A DNA stretch of 64,000 nucleotides, taken from the sequence record NC_031103.1; one strand, written 5' to 3'. Positions within the stretch are counted from its first letter, which is position 1, and the number at the start of each line of letters is the position of its first letter. This document shows, in pieces, positions 1 to 64,000 of the stretch. This DNA comes from Escherichia phage vB_EcoM-UFV13. The notes under the pieces are model-generated. The model did no database searches, was not told where the DNA came from, and saw only the letters and a program-made list of their open reading frames with translations. The translations under genes and the position numbers were made by a program.

Positions 1-2178
1 TTAGGCCGCAAGGGCCTTCATAGTTTTAGCGATTTGGGAAACTTCATCATCACTTAAAGAGTTGCGATAACCGATGAAGTCGGAAACAATACGGAATTTC
101 TTGGTAAACTCAGCAACCATTTTATCACTGTTTTTTGAAGCATTATTTGATAATACATCAAAAAGATTAGTTACTGTCCAGATATCATGACCGATGGTAT
201 CTTTTCCACCATTAAAATATACACCCTGTAATGAACTAACCATATTAGCAAGTCGTGTATATTCTTCAGAAACTTCATCTACACTGAAGTACTTCATCAT
301 AAAATCTAACTCAGGATACTTGATAATTTTATCAATATATCGTTTAGCTGAACTTGAATAACCTACATACTTATCATAATCTACATCATCAAAAGCATCT
401 ACATATAAATCACGCAAAGCTTCAAAAATACATTGGCACTGACCAAGCTCTTTTATCTTTTTCTGCAAAAGCGGACGAATAACATAAAATTCATTAATGC
501 CAATAAGATTAGCCATACGAGTCAAAATACTCGTAGATGGATGACAAAGCGATGTAGTACCATCCATAGAGAAAATATCAGAACGATGCATGTATGCTAC
601 ATAACCAGTAATTTCATCTGCTTCTGATGTAAGTGTAAATAATTCCTCTTTTTCCCAACGCCCATCTTTAATTTCAAACTTAAATGCTGTAGCAGCTTTA
701 GGACGAGGAGCTTTACTTTTAACTACCTTTGGAATATAGCTTTTAACTAAAGCTTCAATTTCTGACAAATAATGAATGTTAACTTCATCATTTTCAAACA
801 TTGCCATAATATCAGGGAGTAAATCAATCTGTGATTCTACTTCTGGATTAATAAACAGAAGACGCTCATTGTGATGAATATTTAAGGTGTTATTAAATTC
901 ACTATCATCTAATGCACGTGCTAATCCACGGACAATATTAACACGATTTTTAATATTATCAATAACAATATTAATTTTTGTCGTATTAATACCAAACAGA
1001 CGATAACTTGATGCAACGGCTGAAGTTTCATGGCTTTGTTTAATGCGTTTCAGTCGAGGGTCAAGATTTACTTCATACACAACTCCTGCATTGCATAACT
1101 TACTGTCAGGTTCAAACATACTCTGCATCTTCTTATATGACAGATTTTTAGTCGTGAATTTCACTGAATTGCTAATCATATAATCTCGAGCAGAATACCC
1201 CATCTTCATCAATTCACGGTATGTATGACGAGGAGATGTAGATTCTTTAAATCGTTTTACATCTTCATTGAATGCCTTTTCACTAAGCTCTTTAACTCGT
1301 TCAATAATATTTTTACGAGTACGATCATCTAATGAAAGAGCTTCGCGTGATGGAGCAATATCAAGTGAACCCATTGGAAACTTAATGTAATTCACTTCAT
1401 TGCGGATGCTTAACCAGTTGCGGTCTCTAATAACACCATCAATAGGATAAACAATACCGCCATAGATAGCATATAATCCACCACGATCAGGCCAGTATCT
1501 TTCTGGATTTACGCCGTAATAATCATCAAAATCCGGAAAATAATCAATTTCGCGGTCAAGACCATTAATGATAGCCAAATCTTTGAATGGTCGCATGATA
1601 TAAGAAACTTCATAAGCAAAGTTTCTAAAATCTTTTTCTTCAACTGGAACTACGATTTCAATACCAGTTTTATCATCTGGACCCATTTCTTTTACGAATG
1701 TAGGTTTAATCTGTGGACCATCACCATCCATATAAGCTACATAACCACGAATTTCACCTTTATGATACGAAGTAATACTAAATGTATCAGTATAACTAAA
1801 CGGAGATTTAGAACCTAAACCAAATCCGCCAATGAAATCGTTAGATTCAGCCTTAGATGAACTGAAGTATGAATTATACAGACCAGAAGAATTATCATCA
1901 CCCTGAATATCAAAATCACTCATACCCGGACCAAAATCTCGGCAAACAAATCGTGGATCTAAACGTCCAGGAACTTGAATGATAAATTTTTCAGGATTTC
2001 CATTGAGAGCATGGGCATCAATCATGTTGGTAATCAATTCACGGACTACTGCGCGAATTTTATTTGTATACAAATCAGATGACAGAATTTTAAATACTTT
2101 AGGATTTGCTGCGATGCTAAATGCTTTTGATTTAGAACCATTACCAAGAATTGTTTCTTTTTCAGTGGTGATAATCAT
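1..2178 (-). CDS. rIIA: rIIA protein (GHKL-type ATPase-like N-terminus)
   Basis: 725-aa ORF; length and N-terminus match T4 rIIA as recalled; stop codon at window positions 1-3. Confidence 0.85.
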
Positions 2179-2188
2179 AATTTCCTCA

Positions 2189-2392
2189 TTAATTCATATT
2201 ACGCTTAATAACTTCAGCAACTTCTAGTAGTTCATCTTTAGTTGCGGTGTCGGATTGAATTTTATCTCTAATATCTTTAAAGCGGTTTTTAAATTCTTCG
2301 GCTTCTCCCATATCGAAAAAGCGTTGAATGATTCTATATTCTCGATGAACTGCTTTATCAAAAAGTTCTAAATTTACTTTATATGATTTCAT
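2189..2392 (-). CDS. small early protein (T4 rIIA.1 position)
   Basis: 67-aa ORF directly upstream of rIIA; early promoter immediately upstream. Confidence 0.55.
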
Positions 2393-2417
2393 TCCAATAT
2401 CCTCATTTGCCCAATTA

Positions 2418-2447
2418 ATTATACCACATCCTTGTGGTAAAGTAAAC
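2418..2447 (-). promoter_or_regulatory. early promoter (GTTTAC-18-TATAAT)
   Basis: Minus strand GTTTAC then 18 nt then TGGTATAAT. Confidence 0.6.
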
Positions 2448-4264
2448 TACTGGCTCATCCATTCTTTACGAAGATCAGCATTATCTCCCATGAGCATTTC
2501 AAAAAGCTCTTTCCAGTTCTCAGGAAGTTTAACAACATCATATACCGGATTTTGAATCATCTCACGATATTCAGATTTTTCCAAAGAGCCAAGTCCCTTA
2601 ATATAACGGATGCTATGTTTAGGTAGAGCATCTTTAGCACTCTCATATTCAGCGACTGTATAAAACCATTCTTGTTTTTTACCGACCTGAGCGATGATTA
2701 CAGGAGTTTTGACGAAGCGAATTCGTCCTTGCTCAAACAATTCTGGCCAATTACTAAAAAATCCGAGCAGAGAAGGATAAATGCTTCCTAGACCATCATG
2801 GTCAGCATCAGTCATAATAGCAATATTATGATAATTCAAGTTTTCAGCTTTTTCACCGAGAACTAATCCAGTTATTGCGCAAATATCAAATAGTTCTTTG
2901 TTTTTAAGCATATCAGCATATGACATACCCCAACTGTTGAGAACTTTACCACGCAATGGATAACCACCATGAAGTTCTTTATCACGAACATCAATAAGAT
3001 ATCCGATAGCAGAATCGCCCTCAGTTAAGAATAGTGTAGTGTCAGCATCTTTACCACAAAGATTCGCTTTGATGTGTTTATGAACCTTAGCTTTAGAAGC
3101 CTTTTTAGCTGCTTTAGTTTCTGCTGCTTTTTCTGCTGCCAATTTACGGGCCAAGGCAGCTTCAATAATTGGCATCAAAATAGCTTCATTATTTAGAATA
3201 GCGCGTGAAATCTTTTTAGCATCAAGCTGAATATGACTACGAATTTCGCCAAATGGAGAAGTCAAACGCTCTTTAGTTTGAGAATCAAATCGCATGTTTT
3301 TCATATCACGAACAAACATAACGATAGTCAAACATTCTTTGACACGTGCTTTAGTTACATCAATTTTGAACTTACGTTTGATTTGTGGAATAAGGTCTTC
3401 ACAAATATCATCCATAACACAGTCAATGTGATGGCCACCATTCTTAGTGTGGATGTTATTCACATAAGTTAATTGACGAAATCCATCCGGTGAACGACCA
3501 ACCGCAATAGAACAATTTTCTTGTTCTTGAACAATAGCATGTTCATCATACTGTCGTGCATATTTCTTAAAATTGCCCTGAACCTTTTTACCATTAAAGG
3601 TAAATTGAATATCAGGATAAACAACAGCAAGTGTCTGGAGACGATCTAGTGTAATGTCAAGATAAACTTGAGACAATTCATTAGTTTCAAATGACATAAA
3701 ATCAGGAATGAAAGTAACACGAGTTCCTTTCCATTTTCCAGGAATATCTTCCCATGATTTATTTTCCATGCCATTTGAACAACGAACTACAATATTATTT
3801 TGACCATCGCCAGTTTCACCGACAAACATCACAGAAAAAATGTTTGTCAAACTAGAACCAACACCATTCATACCGCCGGTGACACGTTCTTTATCATCAC
3901 CGAAGTTACCACCTGCTTTTGGAATAGTCCATGCAGCAACAGGACCAGGAATTTCTTCACCGGTAGGTGTTTTGACCATCGCTTGTGGAATACCGCGACC
4001 GTTATCTTCAACTGTTACTTGATTGTTTTTAATAGTAACATTAATTTTATTTGCGAATTTAAACTTAGTACGAATACCTTCATCTACTGAGTTATCGATA
4101 ATTTCATCAATAAGCTTAACAAGACCAGGTACATACTGAACACTTTCCCATTTACCAAACAGAAAGCGCTCATGCATTTCATTAGCAGAAGAGCCAATGT
4201 ACATGCCACTACGCTTTTTGATATGTTCAATATCGCTCAGAATTTTAATTTCATTCTTAATCAT
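2447..4264 (-). CDS. 39: DNA topoisomerase II large subunit gp39, uninterrupted
   Basis: Track ORF 2447..4267 begins at GTG; ATG at 4264 gives MIKNEIK...; GyrB-like ATPase and Toprim regions; about 605 aa, continuous rather than split into 39 and 60 as in T4. Confidence 0.9.
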   Translation of the reverse strand: MIKNEIKILSDIEHIKKRSGMYIGSSANEMHERFLFGKWESVQYVPGLVKLIDEIIDNSVDEGIRTKFKFANKINVTIKNNQVTVEDNGRGIPQAMVKTPTGEEIPGPVAAWTIPKAGGNFGDDKERVTGGMNGVGSSLTNIFSVMFVGETGDGQNNIVVRCSNGMENKSWEDIPGKWKGTRVTFIPDFMSFETNELSQVYLDITLDRLQTLAVVYPDIQFTFNGKKVQGNFKKYARQYDEHAIVQEQENCSIAVGRSPDGFRQLTYVNNIHTKNGGHHIDCVMDDICEDLIPQIKRKFKIDVTKARVKECLTIVMFVRDMKNMRFDSQTKERLTSPFGEIRSHIQLDAKKISRAILNNEAILMPIIEAALARKLAAEKAAETKAAKKASKAKVHKHIKANLCGKDADTTLFLTEGDSAIGYLIDVRDKELHGGYPLRGKVLNSWGMSYADMLKNKELFDICAITGLVLGEKAENLNYHNIAIMTDADHDGLGSIYPSLLGFFSNWPELFEQGRIRFVKTPVIIAQVGKKQEWFYTVAEYESAKDALPKHSIRYIKGLGSLEKSEYREMIQNPVYDVVKLPENWKELFEMLMGDNADLRKEWMSQ

Positions 4265-4316
4265 CACTTATCCTCGTTTGGTTTCGGGAATATTATACTC
4301 CGGTAATCATAAAGCT

Positions 4317-4334
4317 AAAGGCCCGAAGGCCTTT
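4317..4334 (-). terminator. intercistronic CUUCGG-type RNA hairpin
   Basis: aaaggcc-cgaa-ggccttt; just after lipoprotein ORF stop. Confidence 0.55.
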
Positions 4335-4603
4335 TATTTAAAACGGATAGTCGAATCCTTGAAGAATAGACCAGAACACACAGTTCCTTCTACTTTCTGC
4401 CCGGTAGGTCCAATAGCACGAAATCCAGTATGTTGAAAATCATTTTCAGAGCAACCGAACCAGTTATATCCAGTGATTTCAATATTAGTAAAACCACTTG
4501 AAGACAAAACTTTGGTTGCATTATCAGCATCAGTACATCCTGCTAAAGATACTGCTAATACTAATGCCGCGATAGAACGATTAACATATTTCATAATTTT
4601 CAC
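4334..4603 (-). CDS. predicted lipoprotein
   Basis: Signal peptide ending in lipobox LAGC; stop followed by CUUCGG hairpin. Confidence 0.5.
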   Translation of the reverse strand: MKIMKYVNRSIAALVLAVSLAGCTDADNATKVLSSSGFTNIEITGYNWFGCSENDFQHTGFRAIGPTGQKVEGTVCSGLFFKDSTIRFK

Positions 4604-4971
4604 TTAAATTTAATGGCTTGAAGAAGACTAATAATTCTCAAACGGCTTCTTTCATCTTTAACCGTAAATGAAAGAGGGTCGCCAGATTTCATAGTGATGG
4701 TGCATTCAAAATCAAAATCTTCTGTAACTTCTTCGAATAGGTCAAATTCTTCATCATAAATTAGAACATTACTCTGACAACTATGAAGAATTTTTCCATC
4801 ATTTCCAGAAGCTGTACTAATCATCGTAACATTGCGACCTTTCATATCTTCAACGATAAATTCGCTTGTAGATATTACAGCATTAATAGAACCATTCCTA
4901 TAAATAGCAGACATTAGATATTTCTTTTCTTCGCCTTCGCGAATACGATACTTCTTACCGATTTTAAACAT
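4600..4971 (-). CDS. hypothetical protein
   Basis: 123-aa ORF in same-strand array. Confidence 0.5.
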   Translation of the reverse strand: MFKIGKKYRIREGEEKKYLMSAIYRNGSINAVISTSEFIVEDMKGRNVTMISTASGNDGKILHSCQSNVLIYDEEFDLFEEVTEDFDFECTITMKSGDPLSFTVKDERSRLRIISLLQAIKFK

Positions 4972-4973
4972 AA

Positions 4974-5150
4974 TTACCCTTTAAGTAAGTCGTAAAAACC
5001 ACCATTCACATGCTTAGGAGCAGAAGGCCGACGAGTAGACAGACGATGACATTTAGGGCAAACATCATTTTCTCGTTCAGAAATCTTTTTAATTTTTTCA
5101 TATTCATGCCCGCAATCTTCGGATTGGCATTTATAATCATACATTGGCAT
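4974..5150 (-). CDS. zinc-ribbon small protein
   Basis: 58-aa ORF not in track (below 60 aa); CxxC-x16-CxxC; stop 2 nt from downstream start; coordinates hand-derived. Confidence 0.4.
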   Translation of the reverse strand: MPMYDYKCQSEDCGHEYEKIKKISERENDVCPKCHRLSTRRPSAPKHVNGGFYDLLKG

Positions 5151-5152
5151 AA

Positions 5153-5572
5153 TTATTCCTTAAAATGTGCTTTCAACATCTGATACAAGGACCATGCCTG
5201 TTCATTATTTTCAATAGTAATTTTCATTACCGGGAATTCTGTGAAATCTTCTATCTGTTCTTGCTCTTCCTGCTCTTGTTCTTCAGCAGCCTGATATGGA
5301 TTTCCCACTTCATCAAAAAATTCGGCTTCGTTAGTAGAGAGCCAGATAAAGTTTTCGTCAAGGATATCACCATGTGTTGCATATCCAATTGTGCCAGTAA
5401 ATGACATAATTTTAGTAGGACGCCCAAGATGGTCAACATCTAAAATTTTAAAAGGATGCATACCTAAACGTCGTGCATAAATTCCGTTATCAGTATGGTC
5501 CTTGATAAAAGCTTCTTGAGCTTGTTTATTTTTAAATTGATACCATTTATTAACTTCAAATCTAATAGCCAT
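5153..5572 (-). CDS. hypothetical protein with acidic EQ-repeat
   Basis: 139-aa ORF; size and position would fit T4 goF but sequence not recognised. Confidence 0.5.
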
Positions 5573-5787
5573 TAATAAATTTCCTTCCAGTAAGTTGTAC
5601 CGTCTTCAGTGATTTCACGGAATACACCATAAATCGGTTGTTTATCACCAACCTTTTCATACACATAAACCGAAGTCAAGTGAGTAAACTTAACGGTATG
5701 CTCCTTTTGAACCACTACCAAATCTGGATCGAATAATACATCTTCAAATTCGTCATTAGTGCAATTCTGAACAATTTTGCGTTTCAT
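5572..5787 (-). CDS. hypothetical protein (71 aa)
   Basis: Size and position would fit T4 cef; sequence not recognised. Confidence 0.45.
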
Positions 5788-5800
5788 TACAATTTCCTCA

Positions 5801-6070
5801 TTAATTAAACAGTGGAGCGATGCGTTTCAGAAGAGTAGCAGCACCTTTAGCGAATTTTACATCATGAAAAACAGTTTCTTCTTCCGTTACAACACGAGCT
5901 TTAATGTTTTCACAATCCCAATTTTTACGAACAATCTTCAAAAGCTGCAGTAAATCTTTACATTCAGCAATATCGATAACACATCCACGAGAATCTTCCA
6001 TTATCGCACGATAACCGTAAGCCATACCATAATCGTTGAAAGATTGTTCGATGATAATTAAGTTTTCCAT
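5801..6070 (-). CDS. hypothetical protein
   Basis: Track ORF begins at TTG (6082); ATG at 6070 is preceded by GGAG. Confidence 0.5.
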   Translation of the reverse strand: MENLIIIEQSFNDYGMAYGYRAIMEDSRGCVIDIAECKDLLQLLKIVRKNWDCENIKARVVTEEETVFHDVKFAKGAATLLKRIAPLFN

Positions 6071-6094
6071 TTTATTCTCCAAGTTGTTTTCTAT

Positions 6095-6137
6095 ATCAGT
6101 AGTTGATATTGATATAGTACCATAATCAACTACTGAT
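6095..6137. repeat. 13-bp inverted repeat flanking a promoter -10 element
   Basis: atcagtagttgat / atcaactactgat separated by 17 nt containing TACTAT. Confidence 0.6.
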
Positions 6138-6167
6138 GTATATAGTTTTATGAAAAAATTTTAAACT

Positions 6168-6656
6168 TTATGCATAGAGAGCATTGCTATAGTGTTTAAT
6201 CCAACTTTCAGGAATGACTTTATATGTTCCTAAAAATACCACGTTGTACAACTTAACACCATCTTCTACCCATTGATCTGTAATGTATCCACACATAGCG
6301 CGAGTATAAGCAGCCTTTCCATCATCTTTGATAAATTTAAATTCGCAAGGAGCAATGAACTTAATAGCTTGACCGAGTTTCCACTTAAAGTCTACACCTA
6401 CATGTGAAGTATCAATCGTTTCAATTCCTTTAGCAGGAACAGCTTTCAAAAACGCAGATTCAAGAAATTTCGCACGAACATAGCCAAACTGAGGTTTAGA
6501 CTTTCCATCTTTAGGAATGATACGCACTTTTACTTCAGAATCTTCATCTTTAACGCCATGTTTAAGCTGAATGCTTACAATTTCAACCAATTTTCCTGCT
6601 GCTTTAGAGCGGGATTTATCAGATACACGAGCTAATTCACCAATATTAATAATCAT
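6168..6656 (-). CDS. hypothetical protein (T4 motB size/position)
   Basis: 162-aa ORF; C-terminal domain shared with the next ORF. Confidence 0.5.
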   Translation of the reverse strand: MIINIGELARVSDKSRSKAAGKLVEIVSIQLKHGVKDEDSEVKVRIIPKDGKSKPQFGYVRAKFLESAFLKAVPAKGIETIDTSHVGVDFKWKLGQAIKFIAPCEFKFIKDDGKAAYTRAMCGYITDQWVEDGVKLYNVVFLGTYKVIPESWIKHYSNALYA

Positions 6657-6700
6657 AGTTATCTCTCACTTGTTAAAAAGATTTTATACTCCACAGGACC

Positions 6701-6730
6701 ATTATACTCTGGTCCCAAGAGTTTGTAAAC
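6701..6730 (-). promoter_or_regulatory. early promoter
   Basis: GTTTAC-18-TATAAT on minus strand. Confidence 0.55.
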
Positions 6731-6732
6731 TA

Positions 6733-7266
6733 TTAATTTAAAATAGCTACCACCGCACTACGAGGTACTACACTAAAATCACCTGCATGAACAACGTTCA
6801 GAAGTTCAACACCATCTTCAATCCACTGGTCTGTTACCCAACCACAGACCGAAATAAATGGAGTCTTGATAGCTACCGCATGAGTTAGAAGGTCAGTAGG
6901 ATCGCATTCTTGAAAGAGGATGAACTCTGCTTCATAAACAAGGATTTTCTCTATTTTGTTATTGTCTAAACGACGACCGTGGACAATATAAGATTTAGTA
7001 AACCATTTACTTTTTTCAAAATCTTCAACAATAAATTCGCCTTCGCCAAAAACATCAGTCAGAGTTTTATGGCCGGAAATCAAGGCATTAGTTTTAATTT
7101 CAGGTTCAACCAGTTTGTAGGTTTTGCCGATTTCAATAGCGGTAGTCATAGTAGTTTCCTTAATTTCCAGTGGTTTAACAGGGCATACATAAGTGCTTAC
7201 AACATCAAAATCAATCAGTTTAGCTACTGGATTTGGTGTGTATTCAGGATTATAATTAAATTTCAT
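6733..7266 (-). CDS. hypothetical protein, paralog of 6168..6656 in C-terminal domain
   Basis: C-terminus CGWVTDQWIEDGVELLNVV aligns with CGYITDQWVEDGVKLYNVV. Confidence 0.5.
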   Translation of the reverse strand: MKFNYNPEYTPNPVAKLIDFDVVSTYVCPVKPLEIKETTMTTAIEIGKTYKLVEPEIKTNALISGHKTLTDVFGEGEFIVEDFEKSKWFTKSYIVHGRRLDNNKIEKILVYEAEFILFQECDPTDLLTHAVAIKTPFISVCGWVTDQWIEDGVELLNVVHAGDFSVVPRSAVVAILN

Positions 7267-7268
7267 AA

Positions 7269-7769
7269 TTATCTCATTTCAATAAAATCTACGAGTTCAG
7301 CATGCGATTTGCGGAACATTACTTGGTGCCCACCAATGATAACTTCATCTTCAGGAACTTCGTATACAGCGAGATAAAATCCTTTAGAAGATAATTCTTC
7401 CCGCTCTTCTCGTGTGAACCATCTCATCATATCATACTCACTAGCGAAAGCAAAATGATAAAGAGCTATAAACCATCCTGGAATATGATATTCTACTCCA
7501 ACATAATCTTTCTTGAACTTAGTATTAATTACTATATTAGCGTTTTTAACTAATAGTTTATCTTCGTGTGGTAAAGGAATTCTTTTATTATTATCGCTAT
7601 GATGCATAAAATTAGGTCTGTCATAACCTACGTGTAATAGCCACTCTTCGCTCCATGAATCTATTATACTCCTGTACGGCGTTATTTGAACACAAAGATT
7701 TCGACGTATTGTTATAGCATCTTCATAATCAAGAATACTAAACGATGATTCAACACGATAAATTTTCAT
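7269..7769 (-). CDS. hypothetical protein
   Basis: Track ORF begins at TTG inside promoter; ATG at 7769 preceded by GAGGA. Confidence 0.5.
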   Translation of the reverse strand: MKIYRVESSFSILDYEDAITIRRNLCVQITPYRSIIDSWSEEWLLHVGYDRPNFMHHSDNNKRIPLPHEDKLLVKNANIVINTKFKKDYVGVEYHIPGWFIALYHFAFASEYDMMRWFTREEREELSSKGFYLAVYEVPEDEVIIGGHQVMFRKSHAELVDFIEMR

Positions 7770-7796
7770 TTTATTATCCTCAGTAGCTATGGTGTT

Positions 7797-7826
7797 ATAA
7801 TACCACAACTAACCGAGGAAGTAAAC
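7797..7826 (-). promoter_or_regulatory. early promoter
   Basis: GTTTAC-18-TATTAT. Confidence 0.5.
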
Positions 7827-7832
7827 AACTTT

Positions 7833-8516
7833 TTATCGTTTTGTTGGAAGAGACAGAGGATCGCACTCTTCCTCTGACGGAGCATCTTCAAGACCCATAG
7901 CATATCGCAAAGCATACTTCATCATCAGAATATCTTTCGCACAGTCATGAATAGAATCATGCGCAACGAATCCATCCAATGTTCCTTTTGGAAGAGGACA
8001 TGTGGTCATATCACGAACGAGCAGAAGTGCTTCAATTCTGGTACGAATATCACGCTGATTCCAGAATTTACATGGTTCTAACTTAAATGTGTCAAGTTCA
8101 TTCTCAGAAACGCCATTAAAACGTTGAATATCGCGAATGAGATCGACTAAAATTGGAAAATCAAACGACATTCCACGGCACCAGCCTTGAGATTTCCAAG
8201 GATCGATGTTATGCGCATTGATGTAATCATTAAATTTTACAATACCATCGATAGTGCTTACATCTTCATCGGATGGTGCAATATTTTTTCTAGCTTCAGG
8301 GGATTGATTCTTCCACCATTCGATAGTGCTTTTAGTAAAAAGACGGTGTCCTTTTTGGCTTTTTAAATCAAATTTGATTTTAATGCCGCGTGAAACTAAT
8401 TCATCAAATGATTCAACGACTTCTGGATTAGGGTCAAAAGCAATTACAGCCAAATCAATAACAGCTGCTTTTTCACCACTTCCCATTGTTTCAAAATCTA
8501 TAATAAAATCAAACAT
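7833..8516 (-). CDS. dexA: exonuclease A (DnaQ-like 3'-5' exonuclease)
   Basis: 227 aa; DFETMG Exo I motif; size and position as T4 dexA. Confidence 0.8.
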   Translation of the reverse strand: MFDFIIDFETMGSGEKAAVIDLAVIAFDPNPEVVESFDELVSRGIKIKFDLKSQKGHRLFTKSTIEWWKNQSPEARKNIAPSDEDVSTIDGIVKFNDYINAHNIDPWKSQGWCRGMSFDFPILVDLIRDIQRFNGVSENELDTFKLEPCKFWNQRDIRTRIEALLLVRDMTTCPLPKGTLDGFVAHDSIHDCAKDILMMKYALRYAMGLEDAPSEEECDPLSLPTKR

Positions 8517-8773
8517 TAAACTTTCCTCGCTAAATCGCGAATTTGACCTACAGTATAATCTTGAATATAAACTTTATTAATAGGCTCATCCATAAATTTT
8601 GCCATAGATTCAATATCTTTTTGCATCTCTTCAAGACTGTATACTATCTTTAAAGCTTTTTCACGAATAGTTACATTTTCAGGTCCTGGATTTTCTTCAA
8701 TGACAGCTTTAACATTTGTCATAAGAGATTTAAACTGGTACCAACTCAACTCAATCATTAATAATCGCCTCAT
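8516..8773 (-). CDS. hypothetical protein (85 aa), tandem paralog family
   Basis: Shares pattern with next ORF. Confidence 0.5.
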   Translation of the reverse strand: MRRLLMIELSWYQFKSLMTNVKAVIEENPGPENVTIREKALKIVYSLEEMQKDIESMAKFMDEPINKVYIQDYTVGQIRDLARKV

Positions 8774-9011
8774 AAAGATAGCTAATTTCGCCTAAAACGT
8801 AATCATTGATTGTAACAGTTTTCACTTCACCACAAAAGAATTCTAACGCAATTAAATCTCGTTCAATTTCTTCTAATTGAAGCATCAACTTACTAGATTC
8901 AATTTTTACAGTTTCACGATTTTTACCATGAGCAATTTCATAAATTTCGCTAACTTTATCCTGAAGAAGATAAAACTGATCTTTAGTTATTTCCACGAAT
9001 AGCTTCCTCAA
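8751..9011 (-). CDS. hypothetical protein (86 aa), tandem paralog family
   Basis: Paralogous to 8516..8773. Confidence 0.5.
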   Translation of the reverse strand: MRKLFVEITKDQFYLLQDKVSEIYEIAHGKNRETVKIESSKLMLQLEEIERDLIALEFFCGEVKTVTINDYVLGEISYLYEAIIND

Positions 9012-9243
9012 ATTTAATTAGTAATTTACAGACACTTTCATCTAGTGTAATTACCGTATCTGTATTACTGTGATATGATTGTTTTTCAATTCGTTTAATT
9101 GCTAATATAGTATCACTTATAAGATAAAGCTTATGAAGGAGCTCAGCTCCTGTTACCATAACATTAAGATTATCTTGCTTATTAGTATGCTTCCTTATAC
9201 CATCTATTAGACGATTTAAATATTTTGAATTGATGTTAATCAT
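8983..9243 (-). CDS. hypothetical protein (86 aa)
   Basis: Third similarly sized ORF in tandem. Confidence 0.45.
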   Translation of the reverse strand: MININSKYLNRLIDGIRKHTNKQDNLNVMVTGAELLHKLYLISDTILAIKRIEKQSYHSNTDTVITLDESVCKLLIKFEEAIRGNN

Positions 9244-9249
9244 ATAGCC

Positions 9250-10569
9250 TCACACATAAAACACATCATAACGACCACGTGTTACACCAACATAAAGAAG
9301 CTGCTGAGCTAGTTCAGCATCTGCATAATGAATACAAGGCGTATAAATGAAAGCACGGTCTACAGACATACCCTGCGCTTTATGGAATGTTGATGCAGGA
9401 AGTGCTTTCACTTTACTGAACTGTGATTTAGCATCCCAAAAATCACTCCACGGAGCTTTTCCGCCTTTATTCCAGTTCTTATAAGTTTCTGCCGTTTTAC
9501 CTAAAAATAGGTTAAACTTATATAGCTCTTCATCAGATGAAATTATTTTAATCTTTTCGCGATAATATTCATCATCGCCGTAAGTTTCTACTGTTAAATC
9601 CCAATGACGAATTAGATATTCTCCAGAAACACCACGAGCTTTAACAAAGGTTGATGTATACTCTGCTTCTATAATACGAACTAATTGTCCATTATTAAAA
9701 ATAATTTCTGACACAGGCTTTCCATCAATTTTATATGTTTTAATTAATGGTTCCTGCATTACAATAATTTCACCGACAATAAAATCTTTATCAGTTTCAA
9801 AAATCTTTTTACGAATAATATTGTTTAACTTATCAACAGATTTATTCGTAAATGCCATTACACGATTTTCAAACAAATCATCTAGTGATTTGACGATTGA
9901 AAAATAATTTACCATAAAATCGCGTAAAGCGGTATCACCGGTAAATCCACGTACTCCATGACCGTCAACAACTTTATCATAAATCCACTTACCATTACGA
10001 ACGTCAGTAGCTACATCAATAATAGGAGCATTACTGCGTTTAACTTCAGTGAGTTCACACTGATAAAAGTCTTTGTGTGTAAAGAATGGACTGATATAAG
10101 CAGTATTTTCTCCTGGGTCAACAGGTCTAATTTGCTTATTATCACCTATTCCAATTATAGTACACCACGGCGGGATAGTTGAAAGCAGAATTTTAAATAG
10201 CTTTCTATCATACATTGACACTTCGTCGCAGATTAATACTCTGCATTTAGCCAAATCCGGTACTTCTTTTTGCTCAAAAAGAACGTTTTCTTCATATGTT
10301 ACTGGGTTAATTTTAAGAATACTATGAATAGTACTCGCTTCTTTCCCAGATAGTTTTGAAAGAATCTTTTTAGCTGCATGAGTAGGAGCCGCTAAAATAA
10401 TACCAGTTTCACCTGTAGATATTAGAGCTTCAATGATGAACTTAGTAAGAGTAGTCTTACCAGTACCAGCAGGTCCATTAATAGTTACATGGTGTTTCTT
10501 TTCTTTGATAGCCTTCATAACAATGTTAAAGGCATTTTTCTGGCCTTCGGTCAAATCATCAAATGTCAT
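9250..10569 (-). CDS. dda: Dda DNA helicase (SF1B)
   Basis: 439 aa; essentially the T4 Dda sequence as recalled; Walker A GPAGTGKT. Confidence 0.95.
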   Translation of the reverse strand: MTFDDLTEGQKNAFNIVMKAIKEKKHHVTINGPAGTGKTTLTKFIIEALISTGETGIILAAPTHAAKKILSKLSGKEASTIHSILKINPVTYEENVLFEQKEVPDLAKCRVLICDEVSMYDRKLFKILLSTIPPWCTIIGIGDNKQIRPVDPGENTAYISPFFTHKDFYQCELTEVKRSNAPIIDVATDVRNGKWIYDKVVDGHGVRGFTGDTALRDFMVNYFSIVKSLDDLFENRVMAFTNKSVDKLNNIIRKKIFETDKDFIVGEIIVMQEPLIKTYKIDGKPVSEIIFNNGQLVRIIEAEYTSTFVKARGVSGEYLIRHWDLTVETYGDDEYYREKIKIISSDEELYKFNLFLGKTAETYKNWNKGGKAPWSDFWDAKSQFSKVKALPASTFHKAQGMSVDRAFIYTPCIHYADAELAQQLLYVGVTRGRYDVFYV

Positions 10570-10877
10570 CGTAAATTCCCTGCAATTGGTATACTAACAA
10601 TACGCCCAGTATCTAAAATTCGCTGATATAATCTTTGTGTGTCTACGTCAGGCTTAACATGTTTAACTTCTATTTTATTAAACCAAAATTTACGTGGAGT
10701 CTCAACTAATCTTGGAATTCCCTTACCTAAAGCTAGTTGATACTGCTCTTTAAGAGTGGTAAATACTTTGTCAGCAATATTCCATTCAAAAAATACAGCA
10801 GGACGATGTTCATCAAGCGGAACTGGCGCCGTAAATCCGTCTTTGTCTCGGTAAACTATCGCATATACATAAACCAT
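10566..10877 (-). CDS. hypothetical protein
   Basis: 103-aa ORF overlapping dda start. Confidence 0.5.
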   Translation of the reverse strand: MVYVYAIVYRDKDGFTAPVPLDEHRPAVFFEWNIADKVFTTLKEQYQLALGKGIPRLVETPRKFWFNKIEVKHVKPDVDTQRLYQRILDTGRIVSIPIAGNLR

Positions 10878-10878
10878 A

Positions 10879-11625
10879 TTATCCTCGGATAAGTTTAAAA
10901 ATTGAACAATTTAGCGGGTATCCTCTTTTCAGTTTAAGTTTATCAATAAAAGACAAGTTTTGATACCGCTCTACACCTTGAATAATTTTATCACACATAT
11001 CATATTGCATTTCTGCTTCTGACAACTTTTTCACAGTTTTCCAATCCGAACCTTTAAGAAGAACGTTCAGTTTAACAACTTCAGCGCCTTCTGCTATGCG
11101 AGAACCATCAATACGAGCTTTAAGTGCTATAATTCTTAACTTAATGTCAGAGGTCTGTTTTGATTTAGAAAGCTGAGAAATGTGTTCAATTCGGTTTTCA
11201 CGTTTTTTCTGTATAGCTTTAATTTGATTATAAGTCTTTTTGATTTTAGCCCATTTCTTTTCATCTAAATTTAGTTTATGAACTTTTTTCGCAGATGAAC
11301 GACCAATTCGCAGAGCAAACAAATCACGTTTTTCAATTAACTCCTCTAAAGTATAATCAGAACGAAATGTATTATACTTTTTCTTTACTGCAATAACATT
11401 CCCTTTAATGTATCCAATGTTATTATCAAAACGTTCTAATGATAATTTCTCTCCTTCAATACGATTATCAAAAGGTTCTCCCGAGTAAGCACAAACTTTC
11501 TGATCTAAAATGTTCTTAATGTAATTGAAGTCTAAGTTAAAATCTTTAGAACGTCTTTTTGCAGATGCCTGAGTATGCTCTAAACGACGTTTAATTTTAC
11601 GAATTTGATTATTAGATAGTTTCAT
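10879..11625 (-). CDS. basic 248-aa protein (T4 srd position)
   Basis: Lys/Arg-rich; position between dda and modA; identity with Srd not verified. Confidence 0.45.
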   Translation of the reverse strand: MKLSNNQIRKIKRRLEHTQASAKRRSKDFNLDFNYIKNILDQKVCAYSGEPFDNRIEGEKLSLERFDNNIGYIKGNVIAVKKKYNTFRSDYTLEELIEKRDLFALRIGRSSAKKVHKLNLDEKKWAKIKKTYNQIKAIQKKRENRIEHISQLSKSKQTSDIKLRIIALKARIDGSRIAEGAEVVKLNVLLKGSDWKTVKKLSEAEMQYDMCDKIIQGVERYQNLSFIDKLKLKRGYPLNCSIFKLIRG

Positions 11626-11660
11626 ATTTTTCTCACATCTTACGGACGATTGACTACTAT

Positions 11661-11690
11661 ACTATAACATTTTTACTTTGGCTTGTAAAC
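11661..11690 (-). promoter_or_regulatory. early promoter
   Basis: GTTTAC-18-TATAGT between modA and the srd-position gene. Confidence 0.5.
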
Positions 11691-11747
11691 AATTTTATGC
11701 AAAAATGCTTTAAAACTTTCGTGGTATAATGAATCTAAGTCCTTTCA

Positions 11748-12350
11748 TTATAGATTAAATCCTTCAAAATCAAGAGTATAGATAGTGTATGTTGAATACT
11801 TTTTATACTCATATCTATCTGCAATTCTAAATACACTTCCAGCTGGTATCATTACTTCTTGTTCATCTGAAACTAATTCCATATTACGATAACGATGGCT
11901 ATCCGGAAACTTAAAGTTTGGATTGTATTCTTTACAGCGTAGAGCTTTTATAGCATACTCCTGGAAATTGAATACCATAGGAGCTTTGAATTCAAAAATA
12001 ACCTGTGTGTTATACTCTAAACCGGAAGCAAAATGTAGAGCTATATTTTTATCATATGAAGCTGATACTACTTTATCAAATGTAATAATATCAATTCCTT
12101 GATTTAATACTTGTTTAGTCTCAGCTGGAACACCTCTCCAAAGAGGTTTATCGTTTGGAACCAAACGAGATTTGATTATTTCATTTAACCAAGTATGGTC
12201 ATCTGGCTTATTAGTAATACAATGAATTAAAAGTTCAATTTCAGATAAATTAAACCCTTCAGAAAGCAATTCTTCACGAATAGAAGCACGCACCGATGCA
12301 TCCATTGATTTTATTTTAAAATCTTTTAGTTGCATTATTGAGTATTTCAT
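11748..12350 (-). CDS. modA: ADP-ribosyltransferase ModA
   Basis: 200 aa; R-S-EXE signature (LWRG, SAS, EQEVMIP); adjacent paralog. Confidence 0.75.
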   Translation of the reverse strand: MKYSIMQLKDFKIKSMDASVRASIREELLSEGFNLSEIELLIHCITNKPDDHTWLNEIIKSRLVPNDKPLWRGVPAETKQVLNQGIDIITFDKVVSASYDKNIALHFASGLEYNTQVIFEFKAPMVFNFQEYAIKALRCKEYNPNFKFPDSHRYRNMELVSDEQEVMIPAGSVFRIADRYEYKKYSTYTIYTLDFEGFNL

Positions 12351-12970
12351 TCAACTACCTCAATATCATAAACTTTAAATGTTCCAAACGAATCGTGTAA
12401 TTTTTCTTTTGAAATAGAAGTTATTCTATACTTTCCAATTGGAATCATCCATTCTTGTTCATGCACAATCATCATTAAGTTATCAGTACGTTCTGAATCT
12501 AATCCATCAGTATCTTCATATGTATACTTAAACTCAGTATTAGGAGAAGAAAGTATAATATCGCTGATATGGTCAGAGTAATTAAAAGCTTTATCAGTTT
12601 TTAAGCGAAATATTATTTCAGTAAAATATTCAGCATAAGAAAAAGAACACGCTGTATGCAAACTAGTAGTAAATGAATCTACCCTGTTCGTTGAAAACAC
12701 TTCTCCAACTTGTAAATCTTTAATAAGTTCTTTTGTCGATTTTGATATACCACGATATAACTGATAAGGCGATTTAGTTAAATGCTTTTTAACGATTTTA
12801 TTCAACTGCCGATGAAGAGCTTCATTCTTTTTGGCTTCCATACATTGCCAAAGAACTGACTGCTCAAAGTCAGTAAATTTTTCACAGACCTTTTTATACA
12901 TATCATATTGAAAATCGACACTTTCAGCTTTTATAGATAACTGTTCAACATCTGCAGGATTAATAATCAT
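12347..12970 (-). CDS. modB: ADP-ribosyltransferase ModB
   Basis: ATG at 12970 preceded by GGAGG gives 207 aa; R-S-EXE signature (LYRG, STN, EQEWMIP). Confidence 0.75.
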   Translation of the reverse strand: MIINPADVEQLSIKAESVDFQYDMYKKVCEKFTDFEQSVLWQCMEAKKNEALHRQLNKIVKKHLTKSPYQLYRGISKSTKELIKDLQVGEVFSTNRVDSFTTSLHTACSFSYAEYFTEIIFRLKTDKAFNYSDHISDIILSSPNTEFKYTYEDTDGLDSERTDNLMMIVHEQEWMIPIGKYRITSISKEKLHDSFGTFKVYDIEVVE

Positions 12971-12996
12971 GATAGCCTCCATATACTTCAGAAGCT

Positions 12997-13026
12997 ATCA
13001 TATCATCGTTAGAAAGGAAAGTAAAC
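12997..13026 (-). promoter_or_regulatory. early promoter upstream of modB
   Basis: GTTTAC-18-TATGAT. Confidence 0.5.
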
Positions 13027-13037
13027 AACTTTTTGAA

Positions 13038-13220
13038 TTATTTTGCCCAGGGAGCCCAGGGCGGAGGGTCAAGATGGTATGAAGCTAGTTCTTCTAGAAG
13101 AGCATCTGGGGCTTCAATTCCATAATTCTGTAATACTATACGGTATTCTTTCTTATAATCACTAGAATCATTCTGGATATTCGTAGAATGATTATCTTCT
13201 AACATCTCAAATAAATCCAT
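13038..13220 (-). CDS. hypothetical small protein
   Basis: 60-aa ORF. Confidence 0.4.
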   Translation of the reverse strand: MDLFEMLEDNHSTNIQNDSSDYKKEYRIVLQNYGIEAPDALLEELASYHLDPPPWAPWAK

Positions 13221-13228
13221 ATTAATTC

Positions 13229-13699
13229 CTAGCGATAAAAACCAAAATAACGATTAGTTTCAATAATCTTTCTTTCTTCTTCTGACATTCTCCAGCGTAG
13301 TCCAACATCAAAATGAGCCCAGACCATCTTAACAAATGCATTTATATCTTTAATATCTTCAATAATGAATGTTTTACTTTTCGAAGGTTGACTCACTAAT
13401 TTAACTTTATCATCTTCAAACATGTCAAAAAGACCATATTCATGAGCTCTTTTATAGCCTTTAATAGTTAAAGCTTCAGAAGAAGAAAACGGTGAATCAG
13501 TATCCTGCAAAATATCTTCAGTATGCTTTATAATTAGAATAACATTTTCTGGATATTTTCTTTCTTTTATATCTTTAATTAAAAGATCCGGATTTTCTGC
13601 TAAAGGAATAATTAATGAGCACTTTTTATCAAGTGTATTTACTGATTTACCTTCTTTGGACATAAATTCTATTGAATAATGTTTTGCTACTTCAATCAT
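13229..13699 (-). CDS. hypothetical protein
   Basis: 156-aa ORF. Confidence 0.5.
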
Positions 13700-13852
13700 G
13701 TGATTTCCTCTTGCCTACTAATGGGCCGTCAGGAATTTTGTTTTCCTGGATATATTTCTCATTTTCTTCCATCATTTTACTGCCAATTTTAAGAAGCAAA
13801 TCCAATGCTTCATTTGCTTTAGCCTTGGCCTCTTCTAGCGTCATATCTCTGT

Positions 13853-14056
13853 TCACGATTTATCCCCATAGATGTCTCTCATCAATTTAAGCGCTGAGCG
13901 TTCTAATTTCTTTTCTTTCTCAGCACTAATCATTGATTTCATCCATTCTTCTGATTCGTTCTGCATTTCTTTATTTGCTTGTTCAACCCAACCATCATCA
14001 ATGTACATTGAGTTTGGTCTACTGAACCATTCAAGCATTTTCTTCAGAACTTTCAT
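13853..14056 (-). CDS. hypothetical small protein
   Basis: 67-aa ORF. Confidence 0.4.
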
Positions 14057-14528
14057 TTGTTTTACCTAAAACAACAGTAGGAGCATCATTAAATTCATGA
14101 ATTTTTAGCAAATTTGGATGTAAACTATTCCATACAGAAGAAATAAAGTATGATAAAGCATCTTCACTCACAATTATAAATTTATTTCCTTTATCTATTT
14201 TCCAGCTATATACTGAATCATACGAATAGAAAGATAAAGGTTTATCATTATATTGTTCTGCGCTAACATTAATGTATTCGGATTTAGTAAATGCTTCAAT
14301 TGCTCTAAACGGAATATTTGGTACAGTTTCAATAATTCCGATCTTTTTAAGTTTTATTTCAGCATCTTCTGGAACTGGCATTGAAACAAAATTTTCTACG
14401 AGATACATTGGGTCACAATAACCCTTATCAATCATTACTGCTACGGTAATTGGAACGTCTTTAGCAAACGACATACTATTACTGCTAATATACATTTCAA
14501 ACAAAATCGCTTCCATAATTTTCCTCAA
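14031..14528 (-). CDS. hypothetical protein
   Basis: 165-aa ORF. Confidence 0.5.
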
Positions 14529-14866
14529 TCACAAGATGTAGATGAACAACTAGAATCACAAGAACTTCCACACGAATCGCCCGTCCATACATGAACAGGA
14601 ACATTAGTGTCATATGAATCAGAACTAGACTGTGTATTCTGCGTATTAGATGATGTAGTAGGTGTTGACCAGCGCCAAGGATTTTTATAATATTCTTGGG
14701 CTTCTTCATAAGTCATAGTAACTGCTTCTACTGTTCCATCTCCCATATAAACATATTCAACTACAGTTAAAGGGAGGTAGTCATTTGAAATAGGAACTAC
14801 ACCTTCTCCGGGAGTTGTAGAGAAAAAATCCGTAAAGAAACTTTTAAACCAATTAAAGATAAACAT
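14525..14866 (-). CDS. hypothetical protein with hydrophobic N-terminus and Cys/Ser-rich C-terminal tail
   Basis: C-terminus [18 protein letters not shown] encoded by imperfect short repeats. Confidence 0.5.
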
Positions 14867-15072
14867 TACAAAAAGCCTCTCTTGAATTCGACTTGCTTCT
14901 CGCCATAATCATATCGAATCTCTGCATTAAATTCGACAGAACCATCTGCGTACATCATAAATGAGTGCACAACAACTTCTGTAGACCATGACTGCAGTTC
15001 ATATTTCTTCATTACATGCCGTGAAATGATAATATCTAAATCTTCATTTGGTTTAATCCAACGATTTAACAT
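14866..15072 (-). CDS. hypothetical small protein
   Basis: 68 aa; GGAGGAG before ATG; early promoter upstream. Confidence 0.5.
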   Translation of the reverse strand: MLNRWIKPNEDLDIIISRHVMKKYELQSWSTEVVVHSFMMYADGSVEFNAEIRYDYGEKQVEFKRGFL

Positions 15073-15098
15073 AGTACTCTCCTCTATAAGATAATTCT

Positions 15099-15128
15099 AT
15101 TATACCATACTCATTTTGGAAAGTAAAC
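15099..15128 (-). promoter_or_regulatory. early promoter
   Basis: GTTTAC-18-TATAAT just downstream of soc hairpin. Confidence 0.55.
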
Positions 15129-15141
15129 CAGTAAAATGAAA

Positions 15142-15163
15142 AAGGACTCCCGAAGGAGTCCTT
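15142..15163 (-). terminator. intercistronic CUUCGG-type RNA hairpin after soc
   Basis: aaggactcc-cgaa-ggagtcctt. Confidence 0.6.
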
Positions 15164-15167
15164 GAAT

Positions 15168-15413
15168 TTATTCACCAGTTACTTTCCACAAATCTTCGTT
15201 TGCAGTAATCCATTCAGTACGTTGATTTTCTTCATATACTGTAGAATATGCTGCTTTTTCTGAAGGGAATATCTGGTAATGAGCTCCAGAAATTTTGTGA
15301 ACGTCAGAATAAAGAGGGAAAGCTACAGAAATTTCCTTTCCTTCAATTTTCTTATTTCCATCTAATTTCTGCTCAAATGTTTTGATATTAACATAACCGC
15401 GAGTACTAGCCAT
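15168..15413 (-). CDS. soc: small outer capsid protein Soc
   Basis: MASTRGYVNIKTFEQKLDGNKK... matches T4 Soc as recalled; late promoter upstream. Confidence 0.9.
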   Translation of the reverse strand: MASTRGYVNIKTFEQKLDGNKKIEGKEISVAFPLYSDVHKISGAHYQIFPSEKAAYSTVYEENQRTEWITANEDLWKVTGE

Positions 15414-15429
15414 GTAATTCTCCTTTTAT

Positions 15430-15639
15430 TTAAATTACATGATTATTTATAATAAATTCTCGCGGAACGTTAAAATATCCGATTTTAGTTAATATAACAA
15501 CATCACCGTTAATAACTACCGGAGAATAATCGTCTGGAGCATTAAACTTCCAATGAGCTCTAATATTATATCCATCAGAACCAAATGCTCGACTAGCCGG
15601 TCTCCCGGCTTTTTGCCATGCATAAAAATCAAATTTCAT
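15430..15639 (-). CDS. hypothetical small protein
   Basis: 69-aa ORF between soc and 56. Confidence 0.5.
   Translation of the reverse strand: MKFDFYAWQKAGRPASRAFGSDGYNIRAHWKFNAPDDYSPVVINGDVVILTKIGYFNVPREFIINNHVI
15444..15451 (-). promoter_or_regulatory. late promoter for soc
   Basis: Exact TATAAATA on minus strand about 30 nt upstream of soc ATG. Confidence 0.6.
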
Positions 15640-15836
15640 TTTGAATGCTCTATAATTAATTTTAAGGCTTCTTCATGCACCTTACCTAATTGTATATGTC
15701 CAGTTTTAATTGTGTAAGCTTTGTGGAGCTGATTAGATAAGAGCTCGTATGTGAGCTCCTTGTCATAATTTTTAAATAGCTGGTCAATACGTTTCTTGTG
15801 GGCTTTCTTAAGCTGGCGTTTATTTAAACGAGCCAT
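15636..15836 (-). CDS. hypothetical small basic protein
   Basis: 66-aa ORF between soc and 56. Confidence 0.5.
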   Translation of the reverse strand: MARLNKRQLKKAHKKRIDQLFKNYDKELTYELLSNQLHKAYTIKTGHIQLGKVHEEALKLIIEHSK

Positions 15837-16354
15837 TAATAACCTCGGTCTTGACGAGCGAAGTTTTCAGCATTTTTCAGATAATAAAGTTTAAAGATTT
15901 CTTCAGCTGACATTCCAAGAGCAATGAATTTATTCATGAAAAAGTGAAATTGATCAATCAATTCAAATTTAATTTCAAGTTGATCTTCAGGAGATAAATC
16001 TTGAATTTTCTTGGATTGCATTTCAGAATAACGTTTCTTCCAAGGTTTCCATACAGCAGAAGCTTCTTTTTCGCCATTGCTCATACCACCAAGAGAAGTA
16101 TATAGCTCGCGAGTTTCGTCTGCGATATAATCGTCTTGGTTTCGCAACCAAGCAAGAACTTCTCCTGCAGTTTCAAGTGAATCAGGATGACGATTTGTTT
16201 CTGGTTTATCATTAGCCAAACGAATCTGTAAATGCCGCTGCATATCAAGCATAACCTGCAGTGGGTCAATATTGTGCATAATATTCTCAGCATATGCACG
16301 ATTTGCTTTATCAACACCTTCGATCAAATGAGCACATTCATTAAAGTAAGCCAT
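15836..16354 (-). CDS. 56: dCTPase/dUTPase gp56
   Basis: Internal ATG at 16354 gives MAYFNECAHLIEG... about 172 aa, matching T4 gp56 as recalled. Confidence 0.85.
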   Translation of the reverse strand: MAYFNECAHLIEGVDKANRAYAENIMHNIDPLQVMLDMQRHLQIRLANDKPETNRHPDSLETAGEVLAWLRNQDDYIADETRELYTSLGGMSNGEKEASAVWKPWKKRYSEMQSKKIQDLSPEDQLEIKFELIDQFHFFMNKFIALGMSAEEIFKLYYLKNAENFARQDRGY

Positions 16355-16388
16355 TATTTTTCCTTTCAATTCATGGGTTAGTAGATTA

Positions 16389-16413
16389 ATTATACAATAA
16401 ATATATAAAGCAA
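16389..16413 (-). promoter_or_regulatory. middle (MotA-box) promoter upstream of gene 56
   Basis: TTGCTTTA then 11 nt then TATAAT on minus strand. Confidence 0.5.
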
Positions 16414-16425
16414 TAAGGAGGACAT

Positions 16426-16626
16426 ATGGTACAAAAATTAATGGCACTTGTTAATGCCATCAAAGGTAATAAAAAACGTATAGCTTTTACTATTTCTGCT
16501 ATGGTAGGAATTTTACTCTGGAACTTTATTTTATCACCTGTTGCAATTGCACATGGTATTAATATTCCAGTAGTTACTCTTGATACATTTGTAGATTTAG
16601 CATTTGCTTTAGTTGGGTTAATTTAA
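16426..16626 (+). CDS. small hydrophobic protein on the opposite strand
   Basis: 66 aa; AGGAGGA 3-4 nt before ATG; fills the 56-61 gap; no competing minus-strand ORF. Confidence 0.4.
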   Translation: MVQKLMALVNAIKGNKKRIAFTISAMVGILLWNFILSPVAIAHGINIPVVTLDTFVDLAFALVGLI

Positions 16627-17651
16627 ATCTTAGCATATTTAGATAGCCGCATTTTAGCCATTAACCCCTGCGCAATATTATTTTTCATATATTCCATAAT
16701 CTGTTCAGGGGTTGCACCTTCCTTTCTAATCATATCATTGACATCTTTTGATTTCCAGGGAGATTTATCCCAAAACATAACCCTTTCTCCTGCATCAACT
16801 AATTTAGTCATTCGCTTGATAGTGTCAGGGTGACGAGGTTCATTATCTAAGACCCACACTCGTCTATCTTTAAATGGAACAACTTCTAGGTCTAATTGAC
16901 CACCCGTAATAGCTATACCATTTTCAATAAAAAGCGAATCTATAGGTCCTTCTAGAACATATACATCACCATCTTTAACTCGTTCAACACCGTAAATTTT
17001 TGTTGCCTCAGGATAAGCTTTGATGGTGATATACTTTTGTGGAGCATCTTTCTTTAATGCACGTCCTTGAAAAGACTCAGCTTTTCCATTTGCATTATAA
17101 ATTGGAATAACAAGACGAGGCTCAGAAATTTCCTTTTTGTATGTTCCCGGTGCTATGCTATTAACTAATTTAGGCCATTCGGTTGTAAACCAAAGATATT
17201 TCCATTTATCCTTTGGAATACAACGAGCTTTTACATATTTTATAATTGGATGGTCTTCCGCCAGTTTATCTAATCTAACACATGACGGAAGAGATTTAAT
17301 TATTTTCTTCTCAGGTTGTTTAGGAAGTTCTTTAGGTTTTTCTACTGGACGACTTTTACCTTTTTCTTTTCTTATTTCAAAGATATACTCACGATATAAA
17401 TCAGGTTCAAACTCCTTTAAATATATTCCGATTGGTGCGTGATAGTTACAGTTATAACAATGAATATTTCCTTCATTATTATCACCATAATACCATCCAC
17501 GGGCTTTATTTTGGTCGGTTTTTGAATCTCCACAAACAGGACATCTAAACCGCAATTTAAAAGTTGAACTATTATTTACTTGTGTGAATTTAGGTAAATG
17601 AGCTAATGCACGATATGCAAACTCATTATCAATCCAAGGTATTGATGACAT
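16623..17651 (-). CDS. 61: DNA primase gp61
   Basis: 342 aa; N-terminal zinc ribbon CPVCGDSK...CYNC; matches T4 gp61. Confidence 0.9.
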   Translation of the reverse strand: MSSIPWIDNEFAYRALAHLPKFTQVNNSSTFKLRFRCPVCGDSKTDQNKARGWYYGDNNEGNIHCYNCNYHAPIGIYLKEFEPDLYREYIFEIRKEKGKSRPVEKPKELPKQPEKKIIKSLPSCVRLDKLAEDHPIIKYVKARCIPKDKWKYLWFTTEWPKLVNSIAPGTYKKEISEPRLVIPIYNANGKAESFQGRALKKDAPQKYITIKAYPEATKIYGVERVKDGDVYVLEGPIDSLFIENGIAITGGQLDLEVVPFKDRRVWVLDNEPRHPDTIKRMTKLVDAGERVMFWDKSPWKSKDVNDMIRKEGATPEQIMEYMKNNIAQGLMAKMRLSKYAKI

Positions 17652-17653
17652 TT

Positions 17654-17818
17654 TTACTCTTCTTTTTCTTTAGATTCCTCTTTTTTCTTTTTAGGAATCT
17701 GTTCAGGACCTTTATTTACTATAGCACCTGACGTTGTTCCAGTGGAGATATTTTCAGGATTACCACCTGAATCTCCAGCTACCATATCTTCTTTGATAAA
17801 TTCTTTATATGTTTTCAT
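17654..17818 (-). CDS. 54-aa protein with capsid-targeting-like N-terminus (T4 61.1 position)
   Basis: Hand-translated MKTYKEFIKEDMVAGDSGGNPENISTG...; not in track; TAATATG coupling. Confidence 0.45.
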   Translation of the reverse strand: MKTYKEFIKEDMVAGDSGGNPENISTGTTSGAIVNKGPEQIPKKKKEESKEKEE

Positions 17819-17819
17819 A

Positions 17820-18176
17820 TTAACCTCTATTCATAAAAGCATTAAAAATTTGGTCATCAATTGATGGAACAGCAACCTTTTCTACATCATTTAACAAATC
17901 ATTAATTTCATCAGATAGCATAACGCATGTACCTTTATTTCCTGTAATTGTTACTGCGCAATTACGAACGTTTTCTTTATCAAATTTTAGGTTAATATTT
18001 TCGTAGTGAAAATCCTTTAATGCCGAATATATTTTTAAAATGAAATTGTCTTTTACTACAATAAAACCGACTTCACTATTAAAACGCGGCTCATGAAAAC
18101 TGTAATAAACCTTTTCATCTATAAAATCGTATGAAATTTTTTCCATTTTTAAATATGAAAATTCAGAACTATACAT
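17820..18176 (-). CDS. hypothetical protein (T4 61.2 position)
   Basis: 118-aa ORF between 61.1-like and sp. Confidence 0.5.
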   Translation of the reverse strand: MYSSEFSYLKMEKISYDFIDEKVYYSFHEPRFNSEVGFIVVKDNFILKIYSALKDFHYENINLKFDKENVRNCAVTITGNKGTCVMLSDEINDLLNDVEKVAVPSIDDQIFNAFMNRG

Positions 18177-18188
18177 ACTAACCTCTAA

Positions 18189-18482
18189 TTACTCACCTAC
18201 CACTTCAGCGATGATATTTTTATTATTGAAGTTTTTATCACAATACAGAACGTAATTATACTGCATTACACCACCAGACTTAAGTTGTTTTTGCACTTCA
18301 GCTTTCATTTCAGGACGATCACGCTCAACGATATTCATAATATCCGCTTCAATTTGAGTTTCAACTTCAGTCTGATCTGCAGTCATAGACCATTCACACA
18401 AATCTTTGTCATAACCCGCCATAGCAGGCTGAGCAGCGCAAGAAGATAAAGCAAAAATTGCAGCAAAGATAAATTTTTTCAT
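18189..18482 (-). CDS. sp: Spackle periplasmic protein
   Basis: 97 aa; cleavable signal peptide MKKFIFAAIFALSSCAAQPAMAG; size and position as T4 sp. Confidence 0.7.
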   Translation of the reverse strand: MKKFIFAAIFALSSCAAQPAMAGYDKDLCEWSMTADQTEVETQIEADIMNIVERDRPEMKAEVQKQLKSGGVMQYNYVLYCDKNFNNKNIIAEVVGE

Positions 18483-18508
18483 GATAATCTCCTCAGTAGT
18501 TTATGTTT

Positions 18509-18538
18509 ATAGTATCTCAATTTTCAACAAAAGTAAAC
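18509..18538 (-). promoter_or_regulatory. early promoter upstream of sp
   Basis: GTTTAC-18-TACTAT. Confidence 0.55.
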
Positions 18539-18585
18539 ACTAGTAGAAGCAAACAGACAAATTGCAATAATTGGTGATTTCAGTT

Positions 18586-18780
18586 TCATTCTTCTCCTCC
18601 TTCATGTTGATGAACATATTCTTTTTCAAGTCTAGAGCACAAGTTTTCATATTCAACTAATAAAAATGAATCAAGTGCGTTATTTCTATGCTGACACCGT
18701 TCTTGTAAAGAATCCATCTCTGAACGTTGTTCTTGCGTTAATAATTGATAACCTGATACTTTAGACATTTTGTTCTCCAT
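18586..18780 (-). CDS. hypothetical small protein
   Basis: 64-aa ORF; alternative ATG at 18768 has better SD; own early promoter. Confidence 0.45.
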   Translation of the reverse strand: MENKMSKVSGYQLLTQEQRSEMDSLQERCQHRNNALDSFLLVEYENLCSRLEKEYVHQHEGGEE

Positions 18781-18804
18781 TTACTCGTTTGTTTTGATAG
18801 GTCT

Positions 18805-18833
18805 ATAATAACATGTTTAAAACAAAAGTAAAC
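18805..18833 (-). promoter_or_regulatory. early promoter
   Basis: GTTTAC-17-TATTAT. Confidence 0.5.
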
Positions 18834-19087
18834 TATTTTATTTCCTCAAGTTCGTTAATCAATAAAAGTTCTCTGACGCTAAAAACAAAGAAAAATGTGT
18901 TCCCATCAACCAGAGCATGACCGCTAATAGAACACCCTCTGCGGAATTTAGAAACTTCACAATCTAGAACTGTAAAGGGTTTTAATCCTATGACTTTAGC
19001 TGTGCGTCTATTCAGTTCACAACCACTTGCGAATTTTTCCAAATCTTCTTCTGATTTAAACTGATATTCTCTATTAACTAGCATCAT
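18833..19087 (-). CDS. hypothetical small protein
   Basis: 84-aa ORF with own early promoter. Confidence 0.5.
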   Translation of the reverse strand: MMLVNREYQFKSEEDLEKFASGCELNRRTAKVIGLKPFTVLDCEVSKFRRGCSISGHALVDGNTFFFVFSVRELLLINELEEIK

Positions 19088-19118
19088 TTTCTTTTCTCCG
19101 CGATTAGCTGATAGAATT

Positions 19119-19148
19119 ACTATAACACAACTCTATCAGCTTGTAAAC
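19119..19148 (-). promoter_or_regulatory. early promoter
   Basis: GTTTAC-18-TATAGT. Confidence 0.5.
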
Positions 19149-19150
19149 TA

Positions 19151-19393
19151 CTATTTTACTATCATCAATAACTGTTTCTCTAACTTGACTATTTTACGAA
19201 AATACCTTTTACACTGACGAATCTGTCGCTTCGTAGGACGTACAGCAAACTTAATAAATTCCACTCGACCAAATGGAGGACTTTCTTCTGCTGGAATATC
19301 TAACACCAATTCCCACGTATCGGCAATAAGTGCTTTGAATTGCGTATTTTTCCTGACGCTATACGGAGTAGGTTTAAATAAAACAATATGCAT
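19151..19393 (-). CDS. hypothetical basic protein
   Basis: ATG at 19393 one nt after dmd stop, preceded by GAGGA. Confidence 0.5.
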   Translation of the reverse strand: MHIVLFKPTPYSVRKNTQFKALIADTWELVLDIPAEESPPFGRVEFIKFAVRPTKRQIRQCKRYFRKIVKLEKQLLMIVK

Positions 19394-19394
19394 A

Positions 19395-19577
19395 TTATCC
19401 TCGGCAATCCACTTCACATACTTTCTTGTCATCAATGAAAGCTTTAACTAATGCTTTATTAACTTCAGCATATTGAGTAGTAGCCCATTGAACGTCATCT
19501 TTCATCATTGTGATTTCTTTAGTAAACATGCTTTCATTCTTAAACCACCCCATAAAAACTACCTTTACCAATTCCAT
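19395..19577 (-). CDS. dmd: Dmd, antitoxin against host RnlA/LsoA RNase toxins
   Basis: 60 aa MELVKVVFMGWFKNESMF... matches T4 Dmd as recalled. Confidence 0.9.
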   Translation of the reverse strand: MELVKVVFMGWFKNESMFTKEITMMKDDVQWATTQYAEVNKALVKAFIDDKKVCEVDCRG

Positions 19578-19606
19578 AACAATCTCCTCATTTAACCAAC
19601 AAGACT

Positions 19607-19636
19607 ACTATACCATAGTCTTGTCAGCTTGTAAAC
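19607..19636 (-). promoter_or_regulatory. early promoter upstream of dmd
   Basis: GTTTAC-18-TATAGT; -35 abuts gene 41 stop. Confidence 0.55.
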
Positions 19637-21063
19637 TAAAATTTTAATTCATTCGCCAAAGCATCTAACTGAGCTCGAGTCGATTCGTTTCTTTGATAGC
19701 GATTCTGTTCAGCCTGAATCTGTTGTGAACCTGCTACCTCACTCACTTCAGTTGGAGTAGAATCTTGTTCAATTTCTACCCATTTCTGATTTCCTTTTTG
19801 AACACCCATCAAAAACTTATTCCACTTATTCTTATCACCATATCGTGATTTGATTTGCTTAATGAGTTGTTGTTCAGCAGCTGCTAACTCCTCAGTTTCA
19901 ATGACCGCAAGCATAAAATCAGCTGTTGCTGGAAGACCGGCAGATTCTGCAATATCGCTCATGTTAACATCGGAAGAGTCCCAAGCTTGTTTACCGACCT
20001 GTGCTGCAGTCCAAAGAACAGTTTCTGTTTCAACAGCCAGAGCACGCAATTCCTCTGCAATAGCTTTAACAGTTGTGTAACTATTTTCTGAATAAACTCT
20101 AATGCGGCAAGATTTACAAATACCTAGATAGTCGACAATAATGATTGTTGGAACAAAATTCTTCTTGAGCTTCAATTCGTTTAAAAGTGATCGAAATGTA
20201 TTAGCATCTGCTCCACCAGTAGGATACTGTTTAACGATTAAACGCCCAAGAGTAGATTTCTCACGCCATTTTTCCATTTTTCCTTTATACTCAGCGTAAG
20301 AAATATGTCCATCATCAATATCGTCAAGAGAAACATCGAGCATATTAGCGTCAATACGTTTAGCACAGACTTCTTCTGCCATTTCCATGGAGATATAAAG
20401 AACGTTATGACCAAGCTGCAAATAATCTGCTGCTAATGAACAAAGTCCTAATGATTTACCAACGTTAACCCCAGCCATTAAAACGTTCAGTGTTCCAGTC
20501 TCAGCTCCGCCTTTAGTAATTTTGTTTAGAATTCTGAGTTTAAATGGAACCTTACGAGCTTTATTCATATAAGATAGCCAACGCGCTTCATAGTCATCCA
20601 TCCAATCATGACCAACGTAGCTATCAAATGAAATTGATAATGCTTGGCGCATGATGTCAGGAATAGCACCTACATCTGGCATTTTCTTATTTCGTTTTTC
20701 CGGAGGAAGCTCAGCATTGGTTTGAATTTCGATTATTTTAGACGTAGCATTAAACATCGCCCTTTGCTGAACATATTTTTCTGTTTCTTTTACTAACCAG
20801 CTGTGGTCTTCTGGAGAATCAGCCAGTTTTGAAATAAGTGTTTTTACACCAGAATATTCTGTTTCAGTAAATGAACTATTTTCTAATGCAACATTTAACG
20901 CATTAATAGATGGAACGCTATGGTACTCATTAACATGAGATTTAATTAATTTGAATGTATTTTTAGCTGGACCACTTTCAAAATATTCTGAATCCATATA
21001 TGGCCAAACTTTTGAAAAATAAGCTTGATCAAATATAAGATGAGAAAGAATAATTTCTACCAC
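19636..21063 (-). CDS. 41: replicative DNA helicase gp41 (DnaB-like)
   Basis: 475 aa; Walker A GVNVGKS; matches T4 gp41. Confidence 0.9.
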   Translation of the reverse strand: MVEIILSHLIFDQAYFSKVWPYMDSEYFESGPAKNTFKLIKSHVNEYHSVPSINALNVALENSSFTETEYSGVKTLISKLADSPEDHSWLVKETEKYVQQRAMFNATSKIIEIQTNAELPPEKRNKKMPDVGAIPDIMRQALSISFDSYVGHDWMDDYEARWLSYMNKARKVPFKLRILNKITKGGAETGTLNVLMAGVNVGKSLGLCSLAADYLQLGHNVLYISMEMAEEVCAKRIDANMLDVSLDDIDDGHISYAEYKGKMEKWREKSTLGRLIVKQYPTGGADANTFRSLLNELKLKKNFVPTIIIVDYLGICKSCRIRVYSENSYTTVKAIAEELRALAVETETVLWTAAQVGKQAWDSSDVNMSDIAESAGLPATADFMLAVIETEELAAAEQQLIKQIKSRYGDKNKWNKFLMGVQKGNQKWVEIEQDSTPTEVSEVAGSQQIQAEQNRYQRNESTRAQLDALANELKF

Positions 21064-21072
21064 ACTTACTCC

Positions 21073-21435
21073 TTAAAAGAATTTAAATTTTTTCTTTGAC
21101 CTTTTATTAAATGCATCTTGCAGTTGCATTGTAATACATTTTTCTACATGAGGAGCTAACTCAGCTTTTCTTTCTTGGTCAAGAACAGCAAAGCCCATTA
21201 CAACCTTTCCATCAACCCAATCTAATTTTGTCACATACACTATATGTGTAGAACCATCTTCTAGTTTAATGACAATCTCCTGGATAACATTTTCCATGGC
21301 AGATTTAATTATTTTAAGAGATTCATTAAAAAGACGTTCTTTTCTTTCTTCTTCCCCCTCCGAAGAGGGGGATTCATCGATAATTTCTAGATCTAAATCT
21401 AAATCATCTTTATTCATTAAATTCTTCCATATCAC
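21073..21435 (-). CDS. 40: gp40-like protein
   Basis: 120-aa ORF between 41 and uvsX as in T4. Confidence 0.6.
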   Translation of the reverse strand: MIWKNLMNKDDLDLDLEIIDESPSSEGEEERKERLFNESLKIIKSAMENVIQEIVIKLEDGSTHIVYVTKLDWVDGKVVMGFAVLDQERKAELAPHVEKCITMQLQDAFNKRSKKKFKFF

Positions 21436-22591
21436 TTAACTGATCTAGGTCAGTTTCTAAATCAGCTGCTGATTTACTTTTACTTTCTGGAGATTTAAAT
21501 TTTTCAACTTTTGAGTTAATCAATTCATCAACTTCCGCTTCAACAATTTCATTACTATCAATAGCACCTAACTGATAAGCACGTTTAATAGCATCTCGGA
21601 ACGGTTGATGCTTAAATAAAGGACCCCAGAATGTAGTGCAGTTGGTATCTTTTGCACGCCAAGATTTTTCTTCGCGAATCATCTCGCCGGTTTCTTCATC
21701 AAGAAATTCACGAGCATACCAACCATTTTTAGGTTTTACAACAAATCCTAATTCTAGAGCCATATCTAACAATCCAGAATAAGGATCGATACCACCGTCA
21801 AATTTAACATCAATAAAGAATTTACTTTTTTCTTTAACGGTACGAGATTTTTCTACATTTAGAACAAATTGATACCCCTGAAGATCAGAACCATCTTTAA
21901 TCTGACGCTTACCGATAATGAATACGGTATCAGCCGAATACATTACGCCTGTACCACCTGTCATCACGGTTTTACTGAACATTTCAATTGTTTCAATTGT
22001 ATGGTTAACCGCAACACATGGAATATTTTTAATACTAAAATAAGGAGTAACAATACGGAATAATGACTTCAGTGATTTAGCGCGAGTCATATCTGCCACA
22101 GATTTTTCATTCAAGGCATCTTCCGTTTCTTTCTTAGAAGCCATATTACCGATTGAGTCGATGAATACAATAACCTTTTCACCACGCTCAATAGCTTCAA
22201 GCTGATTCACCATGTCAATTTTCAGTTGTTCAACTGACTGGATTGGTGTATGAATTACTCGTTCCGGGTCAACTCCCATGGATCGCAAATAAGCTGGAGT
22301 AATACCAAATTCGCTATCATAGAATAGACACACCGCGTCAGGATATTTGTTCAAATATGCCGCAACCATAGTCAAAGACATATTTGATTTAAAGTGTTTA
22401 GAAGGCCCTGCGAAAATAGTTAAACCAGACTGCATACCGCCATCAATCGCACCAGAAATAGCAATATTAAGCATTGGAATTTTTGTACGAATTACATCCT
22501 TTTCATTAAAGAATTTAGATGTAGTCAGTTCAGCAGTCATTTTAGAAGTGGAAGCTTTAATCAAACGGGATTTTAAATCTGCAATAGACAT
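21410..22591 (-). CDS. uvsX: UvsX recombinase (RecA-like)
   Basis: 393 aa; near-identical to T4 UvsX as recalled. Confidence 0.95.
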   Translation of the reverse strand: MSIADLKSRLIKASTSKMTAELTTSKFFNEKDVIRTKIPMLNIAISGAIDGGMQSGLTIFAGPSKHFKSNMSLTMVAAYLNKYPDAVCLFYDSEFGITPAYLRSMGVDPERVIHTPIQSVEQLKIDMVNQLEAIERGEKVIVFIDSIGNMASKKETEDALNEKSVADMTRAKSLKSLFRIVTPYFSIKNIPCVAVNHTIETIEMFSKTVMTGGTGVMYSADTVFIIGKRQIKDGSDLQGYQFVLNVEKSRTVKEKSKFFIDVKFDGGIDPYSGLLDMALELGFVVKPKNGWYAREFLDEETGEMIREEKSWRAKDTNCTTFWGPLFKHQPFRDAIKRAYQLGAIDSNEIVEAEVDELINSKVEKFKSPESKSKSAADLETDLDQLSDMEEFNE

Positions 22592-22668
22592 TCATTTTTT
22601 CCATAGGCATCATTATATTTTCCTCACTGGTTAAAGATAGAGTAATTATAACACAATAAATTTAGGCA

Positions 22669-23517
22669 TTAATCAACTGCTATTGGATGAATAGCATTAA
22701 ACTTATGAAATGCTTCTGATTTTTCTTTGCGCGAAACACACATGCGAAGAACCTTTAATGGTTCATCTTCTTCACCCAACGATTTTCGTTTTTCAATATT
22801 AGAAGTTTTCCAACGAGCTTGCTCTGGAAACTCTCTATTGATTTGCTCAAGCGCTCTATTATGTTTAGAATTACTGCGAATTGAACTGCACCCGCCAGGA
22901 GCTTGTGCTTTTCCAGATACAACCAGATATTTGAACAAGGCCAAATGCGGATAACCTTGATTAATTAAATTGAGAAATGCATACATATCTTCACATAAAT
23001 CAATTTTTCCATACCCAATTTGTTCTGTCGTAAGTTTTCCGAGGTCATACCATGTATTCGTGAATCCATATGAATTTTCACGATAATTACCCCAAGATGA
23101 AGTAATTTTAAAAATAGGTAGACGAGCATGGCCATGATAATACCCGCAATCCATGGCATCCTCAACATATTGAATCAATTCATAGAACTGTTCACGAGTC
23201 AATTGATTGACTTTATTCACACAACGACGATCATCTCTTTTTCGCATTGAACTCATACGAATAGTAGTATCATCGTCAATCATCCAGATTCGTTGACCTG
23301 CATACATATCAGTAATTGCTTTACGAGTACCAGCAATTCCGTTTACATCATCAGGAATAGTTACAATTTTAGCTCTAGACCCGTAAGCGTCATTATAAGC
23401 TTTTTCTTCATGTTCACGTACTACAATATGAGGTTCATAATCAGTAGGAAACATATCAAGGGCAGAAACTGCCCCAACACGCTGATAGCTTGGAATTACG
23501 AATTGAATCATTTCCAC
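22669..23517 (-). CDS. GT-A-type glycosyltransferase at the beta-gt locus (probably beta-glucosyl-HMC-alpha-glucosyltransferase type)
   Basis: 282 aa; DxD motif (IWMIDDDTTI); sits between uvsX and 42; unlike T4 beta-gt as recalled. Confidence 0.6.
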   Translation of the reverse strand: MEMIQFVIPSYQRVGAVSALDMFPTDYEPHIVVREHEEKAYNDAYGSRAKIVTIPDDVNGIAGTRKAITDMYAGQRIWMIDDDTTIRMSSMRKRDDRRCVNKVNQLTREQFYELIQYVEDAMDCGYYHGHARLPIFKITSSWGNYRENSYGFTNTWYDLGKLTTEQIGYGKIDLCEDMYAFLNLINQGYPHLALFKYLVVSGKAQAPGGCSSIRSNSKHNRALEQINREFPEQARWKTSNIEKRKSLGEEDEPLKVLRMCVSRKEKSEAFHKFNAIHPIAVD

Positions 23518-24248
23518 TCACCGTTATAATCTTTTTTCACAATATGAGTTTCGCCAGTATTCCACCAATGATCAACCAAGTAAAAATGACGAGAATATAC
23601 ATGAAGACTTCCAACATTCCATATAATAGAACCTGCTTTATACTGACGAGTTGAATCGCCGGCATTCAAATCAGATACTAATTTATCTAATACGTATTTT
23701 TGCCATGCATAATCATTACGGAATCCGAAGACCACATCATTTGAGCGCATGCTTACTACTGCATTGACTTTCTTATCACGAATCAGATACTGTACTGTAT
23801 TCGTACACATGAAATCTGACATACCATCTTTATTGTAGTCAAATTGCATTGATGGACGAGTATAAATCATGATACCACGTCGAGAATCAGGATTTTGACC
23901 AAGTTCAGCTAAACACATATCATATTGAGCATAGTTATCTTCTGACCAGATAGCCCAACCATAATTCGAGTTAATTTCGCCTTTAGAAGATGCTACCTGC
24001 TGCCAAATCTTTGGTGTTTCACCTGGAATATCTTTAACAAACAAGCTCTTAGATTTATACCATTCAAGTTCACGTTGAATGTATTCATCATTAAGAGCGC
24101 CAAAAATAAACGGTTCATCTGCTACAAATGATGCGCCAATAATTTCAATAGTTTTAACACCAGTTTTATCAACTACGAAATCTTTTTCTTTTAATGCAAG
24201 CCCCAAATGAAGACGGATTTCTTCAACTGTCATAGAGTCACTAATCAT
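23508..24248 (-). CDS. 42: dCMP hydroxymethylase gp42
   Basis: 246 aa thymidylate-synthase-like; matches T4 gp42. Confidence 0.9.
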   Translation of the reverse strand: MISDSMTVEEIRLHLGLALKEKDFVVDKTGVKTIEIIGASFVADEPFIFGALNDEYIQRELEWYKSKSLFVKDIPGETPKIWQQVASSKGEINSNYGWAIWSEDNYAQYDMCLAELGQNPDSRRGIMIYTRPSMQFDYNKDGMSDFMCTNTVQYLIRDKKVNAVVSMRSNDVVFGFRNDYAWQKYVLDKLVSDLNAGDSTRQYKAGSIIWNVGSLHVYSRHFYLVDHWWNTGETHIVKKDYNGEWK

Positions 24249-24255
24249 TTAAACC

Positions 24256-24405
24256 TCAATTGATACATTCATATTTAACTTGTAACAGTAATAAACCCCA
24301 ACCTAAAATAATAGTTGGAATCATAAGAGGAACCGTTACACTATAGTATATACTTATTATAATCATCAAGATTAAAAGCAACACTGCCATAATTTTGCTT
24401 TTCAT
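24256..24405 (-). CDS. small hydrophobic peptide
   Basis: 49 aa, hand-translated; ATGA overlap with imm stop; coordinates approximate. Confidence 0.35.
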   Translation of the reverse strand: MKSKIMAVLLLILMIIISIYYSVTVPLMIPTIILGWGLLLLQVKYECIN

Positions 24406-24653
24406 TCTTTCTCTCTGATGATAATTACTTGATTTGGCTGTGCAGCCTTTTTAGTTTCACCCGCAATTGACCAAATAAATGTAATAAACCAACCAATAAT
24501 TGACCAGTTAAACAGCAAAGATGTGAAAAAGATTCCTACTGTCGATTTTGACCCACGCATCAAGGCGATAAACCATGGAAGCATGTATATAATAATAGCC
24601 AACACACCTGAAACTAAAACCATAAAAATTGAACCTGCTACTAAAGTTTCCAT
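24402..24653 (-). CDS. imm: Imm superinfection immunity membrane protein
   Basis: 83 aa, two predicted TM helices; position as T4 imm. Confidence 0.75.
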   Translation of the reverse strand: METLVAGSIFMVLVSGVLAIIIYMLPWFIALMRGSKSTVGIFFTSLLFNWSIIGWFITFIWSIAGETKKAAQPNQVIIIREKE

Positions 24654-24660
24654 GTTTTCC

Positions 24661-25041
24661 TCACTTAGTCAAATTTTTTACGCATGAATTATAAGAATTC
24701 ACTACATACTCCATCGGAGCATTTTTACCAGTACGCCATTGGTAATTATTAGCCCAATTAGCCCAAAGCTCGGCGCAGTAGTTTTCAATTTTTTCTTCGC
24801 GTGTAATTACATCAGAATTACGATATGCTTGAGCAGATTCATCTGGACGAATAGCTTCGTCAAAATTCGCCTGCATTTGTTCTACTGTTTGCTTTGGAGC
24901 TTCTTTATAACACTTGACATTAGGATTATAAAACTTGCTTGAACAGTTTACAATTTTTCCTACATCAGATTGATTTACTACCGGTCCTTGAGCTACACAA
25001 CCAGTAAGACCTAATGCAATAACCAAAATAGCAATTTTCAT
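24661..25041 (-). CDS. predicted lipoprotein
   Basis: 126 aa; signal peptide with lipobox LTGC. Confidence 0.5.
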   Translation of the reverse strand: MKIAILVIALGLTGCVAQGPVVNQSDVGKIVNCSSKFYNPNVKCYKEAPKQTVEQMQANFDEAIRPDESAQAYRNSDVITREEKIENYCAELWANWANNYQWRTGKNAPMEYVVNSYNSCVKNLTK

Positions 25042-25053
25042 AATAATTTCCTC

Positions 25054-25305
25054 TTAAAACTTAACAAATAACTTTAAAGCATCTTCAGTTTTAATTCCTT
25101 TTCTTACACCTATAACAGAAATTGGCTGTGACTGAAATTTTCCTTTACCATTATAAATTTCTAATCCAGTAACCATTCCATTTTGTTCTATAATACCGTA
25201 AGTGTTACCTTCATTTTCAAATTCTTTAACTTTAAAGAGTTTATTAGCTTTTTCTGCGTTAACAACTTTTAAATTTTGAATAAAATTAGTTTGAATATTT
25301 TTCAT
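25054..25305 (-). CDS. hypothetical small protein
   Basis: 83 aa; GGAGGA SD; conserved promoter-leader cassette upstream. Confidence 0.55.
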   Translation of the reverse strand: MKNIQTNFIQNLKVVNAEKANKLFKVKEFENEGNTYGIIEQNGMVTGLEIYNGKGKFQSQPISVIGVRKGIKTEDALKLFVKF

Positions 25306-25342
25306 TTTGTGTTCCTCCGTAGTTGATAGTTGTATAGTACCA
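25301..25342 (-). repeat. 42-bp exact direct repeat, copy 1 (promoter -10 to start codon)
   Basis: Identical to 50258-50299. Confidence 0.7.
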
Positions 25343-25363
25343 TGGAAGAACAGTCCTGTAAAC
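25334..25363 (-). promoter_or_regulatory. early promoter with conserved leader cassette
   Basis: GTTTAC-18-TACTATACAACTATCAAC...GGAGGA. Confidence 0.55.
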
Positions 25364-25450
25364 AGTTTTGTGAAAAATTTTTTAGGGAATACAAAGGGTC
25401 CAGAATCATCTCTTTTTCATAAGTATAGATTTATATTACTTGTGTGAAAA

Positions 25451-25468
25451 AGGGACCCGGAGGTCCCT
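25451..25468 (-). terminator. RNA hairpin after gene 43
   Basis: agggacc-cgga-ggtccct. Confidence 0.55.
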
Positions 25469-25480
25469 AGATTTATTCTA

Positions 25481-28177
25481 TCAGCCAAACAGGAAGTCTA
25501 ACGAAGCTTTTTCTTCATAGTCCATACCAGCCGATTCACACATACCCGCAAGCGGTTTAACAAACGATTTTTGGAACAAAGTTGAGTAGTCAATCCAAGA
25601 CAGTACGTCAGAACGAATTTCTTTTGGAAGTTCTGTTCCCGACGGCCAAGCAATGCACTTGTCACCAAATGGATTTCCTTCACGTAATGGAAGAACCATT
25701 ACTTTATTTCCATCCAAAATTGGAGCTACACCCAGACCATTAACAGCTCGACGATAAGTTAGCACACCACGAATATGGAACGGACATTTAAATCCTGGCC
25801 AACCTTTATCATCATATTTCGCTATATCGTTCGCAGTTTTTACTTCAGCAATAACTTTATAGTCAAGTTGACGATATTCTTTCTCAAAGTTCTTATAATA
25901 TTCTTGGACAGACTCTTCGCCTTCCTGAAGAATACGACGAATACTTTCTTCGAGAGCTTCTTGGACCGCTTTAGGCGTTGAACTTTGCTGAGTTTCCATA
26001 CCCATGATTTTTAGATGCGGTTCAGCAAATCGCTTATCTTCCATATCATAAACGTTCAGAGCATAACGTTTTTTCGCTTTCCAAAATCCACCAACGCCCT
26101 TTGAACCAAGCGGAGGGCAAGAAATAGCTTCACGGTCCATATGCATCAGATGCTCGCGGTTATTCATATAATCACATAACTCGCGATATGCAACATCAAT
26201 CATAGGTTCCATCTTTTTCTTACCGAACTGATTCATAAATTCAACCAAATCGTTCTGTTCTTTGAATCGGTCAAGACCTACTTTTTCAATAACTTTATCT
26301 ACACAAACATATACAGAATCAGTATCACCTGCTGCGATGAAATCTTCGCCATTAGTTCCACATACTTTATTCAGATACTCATTAATTTTACGAGCAATCC
26401 ACTGAATACCAACTTGACCAAAAATTGTGATAGCAGTAGCATTTCGCAAATCATAGTAACGGAAATGAATATTACCAAGAGCACCGTAAAGGCTGTTAAT
26501 AAGAATTTTACGGTTCAGCTGATTTGTATTAGCAAGTGTAGCCGCTTTTTCACATTCTTCAATCAAACTATTGAGAACAGATTCAGTATAATTCGATAGT
26601 TCATTTAAGAAATCATCACTGAACTTAACATATCGTTCAACTTCAGGTTTAGTTGAACAAGACCCTGCGCCTTTCATAATAATCTTTTTAATAGCTTCGG
26701 CATTCATTTCTTCAGCGAACATTTTCTTTTTCCAATCTTTACGCTGGAAAAATACTTTAGCGATTTCCTTTGGAATGATACCTTCTTGATGCTTATCATA
26801 CATCCATCCATTCGGAGAACAAGAATATTCATCACTCGGTTTAGGAGCTGTTCCTGCGATATATTCATGAATTGGATGAACTTTAAACTGACCACGAATA
26901 GTCTCAGGACTAATGTTAACCTGACGAATAATGCTAGGATACAGAGACGTCAAGTCAAAACTCATAATATATCGACGAGCAATTGGTTTAGGTTCAAACA
27001 CAAATGCACCCGGAAAACTCTGTTTAACGTGCGAACCTTGTTGAGGAATAACCTTATGTTCACCTTTCAATGAGTTAAAAATAATAGCATCCCAGGTTTT
27101 AATAGGACTCATTACACCAGAAAAAGGCATTTTAGCGTAATAAGACATACTTAAAACTAGATCGATAAACCCGCGAATTTTATCAATTGCTTGAACTGAT
27201 TCTACGTCAATGATGTTATAACTAATGTATCGTTGATGATTAGTCTCACGAAGTTTATTAATAGGACCGTCGTATGGTAATTTACCTTTTTTGGTTTCAT
27301 GCTGAGCAACTGATTCCAAAGAGAATGACGGCAAATTAGTAAATGCGAATTTCTTATACAAATCTAAATAATCAAGAATAGATACGCCATCAATAGAATA
27401 AATTTCTTTGCTACCGTACATATTTTGGATAAGTTTAGATTTTACTCGACCGATTGGAGAGAAGCGTTTCATACTACGTTCACCGAGAACCATTTTAACG
27501 CGATTCATGATATACGGAACGTCAAATCCCTCAATATTCCAACCAGTAAAAATAGCAGGTCGTTTCTGTTCCCAGAGATTGATATATTCCATGAGCATAT
27601 CACGCTCATTATCGAATGGCATATAAATTACTCGGTCAAGAATTTCTTGAGGAACTTCATCACCACCTTCACAGTCAAGCTTAGCAGCTAACTTTGCATC
27701 CCATTTTGATACTGAACCATACATTGAATTCAAAAGGTCGAAAACATAAAAACGATCATCAATTGAATCGTAATGAGTGATAGCATCAATTTCATATTCA
27801 GCTTTCATTGGGTCAGGAAATTTATCACCAGTAACCTCAATATCACAGTTAGCTACACGAACAAATTTTCGGTCATAAACAATTTCTGAACCATATGTAT
27901 CACTGATATAAGCGAGTTTAAAATCGTTCATACCGAGAGCTTCGAGACCGATGTCTTCCATTCGTTTCATCCAATCTCGAGCATCTTTCATTGATGGAAA
28001 TTTTTGAGGAGCGCAGTTTTTACCATAAATGTCTTTGTACTTTGACTCTTCCTTACAATGCCTAAACATAGTTGGAAGATATTCTACTTCACGAGTACGT
28101 TCCTTTCCGTTTTCATCAATATAACGTTCAACAATGTTATTTCCGACTGTTTCAATAGAGATATAAAATTCTTTCAT
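25481..28177 (-). CDS. 43: DNA polymerase gp43 (family B)
   Basis: 898 aa; exonuclease and polymerase motifs incl. DTDS; matches T4 gp43. Confidence 0.95.
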   Translation of the reverse strand: MKEFYISIETVGNNIVERYIDENGKERTREVEYLPTMFRHCKEESKYKDIYGKNCAPQKFPSMKDARDWMKRMEDIGLEALGMNDFKLAYISDTYGSEIVYDRKFVRVANCDIEVTGDKFPDPMKAEYEIDAITHYDSIDDRFYVFDLLNSMYGSVSKWDAKLAAKLDCEGGDEVPQEILDRVIYMPFDNERDMLMEYINLWEQKRPAIFTGWNIEGFDVPYIMNRVKMVLGERSMKRFSPIGRVKSKLIQNMYGSKEIYSIDGVSILDYLDLYKKFAFTNLPSFSLESVAQHETKKGKLPYDGPINKLRETNHQRYISYNIIDVESVQAIDKIRGFIDLVLSMSYYAKMPFSGVMSPIKTWDAIIFNSLKGEHKVIPQQGSHVKQSFPGAFVFEPKPIARRYIMSFDLTSLYPSIIRQVNISPETIRGQFKVHPIHEYIAGTAPKPSDEYSCSPNGWMYDKHQEGIIPKEIAKVFFQRKDWKKKMFAEEMNAEAIKKIIMKGAGSCSTKPEVERYVKFSDDFLNELSNYTESVLNSLIEECEKAATLANTNQLNRKILINSLYGALGNIHFRYYDLRNATAITIFGQVGIQWIARKINEYLNKVCGTNGEDFIAAGDTDSVYVCVDKVIEKVGLDRFKEQNDLVEFMNQFGKKKMEPMIDVAYRELCDYMNNREHLMHMDREAISCPPLGSKGVGGFWKAKKRYALNVYDMEDKRFAEPHLKIMGMETQQSSTPKAVQEALEESIRRILQEGEESVQEYYKNFEKEYRQLDYKVIAEVKTANDIAKYDDKGWPGFKCPFHIRGVLTYRRAVNGLGVAPILDGNKVMVLPLREGNPFGDKCIAWPSGTELPKEIRSDVLSWIDYSTLFQKSFVKPLAGMCESAGMDYEEKASLDFLFG

Positions 28178-28235
28178 AGATATTCCTTAGTTTATAGCCC
28201 GAGTTATTAGGCTCTTGATATATTATACTCCAAAT

Positions 28236-28253
28236 AAGGGGCCGAAGCCCCTT
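28236..28253 (-). terminator. CUUCGG-type RNA hairpin upstream of gene 43
   Basis: ggggc-cgaa-gcccc. Confidence 0.55.
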
Positions 28254-28255
28254 GC

Positions 28256-28477
28256 TTAAATTAGTACTATTTGTCGGTGAAAAATTGTCATTCCATCTGC
28301 ATTAATTGACTTAACGACTGCAGTAAAATGTTTTTGTTCTGGGTGAACTAATTTTTGAAATTCTACCTGAAATTTTAATTGGAGGTTTTCTGGTAAATCA
28401 AAAAGTGTTTCTGTTGCAGAAAGATTATATTTTTCTTTAAGAGACGCCATGTATTCTTGCGGAGTTATAGCAGTCAT
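28256..28477 (-). CDS. hypothetical small protein between regA and 43
   Basis: ATG at 28477 just after regA stop; 73 aa; CUUCGG hairpin right after stop. Confidence 0.45.
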   Translation of the reverse strand: MTAITPQEYMASLKEKYNLSATETLFDLPENLQLKFQVEFQKLVHPEQKHFTAVVKSINADGMTIFHRQIVLI

Positions 28478-28478
28478 A

Positions 28479-28847
28479 TTAATTACCAATCGTATATTTA
28501 GGAACGAGTTTCCATTCATGTTTTTGTTTAAAAGAAATAACTCGGAAGTTATTAGTTAAATCTTTCATAAAAGTTCTTTGACCAGGGACGATTTCAATCA
28601 GTCCCCAATCTTCTAACAGCCATGCAATCGAATCACGACGAACTTCATCTTCTTCTGTCATTTCAACTTGACGGCCATCCATACGAAGCATTTCTTTAAA
28701 ATGAACGATATAGTATAGTCCTTTTTTCTGAAGAATATGACAGGACTGATACAGAACTTTATCTTTATTATTAGCAATTCCCATACGAGTCAAAGTTTCT
28801 TTTACTTTCAGAAAATCTTCAGGTTTTTTAAGAGTAATTTCAATCAT
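28479..28847 (-). CDS. regA: RegA translational repressor
   Basis: 122 aa; matches T4 RegA as recalled. Confidence 0.9.
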   Translation of the reverse strand: MIEITLKKPEDFLKVKETLTRMGIANNKDKVLYQSCHILQKKGLYYIVHFKEMLRMDGRQVEMTEEDEVRRDSIAWLLEDWGLIEIVPGQRTFMKDLTNNFRVISFKQKHEWKLVPKYTIGN

Positions 28848-28848
28848 T

Positions 28849-29412
28849 TTACCATTCCAATGCTAGTTTTTTAAGTTGTTTCTGTTCTTTTACGTTCTTA
28901 GTCACTTCTTTCAAAAAATCATCCGTGACTAAACCTTTTAGTTCTTTTAATACTAAAGGTAGTTTTCCATTTTTAGTAAGAATTGATTTATAGTTAATTG
29001 CATCATTTGTATTAACTTGATACCGCTTAGCAAGTAACTTAATAATCAATACTTCGGTGGAATCTTCAACTAGTTTTGCCCATTTACCATATCTTTTACC
29101 ACGAGGAACTGCAGCCATCAGATAATTAAAATGGGCTTCATCGCTTAAACCTGATCCAATTAAATTCATAGCATATACAGCTGGCATGCACTCTGGAAAT
29201 TGTGATAATGCATTTTCAACCATAAATTTTGAATAATCTTTTTGAGCAATAGAGCATTTAGTTTTATTATTAATAGCTCCAATTATTTCAAAAAACTCAT
29301 TTTCAGCTTTTTCTTTAAAAGAATCAGCAGCGGATTGGACAGCTGTCCAATCTTTTGAATACCAAGCAACTTGATGCTCGTTTAATTGAATATCATCTTC
29401 AAATAAGCTCAT
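28849..29412 (-). CDS. 62: clamp loader small subunit gp62
   Basis: Internal ATG at 29412 gives 187 aa starting MSLFEDD; coupled to gp44 stop. Confidence 0.85.
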
Positions 29413-29413
29413 A

Positions 29414-30373
29414 TCACTTCCACTGCATTTCACATGCTAACTGAATGAAAAGATAAGCTAAATGCAATTCAGTATTAGCTGCAATACCATGATACTGATT
29501 ATTTTCGCCGACAATTTCGTACATACGAATAATACTCTGTGGAGTTACACGTGAATAGATTTCTTCGGCAAGTTTACCCACGAACCACGAATAATCGGCT
29601 GCATATTTTGGTGCTAAAGCTCTGAGTTGTTTAACATCTTTATTTTTGAGAGACTCAAGAACATCATCAATAGCACCACGATCGTTAGTAACCAGTGATA
29701 AAATACCAGCATCCAAAACACCTTTAGATGAATAACTATCGAGCTCGCCAATAGTTTTACGAAAATCAGGAAAATTCTTTTTAACCAAAGCTGCTACAAC
29801 TTTCATATCAGCTATAGCAATTCCTTCATGCTTGCAGATTTCAGTCAATCGACGAATCATCTGCTTCATCATTTCAATTTTATCTTCATCGGTCGGTTGA
29901 CCGAACGTAATAACTCGACAGCGTGACTGAAGTGGTTTAATAATACCATCAATATTGTTAGCAGTAATAATAATACTACAGTTTGAACTATAAGCTTCCA
30001 TAAAGGAACGAAGATGTCGCTGAGATTCTGCTAATCCTGAGCGGTCAAATTCATCAATAACGATTACTTTTTGACGACCATCAAATGAAGCTGCACTTGC
30101 AAAATTAGTTAAAGGACCACGAACGAAATCAATTTTACAGTCTGATCCATTTACAAACATCATATCAGCATTTACATCATGACACAATGCTTTTGCTACA
30201 GTTGTTTTACCTGTTCCTGGAGAAGGAGAATGAAGAATAATATGTGGAATCTTACCTTTACTTGTAATAGATTTAAAGGTTTCTTTATCAAAGGCGGGAA
30301 GAATACATTCATCGATAGTAGATGGACGATATTTCTGTTCAAGAATGTGTTCTTTTTCATTTACGGTAATCAT
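29414..30373 (-). CDS. 44: clamp loader ATPase gp44 (AAA+)
   Basis: ATG at 30373 gives 319 aa MITVNEKEH...; Walker [11 protein letters not shown]. Confidence 0.9.
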
Positions 30374-30407
30374 AATTTCCTCATTCAAGTTTTAGTGTAA
30401 ATTATAA

Positions 30408-30421
30408 AGGGCCGAAGCCCT
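30408..30421 (-). terminator. CUUCGG-type RNA hairpin between 45 and 44
   Basis: agggc-cgaa-gccct. Confidence 0.55.
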
Positions 30422-30424
30422 CTA

Positions 30425-31111
30425 TTAAAAATCGTGGGTAGAATCAGCTTCAAGGGCTACTACATAATTCGCGTGTTCACCTTCAAATTTAGCAGCACCT
30501 TGTTTACCTTTTGCCCAGAGCAAAAGTTTATAATTTCCTGGTTGCATTTTCATATTTGCCATATTGATAATGAAATTAAATGTATTTTCACCATCATAAT
30601 CACCAAGAGTCAAAGAATATTTAACACGGGTCAGAGCAGAATCTTCTACTTTATTAAAACCGTTAATTACGATTTTACCTTCTTTTACCGTGATAGCAAT
30701 TGTATCAATCTGCAGACCACGAGATACACGCAACAGTTGTTGAAGGTCTTCAGCTTTAATTTCAGTAACAACAGATGCTACCGGGAATGGAATTGGTTTA
30801 TTAGGAGCAACTACTGTACTCGGATCGGCTGCTGGCCAAAAAATTGTTGAACGGGCATCAGCAATTTTAATATTTCCATCTTCTGACTGGGAAATTTCTG
30901 CATCATCATTAACTAGAGACAGAATACCAAGAAAACCGTTCAAATCGTAAATTGCTACATCAAAATCAATAGTGTCAGAAATATTTGCTTCCGCATAAGT
31001 TGTACCATTAACCGCACGAGTCATAATAAATTGACCGGATTTAAGCATAATACCGGAGTTAATAGTAGCGAAATTTTTAAGCAGAGCAGTAGTATCTTTA
31101 GACAGTTTCAT
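30425..31111 (-). CDS. 45: sliding clamp gp45
   Basis: 228 aa; near-identical to T4 gp45 as recalled. Confidence 0.95.
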   Translation of the reverse strand: MKLSKDTTALLKNFATINSGIMLKSGQFIMTRAVNGTTYAEANISDTIDFDVAIYDLNGFLGILSLVNDDAEISQSEDGNIKIADARSTIFWPAADPSTVVAPNKPIPFPVASVVTEIKAEDLQQLLRVSRGLQIDTIAITVKEGKIVINGFNKVEDSALTRVKYSLTLGDYDGENTFNFIINMANMKMQPGNYKLLLWAKGKQGAAKFEGEHANYVVALEADSTHDF

Positions 31112-31140
31112 GTAATTTCCTTCAATTCAAATGAGATTTA

Positions 31141-31166
31141 ATTTTATAACTAATTTAATAAAGCAA
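31141..31166 (-). promoter_or_regulatory. middle (MotA-box) promoter upstream of gene 45
   Basis: TTGCTTTA then 12 nt then TAAAAT. Confidence 0.5.
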
Positions 31167-31556
31167 TTAACGATTAAAATCAGCCGCAATTGTTTCCGCA
31201 ACAATTTGAGCAGCAACAATTAGACGTTCATCTGCATTACCACAATAATCATCTTCAAGGCGTTCACCACATGAAGTCATAATAAATTTAGCACCGGCGT
31301 TTAGGGATTCTGTAGTATGTTTGCGCATTAGTTCAATCCATTTATTACTTACTTCACGATCGATAGCTTCATAATACGCATGACGAGCAGGTGCAGATTT
31401 AATTTTGTTCTGAATAACTTCCATTGCGTTATCAGAAAGAGATAAAACCCATGCTCGACGAATTTTATTTTGGTTTTGTGGATTTGATTCAGAACGCACG
31501 TGTTTTGGCTGAATATCTTTTACGTCAACAGTATAATTCACAGTAATTTTAGTCAT
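31167..31556 (-). CDS. rpbA: RNA polymerase-binding protein RpbA
   Basis: 129 aa; size and position between 45 and 46 as in T4. Confidence 0.6.
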
Positions 31557-31565
31557 AATACACCT

Positions 31566-31754
31566 TTAGTCATAATAATCAGTAACAGTCCAAGCTTCAT
31601 TTCTATTGGACATTATTTTTGTATATTCTGCTTTAAATGCATTCCTAAGCATAGATTCAGTAACTATATGCTCTTCATTAGAAAAATTATTTCTCAGAAT
31701 ATATCGTTTTATTTCAGGAAAAGTTAATAAATGCTGTCCAGTTGAATATTCCAT
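31566..31754 (-). CDS. hypothetical small protein
   Basis: 62-aa ORF. Confidence 0.45.
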   Translation of the reverse strand: MEYSTGQHLLTFPEIKRYILRNNFSNEEHIVTESMLRNAFKAEYTKIMSNRNEAWTVTDYYD

Positions 31755-31809
31755 GTTTTTCCTCCATAGAGATTATACTCTAATAAATTAAAGCATAATC
31801 TCTTATAAA

Positions 31810-33492
31810 TTAAACCATTACAGTAAATCGACCAACTTTCTTCATTTGAAGGTGCTGACCATATGCTTGTGGGTCATGGTCTCTATGCGAAATAACAAAA
31901 ACATTAGTATTTTTTAAACTATCTAAAATAGTTGAAATAGCTTTTACACCTTCAACGTCGGTCGCTGAATCAAAAACTTCATCAAGAATTAGTGTGTTTA
32001 TTTTAACACCTGAAACTTTTTCAGCAATATCACGCCAAGTAAATAAAAGAGCAATATCAATTCGCGCTTTTTCACCTTGACTGAATGAAGCATAACTAAA
32101 ATCTTCACGACCACGGGATTTAATTGTCTCATTAAATTCTTCATCTAATGTAAACACATAATCCGCTTCCATTATTTTAAGATAATGGTTAATCTGCTTA
32201 TTAAATAATGGAATGTACTTTTTAATAATAGCACCTTTAATACCAGAATCTTTGAGCATATCAGTCAAAATTCCTCGGTGGTATTTTTCCATTACTAAAT
32301 TAGTTTTTGTCTTAACAATTTTATCAAGTTCTTCTTGAAGCAGTGCTATTTCATCAGCATGGTCAATAAACTCAGAAGATGCTTTTTCTATAGCTGCTTT
32401 AACTTTTTTAGCTTTATCTACCGTCGTGATTAGAGATTGCTTTTTATTGCGAATATCATTTGCCAACGACTGCTGGGTTTTAATATTATCTCGGTATTCA
32501 TCAACAAGAACTTTTAAATTATCACGATGTGTTGAAAGCTGGTCAAACGAATGCGTACATTCAGAAACTTTATCTTTAATTTTAGAAACAACTTTATCAC
32601 CAGAACTTAATTGTGACAAACAGGTTGGACATAATCCACCTTCGTGATACATATTAATGACTTTATTATACGAGTCAATTTTTGATTTAATTAAAACTGC
32701 TTCTTGACCGATTTTATTAAATGCATCAGTCGGGTCTTCATCCAAAACAATATTAACTAATCTTTCATTAGCTTCTTCTATTTCCGATTTTAGCGTTCTA
32801 GCTTCTTTTGCCAAATCATCATACATATTTTGTAGACGAGTAAGGTTGTCACCCGTTAATTTTTTCTGGCGTTCAACGTTATCATTATATATTTTAATTT
32901 GTTGGATAATACTATCTTTTTTAACATCAAGCACTTGGTTCTGCGAATTTAATTCACGTATTAGTGCTTTATTAAGCTTATCCATTTCAGCTAATGTTCC
33001 TACCTCAAGCAGGTCTTCCACAAGCTTTCTTCGCGCAGGGGTCGACAAACCCATGAAAGGGGTATACCCTGCTGTACCAAGGACAACAATCTGCTTGAAA
33101 CTGGCATATGACATTCCGATAAGCTGTTCAAATTCTGCTTGGAAATCTTTACTGCTGGCAGATTCATTAAGACGTGTACCGTTAACGGTGATTTCGAAAA
33201 CGTTTGGTTTTTGTCCTCTTTTGATATAGTACTTTTTCTCATCATATTCCATCCACAGTTCAACTAAAAGTTCTTTCTTATTTGTGCTGTTTATTAATTG
33301 ACCTTTCTTTACATCACGGAATGGCTTGCCAAAAAGCCCAAATGTGATGGCTTCTAACATAGTAGACTTACCACCGCCATTTCGTCCAGTAATAAGAGTT
33401 TTTTGAACCTTATCTAATTGAATGTCAATAGGATTTCCACCCACTGACATTATATTTTGATACCTAACTCGGTTTAGTTTAAAATTCTTCAC
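31810..33492 (-). CDS. 46: recombination nuclease subunit gp46 (Rad50/SbcC-like ATPase)
   Basis: 560 aa; Walker A GRNGGGKST; coiled-coil middle; C-terminal signature. Confidence 0.9.
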   Translation of the reverse strand: MKNFKLNRVRYQNIMSVGGNPIDIQLDKVQKTLITGRNGGGKSTMLEAITFGLFGKPFRDVKKGQLINSTNKKELLVELWMEYDEKKYYIKRGQKPNVFEITVNGTRLNESASSKDFQAEFEQLIGMSYASFKQIVVLGTAGYTPFMGLSTPARRKLVEDLLEVGTLAEMDKLNKALIRELNSQNQVLDVKKDSIIQQIKIYNDNVERQKKLTGDNLTRLQNMYDDLAKEARTLKSEIEEANERLVNIVLDEDPTDAFNKIGQEAVLIKSKIDSYNKVINMYHEGGLCPTCLSQLSSGDKVVSKIKDKVSECTHSFDQLSTHRDNLKVLVDEYRDNIKTQQSLANDIRNKKQSLITTVDKAKKVKAAIEKASSEFIDHADEIALLQEELDKIVKTKTNLVMEKYHRGILTDMLKDSGIKGAIIKKYIPLFNKQINHYLKIMEADYVFTLDEEFNETIKSRGREDFSYASFSQGEKARIDIALLFTWRDIAEKVSGVKINTLILDEVFDSATDVEGVKAISTILDSLKNTNVFVISHRDHDPQAYGQHLQMKKVGRFTVMV

Positions 33493-33752
33493 AAAAGATT
33501 CCTTTTAATGTATCTTTTAGACCATTCTATCATATCATCATAATCTAAAAAGTATTCATCAAATTCAGCCATGCAAACAACACCTTGTGCTGCTTTTGAT
33601 GTGATATAAATTATTCCAACATATCTAGAATCTTCTTCGGTGTAATCAATATTTGCTATGAATTCATCATTAATGTCAAATGTCGAAAACTTCACAGTAT
33701 GCATCCTTAATACAAGATACAGCCATATCTTGTAATGATTTAGGTGTGTCAT
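33489..33752 (-). CDS. hypothetical small protein
   Basis: Track ORF; true start may be internal (MHTVKF, about 33704). Confidence 0.4.
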   Translation of the reverse strand: MTHLNHYKIWLYLVLRMHTVKFSTFDINDEFIANIDYTEEDSRYVGIIYITSKAAQGVVCMAEFDEYFLDYDDMIEWSKRYIKRNLL

Positions 33753-33939
33753 TATCTAAAATGTTGAAGTTAAAAGATACAGCCCAGTCAGTGCAGACTG
33801 TAACCTTTTTAATACAATTATCTTCAACCTCTAACGGTTCAAACCAATATTCAATAATTTCTTTATGACCAATATCATCTTTTACTTCGCATTCAAAATG
33901 CTGACTCATCATAACATTTTTAAATTCATCAAAAGTCAT
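33676..33939 (-). CDS. hypothetical small protein
   Basis: 87-aa ORF. Confidence 0.45.
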   Translation of the reverse strand: MTFDEFKNVMMSQHFECEVKDDIGHKEIIEYWFEPLEVEDNCIKKVTVCTDWAVSFNFNILDNDTPKSLQDMAVSCIKDAYCEVFDI

Positions 33940-34955
33940 TGTGTTGCCTCTACATATAACTGATTTGAATATTGAATAAGTGCTTCACGGTCAGAATCAG
34001 TGATGTCTGGAATTGCATTAATGTATTCTTCCATCAATGTCTGAAGCGATTGAACTTCAACTTCTTCACTGTCATCTGACTCGACAGAGTTATCAATTTT
34101 TGACACAACTCGTAATGAATGCACAACTTTTTCTAGTTCAGATTCGAACTTCGTCAGATTTTTGTCTACTTCAGTTACTATAACACGTACTGATAGATTT
34201 GTAAAATCTTTATAGTCAATTTTTCCTTTAAATGGATAATGAATTCTACGATGCCAGGTAGTATTGTTTGGAATAAATTCCATTCGTTCTGTTTCTGTAT
34301 CAAACATCCAGAACCCACGAGGGTCATTCTCGTCACCTGCAGTTAGTGTCCATGGTGTCCCAATATATCTGACGTTAGCAGCCTCAGAGATAGTATGGAA
34401 GTGACCAGACCACACCTCTTTATAAGTCTTAAGGAAATCAGGTTCAAGACCATGAGATTTCATTCCTTTATAAAAATAAAATCCATTCAGTTCCCAGTGA
34501 CCAACACAAAAAGAAGCAGATGAAGTTTTGATGTGTTCAAGAATTTCACCAGTATTTTCTTCACACATCCAAGGAATTAAATCAATCAAACATCCGTCAA
34601 AATCTACTGTAGTAGGCTTATCATATACTTTAACATTGGGATATTTAGCCAAAAGCTCAGTAGAGGCATTTGGAGTTAAAGTATTTTTAAAGTGCATATC
34701 ATGGTTTCCTACAACAGTATGTAGGGTAATACCAGCATCATCAAGCATTTGAACTATTTCACGAGCAAACTCCATAGTTTTATGCGTGATTGCTTTTCGC
34801 ACATCAAAAATATCGCCGTATTGAATCCAGGTAGTAATTCCATTTTTCTTAGAATATTCTATTGCTTGTTTAATTCCATCCAACTGAATGGATTGAACCC
34901 ACTCATCATCGGCTTTAACGCCTAAATGCCAATCACCTAAATTTAAAATTTTCAT
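33936..34955 (-). CDS. 47: recombination nuclease subunit gp47 (Mre11/SbcD-like)
   Basis: 339 aa; phosphoesterase motifs GDWH, GNHD. Confidence 0.9.
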   Translation of the reverse strand: MKILNLGDWHLGVKADDEWVQSIQLDGIKQAIEYSKKNGITTWIQYGDIFDVRKAITHKTMEFAREIVQMLDDAGITLHTVVGNHDMHFKNTLTPNASTELLAKYPNVKVYDKPTTVDFDGCLIDLIPWMCEENTGEILEHIKTSSASFCVGHWELNGFYFYKGMKSHGLEPDFLKTYKEVWSGHFHTISEAANVRYIGTPWTLTAGDENDPRGFWMFDTETERMEFIPNNTTWHRRIHYPFKGKIDYKDFTNLSVRVIVTEVDKNLTKFESELEKVVHSLRVVSKIDNSVESDDSEEVEVQSLQTLMEEYINAIPDITDSDREALIQYSNQLYVEATQ

Positions 34956-35092
34956 ATATCAAGAACCGTCATTGAAATGCAAAATAAAATTATTGAAATA
35001 AATCCATCTGGAGTGCTAAAGAACCCAATCCAACATGCTCTAGTGAATAGATAAAATGCAAGAAAAAGTATCACATATCCAAGAAATATCAT
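34952..35092 (-). CDS. small hydrophobic peptide
   Basis: 46 aa hand-translated; ATGA overlap with gene 47 start. Confidence 0.35.
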   Translation of the reverse strand: MIFLGYVILFLAFYLFTRACWIGFFSTPDGFISIILFCISMTVLDI

Positions 35093-35115
35093 TATATCAA
35101 ACTCCGTATAAAGCT

Positions 35116-35133
35116 AAAGGGCCGAAGCCCTTT
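35116..35133 (-). terminator. CUUCGG-type RNA hairpin at alpha-gt 3' end
   Basis: aaagggc-cgaa-gcccttt overlapping stop codon. Confidence 0.55.
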
Positions 35134-36334
35134 ATTTTGTAATAATGTCAAACTGTTCTTTAAAGCAGAAGCTTGAATCTTGGTGCTGATACAAAAATTC
35201 ATATGCTTTTTCTCGCTCACGGTCATAAAGAGCTCGGTCAGATGACAGTTCTTTAATACGTTCAAATGTTGATTCCATGTCATTTTCATCAAACCAAATG
35301 ATACCGCTATCATGCGAGGTCAAAGGAGTATTATCAACACGGAATTTTAAATTTTCGCCAGTAGATTTCCAAAATACCGGAATTGTTCCACATGCACCAA
35401 GCTCGAGATGAGTATATTCTAAAGAACGTTGTAGATATTTTTTGTCCAACTTACTCAGCTGATAACCAAATCCGGATTTACTCATACGTTCAAGCATTTC
35501 GCTATTTACATAACGGTCAAGAATTTGCGTTGGCAAATTAGGAGCAATTTTAATTTGGTCTACTTGATGAAGACGATAATACTCGTATGGAATTCCTTTT
35601 TCTTTAATGGGAATGAACGCTGGAGAACGTTCCAGACCTTCCATAATAGTACTTAGTCCTGCAGGTTTAAGATGTTTTTCATGAAAATCAAACATCTGAT
35701 AAAAACCTTTCCATGTAGTCGTACGACCAATCCAACGGTTGATATTCATGTTAATTTCAGAAACATCTTTCCAGTATGTTGACCGAACCTTCGCAATATC
35801 CATAGGAGGCTGAAAGTTATATACTGTCGGTGCTTCTTCAATATCATCAAACAGAGAAACAGTTTCTGGATACCATTCTTTCATCAGAACTTTATTAAAA
35901 TCACCATTATCAGAATGGCTAAAAATAACATCAGCTCGACGAACAGTTTCTTCTAATCCCAAATTTCGACGCAAAGAAAGAGAAGAATGGTCATGTTGAT
36001 AAACTACAACACGAACAGAAGGTTTAATGTTATCAATAATTTTTTTATAGTTATTAATAGTGTCTTCTTCAACCGAAGTAGCAGGAACTGAATTGATAAT
36101 TAGAATATCACAATCATTTACCAGCTTAAGTGTTTTATCGTATTCTTTTGCCAATAAAACCGGAATTGAAAATGATTTATAATCATGCGCACAATTACGA
36201 GTAAATGATTTATCTTTAGCATAAACCAAAGTTACTTCATGACCATTTTTAATAAACCAATCACGTTGCTCAAGAGAAAATTTAGTTACACCACAACCTT
36301 CAAGACCTCGAGCCATAAAAATACATACTTTCAT
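35132..36334 (-). CDS. agt: DNA alpha-glucosyltransferase
   Basis: 400 aa; near-identical to T4 alpha-gt as recalled. Confidence 0.9.
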   Translation of the reverse strand: MKVCIFMARGLEGCGVTKFSLEQRDWFIKNGHEVTLVYAKDKSFTRNCAHDYKSFSIPVLLAKEYDKTLKLVNDCDILIINSVPATSVEEDTINNYKKIIDNIKPSVRVVVYQHDHSSLSLRRNLGLEETVRRADVIFSHSDNGDFNKVLMKEWYPETVSLFDDIEEAPTVYNFQPPMDIAKVRSTYWKDVSEINMNINRWIGRTTTWKGFYQMFDFHEKHLKPAGLSTIMEGLERSPAFIPIKEKGIPYEYYRLHQVDQIKIAPNLPTQILDRYVNSEMLERMSKSGFGYQLSKLDKKYLQRSLEYTHLELGACGTIPVFWKSTGENLKFRVDNTPLTSHDSGIIWFDENDMESTFERIKELSSDRALYDREREKAYEFLYQHQDSSFCFKEQFDIITK

Positions 36335-36358
36335 TTAATATCCTCTTTGTTTTGGTTT

Positions 36359-36383
36359 ATTTTACCAAAAATTTATAAAGCAA
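36359..36383 (-). promoter_or_regulatory. middle (MotA-box) promoter upstream of alpha-gt
   Basis: TTGCTTTA then 11 nt then TAAAAT. Confidence 0.5.
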
Positions 36384-36386
36384 TAT

Positions 36387-36402
36387 AGGAGCCGAAGCTC
36401 CT
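36387..36402 (-). terminator. CUUCGG-type RNA hairpin
   Basis: aggagc-cgaa-gctcct. Confidence 0.5.
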
Positions 36403-36571
36403 ATCCGCATAATACGCCATACAGAGGCTCGTTAGAACTTTTAAATTTTATGCGCTTATATGTTATAGTTCCTTCTGCTTTAGCTTTATCATGAGACTCT
36501 TTAAAGAGTCTCATCATTTCTACTTTAGAGGAACGAATTTTATTATCTATTTCACAAGTCTGGGCGTTCAT
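36401..36571 (-). CDS. small protein containing a 24-bp perfect palindrome
   Basis: 56 aa hand-translated; stop overlaps CUUCGG hairpin. Confidence 0.35.
   Translation of the reverse strand: MNAQTCEIDNKIRSSKVEMMRLFKESHDKAKAEGTITYKRIKFKSSNEPLYGVLCG
36491..36514. repeat. 24-bp perfect palindrome ATGAGACTCTTTAAAGAGTCTCAT
   Basis: 12+12 perfect inverted repeat, no spacer. Confidence 0.7.
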
Positions 36572-36574
36572 CTT

Positions 36575-36781
36575 TCACAGTTGCCACCATTTTTTGACTT
36601 GATAGGAATCAACCCACACTTTCATATTAGGGTCTGCTCTTACAATAGGAGGATTAACTTCTTTAATTGAACTATCATGGTATTCTTTTTCAGAAATTTT
36701 CACACAAAGATGACCATTCAAAGATTCAGTAAATCCTGCATTAATTTTAAGACGCTTGAATTTTACGTGTGTAAGCATCAA
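36575..36781 (-). CDS. hypothetical small protein
   Basis: 68-aa ORF. Confidence 0.45.
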   Translation of the reverse strand: MMLTHVKFKRLKINAGFTESLNGHLCVKISEKEYHDSSIKEVNPPIVRADPNMKVWVDSYQVKKWWQL

Positions 36782-37064
36782 TCATATCCTCAATCTGCGA
36801 TCTAGTAGTCTTCCAAAGAATACTGATGAGTTCATCGTTATATGGCTGTTTTAGAATATCCCGACTTTTCTTGATAGCATATTCGTATTGAGCAAAATTA
36901 TTATTTTCAGCTGCAATCTGAGCGTGCTTATAAAGACGATTCAGTTCGCGTTTGTTTTTAGACAATAACTTATTTGCTTTTCTTTCTGCTTCAAGACGGT
37001 TCTTTTCTTCAATAGAAGAAATAAGCTTTTCCACTTCATCATTAATTTCGGGTTTATCAGTCAT
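36747..37064 (-). CDS. hypothetical protein
   Basis: 105-aa ORF. Confidence 0.5.
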   Translation of the reverse strand: MTDKPEINDEVEKLISSIEEKNRLEAERKANKLLSKNKRELNRLYKHAQIAAENNNFAQYEYAIKKSRDILKQPYNDELISILWKTTRSQIEDMIDAYTRKIQAS

Positions 37065-37065
37065 A

Positions 37066-37284
37066 TTATTTCTCTAATATAAAATAAAAATCATCATCTG
37101 TTAAATGATACCGATAGTTTAATTCTACACCATTAGATTTAAAAGCGGTATCATACGGATTTTCTGGATCAATATCAATGTCAAGAGCTAAAACTTCCCT
37201 GAGATACATTTTAAGTAAATAGGGAATAGCTTCAACTTCAGGTATTTCTTCCAAGAATCCGGAGAGGTTAATCGTTAGCCTCAT
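37066..37284 (-). CDS. hypothetical small protein
   Basis: 72-aa ORF. Confidence 0.45.
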
Positions 37285-37831
37285 ATAAAAAATCCAAACT
37301 AGGAGAATCGTCTACAACACTTTTCTTTTCAGCCCCCGGTGTTCTATAGGTTGATTCTTCGTAATGCGTCATTTTATCGTAGATGTCTTGAATAAAAGTT
37401 TCATCTACTAACGCAACCATATCGTCGTCACGACTGTCATAGACATTGTGAACGAAGTAACTATATTTCTTTGCAACTTCCTTACGTTCTTTTTTAATAC
37501 GCTGGACGAATGCATTAAAACAAGCTTGAGTTATATATGCATGTGGGTTTTTATATTTCGTTTCATCAAAATTGTGAAGCCCCTTAATAGAAGCTTCTAT
37601 ACCATCTGCAATCATTTCTTGTTTCCAAGACTGGGTGTATCCTGAAAAGTTGAAACGTTTAGATAAGCCTTCTGCAATAAGCATAATGGCTAATCCGATA
37701 GTATCATTCTGACGAACTACTTTATTTGGGTCTTTATTATTTGCTAATTCTGTTTTCCAATCAATAATAGCTTGTAAAAGCTCTTTATTGTTTACGTAAT
37801 TATATTTAGGCTTAGTTTCTGACATTTTCAC
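37268..37831 (-). CDS. 55: late sigma factor gp55
   Basis: Track start is GTG at 37831; ATG at 37825 gives 185 aa MSETKPKY... as T4 gp55. Confidence 0.85.
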
Positions 37832-37903
37832 CTCTTAGCTCAATTCATAGATCTATTATATCATAATATTTGAAGATCTATCTTAAAGCATAGAGGATAT
37901 CAG

Positions 37904-38173
37904 TTATCTAAGTAAACAGTATGCTTGGAACACTTTTTCCATCATCTTTTTAAATTCATGAATATCTATGTAATGACTAGTTAAATCAGCATGATATAAA
38001 AAGTCTAAAAACTTTTCATGTGTACTAACATATTCACTTTCATTTAATTCAGAAACATGGCTTTCCCAATATCCAACACCAGTCTTATTTGGGAAAAATG
38101 AAATTTTCATGTATTGGTCAACATAGAAAATACCATAATTTTCAATAGTAATAGAAATATTAATAAATTTCAT
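37904..38173 (-). CDS. hypothetical protein
   Basis: 89-aa ORF. Confidence 0.45.
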   Translation of the reverse strand: MKFINISITIENYGIFYVDQYMKISFFPNKTGVGYWESHVSELNESEYVSTHEKFLDFLYHADLTSHYIDIHEFKKMMEKVFQAYCLLR

Positions 38174-38385
38174 ACATTCATCAACTTAGCCGCTTCAAGA
38201 GCTGCATCTAGTGAATCAAATTGATCAACATATTCAATCAATTCGCCGTAATTAGCGTATAACCACCATTGGCTAAATTCATACTCAAGGATGAATCCGT
38301 TTCCTTCAATTTGAGTTAAACCAATGCCATTTGTATTTACTTCATACCCAGCAAGACGTAAATCGTTAATAAGAGCTTCGTTCAT
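38170..38385 (-). CDS. hypothetical small protein
   Basis: 71-aa ORF. Confidence 0.45.
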   Translation of the reverse strand: MNEALINDLRLAGYEVNTNGIGLTQIEGNGFILEYEFSQWWLYANYGELIEYVDQFDSLDAALEAAKLMNV

Positions 38386-38387
38386 AA

Positions 38388-38714
38388 TTATACCTTAGTA
38401 ATTTTCAGGTCTGCAAATTTTTTCTTGCGTTGATTTTTCATGCGACGAATAGTCTTATCGGAAATTTCATGCTTTTGATAAGCTTTAGATTCTACACCAA
38501 AAGCTTTAACATCAAATTCTGACAAGATATATTGAACTAACAATTCACGGACAGTATTGCGTCCAATCTTCTGATCATTCTGTTTCATCGTCTGATGAAG
38601 CTCTTTTTCCCATTTATCCAAACTTTGAGGAGTTACAATATCGCCTTTTTCTAGCAAAGAAACTACTTTATCATATGCATAAGAATTGATGGCGTTTTTA
38701 ATTTGAATAGTCAT
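38388..38714 (-). CDS. hypothetical protein
   Basis: 108-aa ORF. Confidence 0.5.
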   Translation of the reverse strand: MTIQIKNAINSYAYDKVVSLLEKGDIVTPQSLDKWEKELHQTMKQNDQKIGRNTVRELLVQYILSEFDVKAFGVESKAYQKHEISDKTIRRMKNQRKKKFADLKITKV

Positions 38715-38752
38715 ACATTATCCTCAATTGCGTTAAAATTTTATTATCCAAA

Positions 38753-38768
38753 AAGGGCCGAAGCCCTT
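38753..38768 (-). terminator. CUUCGG-type RNA hairpin
   Basis: agggc-cgaa-gccct. Confidence 0.55.
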
Positions 38769-38967
38769 AGCTAAACTGTTTGGCACCCTTCCAGCCTTCG
38801 TACATCATTGCGGCTGATATTAATATTGCTCCTGAGCATTTTGAATATTTGTGATTCCAAAACCAGTTTAGAAAAACTTCGTCATCAATACCTTGGGCTA
38901 TCATATTTTCAAAGAACTGACGACGAGCTTCAGCAATTCGTTGCGATAATTTAGATTCAGGATTCAT
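38767..38967 (-). CDS. hypothetical small protein
   Basis: 66-aa ORF; preceded by CUUCGG hairpin. Confidence 0.45.
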   Translation of the reverse strand: MNPESKLSQRIAEARRQFFENMIAQGIDDEVFLNWFWNHKYSKCSGAILISAAMMYEGWKGAKQFS

Positions 38968-39099
38968 TTAAATTTTCCAGTTACCATTTTCATCAATAAA
39001 TTTAATCCAGTCATTTACTGACCACTTAGTTGTATCGCCTTTTGGAGTAACATTTAAAGTGTATAACCCCTGCTTAAAAAGCATTCGTTTGATATTCAT
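38968..39099 (-). CDS. hypothetical small protein
   Basis: Internal ATG of track ORF 38968..39183; 43 aa. Confidence 0.3.
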   Translation of the reverse strand: MNIKRMLFKQGLYTLNVTPKGDTTKWSVNDWIKFIDENGNWKI

Positions 39100-39106
39100 A
39101 TTTTCC

Positions 39107-39400
39107 TCAGCTGTAACGATAACACTCGTTTGATTTGCGCTTAGCAACTCGTTGAGATGTATTGTAATCAAAATCATCGTCAATGTAAACTGATTTTTTC
39201 AACTTTCTTACTTCACCACGTAATTGACGATTTAGCTCATCTTTAACTTCTGAATCAATGCCTTTCATTCTACGCCATTTATCAGAGCGAAAAATGTTTT
39301 CAACCATATCTTTATGACTTACACCATCAGGAGCTTTACGCTTTCCGAAATAGTCATAATCACGAACTTTTAAGTCTTTACGACGATACGTTTTACCCAT
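39107..39400 (-). CDS. hypothetical basic protein
   Basis: Internal ATG at 39400 (MGKTYRRK...). Confidence 0.45.
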   Translation of the reverse strand: MGKTYRRKDLKVRDYDYFGKRKAPDGVSHKDMVENIFRSDKWRRMKGIDSEVKDELNRQLRGEVRKLKKSVYIDDDFDYNTSQRVAKRKSNECYRYS

Positions 39401-39575
39401 GGAGTTTGATTTCCTTAGCAACTGAACTAAATACAGCACGGTCACAAATCATCTGTTTATGTAACTTGAGTATAAGATAATAAACTTCAAAACCGTTTAC
39501 ATAAGTAACACGAACAACATTACCATTAATAAAATAATATTGTCCCTTTTTAATTTCTTTATCAACCACAACCAT
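39393..39575 (-). CDS. hypothetical small protein
   Basis: 60 aa; early promoter upstream. Confidence 0.45.
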   Translation of the reverse strand: MVVVDKEIKKGQYYFINGNVVRVTYVNGFEVYYLILKLHKQMICDRAVFSSVAKEIKLHG

Positions 39576-39605
39576 ATCAAATCCTCAAAGGCAATTCATA
39601 TGTTA

Positions 39606-39635
39606 ATAATACCACAGTTTGAACTTCTTGTAAAC
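39606..39635 (-). promoter_or_regulatory. early promoter
   Basis: GTTTAC-18-TATTAT. Confidence 0.5.
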
Positions 39636-39733
39636 AACTTTGTGAAAAATATTTTAGGGAATGACAAGAAGGGAACGATAGCTTAGAATGGTAATATACA
39701 GAATGCGAGAAAGAAAGGCCCAGAGGGCCCGTC

Positions 39734-40042
39734 TTAATCTTCTATGATATCTCTATCATATCCAAGTGAAATGAGAGTTTCTTTGAAGTGTTTAATGTTC
39801 TTTTGTCTAGAATCATTAATGAAAATGACCGGATAACGAATGTTAAGAGATGTGAATCCAGCGCGTTTAGCAAGAGATACAATCAGTGGACGATCATACT
39901 CAATCTTACCATTATTTGTAAGAACTTTATAGAAAGTAAAAGGAGCATTGAGCTCCTTTAGAAGTTTTGTAACTGATTGACATCCAGGACAACGACCTAC
40001 TTCATCTGGAATTCCATAGACTTCAATCTTATTTTGTTTCAC
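39734..40042 (-). CDS. nrdH: glutaredoxin-like protein NrdH
   Basis: 102 aa; CPGC redox motif. Confidence 0.75.
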   Translation of the reverse strand: MKQNKIEVYGIPDEVGRCPGCQSVTKLLKELNAPFTFYKVLTNNGKIEYDRPLIVSLAKRAGFTSLNIRYPVIFINDSRQKNIKHFKETLISLGYDRDIIED

Positions 40043-40044
40043 AA

Positions 40045-40257
40045 CTATTCCTTACTAAGAGCAGCATTCAGCTTGTTAGTAATTTTATCCAAACGCTCAT
40101 TGAACTCACTAGAAGATAAGCCCTTTTCTGGAGAAATCAAACTAATCACGAAAAATATAGCAATAAAAGGAATAAGAAAAATAGCACCAACTGCCATGAA
40201 CAAAAAGAATGTTACAGTTGTAAGAAAATCAGCTAAACCTTTACGAAATTTATACAT
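40045..40257 (-). CDS. small membrane protein
   Basis: 70 aa with hydrophobic core. Confidence 0.5.
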   Translation of the reverse strand: MYKFRKGLADFLTTVTFFLFMAVGAIFLIPFIAIFFVISLISPEKGLSSSEFNERLDKITNKLNAALSKE

Positions 40258-40372
40258 ATTTTACCCTTAATTGATTAACCAAGCATTGATAAGTACTAAA
40301 CTATACTGTGAATAAAATTCTGGACCAAAATGAAAAATCATATCATTTATAGTATCCATAATATAATTCAAT

Positions 40373-40843
40373 TTAATCATGTGTCCACACCCCATCGGTA
40401 TTTGACCAAAGTCGCTGATTATCTGATCCTCGCCACAGCTTTTTGGTCGGAAGATTTTTCTCATACTTCCCATCAATAATAACATCAACATATTTAAGCA
40501 TTTCTAGTTGTTTAATATCTTCAAACTTATATCCTGTCCACAACCAAATGCTTTTACTGGGATAAAGATTTTTTACTGTTTGAACAATGCAATGAATCAC
40601 ATCTCTGTTATCAGGATAAAGAGGGTCACCCCCAGTTATAGTTAATCCTTCTATATAATCATTATTCAAACATTCAATTAATTGCTCTAGTGTCTCTCCA
40701 GTGAATGGAATACCATTTCTAGCATTCCATGTTGATTTATTATAACACCCTTCGCATTTATGCAAACAACCTGTAACGAAAAGAACGACCCTGCATCCAG
40801 GGCCATTCACAAAATCGCAAGGATAAAATCTATCATAATTCAT
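40373..40843 (-). CDS. nrdG: anaerobic ribonucleotide reductase activating protein NrdG
   Basis: 156 aa; radical SAM CxxxCxxC (CLHKCEGC). Confidence 0.85.
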   Translation of the reverse strand: MNYDRFYPCDFVNGPGCRVVLFVTGCLHKCEGCYNKSTWNARNGIPFTGETLEQLIECLNNDYIEGLTITGGDPLYPDNRDVIHCIVQTVKNLYPSKSIWLWTGYKFEDIKQLEMLKYVDVIIDGKYEKNLPTKKLWRGSDNQRLWSNTDGVWTHD

Positions 40844-42657
40844 TGGTGTTTAACCCTATGCATGATTTCTTTATTTTTGCCGAGATTAAATCCGCGTTCA
40901 TTCGGATTTCCCAAATAACCACAAGTTCTTCTTATTGTGTTCATCTTTTTAGGATCAGTTTCTCCACAAATAGAACAAACAAATCCGTTTTCAGTAGGAG
41001 TCATTTCATGGGTACTTCCACACGTAAAACATTTATCTACTGGCATGTTAACACCAAAATAATCTAAATGTTGTGCGGCATAATCCCATACAGCCTCAAG
41101 ACCTTTTAGGTTATTTTTCATATCAGGAAGTTCAACATAAGAAATGTGACCACCTGTCGCAATGAAATGATATGGTGCTTCACGAGAAATCTTTTCAAAC
41201 GGAGTAATATTTTCTTCTACTGAAACATGGAAACTATTAGTGTACCAGCCTTTATCAGTAACATCCTTTACACTTCCATATTTCTCAGTATCAAGTTTAC
41301 AGAAGCGATAACAAAGGTTTTCAGCAGGTGTAGAATACAAGCTAAAAGCAAAACCAGTTCTTTCAGTCCACTGCTTAAGACGAGCATTCATTTTAGTTAA
41401 AATTTCTTGTCCAATATCACGACCGACAAGAATATTCAATTCGTGAATACCAATGTATCCTAAGGACACTGAACTTCTACCGTTTTTAAATAACTCAATT
41501 ATGTCGTCATCAGGTTTAAGACGAACCCCGAATGCACCTTCTTGGTAAAGAATAGGAGCAACAGTCGCTTTAACTCCTTTTAAGGAACTAATTCTACACA
41601 TCAAAGCTTCAAAACACAGATCCATTCGTTCATTGAATAATTCAACAAATTTCTGTTCATTGAACTGTGTTCCAATATAAGAATCTAACGCGATGCGAGG
41701 AAGATTCAGTGTTACAACACCAAGATTATTACGTCCATCAAGAATTTCATTACCAGTCGAATCTTTCCATACGCTCAAGAAACTACGGCAACCCATTGGA
41801 GAAACAGGAACAGATGAACCAGTGATAGCTTTATTGTTCTTAGCTGAAATAATATCAGGATACATCCTTTTGCTTGCACACTCTAGAGCAAGCTGTTTAA
41901 TATCATAGTTCGGATCGTCTTTATAAAGATTAACACCTTCTTCAACGAACATAACAAGCTTAGGGAAAATAGGAGTTATCCCATCACGACCGAGACCTTT
42001 AATACGATTTTTCAGAATTGCTTTCTGAATCATTCGTTCAGTCCAGTCAGTTCCTGTACCAAATGTAATTGTTACAAAAGGTGTTTGTCCGTTTGAACTA
42101 AAGAGAGTATTTACTTCATATTCATAAGCTTGGAATGCATCGTATACGTCTTTTTCTGTTTTAGATTGAGCATAATTCAACGCATCAGCGATTTGCCATT
42201 TTTCTGCATCCTCAATATGTTTTGCATAGGTGCGTTTAACATAAGGAGAAAGTACTTTATCTACATTCGCAAAAGTCGTTCCGCCGTATTGATGGGAAGC
42301 AACCTGTGCAGTAATTTGTGCCATAATTGCAGTAGCAACACCGATTGATTTAGGAGTTTCAATCTGTGCATTACCAAGCTTAAATCCATTCTCAAGCATT
42401 CCTTTTAAATCTACTAAACAACAATTAGTAAATGGAAGAGCAGGGGAATAATCAATATCATGGAAATGAATAATTCCGCTTTCATGCGCTTTCATAATAA
42501 AAGACGGGACCATATTTTTGGCAATGTGCTTAGACACAATACCAGCCATAAGGTCCCGTTGAGTTGGAAAAACACGAGAATCTTTATTAGCATTCTCGTT
42601 TAAAAGGTCTTTATTAGTTTTATGAATCAATCCTTCAATTTCTTTTTCAATTGTCAT
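40840..42657 (-). CDS. nrdD: anaerobic ribonucleoside-triphosphate reductase NrdD, continuous (no intron)
   Basis: 605 aa; C-terminal zinc ribbon and glycyl radical motif RRTCGYLG. Confidence 0.9.
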   Translation of the reverse strand: MTIEKEIEGLIHKTNKDLLNENANKDSRVFPTQRDLMAGIVSKHIAKNMVPSFIMKAHESGIIHFHDIDYSPALPFTNCCLVDLKGMLENGFKLGNAQIETPKSIGVATAIMAQITAQVASHQYGGTTFANVDKVLSPYVKRTYAKHIEDAEKWQIADALNYAQSKTEKDVYDAFQAYEYEVNTLFSSNGQTPFVTITFGTGTDWTERMIQKAILKNRIKGLGRDGITPIFPKLVMFVEEGVNLYKDDPNYDIKQLALECASKRMYPDIISAKNNKAITGSSVPVSPMGCRSFLSVWKDSTGNEILDGRNNLGVVTLNLPRIALDSYIGTQFNEQKFVELFNERMDLCFEALMCRISSLKGVKATVAPILYQEGAFGVRLKPDDDIIELFKNGRSSVSLGYIGIHELNILVGRDIGQEILTKMNARLKQWTERTGFAFSLYSTPAENLCYRFCKLDTEKYGSVKDVTDKGWYTNSFHVSVEENITPFEKISREAPYHFIATGGHISYVELPDMKNNLKGLEAVWDYAAQHLDYFGVNMPVDKCFTCGSTHEMTPTENGFVCSICGETDPKKMNTIRRTCGYLGNPNERGFNLGKNKEIMHRVKHQ

Positions 42658-43127
42658 TTTAAACTCTTTCTAAGCTGCTTCTTAAATGAAGCTATTAATT
42701 GTGTTTTGGTGTCAGATTCATTATATTCAAATCCTCTTTGAAGCATCTCGGCCATCATTTCCTCTTTTCCTAAACGAGAAAATTCCTTTGATTTATCTCC
42801 AACGAAGTTAGGGTGAATATTATTTTGGGTGTAATCGGATTTTAAATAAGTAAGTAAATTTTCTAACCATTCAAGATAATCAACACCTTGTCCCTTTAAG
42901 CCAGAACGATTAAATTTATGCTTCATTTGACCTTCTGCGGCATTGCAGAGATTACAAAGCAATCCACGTACCTTTCCTGCTTTTGGTCCATTTAATTCAT
43001 GGTCATGGTCGAGGTGATTAGCTTGAACATCAGGATTTAGTTCTCGTTGGCAAATTAAGCATTTACCATTTTGTGCATCATAAAATTTCTGTTTTTCTTC
43101 TTTATATAATTTGCCAGTCAATAACAT
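42654..43127 (-). CDS. 49: endonuclease VII gp49
   Basis: 157 aa; matches T4 endonuclease VII as recalled. Confidence 0.95.
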   Translation of the reverse strand: MLLTGKLYKEEKQKFYDAQNGKCLICQRELNPDVQANHLDHDHELNGPKAGKVRGLLCNLCNAAEGQMKHKFNRSGLKGQGVDYLEWLENLLTYLKSDYTQNNIHPNFVGDKSKEFSRLGKEEMMAEMLQRGFEYNESDTKTQLIASFKKQLRKSLK

Positions 43128-43168
43128 AATAAACCCTTACCTTAAATAGATAAGGGTATTTATTATTT

Positions 43169-43654
43169 TCAAGTATTGTAAAACATTTGATTCAATCGCT
43201 TATATTGCCGAATCTTTTGGTCAGAAAAAGAAATTTGGGTTTCAAGCCATTCAATATATTCTGCCGCAGCTTGCATCAAATTTCCTTCATAGCCATCGTT
43301 ATTTTCTTGTGCAGCTAATTTAGCTAATGCATATGAAATACGTTCACCTTGAAAATCGGCTTTAGGCTTCTGAACAACTTGATTAGTTCGCTCTACAACT
43401 TCTTCAATTTCGCCATTTTCGACTGATTCAGTATTCCACAAGCACCAATACGTAATTGGCTTATCGTAGATGTTAATAATCTTTCCATCATAAAGTTCAA
43501 TTTCAATAATTCCAGTGTCAGGCTCTATATCATCTTCACATTCTTTTGCAAGTTCACGAACTTTAAAGACAGTACCTGCACTAAGTTCCGGCCAGTAATT
43601 ACACAGCCCTGTATCAGCACGATTAATTCTAAACCACTTATCTACTGTAATCAT
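43169..43654 (-). CDS. hypothetical protein (T4 pin size/position)
   Basis: ATG at 43654 gives 161 aa; identity with Pin not verified. Confidence 0.5.
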   Translation of the reverse strand: MITVDKWFRINRADTGLCNYWPELSAGTVFKVRELAKECEDDIEPDTGIIEIELYDGKIINIYDKPITYWCLWNTESVENGEIEEVVERTNQVVQKPKADFQGERISYALAKLAAQENNDGYEGNLMQAAAEYIEWLETQISFSDQKIRQYKRLNQMFYNT

Positions 43655-43777
43655 GTCCCATCTCCATATCAATTAAGTCATTTATCGTTGGTTCATTATA
43701 TACTGTTTCTTCATCAGTGTAAACCGGTTCTTCCGGCTCTGGCTCTACAGTTTCCCATCTAGCCGCCCACCAAGGTT

Positions 43778-44098
43778 TTATAGCGTAATCCATTCTCGTA
43801 CTGTCTGAGTTACTACACGTTCACGGGGCTCGACTAGTTCAACAGTCGGAACTGCATAATACCAGTCAGAATGATAAGAACCTGACCGAGATTCATTTAC
43901 AGCCACATGTACATTATGTTTTGGACTAAAGTAAACACACTGACGATATTGACATTTACCATCTTGCACCCAGTCTTCTATTTCGACAGGTTTAAGATAA
44001 TCGGAAAAATCGAAATCATAGTTTTCCGAAAATGCATCATGGTCTTCAATGATTTCGCTCAGAACTGCATCAACATCTAATTTATTTTCAATAGTCAT
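43778..44098 (-). CDS. hypothetical acidic protein
   Basis: 106-aa ORF. Confidence 0.5.
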   Translation of the reverse strand: MTIENKLDVDAVLSEIIEDHDAFSENYDFDFSDYLKPVEIEDWVQDGKCQYRQCVYFSPKHNVHVAVNESRSGSYHSDWYYAVPTVELVEPRERVVTQTVREWITL

Positions 44099-44108
44099 TT
44101 TTCACCAA

Positions 44109-44279
44109 TTAATTTCGCAATTTATTAAGTTCTTCATCATCAATCCAGGATTCTAGTCCTGATGGCAGGTCACATTCAATTTCCCAAAGAAGTTCTTCAA
44201 TTTTCTGAAGACGATCTAGTTCTTCGGCTGGAATAGTAACCATTGACGGAGCTCGTGATACATTAATATCGTAAATCAT
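44109..44279 (-). CDS. hypothetical small protein
   Basis: 56 aa hand-translated; coordinates approximate. Confidence 0.35.
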   Translation of the reverse strand: MIYDINVSRAPSMVTIPAEELDRLQKIEELLWEIECDLPSGLESWIDDEELNKLRN

Positions 44280-44281
44280 AT

Positions 44282-44497
44282 TTACCCCAATTTAACCATA
44301 CAATCGCCGTATTTCCACTTAGAAATAGACTTTTCACCATTAGAATAATAAACTTCGAGTTTAGCACGATTATTTTTAATTTGAATAACCTTGGCTGTCA
44401 TCAAAGTTCCATACCCATAATAAACTGCAACTTCATCACCTACATATACCGTGCTTCCGCGGTAATCATGAATATAGTCAGTTCCTTCGAGCATCAT
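44282..44497 (-). CDS. hypothetical small protein
   Basis: 71-aa ORF. Confidence 0.5.
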   Translation of the reverse strand: MMLEGTDYIHDYRGSTVYVGDEVAVYYGYGTLMTAKVIQIKNNRAKLEVYYSNGEKSISKWKYGDCMVKLG

Positions 44498-44757
44498 TTA
44501 AAATATTCCCGCAATTGGTCAAATCCACCAATATGACTTCCATCCGGAGCAAATACCTGGGGCATTGTCAAGCCGATTTGAGTATCACGACCTAGTTTAG
44601 TCAGAAGCTCAGCGATTTTCTCATCATCAAAAACACCTTTTTCCGGCATAATGTTGATAAATTCAAACGGTTGTTTCTTCACTGTCAAAAGACGTTTTGC
44701 ATTATCGCAATACACACATTTATGGATGTTGCTATCATAACCATATACTTTAAACAT
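44494..44757 (-). CDS. nrdC: glutaredoxin/thioredoxin NrdC
   Basis: 87 aa; CVYC motif; matches T4 NrdC as recalled. Confidence 0.9.
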   Translation of the reverse strand: MFKVYGYDSNIHKCVYCDNAKRLLTVKKQPFEFINIMPEKGVFDDEKIAELLTKLGRDTQIGLTMPQVFAPDGSHIGGFDQLREYFK

Positions 44758-44758
44758 A

Positions 44759-45016
44759 TTATTCCTTAATTCCTAGTACTTGTTTAAAAGTCTCGTCGTA
44801 ATCAAGACTTTGGCCCGTTTGTTCTTTATGTTTGTATATAATATCACTTACTTCTGATAGCATATTTTTATATGAACGAGTTAAAGCAGATTTAAGCACG
44901 CTGTATCTATCAGGAAATTTACCGTGTTCATTATAATAAGCTATTGCTAATTCACGGACTGCCTTTTCAGCAGTCTCCATATATTCTTTACGTTTGGTCA
45001 TTTTCTTCTCGGTCAA
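44759..45016 (-). CDS. hypothetical small protein
   Basis: 85-aa ORF. Confidence 0.5.
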
Positions 45017-45305
45017 ATCGGTGTTTACAATGGCGACATTTATAACGAAGATTATTAGTCTGCCAATGGACTAATTGCACCTGTTCAGTACCGCATTCAG
45101 GACAATTAGGAACGTTTTTAGAAGCTCTTTCACGTCGCTCAACCATAACCATAATAGCGTCCCAGGCTGGCGGTTTAAAATCTAAATCGTCACAACCATG
45201 AATCTTTCCACGCATTTCCAAATCGTCTTCTTCACCAGCCATAATAATTTTAATTAGACTAGAATTACTTGAAGCTGCAATGTCTTCTAATAAACGCTTT
45301 TTCAT
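44988..45305 (-). CDS. zinc-ribbon protein
   Basis: CPECG...CRHCKHRF; start uncertain. Confidence 0.45.
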
Positions 45306-46231
45306 TTCAATACCTCAATAGCATTACGTAAACCATTTGCTTTGGCAGTTAAAGTCTTAAGAACTTCAGTTTGCTCTTCAATCTGTTTTTCAACTTCAAT
45401 CAAACGGGCATTGAGATATTCACGTTCTTCACTCAGATTATCAACCTTTTCTACTTTAGGCTCTTTTACAACTGTCTTATATGTATTAGGGTTCTTCAGT
45501 TTAATTAGAATGCGTGAACTGTATAACATTAAACCATTATCTTCGGTTTCGTCATACATTTCCACTACGTCCATGATTTTTAACATCATGCGGAGTTTAT
45601 AAGACAACGAACGAATAGTTTTGTTGTGCTTATTAATTTCTTTAGCTGTCATGGTGCCAAGATTACGTGAGTAATAATAAGGAACCTGGATATTAATTAA
45701 TACTGATGAACCACCTGGCTTGTGTGTTACTTCATCAGCAATAACCCAGTCCTTAACATGAACTGTATTTGTACGGTCATCGCCCGCGGTAAATAGTTTA
45801 CGAGCATGCTTAAAAAGCATATTCACTTGGTCATTGAATTGACAAGCGAACTTATCAGCAAATTTAGTTTCAGGAATGGTAGATAACCAATCAGCCAAAT
45901 GGGTCTTTTTAACATCGTTAACAATAGTAAATTCAACCAAATCGGTTATAGATGTCGCAGATTTAATGAAGCTCGGCTTCATAAAGTTTTCAATGTTATC
46001 ACGAGCTACAGTAGAAGATAACATACGAGAACGTTTAAACCATTCAAGCAAATTGCCTACCGAATAAGAATAAGCGTTTTGAGTATCTTTACAGATATGA
46101 TTTTCCTGGCCAACATATTGAAGAAAATCACGAAGAATATTATTGATTACTGCTCTGTGTCCGATTTGATAATTACGGTGTTTAGTAATAAGACTGTCAA
46201 AATAATCAATATAATGCTTACGAGTTTTCAT
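45302..46231 (-). CDS. coiled-coil-tailed protein, paralog family member A
   Basis: 309 aa; shared internal motif and C-terminal heptad-repeat tail. Confidence 0.55.
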   Translation of the reverse strand: MKTRKHYIDYFDSLITKHRNYQIGHRAVINNILRDFLQYVGQENHICKDTQNAYSYSVGNLLEWFKRSRMLSSTVARDNIENFMKPSFIKSATSITDLVEFTIVNDVKKTHLADWLSTIPETKFADKFACQFNDQVNMLFKHARKLFTAGDDRTNTVHVKDWVIADEVTHKPGGSSVLINIQVPYYYSRNLGTMTAKEINKHNKTIRSLSYKLRMMLKIMDVVEMYDETEDNGLMLYSSRILIKLKNPNTYKTVVKEPKVEKVDNLSEEREYLNARLIEVEKQIEEQTEVLKTLTAKANGLRNAIEVLK

Positions 46232-46283
46232 GTTCTTCTCACTTGGTTAATGATTTATACTCCGAGCCATCCTTGGCTTTAAA

Positions 46284-47285
46284 TTACTTAATTAACTGTA
46301 AAGCTTGTTCAAGACGATCCAAGCGATTGACAGATTCTTCCCAAATCTTTTTAGCCTGCTCATATTCTTTCTGCGCTTTATTAGAAATTTCTAGAACTTC
46401 TTTATAAGCTTTTTCTAGTGCAATAACTTCTGGACGAATTTCTGCCGGTTCAGGCGAATCATCAAGATTATCCATTAGTTCCTCAAGGGTAGTTTCTTCT
46501 TTAGGAGTATTCACAATTTCCTCACATTTTTGTTGATAAATTTCTTTATCAGTAGGTGAATAAGCACATTTCACTTCACGAAGACTAATTACAATTTTAT
46601 ATCCTTCCCATCCGCATATATTCTTAAAAGGATATGTATGAATATTTTCTACTGTTTCCATACAAAGTAATGCAGTCTCTAACTGACGAGTTATAGTGCT
46701 AGCAATTGAGAAAAATTTATTAATATTCTTTTGGTTAGTTTCTGGTGTAAAAAATCCATAATTCACAAAAATAGCTACTTTATTTTTATCAAGCTCATAT
46801 TCTTTTACGATAATCATATCAGAAGCCAAAGGATGAATTTGACGATAATCGCCATAACATAATTTAGAAGCTGATTTTAGAATTTGTCCTTTGAAAAGTC
46901 TGAAATTACTAATCCAACGACGAGTAAAAATATTCTCAGGGTCTTCTTTATTATTAAGATGATAAGAATTAACATCACCGAACCAATTATATCCTACTAC
47001 ATCTTTAGTTCGTTTAATTTCTTTCCCAAAATTACCAAGAATATCCCGATTAACCAAATATGAAAGAAGACGAGACTCTTTAAAGGTTTTCTTGATAACA
47101 TCTTTATCTACACGGCTAGAAATTTTACGAATTTCATGAATAAATTTAGCAGAAGAAACAATACTTGCATCAACACTATTGAGCCATTGATTGATAATAG
47201 AAAGAACGATATTTTGACCAAACATCGGTATAGCTTTATCATCAATAACGCTATTGAATGATTTGATATATTCGGTACGAGTCAT
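46284..47285 (-). CDS. coiled-coil-tailed protein, paralog family member B
   Basis: ATG at 47285 preceded by GAGGAG; track start is TTG inside promoter. Confidence 0.55.
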   Translation of the reverse strand: MTRTEYIKSFNSVIDDKAIPMFGQNIVLSIINQWLNSVDASIVSSAKFIHEIRKISSRVDKDVIKKTFKESRLLSYLVNRDILGNFGKEIKRTKDVVGYNWFGDVNSYHLNNKEDPENIFTRRWISNFRLFKGQILKSASKLCYGDYRQIHPLASDMIIVKEYELDKNKVAIFVNYGFFTPETNQKNINKFFSIASTITRQLETALLCMETVENIHTYPFKNICGWEGYKIVISLREVKCAYSPTDKEIYQQKCEEIVNTPKEETTLEELMDNLDDSPEPAEIRPEVIALEKAYKEVLEISNKAQKEYEQAKKIWEESVNRLDRLEQALQLIK

Positions 47286-47313
47286 AATAATCTCCTCAGT
47301 AGAAAGTAAGAAC

Positions 47314-47343
47314 ATTATACCACATCCTTGTGGCAAAGTAAAC
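47314..47343 (-). promoter_or_regulatory. early promoter
   Basis: GTTTAC-18-TATAAT; near-identical to promoter at 2418-2447. Confidence 0.6.
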
Positions 47344-48368
47344 TAGTTCAGTGCATTTAGTGCATTGTTCAGTTTAGAACGTTGCTTCGTAAGATTTTTG
47401 ACTTTTTCTTGAGCTTTTTCCAACATCTTTTCAGCTTCTAGCACTTCATTAGTTGCTTTAACGAGTTCATCATCTACTGCCTTGATAGACTTCTCAATCG
47501 CATCTGCATGCCATTTTTCAACAGGTTTAAGACTCGGATTTTCAATAGGAAGAAAATTCACTTTATTGAATTTCCATGCATCTTTATTACCTGAACTATA
47601 CATCCAAAATTTAGGATCGTTTGATAAGTAATTGGATAAATTTAAATTTAAGTTATCTTGTACTTCCTGCTTTTTCTCTTGCGGGACTTCGTCCTTTCTC
47701 AAAAAATCATATTTAAATGAAACAACCATATCAAGTTCATATGTTGTTGTGTCTAATTTAAATCGTTCAAAACGAGGTAAAATCTTAGATTGAACAGCGG
47801 CAACAACATCCATATACTTAAATGCTTCTGTCAACTGTGATTTAAGGCATTCACAAATTGAAAGAGAATTTTTAGTATTAGGCTTAAAGCTAATTCGCGC
47901 AGTTCTATTATTTTCCTTTAATGGTCTTACTTCCATCTGAAGAGTATAACCATCAAATTTAAGATTCTTTAAGTTAATATCAGAACCTTTTAATCGACTA
48001 GCAGTAGACAAAATTTGCTTTAATTGTCTACGGAACAGAGCAATAAATCTCCATTCAATACGATAATGATTTGGATTGAAAAATCCAGATGATAAATCGA
48101 CCTTACTTTGACCAACGCCTTGAACAAATAGAGGATTTTTATAATCAATAGTTTTACAGAAATCGGTGAGCTGCTCACGAGCAGTCATTTGTGTAATATA
48201 TCCCGCTTTACTAAAATGACGTAACCATTCACTGCTATTCATATATTTAAAGTGAATATCACGATTAACTTTATCAGGGTCTAAATTATTTTGGCACAAA
48301 AATGTCATAACATCACGAGTATAGCTGGCATTACGAACCATATCTTCAATTTGAGAACGAGTTTTCAT
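47343..48368 (-). CDS. coiled-coil-tailed protein, paralog family member C
   Basis: 341 aa. Confidence 0.55.
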   Translation of the reverse strand: MKTRSQIEDMVRNASYTRDVMTFLCQNNLDPDKVNRDIHFKYMNSSEWLRHFSKAGYITQMTAREQLTDFCKTIDYKNPLFVQGVGQSKVDLSSGFFNPNHYRIEWRFIALFRRQLKQILSTASRLKGSDINLKNLKFDGYTLQMEVRPLKENNRTARISFKPNTKNSLSICECLKSQLTEAFKYMDVVAAVQSKILPRFERFKLDTTTYELDMVVSFKYDFLRKDEVPQEKKQEVQDNLNLNLSNYLSNDPKFWMYSSGNKDAWKFNKVNFLPIENPSLKPVEKWHADAIEKSIKAVDDELVKATNEVLEAEKMLEKAQEKVKNLTKQRSKLNNALNALN

Positions 48369-48376
48369 GGTGTTCC

Positions 48377-49285
48377 TTAAGATTTAAGTAAATCAACAAT
48401 TTTAATTAATTTTTCACGCTCAGATTTAGCTTTACTACTCAATCCAGATAGTCTGAAAATTTCATCGTCATACTGTTGAATAGAAATATTCAGCTCTTCA
48501 ATTTGCTTATTAAAATAATCAATTTGTTCAGAATGTTTTTCATTACTACGAACTGGTACAGGTTTTGTAGGCAATTTAGTTGAACTGGATTCATCCGGGC
48601 GATAAATTAAAATACAACTTGAACCAATAGGGCATTTTGCACCAGACACATATTCTAATGTTCCAGCTTCTTTTAAAATTTCAAAAGCTAAACAGAGATG
48701 ATGACCCATATTGGCATAATCTGTAGAGTGAGCTCTGACGTAATAATCATCTCCACGAGTGCTAAATTTAAAGCATTTAAGGTCTTCTGTATTATTAGTT
48801 TTAAAAATCATTTGTTTATCTAGACCTTTAGCTAATCGAGCGCCTAATGCTAATAATCGTCGTTGATTTTCCCACAAATCCGCAATCATTTGGTCAAATG
48901 ATAATTTCGGCATTAGTCGACCATAAAGGTCGTATCCTTTATTATAATTGCGAAGGATTTCACTCGCGTTAATACGAGACAATGCTCCAATTTTATTAAG
49001 GGCTTTCATAATGCGATTAGATAAACTCATTCCAGATCCGTTTGTTCGCTGTAAATGTTTTTCTAATCCAAATCCAATATCAACTTTAAACTTATCTAAA
49101 ATTTCGGCATGAACATCTTTATCAATAACATTCAAATCCAAAGTTGGGTTAAATCTATGAAAAAATTTATCTGGCTCTCCACGACGAAGTACAGTCCATT
49201 CATTCAATTTTTTATTAACTAAAGATTTAATTACTGCATTGACATTATTAATTACTACTGACATATTTTCCTCACTCAATTTCAA
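48377..49285 (-). CDS. coiled-coil-tailed protein, paralog family member D
   Basis: 302 aa. Confidence 0.55.
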   Translation of the reverse strand: MKLSEENMSVVINNVNAVIKSLVNKKLNEWTVLRRGEPDKFFHRFNPTLDLNVIDKDVHAEILDKFKVDIGFGLEKHLQRTNGSGMSLSNRIMKALNKIGALSRINASEILRNYNKGYDLYGRLMPKLSFDQMIADLWENQRRLLALGARLAKGLDKQMIFKTNNTEDLKCFKFSTRGDDYYVRAHSTDYANMGHHLCLAFEILKEAGTLEYVSGAKCPIGSSCILIYRPDESSSTKLPTKPVPVRSNEKHSEQIDYFNKQIEELNISIQQYDDEIFRLSGLSSKAKSEREKLIKIVDLLKS

Positions 49286-49679
49286 TTTTACTAAATATAC
49301 AGAATATGATGGAAAAGACTATATAAGCACCACACACAGATTGAACTAATACCATTCCAAAGAACCAAACGATATTATCACACAATGTCTGTTTTACGTC
49401 GAAAGGACGTAAACTTACAGTAATATTATCACCTTTTTCTATTGATGAATACATCTCTGGGGAAATATATTCACTAAATCTATAACCGTCTTTGAGTTCA
49501 TATACGGCAATAAACGATAAACTAGACCCCTTTCCTTGTGTTCCTGTAAAGGTATTAACTACAGTAACATCATAATCTTTATAATGCATATAATCATTAA
49601 TAGCATAATAACCATATGCAACTACTACACATAAACAGCATATCAATAAATTCAATCTTTTAATTATCAACTGTTTCAT
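49272..49679 (-). CDS. membrane protein
   Basis: 135 aa with two hydrophobic segments. Confidence 0.5.
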   Translation of the reverse strand: MKQLIIKRLNLLICCLCVVVAYGYYAINDYMHYKDYDVTVVNTFTGTQGKGSSLSFIAVYELKDGYRFSEYISPEMYSSIEKGDNITVSLRPFDVKQTLCDNIVWFFGMVLVQSVCGAYIVFSIIFCIFSKIEIE

Positions 49680-49734
49680 AATAATCTCAATTAAAAGGGC
49701 TTAGAACCATTATACCATCCTTGGTATAAAGCGG

Positions 49735-50262
49735 TTATGCGAGTACCGTCTTTAACCGTTCTTCAAACTTCCGAAGAGTATTTTGGCGTTCAGCTCTTTG
49801 CTTTTTGTAAGTTTCAATACGCTCTGAAATGAGAGTGTATCGTTCATTTACTGATTCTTTCATAAAATCAGGAATTTCACGAGAAGCTTTAATCTCATCA
49901 AATTTATCAATAACAGCTTGCTCTTCAGCAATTAAGTTATCATACATCAAAATATCTTTCTTGATGAACTCAATATCTTCTTGAGTTACACGAGATAATT
50001 TAGATGCTTTATCCTTTTTGTACTGTTCATTAGTATCACGAGACCAGTGTAATGTACGATTTTTATTCGTATTTTTGTAAATTTCTACAATACCAATCTC
50101 ATCGATAATAACGATCCAATTCCAACGGGATTTGTAAATTTGTCCTCCATCAACCGTGATTTCACCTCCGATTGAGATGTCATTAAAGAACTTGCTTTGT
50201 GCTTCTGATTTAAATTTACCATCGTTGTAATTTACCAGGTTGAAAATATCTTTAGCGTTCAT
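49735..50262 (-). CDS. hypothetical protein with C-terminal coiled coil
   Basis: ATG at 50262 after conserved promoter-leader cassette. Confidence 0.5.
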   Translation of the reverse strand: MNAKDIFNLVNYNDGKFKSEAQSKFFNDISIGGEITVDGGQIYKSRWNWIVIIDEIGIVEIYKNTNKNRTLHWSRDTNEQYKKDKASKLSRVTQEDIEFIKKDILMYDNLIAEEQAVIDKFDEIKASREIPDFMKESVNERYTLISERIETYKKQRAERQNTLRKFEERLKTVLA

Positions 50263-50299
50263 TTTGTGTTCCTCCGTAGTTGATAGTTGTATAGTACCA
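50258..50299 (-). repeat. 42-bp exact direct repeat, copy 2
   Basis: Identical to 25301-25342. Confidence 0.7.
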
Positions 50300-50320
50300 C
50301 AGAGGAACGGTCTTGTAAAC
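50291..50320 (-). promoter_or_regulatory. early promoter with conserved leader cassette
   Basis: GTTTAC-18-TACTAT; leader identical to cassette at 25301-25342. Confidence 0.55.
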
Positions 50321-50322
50321 AA

Positions 50323-50625
50323 CTAAAAGAAACTTCTTTCACAATTTTTTCCACTGAACCATGCGCTCACTGCTTTCTTAGTCTCAGGAGCAGTGTTATC
50401 CATAAACCACTCAAAGGCAGCCTTTTTATGATTCTGGAGGGCTTCTCGGGCTTTAATCTGCTCACGGTCTATTAACACTAACATATGAGCCTTTCTTGTC
50501 ACCAAGGGCTTCTTATGATTCTTGGAGTATTCCCAGTCATTTGTCCAACGCATTGTCGTTGCGAACTGAAATACTGCGTCTTTAATTTTAGTTTCATAAA
50601 TTTCACGAGCCTTTGAGTATAACAT
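50323..50625 (-). CDS. hypothetical protein
   Basis: Track ORF 50323..50637 has N in codon 4; ATG at 50625 preceded by GGAGG. Confidence 0.45.
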   Translation of the reverse strand: MLYSKAREIYETKIKDAVFQFATTMRWTNDWEYSKNHKKPLVTRKAHMLVLIDREQIKAREALQNHKKAAFEWFMDNTAPETKKAVSAWFSGKNCERSFF

Positions 50626-50726
50626 CANTACCTCCATTNACCAGTTTAATTCTANTCATCTTTTTNATGGCAGTCCATATAATCTATTTCTGAACTGCCT
50701 TTTTGTCATAGAAGTCCTCTTATGAA

Positions 50727-51695
50727 TTATTTCAGAAGAGTAACCTCAGCAATTTCTTCCCAACCGTTTTTGTCGGTCATAATAAAGTCAGCAAGATAAA
50801 GTGCAGTACGCAGTGAAACATTGCGTAAACGATTAACATTGACTTTCATCCATGATAATGCTTTATAAGTTTCTTCATCAGAAAGACCGCGCTTTTGCAT
50901 CATGTCAGTTGAAAGAATAACATCTTCAACCCTGACCATAATTTCTTCATTAGTGTGAACACCCAAATCTAAATAAACTGAGCGGGACACTAATGCTTGT
51001 AAATGTGGAGCAAGTTTAGTACCACGGTCTAATTCGCGGTCAATGTCAACGTTTGTGATAAAAACAATCGTTCCTTTAAATTCAAACTCGCGCTCAATGC
51101 CTTTTTCTTCTAAGTAAGAAGATGCAGTGCTCCAGCAGACTTTACGGGTCTCTCCGGTGTCCAGAGCAGCTTTTAGAAGATTAAGAATGTCCATATCAGA
51201 GAAAACATCCACATCATCAATCAAAAGGACAGAATTCTCTTCACGATTATTCCAAAGCTGCTCATAAAGACCAATACCAGAGATTTTACCATTAATGCTT
51301 TTATACTCAATGTATCCAATATCATTTGCTTTATTTAAAGCTTTATCTAAAGAATACGTTTTACCAATACCTGCTGCACCAGAGATAATTAATGAACGAA
51401 TGTTTCCGTTAATAATACCATTCGTCATCATTCCCATAACATTAAATCTTTTATTAATGCGGGTTTTCATATCTTCATACGATTCTTTAACTTCTTCAAC
51501 TTTTACACCATCATATGAAATGTCTGATTTGTAAACCCAAACACCGCGACGTTTACCGTCAATTTCAACAAAAACTTTACCATCTCCTTGTGCATCTACC
51601 GGAGCATTATCTGGGAACCACTCACCTAAGAGTTCAAAAGTTCCAGAGATTTCTTTACCGAAGTAGATACCCTTATTGATAGTTACAGTTTTCAT
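50727..51695 (-). CDS. P-loop NTPase (AAA-like ATPase)
   Basis: ATG at 51695 (MKTVTINKG...); Walker A GAAGIGKTYS, Walker B VLLIDDVD. Confidence 0.6.
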   Translation of the reverse strand: MKTVTINKGIYFGKEISGTFELLGEWFPDNAPVDAQGDGKVFVEIDGKRRGVWVYKSDISYDGVKVEEVKESYEDMKTRINKRFNVMGMMTNGIINGNIRSLIISGAAGIGKTYSLDKALNKANDIGYIEYKSINGKISGIGLYEQLWNNREENSVLLIDDVDVFSDMDILNLLKAALDTGETRKVCWSTASSYLEEKGIEREFEFKGTIVFITNVDIDRELDRGTKLAPHLQALVSRSVYLDLGVHTNEEIMVRVEDVILSTDMMQKRGLSDEETYKALSWMKVNVNRLRNVSLRTALYLADFIMTDKNGWEEIAEVTLLK

Positions 51696-51729
51696 TTTAT
51701 TCTCCAAATCCGTATCAGTTGATAGTTGT

Positions 51730-51759
51730 ATAGTACCATAAAGCTTTATGCTTGTAAAC
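51730..51759 (-). promoter_or_regulatory. early promoter upstream of P-loop ATPase gene
   Basis: GTTTAC-18-TACTAT. Confidence 0.55.
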
Positions 51760-51790
51760 TGTTTTGTGAAAAAATTTTTGAAATAAAAAA

Positions 51791-51808
51791 GGGAGCCCGA
51801 AGGCTCCC
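51791..51808 (-). terminator. CUUCGG-type RNA hairpin between NTase and ATPase genes
   Basis: gggagcc-cgaa-ggctccc. Confidence 0.6.
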
Positions 51809-51810
51809 TA

Positions 51811-52824
51811 TCATTTATAATAACTTCGGTGGTTTTCAAGATAAACCCTCTCAAGGAAGTCATCCCAGAAACCCATGTCTACTTTTTGCTGCATACCGTT
51901 CTTAGAAGCTTCAGTAGATGCTGCTTCTACTTGATCGACCACATCTTCCAAAAACTCTTGAACCGTTTTAAATGGATGTTTACCCAACTTCACGTCGAGA
52001 ATAAATGGAGCGTCTTGAAGTGGATAAACCAAGTCACCAGTTTTGTAAATTTCCAATAGTTGGAGTCCACCACGGCAAGCATGACTCAGAGCTTTCCAGT
52101 CAATACCTTCATTGGCTTCGGCCTTACGAGCACGTTCACCATATTCAGCATCTAATTTGTTCAGTGACTGCTTAAGCTCAATAAGAGAAAGCGTTGTCTG
52201 ATATTTACGACCCAACACAGTGTAGAACGTTTGTGGGCCTGTTTTCTCATGATTATGGAACACCCATTCACAGAATTCGTTTTCTGGAAGACGATGCTTA
52301 ATATCTTCAACTTTAGTACGACGCTGCTTAATAGAACCATCTTCTTGGTAATCAACCCATTGCTCGGGGATTTGATTAACTACTTTCAATACATCACGTA
52401 ATGCAGCCAAACGAGAACCCTTGACACCGTATTTAGAAGCTTGCTTGCGGACATATCCTAAATATGATTTCATGTTAGTCGTATAAAAACGAGAACGGTT
52501 GTCTTGAATAAACTTCCACACATCAGGCAAATCAGATTTAACCACTAGCTCAGGTGGAGTGTGAAGCATATCCAACGCTACAGTTTCACCATCTGCTGCC
52601 AATTTAAAGAAATATTTAAGACTGTATAGTTCATGGTCAATATCATCTTTAGTGTTTTTAGATGATGTATTGTTAGTGTTTTTACTCATATGCTCTTTAA
52701 CATTTCCGATAAGAATATCGCGAGCAGGAGGAACAAAGATTTCTTTAAAATCTACATCAGATTCTGGAGTAGAAGTTCCATAAAGATGACTACCAAAATA
52801 GCTTTTCATTACTGTTTTCATCAT
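51811..52824 (-). CDS. nucleotidyltransferase-fold protein (Pol-beta/minimal NTase superfamily)
   Basis: N-terminal GSHLYGTSTPESDVDF = G-S-x4-G-x5-S-D-x-D signature. Confidence 0.6.
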   Translation of the reverse strand: MMKTVMKSYFGSHLYGTSTPESDVDFKEIFVPPARDILIGNVKEHMSKNTNNTSSKNTKDDIDHELYSLKYFFKLAADGETVALDMLHTPPELVVKSDLPDVWKFIQDNRSRFYTTNMKSYLGYVRKQASKYGVKGSRLAALRDVLKVVNQIPEQWVDYQEDGSIKQRRTKVEDIKHRLPENEFCEWVFHNHEKTGPQTFYTVLGRKYQTTLSLIELKQSLNKLDAEYGERARKAEANEGIDWKALSHACRGGLQLLEIYKTGDLVYPLQDAPFILDVKLGKHPFKTVQEFLEDVVDQVEAASTEASKNGMQQKVDMGFWDDFLERVYLENHRSYYK

Positions 52825-53282
52825 TCAGCCTTATATTCAATAACAGGACATACTTTAGCTTTACGGGCTTTTAAAAATTCGACGATAATAGATTTCTTGG
52901 GTTGAATAGGAGGTAAACCTTTATACGCCCTATCAATATTTTCTACATGTAAAGCATAATCCTTTTTCCATTTATAATCTTTATATTTTTCATGCAGTTG
53001 TGCAGGAATAACAAATGAACCAATAATAAGTAAAACAAGCAAAATGGCAAGTATAAATGCTGATGGAATAAGAGTCCATAAACTACCAAAAATAAGCCAT
53101 TTCTGCATGATTTCTGCGCAGATAATAGTTAGACCTGCGAGTATAGTACATCCGAAAAAAGAAACGAAAAATGTAGGAATAACAACAGACCAAAAATATG
53201 CACACAGTGTCTTAGGTCGTTTCCATTCATCATTAAACATTTTGAATAATTTATAGTGCCAAGAGTTTTCATTAATAATCAT
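52821..53282 (-). CDS. membrane protein
   Basis: 153 aa; multiple hydrophobic helices. Confidence 0.5.
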   Translation of the reverse strand: MIINENSWHYKLFKMFNDEWKRPKTLCAYFWSVVIPTFFVSFFGCTILAGLTIICAEIMQKWLIFGSLWTLIPSAFILAILLVLLIIGSFVIPAQLHEKYKDYKWKKDYALHVENIDRAYKGLPPIQPKKSIIVEFLKARKAKVCPVIEYKAE

Positions 53283-53284
53283 AA

Positions 53285-53806
53285 TTATCCTTTCATTGAA
53301 GGTGTAACAGTTGTTAAATACTTAATCATAGCTTCAGCTTCTGATTTTGATAATGAAATTTCTCCATTGTTTTGACGAATAGAAATAAAATCCGGATGAC
53401 GGTCACCACCAGCTTTTAAAATACACATATAAGTATCAGTTTCATCTTCAATATCTGAAATGATTGAAGCAGTTCCGCATGAATGTGGTTTTTGATAAAT
53501 CAATGCAGCTTTTCTTCCACCGTTTGACTGTTCATAAACTTTTAACACATCAAACAAATCACTTCTTTTATCAATAGCTAAGATGTTGTTTTCATCTTCA
53601 ATGTTAAATCCTTCGGATACTTCATAAAGTGTCACCCATAAATCACCGATGTCAATAACAGCATTTCCTTTTCCACGACTTTCAAGAATATGACAAATTT
53701 TCTTGATTTCGTCATAACTCATTTTAATAATATCATCTCCTTGAATAAGGAAGATGTCATTTTTAAATTTAACGCGAATTAAACCACTTCCACTTGAAAT
53801 AAACAT
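53285..53806 (-). CDS. hypothetical protein, tandem paralog
   Basis: C-terminus resembles that of next ORF. Confidence 0.5.
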   Translation of the reverse strand: MFISSGSGLIRVKFKNDIFLIQGDDIIKMSYDEIKKICHILESRGKGNAVIDIGDLWVTLYEVSEGFNIEDENNILAIDKRSDLFDVLKVYEQSNGGRKAALIYQKPHSCGTASIISDIEDETDTYMCILKAGGDRHPDFISIRQNNGEISLSKSEAEAMIKYLTTVTPSMKG

Positions 53807-53812
53807 ATTTCC

Positions 53813-54370
53813 TCACTTTGAAATCATAGTTGGAATGACAGAATCAAGATAAGTCTTTAGCGCAATGGCTTCGTCTTTGGTAAATGTGACAATATGTGAT
53901 CGAAAATCGTCAATTTGGCGAATAGTTAAGACATCTCCCTCTTCATAACATTTTGATACATTTAAAAGAGTTTCATCATTCTGATTGCAATCGTTAGTAA
54001 TAATAGCATTGCAATTTTTGAGCCATTTTAAACTATGTTTTCTTTCATTAGAATAATAAAAATATTTAATCTTAGCTATAAAACTATCCCAATGAATAAC
54101 TGATAAACACATTGACTCACTTTTAATATTAAATCCTGGGCATGAAGAATAAAAATGAATTTTGTGCTCATCATTGATGCTTACTATTTTATCAGTATAA
54201 GGATATTCAATTTGGGTTAAATGAATGATTTCACTAGGCGTAAAATACAGCATATCGTCTTCTTGCGTCAAACGATACATGTTATTTACTTTTTCTATAG
54301 CCAATTCACCAAAAAGCGGACTAACTTCTAATACTAATCGTTTCATATTGATTCTCTTCGACTCACTCAT
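53813..54370 (-). CDS. hypothetical protein, tandem paralog
   Basis: 185 aa. Confidence 0.5.
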   Translation of the reverse strand: MSESKRINMKRLVLEVSPLFGELAIEKVNNMYRLTQEDDMLYFTPSEIIHLTQIEYPYTDKIVSINDEHKIHFYSSCPGFNIKSESMCLSVIHWDSFIAKIKYFYYSNERKHSLKWLKNCNAIITNDCNQNDETLLNVSKCYEEGDVLTIRQIDDFRSHIVTFTKDEAIALKTYLDSVIPTMISK

Positions 54371-54505
54371 AATTACATACTCCTTTGAATAATATCAATA
54401 ATGTTGTTCACCAGATTATAAGTAAACATCGGGTGATAATATTGAATCATCACATACACAACAAACAAAATTTTCATTCTCTTCTCCTTGGCAGTTGACA
54501 AGATT

Positions 54506-54535
54506 ACTATACCATAACCTTGCCAACTTGTAAAC
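54506..54535 (-). promoter_or_regulatory. early promoter
   Basis: GTTTAC-18-TATAGT. Confidence 0.45.
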
Positions 54536-54537
54536 CA

Positions 54538-54711
54538 TTAAATGACGTTTTCAATAAAATTCTGAAGCTTTGTGTGAGCATCAACCATGATTTTCATTTC
54601 TTCCTTTGCGAAAGCTGTACCTCTTTCTCGAGCAGAATACTCATAGTCAGAAACTGCATTAGCATATTCTTCAATTAGCTTCATTAAAAACATCTGCTTT
54701 TCAGTTTTCAT
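54538..54711 (-). CDS. hypothetical small protein
   Basis: 57 aa hand-translated. Confidence 0.35.
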   Translation of the reverse strand: MKTEKQMFLMKLIEEYANAVSDYEYSARERGTAFAKEEMKIMVDAHTKLQNFIENVI

Positions 54712-54895
54712 TATTCCACCTAATCATTTCAAGATATTGAACTAACTTAGCTTTGGATTTATCCAAATCCTTTTTAGCTGCTTCTATGGCATCGTACGAA
54801 TATCCTTCACAATGCTCAACTGCCAATTGGTATGAATCTATTTCAATATCACGTGCTAATTTAATGATCTTTTCAAACTGTTCACGTGTTAGCAT
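54701..54895 (-). CDS. hypothetical small protein
   Basis: 64-aa ORF. Confidence 0.45.
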   Translation of the reverse strand: MLTREQFEKIIKLARDIEIDSYQLAVEHCEGYSYDAIEAAKKDLDKSKAKLVQYLEMIRWNNEN

Positions 54896-54897
54896 AC

Positions 54898-55137
54898 TTA
54901 AACTCTCGTATTATGATCGATAATTTCATCAAGAAACATATCTAAAGCTTCTACAGCATTATCAACTTTAGCTTCAAGTTCTTCAGCGCCTTTATTTGCA
55001 ATGCCTGCCGAAAACCAAGCAAAGTCACTAAGTTCCTCGTCTGCTTTGCGAATTAAAGCTACCAATTCTTTAATTTTATCTGCTTGTTCGATACTAATCA
55101 TTATTCCACCACATATGAAAGAGAGAATATTGCACAC
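54898..55137 (-). CDS. hypothetical small protein
   Basis: 79-aa ORF. Confidence 0.45.
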
Positions 55138-55289
55138 GCCATGTGAGTTGCAACTTCATCACACATATTATAACGTTTCTTAAGAAGTTCTACCAGTTCT
55201 TCACTAGTAACTTCATCCATGTCGACGAAAAAATCACCATTGATGATGACGTAGATATTTCCTTCTTGATTGAGTGCTTCAATTTTCAT
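55101..55289 (-). CDS. hypothetical small protein
   Basis: ATG at 55289 preceded by AGAGGAG. Confidence 0.45.
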
Positions 55290-55317
55290 GATGTTCTCCT
55301 CTTTATCCGATAGTTGT

Positions 55318-55347
55318 ATAGTATCACAGCCCAAACGGAAAGTAAAC
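55318..55347 (-). promoter_or_regulatory. early promoter
   Basis: GTTTAC-18-TACTAT downstream of hairpin. Confidence 0.55.
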
Positions 55348-55362
55348 CGGTAAAATGAAAAA

Positions 55363-55380
55363 AGTCTCCCGAAGGAGACT
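55363..55380 (-). terminator. CUUCGG-type RNA hairpin
   Basis: agtctcc-cgaa-ggagact. Confidence 0.6.
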
Positions 55381-55384
55381 AATG

Positions 55385-55771
55385 TTATTCGAGGGAAAGA
55401 AGATACTTACTCTGGTAAAACATCCCAGTAATATCATCTATCGTGCTTTGAATGGCTGGAGGCATTTCTTTATAAATGCTGTTAGATTGGTCTAGTATGC
55501 GATCAATCATTTTAATTGTGTCGGTAGGAAGTTTACTGGCATCTGGAATTGAAGGTGTGTATTTTCTACCAGAATACCCCAAATATTGCTCACCAAATTT
55601 ATCAATCAAATCTGGCAACTCGGAAAAAATAAAATCGTATGCTTTGTGTCTAGCATAACTTTTAGTTTCAAAATGTGCAGAATGAAAATAAGCTTGTGCA
55701 GCCATTAATAAACCTAAGTATTCATCTGCCTTTGAAGGTTTTCCACTTTGTGAAAAGTCGCTGAATTTCAT
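55385..55771 (-). CDS. hypothetical protein
   Basis: 128-aa ORF. Confidence 0.5.
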
Positions 55772-56061
55772 TCAGTCTCCAATTTAATGTTCATAATTCT
55801 AGCGTATGATTGTGCCATCTCCGCGCCTCGCTCTATACATTCAAAATCAGAAGAGCACGGGTCATTTTTATAGGTCGTTCTCATAAAACTATAGAACTGT
55901 TCAGATGATTCTACGCTTTTATTTTCAAAAAGCATATAAACATGTCTAATACCAGATTCCATAAATTTATCAAAATGAGGATCGACATTCGCTTCAATTG
56001 GTGGAGATAAAACAAATGACAATCCTAGCATGGCAAAAAGTGCCGTTGCTTTTAAGGCCAT
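55768..56061 (-). CDS. rI: lysis inhibition regulator rI
   Basis: 97 aa; matches T4 RI as recalled. Confidence 0.9.
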   Translation of the reverse strand: MALKATALFAMLGLSFVLSPPIEANVDPHFDKFMESGIRHVYMLFENKSVESSEQFYSFMRTTYKNDPCSSDFECIERGAEMAQSYARIMNIKLETE

Positions 56062-56073
56062 AAAGGCCTCCTA

Positions 56074-56286
56074 TCATTTTTGTCCTGTATTTACTTTATG
56101 CCGATGCACGGCCTTAACTTTATCAAGGTATTTTTCAAAATTTCGCAATCTAGTATAGTCTGCCGGAGATTGGTTGAGTGATACTTCTCGACGCAAAGCT
56201 GAAATGATATTTCCAACTTCCCTACGAATTTCATCTAATTGAAGCACAGTAAGATTGCGAAGTTGCTTTTCAGTTAATTGTAGCAT
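56074..56286 (-). CDS. hypothetical small protein
   Basis: 70-aa ORF. Confidence 0.45.
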
Positions 56287-56328
56287 ATATACCCCTTTAG
56301 TTAGATAAATCTATTTATAACTTTTGCA

Positions 56329-56910
56329 CTAACCGAGCTTTTTAGTTAATTCATTCCAATGTTTTCTACACAAAGAAACATAAATTTCATCACCAATACA
56401 GATTTGATTGCCTTCTTTAACTGGTGTTCCATCTTCCATCAATCGAGCTGTCATAATCGCTTTTTTGCCGCAATGACAAACTGCCTTTAGTTCAATAAGT
56501 TTATCTGCAATCGCTAAAAGTTCTTTAGAACCTTCAAACAATTTTCCAGCGAAATCAGTCCTTAACCCATAAGCCATAACAGGAACATTATATGTATCAA
56601 CAATTCGACTCAATTGATGCACTTGTTCAGTTTTTAAAAACTGGGCTTCATCTACAAATACGCAATGAATATCTTTTTGTGCTTCAGCCCATTTATAGAA
56701 CTCGAAAATATCCATATCATCTGTAATAATATTCGCTTCCTGTTTAATTCCAATGCGAGAAACAACTTCACAGACAGAATCACGAGTATCAATAGCAGGC
56801 TTAAGAACTAATACACTCATTCCACGTTCTTTATAATTATGTGCAGCAGTCAAAAGAGAAGCAGATTTTCCAGCATTCATTGCTGCATAAGTAAAAATTA
56901 AACTCGCCAT
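56329..56910 (-). CDS. tk: thymidine kinase
   Basis: 193 aa; P-loop AAMNAGKS; matches T4 Tk. Confidence 0.9.
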   Translation of the reverse strand: MASLIFTYAAMNAGKSASLLTAAHNYKERGMSVLVLKPAIDTRDSVCEVVSRIGIKQEANIITDDMDIFEFYKWAEAQKDIHCVFVDEAQFLKTEQVHQLSRIVDTYNVPVMAYGLRTDFAGKLFEGSKELLAIADKLIELKAVCHCGKKAIMTARLMEDGTPVKEGNQICIGDEIYVSLCRKHWNELTKKLG

Positions 56911-56919
56911 ATCACCTTC

Positions 56920-57105
56920 TTAAAGCGTATTCACATAAGCTATTAATTCATTTTCTTTCTTATCAAACCGATCAGCAAATTCTTCCTGCTGTTCGGGAGA
57001 TAGCGGGCCGTATTCATTATAAAAGGTGTTTGCTTCTGTATGCTCATCTAGAAGTTCATGGATAAGCTCAAAAAATTTATCTTTTTGTTCTTTGCTTAGA
57101 CTCAT
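56920..57105 (-). CDS. hypothetical small acidic protein
   Basis: 61-aa ORF. Confidence 0.45.
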   Translation of the reverse strand: MSLSKEQKDKFFELIHELLDEHTEANTFYNEYGPLSPEQQEEFADRFDKKENELIAYVNTL

Positions 57106-57275
57106 ATATTAATTTCCAGGAGTTTTAAAATAATTCGCTTTTGCTTAAATATTTCCATAGTTAAATGACCAGTATCTTTTTGACCGATTCCAATGGCAAA
57201 ACCTTTATTAACAGCGAGTTCAATTAAATTATCAAGCTCACGTAACACTTCGTATTGTAACTCAAAACTATTCAT
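57102..57275 (-). CDS. hypothetical small protein
   Basis: 58 aa hand-translated; ATGA overlaps both neighbours. Confidence 0.35.
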   Translation of the reverse strand: MNSFELQYEVLRELDNLIELAVNKGFAIGIGQKDTGHLTMEIFKQKRIILKLLEINI

Positions 57276-57499
57276 TTTGGTTTACCTTCTTTAACGAAAT
57301 CAGGATAAGGGTAAAATCCTGAATAAAATCCTTCACCTTTATGATTGATGCATCCTTTATTAGAACAATAGCACCAATAATCGAAATCACAAGCCATTTC
57401 ATCGTTGCATAAAGCAAAAACAACCGGCCACTTACACTTTTCACAGTGGGCATTTTTAAGAATACTAGTTTGGCTCATAACCATGTAACCTTTAAGCAA
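57272..57499 (-). CDS. cysteine-rich small protein
   Basis: 75 aa with 9 Cys (CEKCKW...CNDEMAC...CYC...C). Confidence 0.5.
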   Translation of the reverse strand: MLKGYMVMSQTSILKNAHCEKCKWPVVFALCNDEMACDFDYWCYCSNKGCINHKGEGFYSGFYPYPDFVKEGKPK

Positions 57500-57687
57500 T
57501 ATTCTTCTACATGTTGTTTACGACCTTTCTTATCAATAAAGGTATATTCAACGAATGTTCCAATGTAGTCTTTATCTACATCATGTGGACTATTAATTGG
57601 ACATTTAGTACGGCAAATGCGTTCCCATTGACGAATAATTTCCACTTTGTTTTTAGGATCAAACGGATGTGGGTAATGTACTTTCAT
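57475..57687 (-). CDS. hypothetical small protein
   Basis: 70-aa ORF. Confidence 0.45.
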   Translation of the reverse strand: MKVHYPHPFDPKNKVEIIRQWERICRTKCPINSPHDVDKDYIGTFVEYTFIDKKGRKQHVEEYCLKVTWL

Positions 57688-58138
57688 AATCCACCACTAT
57701 TAAATCAATATCAGGAGTAAACATGTCGATTAATTTAGAAACCTTATCCCAATCGCCGCCAGCAATACCACAACCTATGCGTGGAATGTAAATTACTGGT
57801 TTAAACAAAAGGGTTTCTGCCTGTAGATTTAATTCTATCATGCAGTTTACTAAAGCACCATAATCAAGATTAGGACCTGGTTCGTATTGCGTATACAAGT
57901 TATAACATATGCCAAAACCATTAGGTTTATGTTTAAAAACAATAGACATATCACCGAGTTTTTCACGCGAACCATATTCAGTTGTGGTTTTATCTATTTC
58001 TAAAATTTTGGGATAGGCTCTTGCTAATTGACCCGCTACACCTGAACCCATAGTATGAAAACAGTTACACCCGTGCGCAATAATATTACCTTNAAGAAAN
58101 AGGGCGACAATATCGCCCTTGATATATTTTACAATCAT
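57659..58138 (-). CDS. macro domain protein
   Basis: 159 aa; glycine-rich GSGVAG and GCGIAGG loops; two N-derived X residues. Confidence 0.6.
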   Translation of the reverse strand: MIVKYIKGDIVAXFLXGNIIAHGCNCFHTMGSGVAGQLARAYPKILEIDKTTTEYGSREKLGDMSIVFKHKPNGFGICYNLYTQYEPGPNLDYGALVNCMIELNLQAETLLFKPVIYIPRIGCGIAGGDWDKVSKLIDMFTPDIDLIVVDYESTLPTSV

Positions 58139-58482
58139 CTAGTACTCAATCCTCGATTATAAGAATCTACTAAACGGTCAACCATTGAATGACAAGCGGC
58201 TTTATCTTTCTCCTCCGCAACTGAACATTCTAAGGTATTCCACTTTTTAGCATATCGTTTTAATAATGTATCGTTTTTGTATCTGCTTGATTTATCTCTT
58301 TCTCCGTCTTTATATGCATATATTAATTTCTGTGCAAATTCAGCTTGGCATGCTTTATTTTTCCCACAATAATCTGCCGCAGTGCGGTTTACATATTCTC
58401 TAATTTCAGTATATGATGTATCTGCTGACGCAGAAGCAGAAAATGAAATTAATCCTATACATAAAACCAAAATTTTAGTCAT
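58135..58482 (-). CDS. secreted small protein
   Basis: 115 aa; signal peptide MTKILVLCIGLISFSASASA. Confidence 0.5.
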   Translation of the reverse strand: MTKILVLCIGLISFSASASADTSYTEIREYVNRTAADYCGKNKACQAEFAQKLIYAYKDGERDKSSRYKNDTLLKRYAKKWNTLECSVAEEKDKAACHSMVDRLVDSYNRGLSTR

Positions 58483-59020
58483 TTACTATTTCCAAAAGTT
58501 TATTATTTTTAAGGTAATTAGCCTTTTCTAGGACTTCAGAAGCATATTTAGAACCAGCTTTAACATTCCATCCCGAATTATAAGAGGATATTGCTTTTCT
58601 TATATCGCCCTTATGTATATTTAACCAATAAGAAAGTTCAATGTACGCCCATGAAGCTGAATTGGATCGTTTATTCAACATTCTTTTTATTTCAGCATCG
58701 GTCATATTATAACCAAGTTCCTTAACTCTTGCTCGCATAGTAGGCAAATAATTTTGGAACATTCCATAGGCGTGATGCTTTGGTTTAGATTTTAAATTAA
58801 CTCCGCCAGAGCTTTCTTGCCATAAAATAGCAGCCATTATATGACCTAATCCGCTCTTATGGATATTTTTGTGTGTTTTATATTTTCCATCCTTAGAAAA
58901 TTGTTCCCCGAATTGATACGCGTAACGCATGTTATCGAGTTGGACATTACTGAAAGTATGCTCGGAGCTATGTGCCATCATTGAAATGGCCAATAGACCA
59001 GCGAGTAGTGCTTTTCTCAT
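58475..59020 (-). CDS. secreted lytic transglycosylase-like protein (SLT domain)
   Basis: Signal peptide; catalytic E-S (WQESSGG), GMFQ, SYNSG motifs. Confidence 0.7.
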   Translation of the reverse strand: MRKALLAGLLAISMMAHSSEHTFSNVQLDNMRYAYQFGEQFSKDGKYKTHKNIHKSGLGHIMAAILWQESSGGVNLKSKPKHHAYGMFQNYLPTMRARVKELGYNMTDAEIKRMLNKRSNSASWAYIELSYWLNIHKGDIRKAISSYNSGWNVKAGSKYASEVLEKANYLKNNKLLEIVND

Positions 59021-59027
59021 GCTTACC

Positions 59028-59489
59028 TCATTGAGTTTTAATTACTGCTTTAGAAGCCTTTCCTGGTAAACGACGACTGTTAATAATTGCCATCCTGCAT
59101 TGAAGCGACGGGTCTTTGAACTTCGCATTAGGTTTACAAACTGTAAATCCAAGCCAAAGATTTCCATCTGTGATTTCTAAACGTCCAGGACGATATTCAA
59201 CCCCATCAATAAAATCCTCGTCAATGTCAGGACGCGGAGGCATACTTAGGAATTCATTAACTTCTAAAACATGGTCTTTTATTTTATGGAATAATTCAAA
59301 AACGTATGTCTCATCAATCTCCCGTTGAATTGCGCGATCAAGAAGATGTTGAGAATATTTTAGATGAAACGATGAGACCCCTGCTGCTTTTGATGCCTCA
59401 CGAATCTCATTGTTAATTTGACGAAACTCCGACTCAAAGTGACGACGAAGCTTATTTCGACGGATAAAAACTTCTGTGTTGATAGTCAT
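59028..59489 (-). CDS. regB: RegB endoribonuclease
   Basis: 153 aa; matches T4 RegB as recalled. Confidence 0.9.
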   Translation of the reverse strand: MTINTEVFIRRNKLRRHFESEFRQINNEIREASKAAGVSSFHLKYSQHLLDRAIQREIDETYVFELFHKIKDHVLEVNEFLSMPPRPDIDEDFIDGVEYRPGRLEITDGNLWLGFTVCKPNAKFKDPSLQCRMAIINSRRLPGKASKAVIKTQ

Positions 59490-59516
59490 GTTATTCTCCT
59501 CTTAACTGATAGAAAA

Positions 59517-59546
59517 ATTATACCACAGTCAAGAGGAAAAGTAAAC
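59517..59546 (-). promoter_or_regulatory. early promoter upstream of regB
   Basis: GTTTAC-18-TATAAT. Confidence 0.55.
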
Positions 59547-59548
59547 AG

Positions 59549-59827
59549 TTATTCTTTAAATCTAATCAATTTATTCATAGACTTTGAAACTTCTGCACGA
59601 ACCTCATGTAAGTTTTTAAGCTGTTCAAGACGCTGCTCATAGTAAGCAATTTCATCTTCTTCGAGACAGTCCTGTGAATCTTCTTTAAGATAACGCGCAT
59701 AGTCCTGGAAAGCTTTACGGACTACTTCCTGGAAATCATCAAGACTTTGAATTTTCTTAGGAGCGGCAGATACACGACGAGGTGCAGTATAATACTCATA
59801 ACCAAACCCTGCGCTTAATTGAGCCAT
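59549..59827 (-). CDS. hypothetical small helical protein
   Basis: ATG at 59827 ([13 protein letters not shown]...); TAATG coupling. Confidence 0.5.
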
Positions 59828-60093
59828 TAGTATTTTTCCTCTGGTTGGAACACAGCACGACAAGCCCACATGCTGGCTTCTTTGAGTTTCGTTTTAGCAA
59901 TAGTTAACTGATCGAGACTTTCAGCATAATTCTTTGCGAATTCACAGTCTTCACACTTATCTAGTGCTTCCCAGAATTCATCATATAAAGCATCAAAGAT
60001 AAGTCCTAAACGAACTTCAGCGTCTTTAATAGCATTTACTTTACCGATTTTTTCGTCGGTATGTGGCTTATAACCTTTAATATCTTCAATCAT
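59827..60093 (-). CDS. hypothetical small helical protein
   Basis: ATG at 60093 preceded by GAGGAAG ([12 protein letters not shown]...). Confidence 0.5.
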
Positions 60094-60307
60094 ATTTGAC
60101 TTCCTCACCAGTACATAAATCGTATTCAACTAAACGAATAGGTTCATGAATGCCATATCCCTGAACAGAAATTTCTGTCGTAGGATAAATTCCATTAATA
60201 TCACCCATGTTCCATGCTTCGTTAAATTGCTGTTCGCCTGAATTACTAAACCATTCGGCGAAAGCATTTAGCACATCTTTAGAACCTTCAATAATTATCT
60301 TTGCCAT
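60086..60307 (-). CDS. hypothetical small protein
   Basis: 73-aa ORF. Confidence 0.45.
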   Translation of the reverse strand: MAKIIIEGSKDVLNAFAEWFSNSGEQQFNEAWNMGDINGIYPTTEISVQGYGIHEPIRLVEYDLCTGEEVKYD

Positions 60308-60669
60308 TACAGACTCTCAGTAAAGGTACGAGCGATAACGTCGCGCTGCTGTTCCGGAGTCAGAGAGTTAAAGCGAACTGCATAACCGGATACGCGGATG
60401 GTCAGCTGCGGATATTTTTCCGGATGCTTAACTGCATCTTCCAGAGTTTCACGACGCAGAACGTTAACGTTCAGGTGTTGACCACCTTCAATTTTAACTG
60501 TAGGCTGTGGCTCAATTTCAATTTCACGGGCATGCAAACCGTAGAAAATTTCTGGGTCTACAAAAGAGTCCTCTTTAAAGGTTTTAGAGACAATAATTCG
60601 TGCTTGAATACCATCTTCAAAATAAATAGTACCTTTATGCGTGCCTTCAAGAATTTGATATGCTTTCAT
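60307..60669 (-). CDS. autonomous glycyl radical cofactor (GrcA/YfiD-like)
   Basis: C-terminal half matches E. coli YfiD/GrcA incl. RVSGYAVRF; 3' half markedly more GC-rich. Confidence 0.85.
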
Positions 60670-60676
60670 ATAAACC

Positions 60677-61006
60677 TCAATTAGAAAATAAATTTATCCA
60701 AGATTGTTCTTTAATTAAAAACGGCTCAGAATCATATGCCATTAAACTCTGCGTGATTAGTCCTTTAAAAGGTCCATCAATAAATTCCATGGTAAAATAT
60801 GGAATTTTATTCATTAGCCGTGCATTAGGAGCAGTACACAAAACTCTGCATCCTTTGAATACGCCTTTTTGTAATTTGTATTGCTTAGGATAAAATTCGC
60901 TCAAGACGTTGTTATTTGCCAAAATTTCAAAATGATTCACCAATTTATTTTTAATAGTTTTTGGCGAAAAATAAAGATATTCGAAAAGCTGAGTGTCTGT
61001 CATCAT
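60677..61006 (-). CDS. hypothetical protein
   Basis: Internal ATG at 61006 (MMTDTQLF...). Confidence 0.45.
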
Positions 61007-61542
61007 TGCATTCCGATTACGAAAAACTGTGGACGAGTAATACCACCAATACAACATTTAATATTACAGCAGCAGTGTACAGTGTCAATATGGACACTAT
61101 AAATCTTATCCATATCAGGAGATTTGACAGGCTCATCAATTATATACAAAATTCGCGAAAGCGATAAACCTCTGAACTTGCTTCCTTTATTACCAATAAA
61201 ACTGCGCACAGAATCAGTAAATAAACGAAAACGTATATCATCATTAGAATAACGCGAAAATTCATTTTTAATGTTATTTGCAGAAATTTTAGCGTAAGCT
61301 GAAGTATTAGAAAGAACAATAACTGTTCCGCCATCATACAACCAATTAGCAGCAAAGTTAGTCACAGCAATTGATTTACCGGATTGACGTCCACCATCTA
61401 TACGAAGTGTGCAATACTGTTTAAGTAAATCTTCAAATGGTGGGATATAATCGTTTTTACAAATTTCTTCTACTCTAGCATCAGAATGGTGTGTAAAAGC
61501 ATTCATCAGGGATAGATAAGGACCAGTTAAAAATGTTCTCAT
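61003..61542 (-). CDS. small P-loop NTPase
   Basis: Walker A GGRQSGKS, Walker B ILYIIDEP; start assumed at ATG 61542. Confidence 0.5.
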   Translation of the reverse strand: MRTFLTGPYLSLMNAFTHHSDARVEEICKNDYIPPFEDLLKQYCTLRIDGGRQSGKSIAVTNFAANWLYDGGTVIVLSNTSAYAKISANNIKNEFSRYSNDDIRFRLFTDSVRSFIGNKGSKFRGLSLSRILYIIDEPVKSPDMDKIYSVHIDTVHCCCNIKCCIGGITRPQFFVIGMQ

Positions 61543-61708
61543 TTTATTCTCTCTAAATTTGGGCCATTCCATGGCGCATGAATTGTCCATTTCTGTATTT
61601 ACCCATTACCGCACTTGGGCTCGACCTTATTACAGGTTGGCGGGAATCCCTCACAGAATCATGAGGTCCAGCTTGTTCCCATTTTATTTGAATGTAAATA
61701 GGTCTGAG

Positions 61709-62284
61709 TTAGGAATTACGGGCTGCATTAGCAACGGCGTAAGCGTACTGAACATTAGCGTCTTTAAACGTACCTTTAGAGGTATCTATTTCTGCCTTAA
61801 AGCCGCCTTTAGTCATAACATCGGCAAATTCTTTACGGAAAGCCATTGCATCAAGACTTCTCCATGATGATTTGTGCTTGGCGAATTCAAGACCAGCGTA
61901 GTTGACAGCCTTAGCTAATTTATTATCAATAACCCATTTACCAGCTTTAGGCACAAACACCGGGCCTTTCTGTTTAGAGAATAGTTTTAAATTCCAGCGA
62001 CGAAGGTCACCGTCAGCTTTAACAAAAGCTGCGTCCAAATTACTAGCAACAACATCTTGAATATGGCCAAATTTAAGCCCATCAACTTCAATATTTAGAT
62101 CGGTACGCCAGCGAAGTCCTTCCCAAGCGAAAGCTTTAAAGTCAGAAGCTTTTGTAGCTAAGTATCGTTCAATAGGGGCTGTTTTAGGGTCAAAGCCGTT
62201 TCCTCGGTAAGTCCACTCATCTTTATTAATGCCTTTGGCCTTTTCCACAGAAGCTTCAGCGATAAATTCTTTATACGTTTTCAT
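61709..62284 (-). CDS. internal protein with capsid targeting sequence (IPIII-like)
   Basis: 191 aa; N-terminal MKTYKEFIAE. Confidence 0.7.
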   Translation of the reverse strand: MKTYKEFIAEASVEKAKGINKDEWTYRGNGFDPKTAPIERYLATKASDFKAFAWEGLRWRTDLNIEVDGLKFGHIQDVVASNLDAAFVKADGDLRRWNLKLFSKQKGPVFVPKAGKWVIDNKLAKAVNYAGLEFAKHKSSWRSLDAMAFRKEFADVMTKGGFKAEIDTSKGTFKDANVQYAYAVANAARNS

Positions 62285-62298
62285 GTGTTTCCTTTATT

Positions 62299-62613
62299 TT
62301 ATTCTTTAGGGAAGTTTTTAGAATATGCATCATAAAGCTTATTTCCAATACGGCGGAAAACTCTAGCCGCAAAACGATTTTCAGGGTTTTTAATCATGAT
62401 TTGCATCATGTAAGTTCCTGCATCCGAAAGAGCTTCTTCATAGTACCCATTAATTTCTTTAAGAGTCCTACGTTTACCACCAGGACCATCAACAGTAATT
62501 TTCCATTTACCTGTAGAAGTGCGGCTCGGTGGTTCAACTTGTTCAATCCAAATATAACCGCCTTCAACGCGTTGTCCGGCGGATTCTGCAATAAATTCTT
62601 TATATGTTTTCAT
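62299..62613 (-). CDS. internal protein with capsid targeting sequence (IPII-like)
   Basis: 104 aa; N-terminal MKTYKEFIAE; own early promoter. Confidence 0.7.
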   Translation of the reverse strand: MKTYKEFIAESAGQRVEGGYIWIEQVEPPSRTSTGKWKITVDGPGGKRRTLKEINGYYEEALSDAGTYMMQIMIKNPENRFAARVFRRIGNKLYDAYSKNFPKE

Positions 62614-62643
62614 TTTTGTTTCCTTGTTTGTTTTGATAGAGTA

Positions 62644-62673
62644 ATTATACCATATTAATACTTAAGCGTAAAC
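62644..62673 (-). promoter_or_regulatory. early promoter upstream of IPII-like gene
   Basis: GTTTAC-18-TATAAT. Confidence 0.55.
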
Positions 62674-62676
62674 AAT

Positions 62677-62935
62677 TTAAGCTTTACCGCCAGAAATAAT
62701 TCCGAAGTTGTTAAAATCGTATCCAATATCGTCAACATCTACTTTAGTACTTGCTACAACATAAGCAATTTCACTACGTTTTGCATAGGTGTTGATTTCT
62801 TTACCATCGCCACCTAAGAAAGTACCCATTACGTTTTAATGAGCCAAAGTCTTCCGCATCACCAATGAAAGCTTTAACTTTAAATTTAGGACCTTTGGCA
62901 TCTGCTTCAACGATAAATTCTTGATACATTTTCAT
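62677..62935 (-). pseudogene. internal-protein-like gene with apparent +1 frameshift
   Basis: MKMYQEFIVE... terminates after 44 codons; reading continues in another frame to 62677; shift near C-run about 62825-62827. Confidence 0.45.
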
Positions 62936-62941
62936 TTTTCC

Positions 62942-63355
62942 TTAGTAAATTGATTTACCATAGTATTTGTACCAAGTCGGACGTTGAGCAATTTTTTCAT
63001 CTAAGCGTGCTTGACTTATCGCAATGGACGCTTCAGACGGGACGTAATTATTACGAAATTCTACAGGAATGTCGGAAATATCCTGGACTGTCGTGTCCTT
63101 GATTTTGAAACCACGTTTCAAACATTCAGCGATTAGCTCGATTTGACGTAAACGTAAAAATTCGAGTTTGTCGTAAAAGAATGTTACGTGACCTGTGCCT
63201 AAGATAAATGTTGGAGAGATTTTAAAATCCTTTACACGTTTACCGTTTTGAACATGTTTACGGACTGCACCAAATACGCGTGGTAATTCACGATACTCAG
63301 CCATAAGATGTTGGTCGGTCAGTTCAGAAACAAGTGTTAAATTGATACGAGTCAT
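62942..63355 (-). CDS. denV: endonuclease V (pyrimidine dimer DNA glycosylase)
   Basis: ATG at 63355 gives [12 protein letters not shown]...; matches T4 endo V. Confidence 0.9.
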
Positions 63356-63382
63356 AATTTCCTCCAAGTAGTTGATGAATGT

Positions 63383-63412
63383 ATAGTATCAAAACCCTTG
63401 GAGGAAGTAAAC
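63383..63412 (-). promoter_or_regulatory. early promoter upstream of denV
   Basis: GTTTAC-18-TACTAT. Confidence 0.55.
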
Positions 63413-63413
63413 A

Positions 63414-64000
<587 letters not shown>

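Follow-up and report, generated by a model that had tools for sequence, protein, structure and literature searches.

In phage T4, dam lies between gene 56, encoding a dCTPase/dUTPase, and gene 61, encoding the DNA primase, and this 56-dam-61 locus (NC_000866 16270-18963; X01416) is among the closest described counterparts of the junction analysed here. The gap between dam and 61, 310 bp, is without an annotated gene in NC_000866.4. Upstream of 56/69, the middle promoter P(M)16.53 is annotated in X01416 and, according to the T4 annotation, its transcript is the primer of oriA, which is annotated in NC_000866. T4 middle promoters consist of a MotA box, (a/t)(a/t)(a/t)TGCTTtA, located 12+/-1 bp from TAtaaT (PMC2988021). 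Among 50 listed T4 late promoters, 32 have a perfect TATAAATA box and 9 have an A at -13 (Geiduschek and Kassavetis, PMC2988020), and an A+T-rich segment just downstream of the box is a further feature of T4 late promoters (PMC2988020). A second point of reference is T4 soc, a small late-type gene with a TATAAATA-class box before a strong ribosome-binding site, which is found amid early and middle genes.

The stretch of DNA analysed here (the window) comprises 64 kb of a genome of about 167 kb. Megablast comparisons identified it as belonging to Tequatrovirus, the T4-like phages, with 100 % identity to Shigella phage Shfl2 between positions 15800 and 17700; in its first 25 kb, it is ~96 % identical to PP01 and ADUt. 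None of the records matched it perfectly from end to end. The gene order matches that of T4 from rIIA onward, and the local order is soc, soc.1, soc.2, 56, a small ORF, 61, 61.1. Gene 56 (15836-16354, minus strand), annotated as dCTP pyrophosphatase in hundreds of relatives as well as in Shfl2, whose sequence is 100 % identical at this locus, starts at the ATG at 16354, and the listed 203-aa ORF that initiates with GTG is an upstream extension of it. Gene 61 occupies 16623-17651, also on the minus strand. The small ORF (16426-16626, plus strand; 66 codons) is convergent with gene 61, and the stop codons of the two overlap. We hold with reasonable confidence the joint reading that this is a compact, dam-less 56-61 locus that includes a genuine, likely late gene for an inner-membrane protein, for which a holin-like role can be guessed.

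An earlier, sequence-only reading of the window had described a short 56-61 junction containing the sole convincing plus-strand gene, a 66-codon ORF with a strong ribosome-binding site. All of this proved sound. The measured gap is 268 bp (56 start at 16354, 61 end at 16623, both on the minus strand), and the Shine-Dalgarno sequence of the small ORF, AGGAGG (16416-16421, plus strand), is 4 nt before the ATG, with GGAGG present in all homologous loci read. The remaining long plus-strand ORFs are shadows of minus-strand genes. This includes those at 60301-60684 and 63379-63723, which are antisense to slightly shorter minus-strand genes and were rejected. In Shfl2, where the junction is identical to that in the window, the first 50 kb have no plus-strand CDS other than the small ORF, and a minus-strand ORF covering it was not found in the window.

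The window does not contain a dam-like ORF, as had been reported from the sequence alone. The best tblastn match to T4 Dam had an E value of 0.76 over 28 aa, and the methyltransferase motif (D/N/S)PP(Y/F/W) is absent from all ORFs of at least 100 codons in the six frames of the 64-kb window. The accompanying statement that T4 dam lies near gene 56 is also correct, as dam is between 56 and 61 in NC_000866. However, the suggestion that the small ORF fills the gap left by dam was wrong. T4 carries both dam and the same ORF (97 % identical), and the ORF therefore does not stand in for dam. In T4, the starts of gene 56 and of the ORF are separated by an additional 881 bp, which is missing from the window and is made up of dam (780 bp) and ~100 bp of the dam upstream region. 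Phages with dam have it between the small ORF and the middle promoter of gene 56. The window and the T4 locus thus have 56, 61, a MotA-type promoter and the small ORF in common. They differ in that the late-type box of T4 is in a separate spacer beside dam, whereas in the window it is inside the spacer of the middle promoter, because the 881 bp is missing. As a consequence of the same difference, the 71-bp intergenic region of the window holds two back-to-back control regions, and forms a compact divergent promoter with the controls of gene 56 on the minus strand and those of the ORF on the plus strand.

The 56-61 locus of the window is of the compact type, without dam. Approximately 500 phage records include the small ORF (>=90 % identity) versus ~180 with a T4-type Dam (>=90 %), making the dam-less junction the commoner state; dam is present in T4, T2 and about one-third of the Tequatrovirus records. 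Among records named as Shigella phages, 62 have the junction DNA and 19 have any Dam-like match (E <=1e-20), and it follows that many of the dam-less phages do not have a Dam elsewhere. These counts argue, indirectly, against a dam gene elsewhere in the genome from which the window comes. The absence of dam is a known accessory-gene polymorphism and is ordinary. It matters little, as phages of this group naturally lack dam more often than they carry it, and GATC methylation by the phage is therefore not expected here.

The small ORF has several names. RB32ORF030w (the name used in RB14/RB32), Shfl2p035 and phrog_2024 all refer to the same gene, and the window copy is 100 % identical to Shfl2p035 and to the corresponding gene in dozens of records. 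Members of the RB32ORF030w family (phrog_2024) are labelled hypothetical protein and share the position and orientation beside the primase gene that are seen in the window. The match of the window protein to the phrog_2024 profile is full length (E 1.4e-31, residues 2-66 versus profile positions 1-65 of 65). The unannotated T4 gap between dam and 61 contains the ORF (4739-4939 of the extracted T4 locus sequence), with 2 conservative amino acid differences and 3 synonymous differences from the window copy, and newer automated annotations of T4 and T2 do call it. Hence, the gene is already catalogued as a hypothetical protein, but this small gene, conserved across T4-like genera, is left out of the T4 reference record. 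Literature searches by gene name, for T4 ribosome profiling and small proteins, and for T4 start mapping found nothing on this gene, and transcript, ribosome-footprint or peptide evidence for the ORF was likewise not found in the literature.

The location between 56 and 61, on the opposite strand and convergent with 61, is kept in at least seven T4-like lineages. In other genera, the orthologues are 55, 49, 34 and 27 % identical to the window protein and keep the length (60-70 codons), the GGAGG ribosome-binding site and the convergent position beside the primase gene. Homologues are also found in non-T4 phages, in another gene context. A profile search of 1.8 billion representative proteins recovered 20 clusters, all of small proteins. 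Four residues (W32, N33, P38 and G44) do not vary across the 20-sequence alignment, and in a wider set of 23 sequences only P38 is invariant, with N33 and G44 nearly so. In a comparison of six Tequatroviruses, the variable sites are distributed 8/2/11 over codon positions 1/2/3, all of the replacements are conservative, and the pairwise dN/dS for the more distant pairs is 0.1-0.3. According to these sequence comparisons, the ORF is under purifying selection. It is a genuine protein-coding gene of T4-like enterobacterial phages, including T4.

Upstream of gene 56, a MotA-dependent middle promoter is predicted at 16389-16415 (minus strand). It includes a MotA box, TATTGCTTTA (16415-16406), an 11 nt spacer and a -10 element, TATAAT (16394-16389), and fits both the MotA-box consensus and the 12+/-1 spacing. 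This predicted promoter is homologous to T4 P(M)16.53. The Shine-Dalgarno sequence of gene 56, GAAAGGAA (16360-16367, minus strand), is conserved in T4 and relatives. T4 origins such as oriF and oriG consist of a middle promoter and a downstream unwinding element. The possibility that the small ORF forms part of oriA was considered and rejected, as the ORF is upstream of the promoter and the unwinding element of the origin would be expected downstream.

On the plus strand, a late-promoter-like box, AATAAATA (16396-16403), is found 22 nt upstream of the ATG of the small ORF, inside the spacer of the opposite-strand middle promoter, and from its position transcription is predicted to start near 16409-16410. 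An A+T-rich segment, TATAAAG, directly follows the box, which fits the late-promoter feature described for T4. The sequence-only reading had noted a late-promoter-like sequence and described it as an imperfect match. The match is not a poor one. It is the A(-13) variant of TATAAATA and, given that 9 of the 50 listed T4 promoters have this base, it represents the commonest natural variant. Only six 8-mers corresponding to TATAAATA or AATAAATA are present on the two strands of the window. One of these is just upstream of the ORF annotated as Soc in Shfl2, and a late promoter is recorded at the equivalent spot in X01416. The small ORF differs from soc in strand and in box: soc shares its strand with the early genes around it and has a perfect box, whereas the small ORF is on the opposite strand and has the A(-13) variant, and its late transcription is a prediction.

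Of seven divergent lineages, six have a sequence of the form xATAAATA at 12-22 nt before the ATG. The box is GATAAATA in T4, AATAAATA in APCEc01, CATAAATA in both PSD2001 and PhiKR8, and a perfect TATAAATA in IME523 (Kanagawavirus); S16 has ATTAAATA. The boxes in T4 and S16 are rarer deviations and count against a late promoter. A box is kept in T4 despite the unrelated, dam-side upstream context, and this suggests selection for it. A sigma-70-like site was not found on the plus strand. The comparisons support a late-type promoter as the likeliest one for the small ORF, which would most likely be transcribed late. RNA polymerase directed by gp55/gp33/gp45 would start from AATAAATA, and the ORF would then stand alone as a late gene, oriented opposite to ~60 kb of early and middle genes. 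Across the ~60 kb of early genes, no other late-type gene seems to lie on the opposite strand, and the putative promoter box of the small gene is nested in the middle promoter that primes replication origin A.

The hydrophobic character that had been noted for the product of the small ORF is supported by structure prediction, which gives a 27-residue hydrophobic helix. In the AlphaFold model (20-sequence alignment; mean pLDDT 78), helices are predicted at residues 2-12, 16-42 and 52-62, and correspond to a basic N-terminal helix, a transmembrane helix (~16-42) and, after an (A/T)HG..P loop, an acidic amphipathic C-terminal helix. The loop is conserved and the C-terminal helix is short. The hydrophobic helix is flanked by five Lys/Arg residues on its N-terminal side and by two Asp residues on its C-terminal side. 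According to the positive-inside rule, the basic side of a membrane helix is cytoplasmic. On this basis, the N-terminus is probably in the cytoplasm, and the conserved 24-residue acidic tail would be periplasmic or interfacial. We infer that the product is a 7-kDa inner-membrane protein with a single transmembrane helix. A Pfam search with the window protein found no match, even at an E value of 10. A fold search against viral structures recovered only the family itself and noise, and a helical model of 66 residues contains little fold information.

A remote and weak resemblance to holins was detected via more distant members of the family. The Rhodobacter GTA holin is a member of PF11351 (GTA_holin_3TM). 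The holin TeaA of ICP1 has been assigned to PF11351 as well (PMC7182436). Four of 23 members of the small-protein family match the C-terminal half of PF11351 (positions 66-117) with scores of 13.6-15.3 bits, all of which are below the PF11351 gathering score of 24.8 bits. Two members match phrog_3427, labelled 'holin' (E 5e-4 and 2e-3), in a consistent register. A tblastn search from a distant member reached a Pseudanabaena phage (Pan1) gene annotated as 'GTA-like holin', and hhalign comparison with the family of this protein gave a probability of 90.5 % and a score of 38.3, though the Pan1 family is itself sub-threshold for PF11351 (11 of 12 members match, all sub-threshold, best E 0.0017). 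Control scores were 13-14 for reversed alignments, 9.9 +/- 2.2 for column shuffles and 12.3 +/- 3.6 for local shuffles in which the hydrophobicity profile was kept, the highest score of the latter being 23.6. PF11351 and the window family both comprise small phage membrane proteins, and the stretch over which the distant relatives align to PF11351 covers a hydrophobic helix with an aromatic-N/R-aromatic...P pattern, then a G..P loop and the acidic beginning of the helix after it. However, PF11351 has three transmembrane segments, whereas the model of the window protein has one 27-residue hydrophobic helix and an 11-residue C-terminal helix. With matches below 24.8 bits and one transmembrane helix rather than three, the small protein was not filed as a PF11351 member. 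The 'Holin' label on the OE5505 homologue in UniRef/BFVD is an automated name and was given no weight.

The gene context differs between lineages. In T4-like phages, the genes for endolysin, holin and spanin (e, t, spanin) all lie away from the small gene. In non-T4 phages, the homologue is co-directional with, and follows, tail-tip and endonuclease VII genes, which speaks for late expression. The distant homologue P0100 is three genes upstream of a T4-type lysozyme gene (Phage_lysozyme), on the same strand and in a late operon, but this neighbourhood is found in one distant lineage only; in the others, the lysozyme gene is either 3 kb away on the other strand or not in view. Mutants of T4 in gene t do not lyse, and the small protein therefore cannot be a sufficient holin. 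Because of the remote similarity to the C-terminal half of GTA_holin_3TM and the distant homologue in a lysozyme-containing late operon, our best guess, and a tentative one, is that the product may be a membrane protein resembling the holin family and modulating either permeabilisation of the membrane or the timing of lysis. The fuller version, namely an unrecognised late membrane protein that is distant kin of GTA_holin_3TM and controls permeabilisation, lysis timing or lysis inhibition beside the T holin, is somewhat doubtful.

The dam-less state could be a secondary deletion from a Tequatrovirus ancestor that had dam at this site. Dam homologues with 45-60 % identity are found in other T4-like genera (Slopekvirus-like and RB49-like phages), so dam is old in the T4-like group, and the window's single promoter is similar to those flanking T4 dam, both of which points favour a deletion. 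However, 56-ORF-61 without dam at the site is found in five further genera or lineages, the compact layout being seen in Mosigvirus (APCEc01), Gaprivervirus (PSD2001), Gelderlandvirus (S16), a Klebsiella T4-like phage and a distant metagenomic T4-like contig. The site has also accepted other inserts, an HNH endonuclease gene at the dam position in ECO07P3 and an extra small pyrophosphohydrolase-like gene at the 56-61 site in IME523, and no remnants of dam sequence are visible in the 71-bp intergenic region of the window. A deletion thus seems rather unlikely, and insertion of dam in the T4/T2 lineage is somewhat more likely than loss here, with dam probably an accessory cassette at a plastic site. 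Two further alternatives concern the ORF itself. It might be untranslated, with the segment kept as the 3' UTR or terminator of 41-61 and as upstream elements of the gene 56/oriA promoter. The minus-strand hairpin and U-run inside the ORF, the near invariance of the 5' third of the ORF within Tequatrovirus and the missing annotation in the T4 reference record would all be accounted for in this way. The persistence of frame, length, GGAGG and key residues (WN(F/Y), P, G, P) down to 27 % identity would not, nor would the dN/dS of 0.1-0.3 or the homologues in a different context in non-T4 phages. As it is the protein and not the DNA or the hairpin, both of which fade across lineages, that is apparently kept outside Tequatrovirus, a purely non-coding role is very unlikely and we give it almost no credence. 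The last of these alternatives is that a late plus-strand RNA, antisense to 61 and opposing the 56 promoter, silences both messages, with the peptide secondary. The window has no plus-strand terminator after the ORF, the ORF overlaps the end of gene 61, and for some T4 sites, transcription of both strands at different times has been described (PMC2988020). However, elsewhere the ORF and 61 are separated by a hairpin (GGGGCTTTGGCCCC in PhiKR8) or a spacer (108 bp in PSD2001), and antisense read-through is therefore not conserved, unlike the protein sequence, making silencing of this kind improbable as the main role of the locus.

The holin-like role has a further competitor. The product may be a real late membrane protein with a role unrelated to lysis, the resemblance to holins being due to a shared helical-hairpin shape; blocking of superinfection or DNA entry, countering of a host defence and a membrane role in assembly are options. 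Every similarity to a holin family is sub-threshold, in T4-like phages the gene lies at a distance from the lysis genes and has other small genes that act on the envelope (e.g. spackle) around it, and the fold search finds only the family itself, all of which speaks for a role outside lysis. Shape by itself explains less well why the profile-profile score is well above that of the controls that preserve hydrophobicity, why several distant members align to both PF11351 and phrog_3427 in a consistent register and why a co-directional lysozyme gene is present in one lineage. We consider a non-lysis role possible, but with no great conviction. If the preferred, holin-like character is true, T4 lysis control has an unstudied component, and if the role is in the control of lysis, the small protein would be a new player in one of the best-studied lysis systems.

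Finally, the hairpin inside the small ORF has features of its own. On the minus strand, an 11-bp hairpin followed by UUUUUG is located at 16438-16463 (-14 kcal/mol, z -3.8). It corresponds to codons 5-13 of the ORF and lies a short way upstream of the promoter of gene 56. Six Tequatroviruses have this segment without any change, and inspection of the Mosigvirus sequence revealed no similar inverted repeat; from this comparison, the hairpin appears to be specific to Tequatrovirus. Within Tequatrovirus, hardly any change, even at synonymous sites, is seen over the first 75 nt of the ORF, and some of the conservation may therefore be at the nucleic acid level, for example in the minus-strand hairpin, which may be an intrinsic terminator or a stabiliser for the 41-61 transcript.

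Among the phages related to vB_EcoM-UFV13, the junction between genes 56 and 61 differs in what it carries. In T4, dam separates gene 56 from the promoter/ORF block; in exactly this place, Escherichia phage ECO07P3 has an HNH-type homing-endonuclease-like ORF of 216 aa (locus L012, 480-1130), and on the basis of this coincidence the junction is an insertion hotspot. A further, different extra gene is carried by IME523 (L007, 1436-1720), where the small ORF was not annotated. The same omission was found in the T4 reference record NC_000866.4, in which no CDS is annotated in the 310-bp gap between dam and gene 61. The conserved 66-aa ORF is present there at about 17738-17938 (L002, 4739-4939); the annotation of this model genome is incomplete at this point.

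A second presence/absence difference was found within 2 kb. In the window, a 118-aa ORF33c-like gene is followed directly by spackle (17820-18482), whereas in Shigella phage Shfl2 (L001, 6021-7298) and T4 the 627-bp gene 61.2 is located between them. The difference from Shfl2 exists despite 100 % identity of the two phages across the 56-61 junction.

In Klebsiella phage Phi_KR8 and in PSD2001, the small ORF does not run into gene 61, and the spacer that separates them contains a G+C-rich hairpin (L008 1960-1985 in Phi_KR8, with the sequence GGGGCTTTGGCCCC; L006 1990-2100 in PSD2001). These hairpins look like bidirectional terminators between convergent genes, and are consistent with the small ORF being a separate transcription unit. 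In the window, codons 5-13 of the small ORF hold an 11-bp hairpin on the minus strand, followed by UUUUUG (16438-16463; z -3.8). The hairpin lies a short way upstream of the gene 56 promoter and may be a terminator or stabiliser of the 41-61 transcript. No comparable hairpin was evident in the Mosigvirus sequence. The first 75 nt of the small ORF are near-invariant in six Tequatroviruses, and as this includes synonymous sites, the alignment suggests that the 5' part is under dual constraint.

GATC is the most strongly depleted 4-nt palindrome in the 64-kb window, with 64 occurrences against 207 expected from trinucleotide frequencies (O/E 0.31), followed by TCGA (O/E 0.57). The scarcity of GATC is notable in that there is no dam gene within the window; one possible cause is avoidance of restriction or of host functions directed at GATC.

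Distant members of the small ORF family, phrog_2024, were found in metagenomic contigs. One, P0093, directly precedes a RelA_SpoT-domain protein of 352 aa (L015, 129-1383), a pairing seen in one case, on a 2 kb contig. Others (L016, 5001-6610; L019, L022 and L023) belong to a non-T4 phage lineage with a kept gene order, namely tail tip, a 94-aa gene, endonuclease VII, the phrog_2024 member itself, a gene of ~180 aa and one of 105-109 aa. The conserved block is followed by a T4-type lysozyme in L016 and L017, and L023 also includes a T4_Cef-like gene. Phage lineages appear to share T4-type accessory genes.

Follow-up and report, generated by a model that had tools for sequence, protein, structure and literature searches.

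The small gene next to the primase gene of Escherichia phage vB_EcoM-UFV13 encodes a protein, gp61.1, in which a leader of the capsid targeting sequence (CTS) type stands directly before a segment homologous to the capsid protein gp23. The original prediction, made from the DNA alone, had passed over this segment as Gly/Ser-rich. Judged from alignments, it copies the maturation junction of gp23, together with the N-fist that comes next. The glutamate that ends the leader falls on the gp23 residue after which the protease gp21 cuts, and this register, like the gene itself, is conserved throughout the 61.1 family. We propose, with about an even chance of being right, that gp61.1 enters the prohead core, where gp21 would cut it after Glu10 and a 44-residue peptide would be released. 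In what follows, the window is the whole stretch of DNA that was analysed, 64,000 nucleotides in length.

The 61.1 ORF and its PHROG have already been catalogued, and automated pipelines have picked up the similarity to gp23 in the form of 'major capsid' labels. We found no published interpretation of this similarity. New here is the joining of a CTS-type leader with an in-register gp21 site, a copy of the N-fist and a basic tail, which would place gp61.1 within the class of gp21-processed prohead passengers. Head assembly in T4 is among the best-studied assembly pathways. Nevertheless, the route by which the ten-residue CTS finds the scaffold is still unexplained (PMC9958956). gp61.1 links this tag to the propeptide tail of gp23 itself, and provides a candidate for a new processed head peptide that is open to direct testing. 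If the proposal is correct, the T4 head has an extra component or regulator, and there is a hint at where the targeting sequence came from. T4-based platforms for packaging and delivery would also gain a minimal cargo of natural origin, and the widespread mis-annotation of 61.1 ORFs as 'major capsid protein' would be corrected.

Gene 61.1 and its N-terminal leader

A 54-residue ORF had been predicted between gene 61 and the next gene upstream, and we confirmed the order 61, 61.1, 61.2 (Table 1). The Gly/Ser-rich middle and the Lys/Glu tail ascribed to its product (MKTYKEFIKEDMVAGDSGGNPENISTGTTSGAIVNKGPEQIPKKKKEESKEKEE) are present as stated. Since the frame opens just four codons 5' of the ATG, a longer N-terminus is impossible. 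Between 16.6 and 19.7 kb, the window is 97.4-97.5% identical to the Tequatrovirus genomes ime09, PP01 and Shigella phage vb_GEC_SH_GT, and close relatives (e.g. ime09) label the ORF gp61.1, 'hypothetical protein'. On the minus strand the genes run uvsX, 40, 41, dmd, 61.4, other small ORFs, sp, 61.2, 61.1, 61 and 56, with the head-assembly gene 40 in the same replication-gene cluster as 61.1. We also noticed a hydrophobic ORF of 66 residues (16426-16626, plus strand), which lies on the other strand in the region of genes 56 and 61, between the two, and has the look of a small membrane protein. This ORF is annotated in relatives (RB69ORF029w) and is called 'putative head morphogenesis protein' in a T2 record.

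Table 1. Features of the 61.1 region and of the internal protein (IP) genes in the window.
Feature	Position	Strand	Basis
Gene 61.1 CDS, 54 codons and TAA stop	17654..17818	minus	ORF list; gp61.1 in ime09; phrog_1823 E=8.9e-34
Shine-Dalgarno GAGG, 5 nt 5' of the 61.1 ATG	17824..17827	minus	direct sequence reading
Stop codon TAA of 61.2	17820-17822	minus	direct sequence reading
61.1 codons 1-10, MKTYKEFIKE, CTS-like leader ending I-K-E	17789..17818	minus	IP-leader match 9/10; Glu10 on gp23 Glu65
61.1 codons 11-38, DMVAGDSGGNPENISTGTTSGAIVNKGP, conserved core homologous to gp23 66-93 (mature gp23 N-fist)	17705..17788	minus	
61.1 codons 39-54, EQIPKKKKEESKEKEE, Lys-rich tail of variable sequence, strongly basic in other genera	17657..17704	minus	alignments, pI values
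Gene 61, DNA primase, conserved downstream neighbour of 61.1	16623..17651	minus	start 2 nt past 61.1 stop
Gene 61.2-like ORF, 118 aa, upstream neighbour of 61.1	17820..18176	minus	
IPIII-like internal protein gene, leader MKTYKEFIAE	61709..62284	minus	phrog_5341 'internal virion protein' E=1.6e-116
104-aa ORF in IP cluster, leader MKTYKEFIAE	62299..62613	minus	phrog_3966 (no assigned function)
Split (frameshifted) IP-like gene, leader MKMYQEFIVE (ORF 62801..62935)	62677..62935	minus	phrog_2667 1-43 and 48-79
IP-like gene between e and denV	63414..63695	minus	phrog_3499 'internal head protein' E=1.2e-46

The first ten residues of gp61.1 had been noted to resemble the leaders of internal proteins encoded 44 kb away. 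This was confirmed, as nine of the ten residues match the IP leader MKTYKEFIAE. When all ATG, GTG and TTG starts on both strands of the window were scored for likeness to the CTS, only the four IP starts and 61.1 reached at least 7/10; 61.1 scored 9/10 and the best background start 6/10. An unsupervised all-against-all comparison, carried out with the N-terminal decapeptides of the 215 ATG starts that have a Shine-Dalgarno-like site, gave a single cluster at 7/10 or above, consisting of the same five genes. With no background start at this level in the supervised or the unsupervised comparison, coincidence, which the original prediction had retained as its alternative, was rejected. At the nucleotide level, the first 24 nt of 61.1 are identical to two of the IP genes at 23 positions. 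Because the genome is AT-rich, this provides weak evidence of DNA-level exchange between 61.1 and the IP genes.

Amber-suppression work on the CTS of IPIII has assigned targeting mainly to residues 4 and 7, and processing to residues 8 and 10 (reviewed in PMC9026906). All four functional positions are represented in gp61.1 (Tyr4, Phe7, Ile8 and Glu10), and Ile8-Lys9-Glu10 corresponds to the gp21 processing motif (Leu/Ile-x-Glu) at positions 8-10. In IPIII, the E10D change abolishes processing and leaves targeting intact. The sole difference from the MKTYKEFIAE leaders is at position 9, which is itself variable among the IPs of the window. In T4, the 61.1 leader is MKTFKEFIKE, as deduced from guide-RNA sequences (PMC11879866). 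The CTS suffices to bring foreign proteins into heads (PMC9026906; PMC7697877).

The IP locus of the window was also inspected. Two overlapping ORFs at 62677-62935, one of 44 residues with the leader MKMYQEFIVE and the other of 50 residues, match consecutive parts of one internal-head-protein PHROG, and by sequence look like a frameshifted or split IP gene. An extra IP-like gene is present between e and denV (62942..63367), and denV is followed downstream by IPII-like and IPIII-like genes. This arrangement differs from the order e, ipIII, ipII, denV of T4. A broken gene e at the end of the window was considered and rejected; gene e runs off the window.

Similarity to the gp23 maturation junction

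BLASTP aligned residues 2-38 of gp61.1 with residues 57-93 of gp23 without gaps (41% identity, E=2e-8). A search of PDB sequences with gp61.1 returned only T4 gp23 chains, in the same register. An HMM was then made from 57 members of the 61.1 family and compared with 3,560 stop-to-stop ORFs from this window, the head region of ime09, a Krischvirus genome and an Aeromonas g23 fragment. After two 61.1 proteins, the next matches were gp23 from three genera (E=3e-16, 3e-14 and 4e-14), and besides 61.1 and gp23 nothing among the 3,560 ORFs scored better than E ~1. In the reverse search, gp23 1-110 matched 61.1 PHROGs at 3.4e-10 and 3.4e-8. When 24 members of a longer form of the family were aligned by hhalign with gp23 N-termini from eight genera, a probability of 97.5% was obtained (E=5.9e-12) over 47 columns, corresponding to gp23 55-102. 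In every alignment, Glu10 of gp61.1 was positioned on Glu65 of gp23, the known gp21 cleavage residue. Using a slash to mark the cleavage position, IKE/DMVAGDSGG of gp61.1 lies opposite LTE/AEIGGDHGY of gp23, with Ile8-Lys9-Glu10 in register with Leu63-Thr64-Glu65. The aligned residues 57-93 of gp23 span the propeptide tail, the gp21 cleavage site and the N-fist of the mature protein, and the identity between the 61.1 core and the gp23 N-fist is 40-70% across genera.

In addition to the cleavage Glu, the motifs GD-x-G, NIA-x-G-x-TSGA and GP are common to gp61.1 and gp23 (~55-102). On the other hand, gp61.1 is without the HK97-fold body of gp23 (A and P domains, E-loop) and without the first 54 residues of the propeptide, carries a Lys-rich tail where gp23 has its N-arm, and throughout the family has GDSGG in place of GDHGY. 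The possibility that gp61.1 is itself an HK97-fold major capsid protein was rejected in view of its 54 residues, the restriction of the homology to gp23 57-93, the absence of a Pfam hit and the predicted disorder of the chain. The database labels 'major capsid (domain-containing) protein' are over-calls of the short gp23 similarity of 61.1 ORFs. We also rejected GDSGG (residues 15-19) as a trypsin-like serine-protease signature, considering the length of 54 residues, the lack of a Pfam or NCBIfam match and the equivalent GDHGY in gp23. Pfam and NCBIfam scans gave no match for the short or the long form of gp61.1, and homology of the N-domain of the long form to the gp23 propeptide (1-54) was not detected. 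The AlphaFold2 model of gp61.1 was of low confidence (pLDDT 60) and disordered, with a helix at residues 4-11 only. This is to be expected, since the equivalent segment of gp23 is also disordered until docking. To see whether the 61.1 core co-varies with the gp23 of its own genus, or has undergone gene conversion with it, an exact permutation test was made with eight genera and gave no signal (14.75 versus 14.41 identities of 28, p=0.23).

In mature gp23, the N-fist is formed by the 25 residues after the gp21 site. The N-terminal region of gp23 is disordered within the unexpanded prohead, probably on the scaffold, and the mutations A66D, A94V and G97S, which affect head length, map to it. Once the head has expanded, the N-fist is found on the outer surface, where it contacts four subunits and is part of the Soc site (PMC9958956, PMC9546572). 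These properties, along with the same homology to gp23 57-93, would also suit a gp61.1 that is not packaged and acts in the cytoplasm as a competitor or regulator, a free copy of the gp23 junction that tunes head nucleation, length or expansion. Such a copy could bind gp21, the gp22 scaffold, or the site on neighbouring gp23 subunits at which the N-fist docks. Here the copied region is one that has been proposed to touch the scaffold, and 61.1 is expressed early, ahead of gp23. However, a competitor would not explain why about all members retain a hydrophobic-x-Glu sequence precisely in register with the gp23 cleavage site, or why the T-even leader retains the targeting residues. Knock-down in T4 was also without effect on fitness (see below), although the IPs are dispensable too. 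We regard a cytoplasmic role as rather unlikely.

The close mimicry of a capsid-protein segment brings up another role, that of an anti-defence decoy. An early mimic of the capsid N-terminus would occupy a host immune sensor directed at the major capsid protein. Capsid proteins are sensed by several abortive-infection systems of bacteria, and 61.1 is both early and dispensable in laboratory hosts. Nevertheless, we found no evidence tying any sensor to gp23 57-93, and the Gol segment of gp23 presumably begins about where the similarity to 61.1 ends. Moreover, very broad syntenic conservation is atypical of anti-defence genes, and the conserved cleavage motif would be left unexplained. A decoy is, in our judgement, highly improbable.

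The 61.1 family and the origin of the leader

gp61.1 matched two PHROGs, phrog_1823 (short form) over residues 1-54 (E=8.9e-34) and phrog_2086 (long form) over residues 8-53 (E=2.9e-16). A tblastn search with the 61.1 core identified 1,437 phage records across Straboviridae, a total that includes some gp23-only matches such as the 1,590-bp Aeromonas g23 record H83, in which gp23 itself was matched. The family is present in more than 1,000 Straboviridae records, adjoining the primase gene, and one record assigns 61.1 to a gene cluster confined to non-cyanophage T4-like phages. A profile search of 1.84 billion representative proteins gave 50 clusters with the 61.1 family. The original prediction had made its proposal dependent on conservation of the ORF in related phages, and we found it conserved far past close relatives. 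This distribution bears on whether the resemblances are due to chance or the ORF is non-functional. In favour of chance, the motif is a short one, and identical codons are likely where codon usage is AT-rich. Against this stand the absence of background starts at 7/10 or above, the 1,437 records (some being gp23-only matches), the 50 clusters and the highly significant homology to gp23, and we assign chance a negligible probability.

In Tequatrovirus, Jiaodavirus, Roskildevirus, Lazarusvirus and Schizotequatrovirus, the primase gene directly follows 61.1, and in Ishigurovirus 61.1 is flanked immediately by 41 and 61. This conserved site, together with the basic tail observed in most genera, could be taken to indicate that gp61.1 is a primosome or replication accessory, with a Lys-rich tail that binds DNA and a likeness to gp23 that is an evolutionary relic. 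But a relic would not hold 40-70% identity to the N-fist across long-diverged genera, nor would it keep the cleavage motif. The gene order of this module is conserved in general and includes head-assembly gene 40 as well. In addition, no fusion of gp61.1 to a helicase or primase was found; the label 'primase-helicase subunit' in ZPAH1 applies to a separate 149-aa ORF. A replication role therefore seems improbable to us.

The family displays two architectures. The short form, 50-70 aa in length, occurs in Tequatrovirus, Jiaodavirus (MKTYKEFVTE/MVAGD), Krischvirus (MIGFKQFVEENKLKE/DMTAGD) and Biquartavirus. The long form (~155 aa) possesses a conserved N-domain of ~105 residues, predicted to be helical, and is found in Mosigvirus, Roskildevirus, Lazarusvirus, Slopekvirus-like phages, Schizotequatrovirus, RB43 and Aeromonas phage 65. 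This N-domain was present in 618 records, with no T4-type record among the matches listed, and the 61.2-like ORF (118 aa) of the window is unrelated to it. We examined the leaders of 60 diverse members. The residue equivalent to P1 of gp23 was Glu in about all of them, and P3 was hydrophobic in 93-94% of both forms, whereas the rest of the leader, ranging from 3 to 141 residues, was freely variable. The full targeting pattern (aromatic P7, hydrophobic P4) was observed in 30% of the short and 3% of the long forms.

The peptide predicted to be released is typically 36-61 residues long with a Lys/Arg-rich tail, and has a pI of 8.3-10.3 in other genera. The predicted mature peptide of the T4 type, represented in this window, is the exception in the family with a pI of 5.0. 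In T6-type homologues, a gp61.1 variant of 62 aa has a different tail (KKKKRNLKKKKSKNVINTLD), and the sequences are consistent with a one-base slip in the lysine-encoding A-run. The tail appears to be free to vary in sequence so long as it is Lys-rich.

Several relatives from metagenomes had unusual sequences. In two copies (P0012 and P0028), every Pro, Ser, Thr and Ala was replaced by Phe, Leu, Ile and Val (MKIFKEFIKEDMVVGDLGGNFENIF...), a pattern as expected from C-to-T converted reads assembled as native, for example from bisulfite-type libraries with a T4 DNA spike. Three others carry a second leader-like motif past the core and basic tail, (N/D)FKQFVE-x-LE in P0026 and P0045 and GFKAFMEG in P0052, after which comes a conserved C-terminal domain of ~95 residues without a PHROG match. 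These are either polyprotein-like fusions or the result of read-through into a neighbour gene with a CTS-type leader. The long-form model also matched, with 35% identity, the first ~130 residues of two larger viral proteins (BFVD A0A411BBR2, 672 aa, and A0A1B1IT15, 913 aa).

Concerning the origin of the leader, MKTYKEF-IKE/ of gp61.1 was aligned with the pre-cleavage segments KEIFKEL-PLFE/ and TELYKEF-PMLSE/ of long forms, with AQAFGSF-LTE/ of gp23 and with the IP leaders. The pattern aromatic-x-x-Phe/Leu-hydrophobic-x-Glu is common to the propeptide tail of gp23 (59-65), the 61.1 family and the CTS. As the leader aligns with the pre-cleavage segment of the long form and the propeptide tail of gp23, it was probably inherited within the 61.1 family and not taken from an IP gene. 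Most simply, we infer, the T-even leader is the product of an N-terminal truncation of the long form; capture from an ip gene would be a less likely source. In the near-complete Krischvirus genome (Skers) used for a comparison of leader co-variation, an IP-like cluster of common N-termini was absent. A uvsW.1-like ORF of Skers (31236) begins with MISFKRFLVE, matching the leader of Skers gp61.1 (MIGFKQFVEE) at 6 of 10 positions. No further start of this kind is present in Skers, and the match may be due to chance.

Proposed processing in the prohead

In the course of events that we propose, gp61.1 would be made from the early 41-to-61 transcription unit. The amphipathic leader (Tyr4, Phe7), the gp23-like segment, or both would bind the gp22 scaffolding core, as modelled on the IP targeting sequence and the N-terminal region of gp23. 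Once the prohead is complete, the gp21 protease would cut after Ile8-Lys9-Glu10 and free a 44-residue, 4.6-kDa peptide (DMVAGD...GP-KKKK...). The first 28 residues of this peptide would mimic the N-fist of gp23*, and its Lys-rich tail could contact DNA. The peptide predicted for the cut form is DMVAGDSGGNPENISTGTTSGA(I/V)VNK, and those predicted for the uncut form are EDMVAGD...K or EFIKEDMVAGD...K.

gp21 acts inside proheads, and this favours the entry of gp61.1. Both entry and cutting are further favoured by the sufficiency of the CTS for bringing foreign proteins into heads, and by the fact that the cleavage motif is the sole leader feature kept family-wide. The possibility of a packaged passenger also gains from the location of the gp23 N-terminal region, the source of the copied segment, inside the unexpanded prohead, from the polyprotein-like relatives with a second FKQFVE-x-LE motif and a further domain, and from the presence of head-assembly gene 40 in the same cluster.

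gp61.1 resembles IPI, IPII and IPIII of T4 in its ten-residue MKTY(Q/K)EFI-x-E leader, with the four functional positions and the gp21-motif end. It is also small, of the early RNA class and dispensable in laboratory hosts, as are the IPs. Unlike the IPs, which are poorly conserved and encoded at variable loci (near e/denV, or the ipI locus), 61.1 is fixed beside the primase gene and retained by most T4-like genera other than those of cyanophages. As its mature part, gp61.1 has a copy of a gp23 segment instead of a folded effector, and the mature peptide predicted for the T4 type is acidic to neutral, whereas the IPs are basic. Internal peptides II and VII of T4 are acid-soluble head peptides cut by gp21 from core proteins, and gp61.1 is similarly predicted to yield a small gp21-generated head peptide. 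In contrast to gp61.1, internal peptides II and VII derive from scaffold/core proteins of the head-gene cluster. Among giant phages, the head proteins gp50, gp53 and gp54 of SPN3US have propeptides of >100 residues (PMC5694885). The long form of gp61.1 may be processed likewise, as its leader of ~108 residues, with a helical prediction, ends at a hydrophobic-x-Glu site; in the long-form phage RB69, the predicted cut would be at L-F-E/D. Long-form gp61.1 was not found to be related to these giant-phage head proteins in sequence or fold.

Once released, the N-fist-like peptide could be a DNA-associated counter-ion or tether, a filler of sites that are without an N-fist, or a discarded scaffold-binding handle. 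A bolder version, which we hold to be distinctly unlikely, is that the peptide is a free 'N-fist', an unrecognised structural component of the head with a Lys-rich tail that tethers DNA, and, as a corollary, that the CTS is a descendant or copy of a gp23-type propeptide tail. A free N-fist would dock where the N-terminal segment of gp23 is missing or has moved away, and candidate sites are those around the gp24 vertices, at the portal, and on the inner wall where gp23 arms vacate their sites on expansion. Descent of the CTS from a gp23-type propeptide tail would account for the ability of a tag of ten residues to find the scaffold.

Several of our results weaken the packaged reading. The gene is fixed beside the primase gene, outside the variable IP loci. 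The T4-type mature peptide (pI 5.0) is not basic as in the IPs, although that of other genera is (pI 8.3-10.3), and the full targeting pattern is seen in 30% of short and 3% of long forms. Co-variation between the 61.1 core and gp23 of the same genus is lacking (p=0.23), the Krischvirus genome has no IP-like leader cluster for a comparison of co-variation, and gp61.1 alone is predicted to be disordered (pLDDT 60). The packaged reading is also weakened by the absence of a head-protein report for gp61.1 and of a protein class in the T4 time course. We found neither a report of gp61.1 among T4 head or virion proteins nor a functional statement on it in the literature, and a mass-spectrometry study of the T4 virion, which described 13 sites in 9 processed head proteins, does not have gp61.1 among them.

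The 61.1 RNA of T4 is classed as early, as are those of ipI, ipII and ipIII, and 61.1 is without a protein class in the time-resolved T4 proteome (PMC9697503 supplement). Taking into account that the 61.1 and ip RNAs belong to the same early class, the timing does not speak against a packaged passenger. CRISPRi-ART knock-down of 61.1 in T4 led to no fitness defect (score -0.84, p=0.93; PMC11879866), which fits an accessory role without discriminating between the readings. The late promoter TATAAATA was absent upstream of 61.1 and of the ip genes of the window; as the ip genes are without one too, its absence from 61.1 does not discriminate either. In the whole window, this octamer occurred 3 times, compared to 10.5 expected from shuffles, and its scarcity fits an early-gene region that avoids the motif.

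What the first reader, a model, noticed from the sequence alone, without database searches (positions are those of the whole stretch)
18586..19393. Three small genes with their own promoters between sp and dmd
Between spackle and the antitoxin dmd there are three small ORFs (64, 84 and 80 aa), each preceded by its own early promoter. As I recall T4 has only one gene in this interval. Genes around dmd are expressed immediately after infection and known neighbours act against host defences, so extra small proteins here are plausible counter-defence factors.
Basis: inference. Interest (0 to 1): 0.45.

Follow-up and report, generated by a model that had tools for sequence, protein, structure and literature searches.

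The report
Two extra early-gene cassettes beside dmd-tifA
In this T4-like phage the stretch between spackle and dmd holds the known ToxN inhibitor tifA plus two small accessory genes that T4 lacks, each with its own early promoter; the layout is already present in a dozen sequenced phages, and the two extra genes have not been characterised.

Summary
The three ORFs are real, and T4 does have only one gene here (61.4). Two corrections apply.

- **tifA.** The 80-aa ORF (19151-19393, minus strand) is T4 61.4, the published ToxN inhibitor (96% identical). It starts one base after the dmd stop and has no promoter of its own.
- **orf60.** The '64-aa' ORF most likely starts at its second ATG, giving 60 aa (18586-18768).

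Only orf84 (18833-19087) and orf60 are extra genes. Each is a self-contained unit of early promoter, ribosome-binding site and ORF.

All four combinations occur among relatives: neither (T4), orf84 only (SH7), orf60 only (Ec_MI-02), both (ime09, PP01, this window). The breakpoints fall in the shared -35 box (GTTTACTTTTGTT) or in the shared GGAGAA ribosome-binding site. This matches the promoter-cassette (PeSL) and microhomology shuffling already described for T4-type phages.

orf84 is a stand-alone relative of the GoF N-terminal domain, part of the published LSm/SH3-like fold family. It is under strong purifying selection and stays in the gene 41-61 region in two other phage lineages. orf60 is an orphan predicted to form one long helix.

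A counter-defence role for either extra gene is plausible from location and timing, but there is no direct evidence. Overall this is an ordinary, previously sequenced variant of a known variable locus and a reasonable candidate list for experiments.

The parts
19607..19636 (-). Early promoter of the dmd-tifA operon (GTTTAC-N18-TATAGT). It is overlapped by a 15-bp hairpin at 19594-19629.
   Evidence: Pattern match. Hairpin -20.2 kcal/mol, z -4.4. Published as the promoter that drives dmd and tifA in T4.
19395..19577 (-). dmd (60 aa), the antitoxin against the RnlA and LsoA toxins
   Evidence: Pfam PF17587, 156.9 bits. 100% identical to T4 Dmd.
19151..19393 (-). tifA, T4 gene 61.4 (80 aa). It is translationally coupled to dmd and has no promoter of its own.
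   Evidence: 96% identity to T4 gp61.4. Pfam DUF7279 72.8 bits against a cut-off of 24.5. The ATG lies 1 nt after the dmd stop, and the ribosome-binding site GAGGA is inside dmd. No promoter match between 19148 and 19607.
19119..19148 (-). Early promoter of orf84 (GTTTAC-N18-TATAGT). A 14-bp hairpin (19106-19141) covers the spacer, the -10 box and the transcription start. This regulatory region is a 70% identical copy of the dmd regulatory region.
   Evidence: -19.1 kcal/mol, z -4.2. Direct repeat D1 and inverted repeat I3. The hairpin is kept in homologous cassettes L014 and L016 through G-U and compensatory changes.
18833..19087 (-). orf84: an accessory early gene encoding a stand-alone relative of the GoF N-terminal domain (LSm/SH3-like fold family)
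   Evidence: PHROG 2980, E 3e-20. 29-31% identity to GoF proteins over 93% of its length. Purifying selection. Present in 82 phage records. Absent from T4.
18805..18833 (-). Early promoter of orf60 (GTTTAC-N17-TATTAT, with TG before the -10 box)
   Evidence: Its -35 region GTTTACTTTTGTT is shared with the sp promoter and is the breakpoint in phages that lack orf60.
   Evidence: PHROG 37915, profile of 60 positions aligned to residues 5-64. GGAG lies 6 nt before the ATG. Found in 19 phage records, all 97-100% identical. One protein cluster among 5.8 billion. AlphaFold2 predicts a single helix at residues 12-56, pLDDT 89.
18509..18538 (-). Early promoter of sp, which forms the right-hand boundary of the inserted cassettes
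   Evidence: alignments A1 and A4.
18189..18482 (-). sp (spackle, 97 aa), the flanking conserved gene
   Evidence: Pfam PF25676, 153 bits.

Best explanation
**What is there.** The sp-dmd interval of this Tequatrovirus is part of a known variable early-gene region between genes 41 and 61. It contains the following units.
1. The dmd-tifA operon, read from one early promoter. Dmd neutralises the RnlA and LsoA RNase toxins. TifA traps the ToxN RNase on RNA.
2. Two additional single-gene cassettes, orf84 and orf60. Each consists of a T4-type early promoter, a ribosome-binding site and a short ORF.

**How the cassettes came and went (shown by sequence).** They were gained or lost independently by recombination between short repeated regulatory sequences. 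These are the A-rich stretch plus the GTTTAC -35 box of neighbouring early promoters, and in one case the GGAGAA ribosome-binding sites. This is the PeSL or microhomology shuffling described for T4-type phages.

**What the two extra genes are.**
- Shown: orf84 is a one-domain paralog of the GoF N-terminal domain and is kept by purifying selection.
- Inferred: orf84 forms an SH3/LSm-like small barrel, possibly stabilised by a Cys3-His site.
- Predicted: orf60 is an acidic amphipathic single helix.

**How they most likely work (inferred).** Both are made within the first minutes of infection. Each most likely acts stoichiometrically by binding a host or phage RNA-metabolism factor or a host defence factor. 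A counter-defence role is possible but not shown.
For: **Identity of the known genes**
- dmd, tifA and sp are identified by Pfam.
- tifA is 96% identical to T4 gp61.4, which was renamed tifA and shown to inhibit ToxN and to be co-operonic with dmd (mechanism).
- T4 has only 61.4 in this interval.

**Promoters**
- 21 early-promoter matches against 0.16 expected, all on the minus strand. Four serve sp, orf60, orf84 and dmd; none serves tifA.

**Independent presence and absence**
- T4 has neither cassette, SH7 has orf84 only, Ec_MI-02 has orf60 only, and ime09, PP01 and GEP001 have both.
- Record counts in the phage collection: both cassettes 15, orf84 near-identical 69, orf60 19, out of 513 records that match the region.

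**Breakpoints**
- SH7: within GTTTACTTTTGTT, shared by the orf60 and sp promoters.
- Ec_MI-02: at GGAGAA, shared by the two ribosome-binding sites.
- T4 versus GEP001: at TTAAAATA..GTTTAC.
- orf84-only phages match the junction probe up to exactly that box.

**Published mechanisms**
- PeSL promoter consensus TTTACW-N17-TAYWAT and cassette shuffling.
- 6-10 bp microhomology recombination observed experimentally at dmd-tifA.

**orf84**
- Homology to GoF and the published GoF fold family.
- pN 0.13 against pS of about 0.8.
- Foldseek against viral models returns almost only T4-like phage proteins, including a GoF.
- Homologs stay in the 41-61 region in SP18 and in metagenomic phages.

**orf60**
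- Single-helix model with pLDDT 89.

**Composition**
- GC of both cassettes (0.33-0.35) equals the phage average.
Against: - There is no functional evidence for orf84 or orf60.
- orf60 varies too little (0-1 substitutions per pair) to test for selection. A confident single-helix prediction is weak evidence for a folded product.
- The hairpins overlap the promoter rather than lying upstream of it as described for PeSLs. They lack a U-tract, and no terminator-like site was found. The orf60 and sp promoters have no significant hairpin (z -0.9 and +1.1).
- Promoter activity and early timing are inferred from sequence only.
- The direction of each event (insertion or deletion) is not resolved.
Confidence: 0.8

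Rival explanations
1. One reading: orf84 and/or orf60 are new counter-defence proteins. They would act, for example, as inhibitors of a toxin-antitoxin or abortive-infection RNase, extending the dmd-tifA-adfA 'anti-TA island'.
For: - Both genes lie directly beside dmd and tifA, and adfA sits in the same 41-61 region in related phages.
- Both have immediate-early promoters.
- Their patchy, independently assorting distribution is typical of accessory counter-defence genes.
- The orf84 family stays linked to tifA or dmd in three lineages. In L016 it sits immediately upstream of tifA, with its stop abutting the tifA start, where dmd sits in T4.
- Srikant et al. name neighbours in this region as antitoxin candidates.
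Against: - Neither protein resembles a known anti-defence protein.
- GoF-family knock-outs show no growth phenotype under the laboratory conditions tested, and the only reported effect is on RNA stability, from a mutant allele.
- The region also holds genes with other roles. One is sp; its T4 record note links it to lysis and lysozyme, and from my own knowledge it acts in superinfection exclusion.
- Variable regions of T4-type phages carry many genes of unknown function, so a location argument is weak.
Confidence: 0.27
2. orf84 acts like GoF. It would be a small LSm/SH3-like protein that tunes the stability or Rho-dependent termination of phage early mRNAs, possibly the neighbouring gene 41 or dmd-tifA transcripts, rather than acting on host immunity.
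For: - orf84 is homologous to the GoF N-terminal domain over its full length.
- That domain carries both rho-suppressor mutations, D25Y and G84R, and GoF(D25Y) stabilises RNA carrying the gene 41 5' region.
- Conserved hairpins flank the cassette.
Against: - Wild-type GoF had no effect in the reporter assay, so the family's normal function is unknown.
- orf84 lacks GoF's linker and C-terminal domain.
- orf84 has G at the position aligned with GoF D25 (read from the alignment).
- The window already encodes a full GoF at 5153-5572.
Confidence: 0.2
3. The two extra ORFs are neutral cargo of promoter cassettes. They would be ORFans that spread by recombination and give the phage no benefit, and orf60 might not be translated at all.
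For: - orf60 is an orphan found in only 19 records, all near-identical, with no measurable selection.
- Most phages with this region lack both genes and are viable.
- ORFans beside PeSLs are common.
Against: - orf84 is clearly under purifying selection and is kept at 56-81% identity in other lineages.
- orf60 has a good promoter and ribosome-binding site, and its only length variant is an in-frame 3-nt deletion.
- T4 capsid size limits genome length, so useless DNA tends to be lost.
Confidence: 0.15

Closest known systems
T4 dmd-tifA (61.5-61.4) operon and the proposed 'anti-TA island' (Srikant, Guegler & Laub 2022, PMC9391042; Guegler et al. 2023, PMC10853763)
   Same: - The same two genes occur in the same order, with the same promoter and the same 1-nt gap between them.
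- TifA is 96% identical to the T4 protein. F41 and the basic stretch K55/R56/R59 are present.
- Recombination at short repeats around this locus was seen in the laboratory.
   Different: - Two extra single-gene cassettes lie between tifA and sp.
- tifA has a different C-terminal tail: 80 aa ending LLMIVK, against 85 aa in T4.
- Full-length adfA (61.2) is absent and is replaced by a 118-aa paralog of its C-terminal half.
[quoted passage not shown] 2025, PMC12152347)
   Same: - orf84 aligns with GoF residues 1 to about 90, sharing the motif VNxxYQFK...G..PF.(I/V)LD.
- It is an early gene.
- It is found only in T4-like phages.
   Different: - orf84 is the N-terminal domain alone, with no acidic linker and no C-terminal domain.
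- It carries a conserved C23/C43/C52/H57 set that GoF lacks.
- It sits in the 41-61 region, not next to gene 39.
- The RefSeq label 'goF mRNA metabolism modulator' overstates what is known.
PeSL (promoter-early stem-loop) mobile regulatory cassettes of T4-type phages (Arbiol et al. 2010, PMC2839356; Comeau et al. 2014, PMC4122927)
   Same: - The promoters fit the PST/T4 consensus TTTACW-N17-TAYWAT.
- The cassettes flank small ORFs that differ between close relatives.
- Breakpoints lie inside the promoter motifs.
   Different: - The stem-loop of the orf84 and dmd cassettes overlaps the spacer and the -10 box instead of lying just upstream.
- The orf60 and sp promoters have no significant stem-loop.
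- One junction, in Ec_MI-02, used the ribosome-binding site rather than the promoter.
Phages ime09, PP01, IME339, JoYop and GEP001 (GenBank and RefSeq records)
   Same: The gene order is identical (sp - orf60 - orf84 - tifA - dmd) at 96-98% nucleotide identity. The ORFs are already annotated as hypothetical proteins.
   Different: None of significance. This window is another member of that group.

Membership tests
TifA (T4 gp61.4; Pfam DUF7279, PF23945) | Sequence membership above the curated threshold and close identity to the tested T4 protein | tested here: met
   72.8 bits against a cut-off of 24.5. 73 of 76 residues identical to T4 gp61.4.
TifA (T4 gp61.4; Pfam DUF7279, PF23945) | Lies immediately downstream of dmd and is co-transcribed with it | tested here: met
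   The ATG at 19393 is 1 nt after the dmd stop. There is no early-promoter match between 19148 and 19607. Operon structure as published.
TifA (T4 gp61.4; Pfam DUF7279, PF23945) | Basic RNA-binding residues and interface residue 41 | tested here: met
   Positions 55, 56 and 59 are K, R and R, and position 41 is F, identical to T4 TifA. The mutated residues were defined in the RB69 homolog, and I did not align that sequence.
TifA (T4 gp61.4; Pfam DUF7279, PF23945) | Inhibits the ToxN endoribonuclease | not testable with these tools
   Needs co-expression or plaque assays.
GoF / LSm-like fold family of Tevenvirinae (applied to orf84) | Detectable sequence homology to the GoF N-terminal domain | tested here: met
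   PHROG 2980, E 3.2e-20. BLASTP E 2e-8 to T4 GoF. 29-31% identity over 93% of orf84 to many GoF proteins. Alignment A3.
GoF / LSm-like fold family of Tevenvirinae (applied to orf84) | Bent five-stranded antiparallel beta-sheet (LSm/SH3-like barrel) | tested here: inconclusive
GoF / LSm-like fold family of Tevenvirinae (applied to orf84) | Two-domain build: N-terminal domain, flexible linker, C-terminal domain | tested here: not met
   orf84 ends where the acidic linker of GoF begins. It is a domain-only relative, not a GoF ortholog. The true goF of this phage is at 5153-5572.
GoF / LSm-like fold family of Tevenvirinae (applied to orf84) | Effect on RNA level or suppression of rho-mutant restriction | not testable with these tools
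   These are genetic and biochemical assays.
PeSL regulatory cassette (applied to the orf84 and orf60 cassettes) | Strong sigma-70-like early promoter fitting TTTACW-N17-TAYWAT, followed by a ribosome-binding site and a start codon | tested here: met
   consensus taken.
PeSL regulatory cassette (applied to the orf84 and orf60 cassettes) | Stem-loop just upstream of the promoter that acts as a terminator | tested here: inconclusive
   orf84 has a 14-bp hairpin (z -4.2), but it overlaps the spacer and the -10 box and has no U-tract. The orf60 hairpin is not significant (z -0.9). No terminator-like site was found.
PeSL regulatory cassette (applied to the orf84 and orf60 cassettes) | Sits at insertion or deletion boundaries between closely related phages | tested here: met
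   Breakpoints lie in the -35 box or the ribosome-binding site in SH7, Ec_MI-02, T4 and GEP001.
Known phage anti-defence proteins (Dmd-like antitoxins and others), applied to orf84 and orf60 | Homology to a characterised anti-defence protein | tested here: not met
   No such match in Pfam, PHROGs, NCBIfam or PDB sequences.
Known phage anti-defence proteins (Dmd-like antitoxins and others), applied to orf84 and orf60 | Neutralises a defence system in vivo | not testable with these tools
   Needs plaque or toxicity-rescue assays.

The most novel reading that the evidence does not exclude
At least one of the two accessory genes is a new inhibitor of a host RNase-type toxin or abortive-infection system. 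The stronger candidate is orf84, a Cys3-His small barrel of the GoF family that heads the tifA operon in a lineage where dmd was not seen in the fetched locus. If so, this would extend the dmd-tifA-adfA island and give the GoF/LSm-like family its first natural function.
Probability: 0.22. Interest if true: 0.55.

Novelty: new member of a known kind. Interest (0 to 1): 0.25.

Why it matters
If orf84 or orf60 proved to be a counter-defence factor, it would add a member to the small set of phage antitoxins encoded next to dmd and tifA. For orf84 it would also give a first biological role to the GoF-type domain, which is common in T4-like phages. As it stands, the locus is a clear natural example of cassettes being swapped at promoter and ribosome-binding-site repeats. 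These swaps occur at the same place where laboratory evolution produced microhomology-driven amplification. Natural phages with all four gene combinations already exist, which makes comparative host-range tests cheap.

Tried and rejected
**Searches that found nothing useful**
- Rfam on the whole window at gathering thresholds and on 18100-19700 at E up to 1: no RNA family.
- Tandem repeats in 17500-20000: none, so there is no pseudo-toxI-type RNA decoy array.
- PDB sequence searches with the orf84/GoF profile and with orf60: nothing meaningful.
- NCBIfam: no hits.
- IMG/VR scan with Dmd: only 5 loci, four T4-type and one with orf84 only.
- The accessory-gene screen of Silas et al.: the main text of the 2023 preprint was searched for this locus and its genes, and Dmd appears only as a control. 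The supplements of the 2025 Nature Communications paper were searched for the peptide sequences, with no match.

**Searches with limited or spurious results**
- Full HMMER scan of 1.84 billion representatives with orf84: three hits. One was a close homolog, one a repeat protein, and one a spurious eukaryotic zinc-finger protein.
- Fold search with the single-helix orf60 model was not run, because any long helix would match.

**Ideas rejected**
- The 94-aa TTG-started version of the tifA ORF that overlaps dmd. The validated T4 gene starts at the ATG.
- Foreign origin of the cassettes. Their GC content is the same as the rest of the phage.
- Counting the orf84-only and gene-free classes with junction probes. 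The tool joins nearby pieces, so coverage counts would be confounded. Only the 'both' junction was counted.

Full report
**What the window is.** The region 18150-19700 is 98.4% identical to Escherichia phage ime09. It matches 513 records of T4-like phages in the phage collection. All genes here are on the minus strand. Their order is:
- gene 61 (16623-17651)
- 61.1 (17654-17818)
- a 118-aa ORF (17820-18176)
- sp (18189-18482)
- orf60/64 (18586-18768 or 18586-18780)
- orf84 (18833-19087)
- an 80-aa ORF (19151-19393)
- dmd (19395-19577)
- gene 41 (19636-21063)

**Checking the observation.** The three ORFs exist at the stated coordinates.

The claim that each ORF has its own early promoter is only two-thirds right. 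The T4 early-promoter pattern GTTTAC-N17/18-TAYWRT occurs 21 times in the window. All matches are on the minus strand, against 0.16 expected by chance. Four of the matches lie upstream of sp (18509-18538), orf60 (18805-18833), orf84 (19119-19148) and dmd (19607-19636). None lies upstream of the 80-aa ORF. That ORF begins one base after the dmd stop codon and has its GAGGA ribosome-binding site inside dmd.

The 64-aa ORF most likely starts at its second ATG:
- GGAG lies 6 nt upstream of that ATG.
- The PHROG profile is 60 positions long and aligns to residues 5-64.
- GenBank annotations give 60 aa.
- In phage Ec_MI-02 the first ATG is missing while the gene is intact.

**The 80-aa ORF is tifA.** It is 96% identical to T4 gp61.4 and scores 72.8 bits on Pfam DUF7279, against a cut-off of 24.5. 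Gene 61.4 was renamed tifA after T4 evolved to escape ToxIN by amplifying the dmd-tifA operon, whose promoter lies upstream of dmd. TifA binds ToxN and RNA and traps the toxin in a ribonucleoprotein complex.

The allele here keeps F41, the weaker-binding residue of T4 TifA. It also keeps the basic residues at positions 55, 56 and 59. Its last few residues differ from T4: the tail is LLMIVK with a total of 80 aa, against FVTCDYAEILK and 85 aa in T4. The breakpoint is inside the gene.

**The two real extras are independent cassettes.** All four combinations occur among close relatives:

| Cassette content | Example phages |
|---|---|
| Neither | T4 |
| orf84 only | SH7, Ozark |
| orf60 only | Ec_MI-02 |
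| Both | ime09, PP01, GEP001, this window |

In the phage collection, orf84 is found in 82 records, 69 of them near-identical and 13 at about 57% identity. orf60 is found in 19 records. The orf84-orf60 junction is found in 15 records, which represent 12 phages.

Alignments show where the breakpoints are:
- **SH7.** It lacks orf60, and the sequence joins within GTTTACTTTTGTT, the -35 region shared by the orf60 and sp promoters (repeat D3). orf84-only phages match the junction probe up to exactly that box.
- **Ec_MI-02.** It lacks orf84, and the join is at GGAGAA, shared by the two ribosome-binding sites. As a result orf60 is driven there by the orf84 promoter.
- **T4 versus GEP001.** The breakpoint is at TTAAAATA..GTTTAC.

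The start-to-start distances between successive -35 boxes are 315 and 295 bp. The orf84 regulatory region is also a 70% identical copy of the dmd regulatory region over 64 nt.

This is the behaviour described for promoter-early stem-loop (PeSL) cassettes in T4-type phages, whose PST/T4 consensus is TTTACW-N17-TAYWAT. It also matches the 6-10 bp microhomology recombination observed experimentally at this same locus. The cassettes have the same GC content as the rest of the phage.

**Hairpins.** The orf84 and dmd promoters are each overlapped by a strong hairpin, at -19.1 and -20.2 kcal/mol with z -4.2 and -4.4. The 5' arm lies in the promoter spacer, and the loop contains the -10 box. Such a hairpin can form only in RNA read through from upstream. 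Homologous orf84 cassettes in metagenomic phages keep the hairpin through G-U and compensatory changes. The orf60 and sp promoters have no significant hairpin. No terminator-like site with a U-tract was found. The fit to the PeSL definition is therefore partial.

**What orf84 is.** It matches PHROG 2980, labelled goF, at E 3e-20. It also matches the N-terminus of T4 GoF and of this phage's own GoF at 5153-5572. A profile search showed 29-31% identity to many GoF proteins over 93% of orf84. The alignment ends where GoF's acidic linker begins.

Kim et al. [quoted passage not shown] They found an RNA-stabilising effect only for the mutant GoF(D25Y). orf84 is therefore a domain-only member of that family, not a goF ortholog, and the RefSeq product name overstates what is known.

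My own AlphaFold2 model is weak, with pLDDT 62. Its matches are consistent with the published fold but not significant:
- Foldseek against viral models returns almost only T4-like phage proteins, including a GoF.
- A metagenomic protein with five tandem copies of a unit resembling orf84 residues 34-80 has weak Mind-bomb SH3 and KOW signals.

orf84 is clearly a real gene. Against homologs of 78-81% identity, pN is 0.13 and pS is 0.74-0.81. The subfamily keeps C23, C43, C52 and H57 down to 56% identity. This suggests a metal site that GoF lacks, but that is inference only.

**Context of orf84 elsewhere.** In Gaprivervirus SP18 the gene order is 41 - orf82 - two ORFs - dmd - sp, with a tifA-like gene further along. 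In metagenomic T4-like contigs the order is 41 - a GIY-YIG-like ORF - orf83 - (a 50-aa ORF) - tifA-like - sp. No dmd is seen in the fetched locus. In L016 the orf83 stop abuts the tifA start. So the family is a long-term resident of the 41-61 region and can head the tifA operon. This is suggestive but does not show function. Most phages that carry orf84 also carry dmd, so the two are not simple substitutes.

**What orf60 is.** It is an orphan:
- One protein cluster among 5.8 billion.
- 19 phage records, all 97-100% identical.
- No Pfam, NCBIfam or PDB match.
- AlphaFold2 predicts a single long helix at residues 12-56 with pLDDT 89.

The sequence shows 3-4 spacing of hydrophobic residues and an acidic tail, read directly from the sequence. 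Variation is too low to test selection, and the only length change seen is an in-frame 3-nt deletion.

**Function.** The parts that are shown are the gene models, the identity of tifA, the family of orf84, the cassette structure and the breakpoints. The parts that are inferred are immediate-early expression and action by binding a host or phage factor.

I estimate about one chance in four that at least one extra gene is a counter-defence factor. Arguments for:
- The genes lie next to dmd and tifA, and adfA lies in the same region in related phages.
- They have early promoters.
- Their distribution is patchy.
- orf84 is persistently linked to tifA or dmd.

Arguments against:
- No homology to any known inhibitor.
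- No defence phenotype is known for the GoF family.
- Genes with other roles, such as sp, occur in the same region.

**Verdict.** The arrangement is already in at least 12 sequenced phages, and one ORF is a characterised gene. The mechanism that generates such variants is published, and so is the idea that neighbours in this island are antitoxin candidates. The two uncharacterised genes remain reasonable, cheap experimental targets.

Noticed in passing
window 17820-18176 (-): The window lacks full-length adfA (T4 61.2, the anti-DarT factor). In its place is a 118-aa ORF that matches only the C-terminal half of the AdfA profile (positions 113-211). Phages GEP001 and Ozark carry both this ORF and a 210-aa AdfA-like gene.
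   Followed up: partly
window, the 21 early-promoter matches listed (for example 7797-7826, 50291-50320, 59517-59546, 63383-63412): About 10 of the 21 early promoters have a strong hairpin (z -3 or lower). Its 5' arm lies in the promoter spacer, its 3' arm in the first transcribed bases, and the -10 box in the loop. In several the 5' arm pairs with the ribosome-binding site. Only read-through RNA from upstream would then be occluded, not RNA started at the promoter itself.
   Followed up: partly
L014 2179-3640; L016 2179-3483: In metagenomic T4-like contigs the orf84 homolog heads the tifA operon, and its stop abuts the tifA start in L016. No dmd is detected in the fetched locus. A 253-aa ORF with weak GIY-YIG similarity, possibly a homing endonuclease, lies between gene 41 and the orf84 homolog.
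   Followed up: partly
P0008 (395-aa metagenomic protein): This protein has five tandem copies of a roughly 75-aa unit that resembles orf84 residues 34-80 (E 7.8e-7). It has weak Pfam signals for the Mind-bomb SH3 repeat and KOW. This hints that the GoF-type domain has cellular SH3-like relatives.
   Followed up: partly
window 18833-19087 (-), residues 23, 43, 52, 57: C23, C43, C52 and H57 are kept in all six orf84-subfamily sequences, down to 56% identity, and are absent from GoF. This may be a zinc site. It was not tested.
   Followed up: no
window 19151-19175 (-), 3' end of tifA: The tifA allele has an 80-aa form ending LLMIVK, against the 85-aa T4 form ending FVTCDYAEILK. The breakpoint is inside the coding sequence, and both forms occur with or without the cassettes (GEP001 has the 85-aa form plus both cassettes). 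Residue 41 is F, as in the weakly inhibiting T4 allele.
   Followed up: partly
RefSeq records NC_019503, NC_054930, NC_054942 and others: The orf84 homolog is labelled 'goF mRNA metabolism modulator' in RefSeq, although it is only a one-domain relative. The same genomes have a true goF elsewhere; in this window it is at 5153-5572.
   Followed up: yes

What the first reader, a model, noticed from the sequence alone, without database searches (positions are those of the whole stretch)
25301..25342. Family of early promoters sharing an identical -10-to-ATG leader, including a 42-bp exact repeat 25 kb apart
Segments 25301-25342 and 50258-50299 are identical. On the coding strand they read GGTACTATACAACTATCAACTACGGAGGAACACAAAATGAA, i.e. 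the -10, transcription start, ribosome-binding site and start codon. Shorter versions of the same leader occur at about 51707-51759, 55297-55347, 63361-63412 and 6095-6140. A shared leader suggests common post-transcriptional control; the GGAG in the ribosome-binding site is the kind of site RegB endoribonuclease cuts in T4 early mRNAs. Identical repeats are also substrates for recombination.
Basis: partly seen in the sequence, partly recalled or inferred. Interest (0 to 1): 0.5.

Follow-up and report, generated by a model that had tools for sequence, protein, structure and literature searches.

The report
T4 early promoter–leader cassettes, duplicated
The 42-bp exact repeat is real, but it is the promoter, short leader and start codon of two ordinary early genes of a T4-type phage, a portable regulatory cassette already described for these phages.

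Summary
The window is a T4-type coliphage (Tequatrovirus, about 98% identical to RB51/RB68/RB27/T2-like phages), with all genes on the minus strand.

**Observation.** Segments 25301-25342 and 50258-50299 are exactly identical over 42 bp. The identity starts at the TG of the extended -10 and ends two bases past the ATG. Copy 1 drives an 83-aa accessory ORF (RB51ncORF048c) between gene 43 and imm.1. Copy 2 drives nrdC.8.

**What it is.** Both are canonical T4 early promoters (GTTTAC, 17 bp, TGnTACTAT), two of 18 clear ones in the window.

**Why the copies match.**
- T4 has the same nrdC.8 cassette but no ORF048c; there the promoter drives imm.1 through a different leader, the one nrdC.10 uses.
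- Most relatives carry a third, unrelated ORF in that slot.
- The same leader also precedes ndd.4 and another ORF in other phages.
- One ORF is found behind either leader.

These are mosaic, recombining promoter-leader cassettes, the kind described as PeSLs (Arbiol 2010; Comeau 2014).

**RegB.** The identical T4 nrdC.8 site is reported as moderately cleaved in vivo. The T4 denV and mobD.5 sites resist, so there is no family-wide control.

**Verdict.** Real, explained and already known; low interest.

The parts
25301..25342 (-). Exact repeat copy 1. TGn and -10 TACTAT at 25342-25334. Inferred start near 25327. Leader type D1 with SD GGAGG at 25318-25314. ATG at 25305-25303, plus 2 nt of ORF048c.
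50258..50299 (-). Exact repeat copy 2. The same elements for nrdC.8: -10 at 50296-50291, SD at 50275-50271, ATG at 50262-50260.
25334..25390 (-). Early promoter of the gene 43 to imm.1 slot. A/T-rich upstream block AAAAATTTTTCACAAAAC, -35 TTTACA at 25362-25357, 17-bp spacer, TGG, -10 TACTAT. The upstream block is 89% identical to 39626-39662 and 73% to 51750-51786.
   Evidence: (D9)
50291..50320 (-). Early promoter of nrdC.8: GTTTACA, 17-bp spacer, TGG, TACTAT. It begins directly after the nrdC.9 stop codon and has no adjacent stem-loop.
25054..25305 (-). ORF048c, an 83-aa accessory ORF of unknown function (phrog_18567). Absent from T4. Present in 36 of 50,697 phage records.
49735..50262 (-). 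nrdC.8 coding sequence, 175 aa, unknown function (phrog_2274). Unrelated to ORF048c.
24661..25041 (-). imm.1. In T4 it is the first gene behind this promoter. Here it is second, 12 nt after the ORF048c stop, with its own RBS GAGGAAATTATT.
25451..25468 (-). Stem-loop (GGGACC-TCCG-GGTCCC) after gene 43, 88 nt upstream of the -35. The scan scored it on the + strand; on the - strand the T tail is one T short of its threshold.
51693..51809 (-). nrdC.10 cassette. Terminator hairpin at 51809-51790, -35 at 51758, the same TGGTACTATACAACTATCAAC core, then leader type D2 (TGATACGGATTTGGAGAATAAA) and ATG at 51695.
55287..55380 (-). mobD.5 cassette. Terminator hairpin at 55380-55363, -35 at 55346, TGATACTATACAACTATC, a different leader, and ATG at 55289.
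63353..63412 (-). denV cassette. GTTTACT, 17-bp spacer, TGATACTATACATTCATCAACTAC, SD GGAGG, ATG at 63355.
6068..6162 (-). Degenerate cassette before accessory ORF RB51ncORF009c. Upstream block AAAATTTTTTCATAAAAC, decayed -35 (TATACA), TGGTACTATATCAATATCAAC, extended D2-like leader, SD GGAGAATAAAA, ATG at 6070.
   Evidence: (D8, D15)
59028..59489 (-). regB endoribonuclease gene, 153 aa, behind its own early promoter (G of GTTTAC at 59546), with SD GGAGAAUAACA.

Best explanation
**What the repeat is.** The two 42-bp copies are the downstream halves of two host-sigma70 'early' promoters of a T4-type phage, each with the complete translation initiation region of its first gene. Each copy holds the extended -10 (TGGTACTAT), the start region, a ~22-nt unstructured 5' leader with a strong GGAGG Shine-Dalgarno, and the ATG.

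**How it works.** E. coli RNA polymerase fires these promoters immediately after infection. The short open leader gives efficient translation. RegB, with ribosomal protein S1, cuts the GGAG moderately and so helps shut the messages off later.

**Why the copies are identical.** This is not a special regulatory device. In T-even phages the promoter-leader unit behaves as a portable, recombining cassette. Crossovers fall in the conserved core (TGGTACTATACAACTATCAAC) on one side and at or near the start codon (ATGAAA...) on the other. As a result, upstream block, spacer, core, leader and downstream ORF are reassorted between loci and between phages.

**The slot at gene 43 to imm.1.** It is polymorphic with three alleles:
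- T4: the promoter runs directly into imm.1 through leader D2.
- Most relatives: a 78-aa ORF sits there behind D2.
- This phage, T2, RB27 and RB51: the 83-aa ORF048c sits there behind leader D1, the leader of nrdC.8.

**Shown versus inferred.** Shown here or in the cited papers: sequence identity, promoter architecture, the allele series, the mosaicism, and RegB cleavage of the identical T4 sequence. Inferred: the transcription start, the direction of the exchange events, and the recombination pathway.
For: **Identity of the phage and the genes.**

**Promoter architecture and family census.**

**T4 comparison.** T4 nrdC.8 has the same promoter and leader. T4 imm.1 has the same promoter, then TGATACGGATTTGGAGAATGAA, which is the nrdC.10 leader.

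**Three alleles of the slot.** They share the imm.1-proximal junction GAGGAAATTATTATGAAAAT. The T4 allele equals the majority allele minus the stretch between two ATGAAAAT 8-mers. Allele counts: ORF048c in 36 records (29 of them Tequatrovirus), the 78-aa ORF in 326.

**Different locus in another genus.** The ORF048c homologue in Dhakavirus IME08 lies between rI.-1 and mobD.3. It sits behind a hairpin and a promoter that resembles T4's denV promoter.

**One leader, several genes.** Leader D1 also precedes ndd.4 (RB14, slur14, FL23) and a 269c-like ORF (AUBRB02). That ORF carries leader D2 in four IMG/VR contigs.

**Different exchange endpoints.** In T2 the nrdC.8-type identity runs on through the spacer, 63 nt with 1 mismatch. 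Here it stops at the TGn.

**Not paralogy.** ORF048c and NrdC.8 proteins are unrelated, E = 9.1.

**Literature.** PeSL cassettes are defined as early promoter plus SD plus ATG, with a stem-loop. The T4/PST consensus is TTTACW-N17-TAYWAT, and crossovers were mapped between the -10 and the ATG (PMC2839356, PMC4122927). RegB data: PMC1702504.
Against: - No transcription start or expression data exist for this phage.
- The nrdC.8 copy has no adjacent stem-loop, and the ORF048c copy has one 88 nt upstream of the -35, so the full PeSL anatomy is met only by the nrdC.10 and mobD.5 members.
- Only 3 of 23 colinearity breaks between this window and T4 have an end inside an early-promoter cassette. Random placement gives 1.66, P = 0.23. 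Cassette-mediated exchange is therefore one of several routes here, and homing endonuclease genes account for many of the other breaks.
- In RB51 the two copies differ at 2 positions, so there is no strict within-genome homogenisation.
- Part of the similarity across the family is certainly functional constraint on a very strong promoter.
Confidence: 0.82

Rival explanations
1. Pure functional convergence. The identical sequence is kept, or reached independently, because it is the optimal promoter, start region and ribosome-binding site. No recombination between copies is involved.
For: T4 early promoters have consensus beyond the sigma70 elements and are exceptionally strong (PMC2988021). A CTATCA-like motif after the -10 recurs in many of the 18 promoters in the window.
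Against: - The family average identity in this block is only 51%, so function does not demand this exact sequence.
- Variants at leader positions are tolerated: ACAC, ACAG and ACCG.
- Identity also covers spacer positions in T2.
- The boundaries are sharp, at the TGn and at ATG+2.
- The same ORF occurs with two different leaders, and the same promoter with three different downstream arrangements.
Confidence: 0.08
2. A dedicated post-transcriptional regulon. The shared leader is the binding or cleavage site of a phage factor (RegB/S1 or another), and its exact conservation is selected so that ORF048c and nrdC.8 are co-regulated.
For: The identical T4 nrdC.8 site is moderately cleaved by RegB in vivo (PMC1702504). 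GGAGG enhances cleavage. regB is encoded in the window. The leaders are unstructured, as RegB/S1 requires.
Against: - GGAG is simply one of the commonest T4 Shine-Dalgarno sequences (PMC3014915).
- The site matches only 8 of 11 positions of GGAGRAYARAA.
- Relatives of the cassette, T4 denV and mobD.5, are RegB-resistant.
- RB51 tolerates two differences between its copies.
- Nothing links the functions of the genes that share the leader (nrdC.8, ORF048c, ndd.4, 269c-like); all are of unknown function.
Confidence: 0.12
3. Paralogy. ORF048c and nrdC.8 are duplicates of one gene, and the repeat is the conserved 5' end of that duplication.
For: Direct repeats in the same orientation, each at the start of a gene.
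Against: Identity stops two bases after the ATG. The proteins share no similarity, BLASTP E = 9.1, and they belong to different PHROG families.
Confidence: 0.02
4. An assembly artefact or chimeric join in this sequence.
For: The window contains six ambiguous bases.
Against: RB27 matches the 50-nt stretch spanning copy 1 at 100%. T2, RB51, RB68, Ozark and others have the same ORF048c arrangement, and hundreds of genomes carry the nrdC.8 copy.
Confidence: 0.01

Closest known systems
Bacteriophage T4 early promoters (Pe), including those before nrdC.8, nrdC.10, imm.1, mobD.5 and denV
   Same: Same elements: A/T-rich UP region, GTTTAC -35, 17-bp spacer, TGn, -10, and further consensus around the start (PMC2988021). 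The nrdC.8 promoter and leader are base-for-base identical to T4's. The nrdC.10 and mobD.5 cassettes are nearly so.
   Different: The gene 43 to imm.1 promoter here is followed by ORF048c and leader D1, not by imm.1 and leader D2 as in T4. The denV cassette here has a different leader and a different genomic position from T4's.
PeSL (promoter-early stem-loop) mobile regulatory cassettes of T4-type phages (Arbiol et al. 2010, PMC2839356; Comeau et al. 2014, PMC4122927)
   Same: Early promoter with an AT-rich upstream region and the SD plus ATG of the downstream gene at its 3' end. Conserved between loci. Next to accessory ORFs that differ between close relatives. Crossovers between the -10 and the ATG. 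The T4/PST consensus TTTACW-N17-TAYWAT is met.
   Different: A stem-loop directly adjacent to the promoter is present only at nrdC.10 and mobD.5. It is distant at ORF048c and absent at nrdC.8. ORF048c is not flanked by two cassettes, so a simple mini-circle insertion does not explain it. A replacement with one end in the cassette and the other at the imm.1 start region fits better. Mini-circles were not tested.
Conserved promoter and leader sequences at the internal-protein (IP) loci of T-even phages (Repoila et al. 1994, as described in PMC2839356)
   Same: T4-type early promoter elements and conserved 5' gene ends flank highly polymorphic small genes and are thought to guide their shuffling. 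The window carries such an IP locus at 61.7-63.7 kb.
   Different: At IP loci the conserved stretch runs into the coding region (the MKTYKEFIAE targeting leader). Here identity stops at ATG+2.
RegB/S1 target sites in T4 early mRNAs (Durand et al. 2006, PMC1702504)
   Same: An intergenic GGAG Shine-Dalgarno in an unstructured early leader. The identical T4 nrdC.8 site is cleaved moderately. GGAGG is a favourable variant.
   Different: The 3' part (GAACACA) departs from the A-rich consensus RAYARAA at 3 positions. The D2 leaders (GGAGAAUAAAA) match the consensus perfectly.
Integron gene cassettes (an analogy drawn by Arbiol et al. 2010)
   Same: A resident promoter platform behind which unrelated small ORFs are swapped in and out.
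   Different: No integrase or attC-like site. Exchange appears to rely on short homology and the phage's general recombination system.

Membership tests
T4-type early promoter (Pe) | -35 GTTTAC(A/T), 17-bp spacer, TGn extended -10, -10 TAnnnT | tested here: met
   Both copies read GTTTACA, N17 (including TGG), TACTAT.
T4-type early promoter (Pe) | A/T-rich UP-like region upstream of the -35 | tested here: met
   ORF048c copy: AAAAAATTTTTCACAAAAC. nrdC.8 copy: GAAGTTTCTTTTAGTT, which is less A/T-rich and overlaps the end of nrdC.9.
T4-type early promoter (Pe) | Transcription by unmodified host RNA polymerase immediately after infection, independent of phage protein synthesis | not testable with these tools
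   Indirect support only. The orthologous site is annotated 'predicted early promoter' in fPS-90. Primer-extension stops at the T4 mobD.5 promoter are reported in PMC1702504.
PeSL cassette | Early promoter with the SD and start codon of the downstream gene at the 3' end, conserved between loci | tested here: met
   42/42 identity from TGn to ATG+2, and 92% over 64 nt. The same unit stands before other genes in other phages.
PeSL cassette | Stem-loop (terminator or attenuator) just upstream of, or within, the promoter | tested here: inconclusive
   Present 13-28 nt upstream of the -35 at mobD.5 and nrdC.10. It is 88 nt upstream of the -35 at ORF048c. None at nrdC.8.
PeSL cassette | Adjacent to insertions, deletions or replacements between closely related phages | tested here: met
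   Three alleles occupy the gene 43 to imm.1 slot, with the left junction inside the cassette. The ORF009c insertion and the 630-bp insertion at 18540-19169 also end in cassettes. Window-wide enrichment is not significant: 3 of 23 breaks, P = 0.23.
PeSL cassette | Recombination between cassettes yields excised mini-circles | not testable with these tools
   Needs inverse PCR on infected cells, as in PMC2839356.
RegB/S1 cleavage site | Single-stranded GGA(G) in an intergenic region of an early transcript | tested here: met
   GGAGG lies 9 nt before the ATG. The leaders fold less stably than shuffled controls, z = +1.2.
RegB/S1 cleavage site | 11-nt consensus GGAGRAYARAA | tested here: inconclusive
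   GGAGGAACACA matches 8 of 11 positions. G at position 5 is favourable. Positions 7, 8 and 10 depart from the consensus.
RegB/S1 cleavage site | RegB-dependent cut observed in vivo | not testable with these tools
   Published for the identical T4 nrdC.8 sequence as 'moderately cleaved' (PMC1702504). Not measured for ORF048c or for this phage.

The most novel reading that the evidence does not exclude
The conserved 21-bp core (TGGTACTATACAACTATCAAC) together with the ATGAAA start could be more than passive homology. It could be a preferred, possibly protein-guided, docking site. That would make the slots behind these promoters an integron-like gene-capture platform in T-even phages. The two leader types, D1 (moderate RegB substrate) and D2 (perfect RegB consensus), would then be interchangeable modules that set how long a captured gene's message survives.
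Probability: 0.1. Interest if true: 0.5.

Novelty: already known. Interest (0 to 1): 0.15.

Why it matters
It matters little as a discovery. T4 early promoters, their extended consensus, RegB cleavage of the nrdC.8 leader and promoter-cassette-mediated gene shuffling are all published.

The locus is still a clean teaching example, with three alleles behind one promoter and junctions resolved to the base. It could serve as a convenient natural assay for how short-homology recombination moves accessory genes in T-even phages.

For annotation, it explains why short exact repeats tens of kilobases apart in these genomes should not be read as novel regulatory elements or assembly errors.

Tried and rejected
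- **Known RNA family.** An Rfam scan of the whole window found nothing at gathering thresholds.
- **Regulatory RNA structure in the leaders.** All four leaders tested fold less stably than, or no better than, shuffled controls.
- **Paralogy of the downstream genes.** No protein similarity. Pfam found nothing, and PHROGs gave only unknown-function families.
- **Within-genome homogenisation (concerted evolution).** RB51's two copies differ at 2 of 42 positions, so this is not supported as a rule.
- **Enrichment of window-versus-T4 breakpoints in early-promoter cassettes.** 3 of 23 breaks, P = 0.23, not significant. BLAST HSP ends are imprecise, so this is a weak test.
- **Literature not held in the library.** Miller et al. 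2003 (T4 genome review with the promoter list) and Repoila et al. 1994 were unavailable. I could not check whether these exact promoters appear in the published T4 promoter tables.
- **Literature search by gene name.** It returned only Durand 2006.
- **IMG/VR.** It holds few Tequatrovirus contigs: 4 loci with the D1 leader and 21 with the core. The population picture therefore rests mainly on the GenBank phage collection.

Full report
**What the window is.** The window is a T4-type coliphage of the genus Tequatrovirus. A 3-kb stretch around the finding is 98% identical to RB51, RB68 and vB_EcoM-S1P5QW, and matches 650 phage records. The 49-56.5 kb stretch is 97% identical to many others. GC content is about 34% and all genes lie on the minus strand. 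The window corresponds to roughly the first 67 kb of the T4 map, from rIIA to e.

- Segments 25301-25342 and 50258-50299 are identical over exactly 42 bp and the match extends in neither direction.
- Over 64 nt the two loci are 92% identical (family D1).
Shuffles give 0.16.
- On the coding strand the repeat reads TGGTACTATACAACTATCAACTACGGAGGAACACAAAATGAA.
- The upper boundary is the T of the extended -10 (TGn). The lower boundary is two bases past the ATG.

**What each copy belongs to.**
- Copy 1 heads an 83-aa ORF at 25054-25305, annotated in RB51 as RB51ncORF048c. It lies between gene 43 (DNA polymerase) and imm.1.
- Copy 2 heads nrdC.8 at 49735-50262.
- Both have GTTTACA, a 17-bp spacer, TGG and TACTAT, which is the architecture of T4 early promoters.
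- Hinton's review calls these 'uber' UP/-35/TGn/-10 promoters with additional regions of consensus (PMC2988021).
- The orthologous site in Yersinia phage fPS-90 is annotated as a predicted early promoter.

**Census of the family.** A scan finds 18 clear members in the window, all on the minus strand. Six of them use TACTAT as the -10. Over the 31 nt from TGn onward:

| Pair | Identity |
|---|---|
| ORF048c / nrdC.8 | 100% |
| nrdC.10 with either | 81% |
| mobD.5 with either | 77% |
| denV with either | 68% |
| all 153 pairs, mean | 51% (sd 11%) |

So there is a real subfamily, but only two members share the whole leader. nrdC.10 and the degenerate copy at 6.1 kb use a second leader, TGATACGGATTTGGAGAATAAA and a longer variant of it. 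mobD.5 and denV have leaders of their own.

**Why the two copies are identical: comparison with T4.**
- T4's nrdC.8 promoter and leader are base-for-base the same as here.
- T4 has no ORF048c.
- In T4 the same promoter after gene 43 is followed, after CAACTAC, by TGATACGGATTTGGAGAATGAA and the imm.1 start. That is the nrdC.10-type leader, which I call D2.
- Here the promoter is followed by GGAGGAACACAAA, the nrdC.8-type leader, which I call D1. ORF048c comes next, then a 12-nt spacer (GAGGAAATTATT) and imm.1.

**A third allele, which is the commonest.** In fPS-90, JB75 and many others the promoter and leader D2 head an unrelated 78-aa ORF. The same GAGGAAATTATT spacer and imm.1 follow.
- That ORF is found in 326 phage records.
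- ORF048c is found in 36 records: 29 Tequatrovirus, including T2, RB27, RB51, RB68 and Ozark, and 7 Dhakavirus at about 55% identity.
- The T4 arrangement equals the majority allele with the segment between two ATGAAAAT 8-mers removed.
- The ORF048c allele differs from the majority allele by a replacement. Its left end lies in the shared core and its right end at the imm.1 ribosome-binding region.

**The pieces reassort.**
- In Dhakavirus IME08 the ORF048c homologue is at another locus, between rI.-1 and mobD.3. It sits behind a terminator hairpin and an early promoter that closely resembles T4's denV promoter.
- Leader D1, or 1-2 nt variants of it, also precedes ndd.4 in RB14, slur14 and FL23. 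It precedes a 269c-like ORF after denB in AUBRB02.
- In RB14 the post-denB promoter carries leader D2 and a different ORF.
- In IMG/VR contigs the exact 21-bp core TGGTACTATACAACTATCAAC precedes at least eight unrelated ORF families.
- The 269c-like ORF (MKFKFYYAKH...) carries leader D2 there, whereas in AUBRB02 it carries D1. Leaders therefore swap independently of the ORF.
- In T2 the nrdC.8-type identity at ORF048c extends through the spacer, 63 nt with one mismatch. In this window it stops at the TGn. The exchange tracts have different ends.
- The upstream block of the ORF048c promoter is 89% identical to another promoter at 39.6 kb (D9).
- The proteins behind the two copies are unrelated, E = 9.1, and belong to different PHROG families, so paralogy is excluded.

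**This is a described phenomenon.** Arbiol et al. 2010 and Comeau et al. 2014 define PeSLs. These are early promoters with an AT-rich upstream region, usually a stem-loop, and the Shine-Dalgarno and start codon of the downstream gene at the 3' end.
- They are conserved between loci and lie next to accessory ORFs that differ between close relatives.
- For the T4/PST pair the consensus is TTTACW-N17-TAYWAT.
- Crossovers were mapped between the -10 and the ATG.
- The denB-ndd region (ndd.4/ndd.5) is one of their worked examples (PMC2839356, PMC4122927).

The cassettes here meet the promoter, SD/ATG and adjacent-indel criteria. The stem-loop criterion is met cleanly only at nrdC.10 and mobD.5. The hairpin is 88 nt upstream of the -35 at ORF048c and absent at nrdC.8.

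**An attempt at a statistical test was weak.** Of 23 colinearity breaks between this window and T4, 3 have an end in a cassette, against 1.66 expected (P = 0.23). Many other breaks coincide with homing endonuclease genes or an intron present in T4 and absent here. Cassette exchange is thus one route among several.

**RegB.**
- regB is in the window at 59028-59489.
- Durand et al. 2006 tested 68 intergenic GGAG/U motifs of T4 by primer extension in regB+ and regB- infections. Twenty-four were cut efficiently and two moderately, nrdC.8 being one of those two. The consensus they derived is GGAGRAYARAA, and a G at position 5 is stimulatory (PMC1702504).
- The D1 site GGAGGAACACA matches 8 of 11 positions and is identical in T4 nrdC.8 and in both copies here. 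Moderate cleavage of the ORF048c message is a fair inference.
- The same paper reports the T4 denV Shine-Dalgarno as resistant and the mobD.5 transcript as insensitive.
- The D2 leaders match the consensus perfectly.
- The subfamily therefore does not share one RegB behaviour.
- The leaders are unstructured and there is no Rfam match.

**Can the two copies recombine within one genome?** They are direct repeats 24,957 bp apart. A crossover between them would delete genes 43, 62, 44, 45, 46, 47 and 55, among others. From general knowledge of T4 these are essential, so such a product would not be viable. The repeat matters for exchange between co-infecting genomes and for short conversion tracts, not for deletions. 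This last point is inference.

**Verdict.** The interpretation as early promoters with a shared leader is right for two copies and loose for the rest. The RegB idea has already been tested in T4 with a moderate positive result for this exact sequence. The recombination remark points to the real explanation, which is published. The specific three-allele description of the gene 43 to imm.1 slot and the D1/D2 leader swap may not have been written up, but they are instances of a known kind.

Noticed in passing
window 50628, 50639, 50655, 50666, 58093, 58100: Six ambiguous bases (N). Four lie inside nrdC.9, just upstream of repeat copy 2, and give an X in its translation.
   Followed up: no
window 61709-63710 (-): Internal-protein locus. 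Three ORFs start with the targeting leader MKTY(K/S)EF(I/L)(A/S)E, and denV is embedded between them. In T4 denV lies downstream of ipII and ipIII, so the gene order differs, and the denV leader differs from T4's. A fifth copy of the 33-nt coding leader is at 17789-17821.
   Followed up: partly
window 18540-19169: A 630-bp insertion relative to T4. It is bounded at both ends by early promoters (-35 at 18538 and 19148) and contains a third (18833), with two small ORFs. This is the arrangement expected for cassette-flanked gene gain or loss.
   Followed up: partly
window 2418-2449 and 47314-47345: Another promoter pair 45 kb apart, identical at 31 of 32 positions from the -35 through the -10, but with different leaders. 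It is the mirror image of the reported repeat.
   Followed up: no
window 15074-15158 and 55293-55377: An 85-nt repeat (74% identity) covering terminator hairpin, early promoter and ribosome-binding region. It links the mobD.5 cassette to a promoter at 15.1 kb.
   Followed up: no
window 5801-6162 (-): An accessory ORF (RB51ncORF009c, absent from T4) sits behind a cassette whose -35 has decayed to TATACA. The cassette keeps the core and has a perfect RegB consensus, GGAGAAUAAAA, as its Shine-Dalgarno.
   Followed up: partly
window versus T4, whole window: About eight of the 23 colinearity breaks correspond to homing endonuclease genes or an intron present in T4 and absent here: mobA, segF, segA, mobB, mobC, I-TevII and mobD. 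The break at 16375-16414 corresponds to the T4 interval that holds dam, which is missing here.
   Followed up: partly
L006 (Dhakavirus IME08) 3737-3972: An unannotated ORF of about 78 aa directly follows the ORF048c homologue and precedes mobD.3.
   Followed up: no
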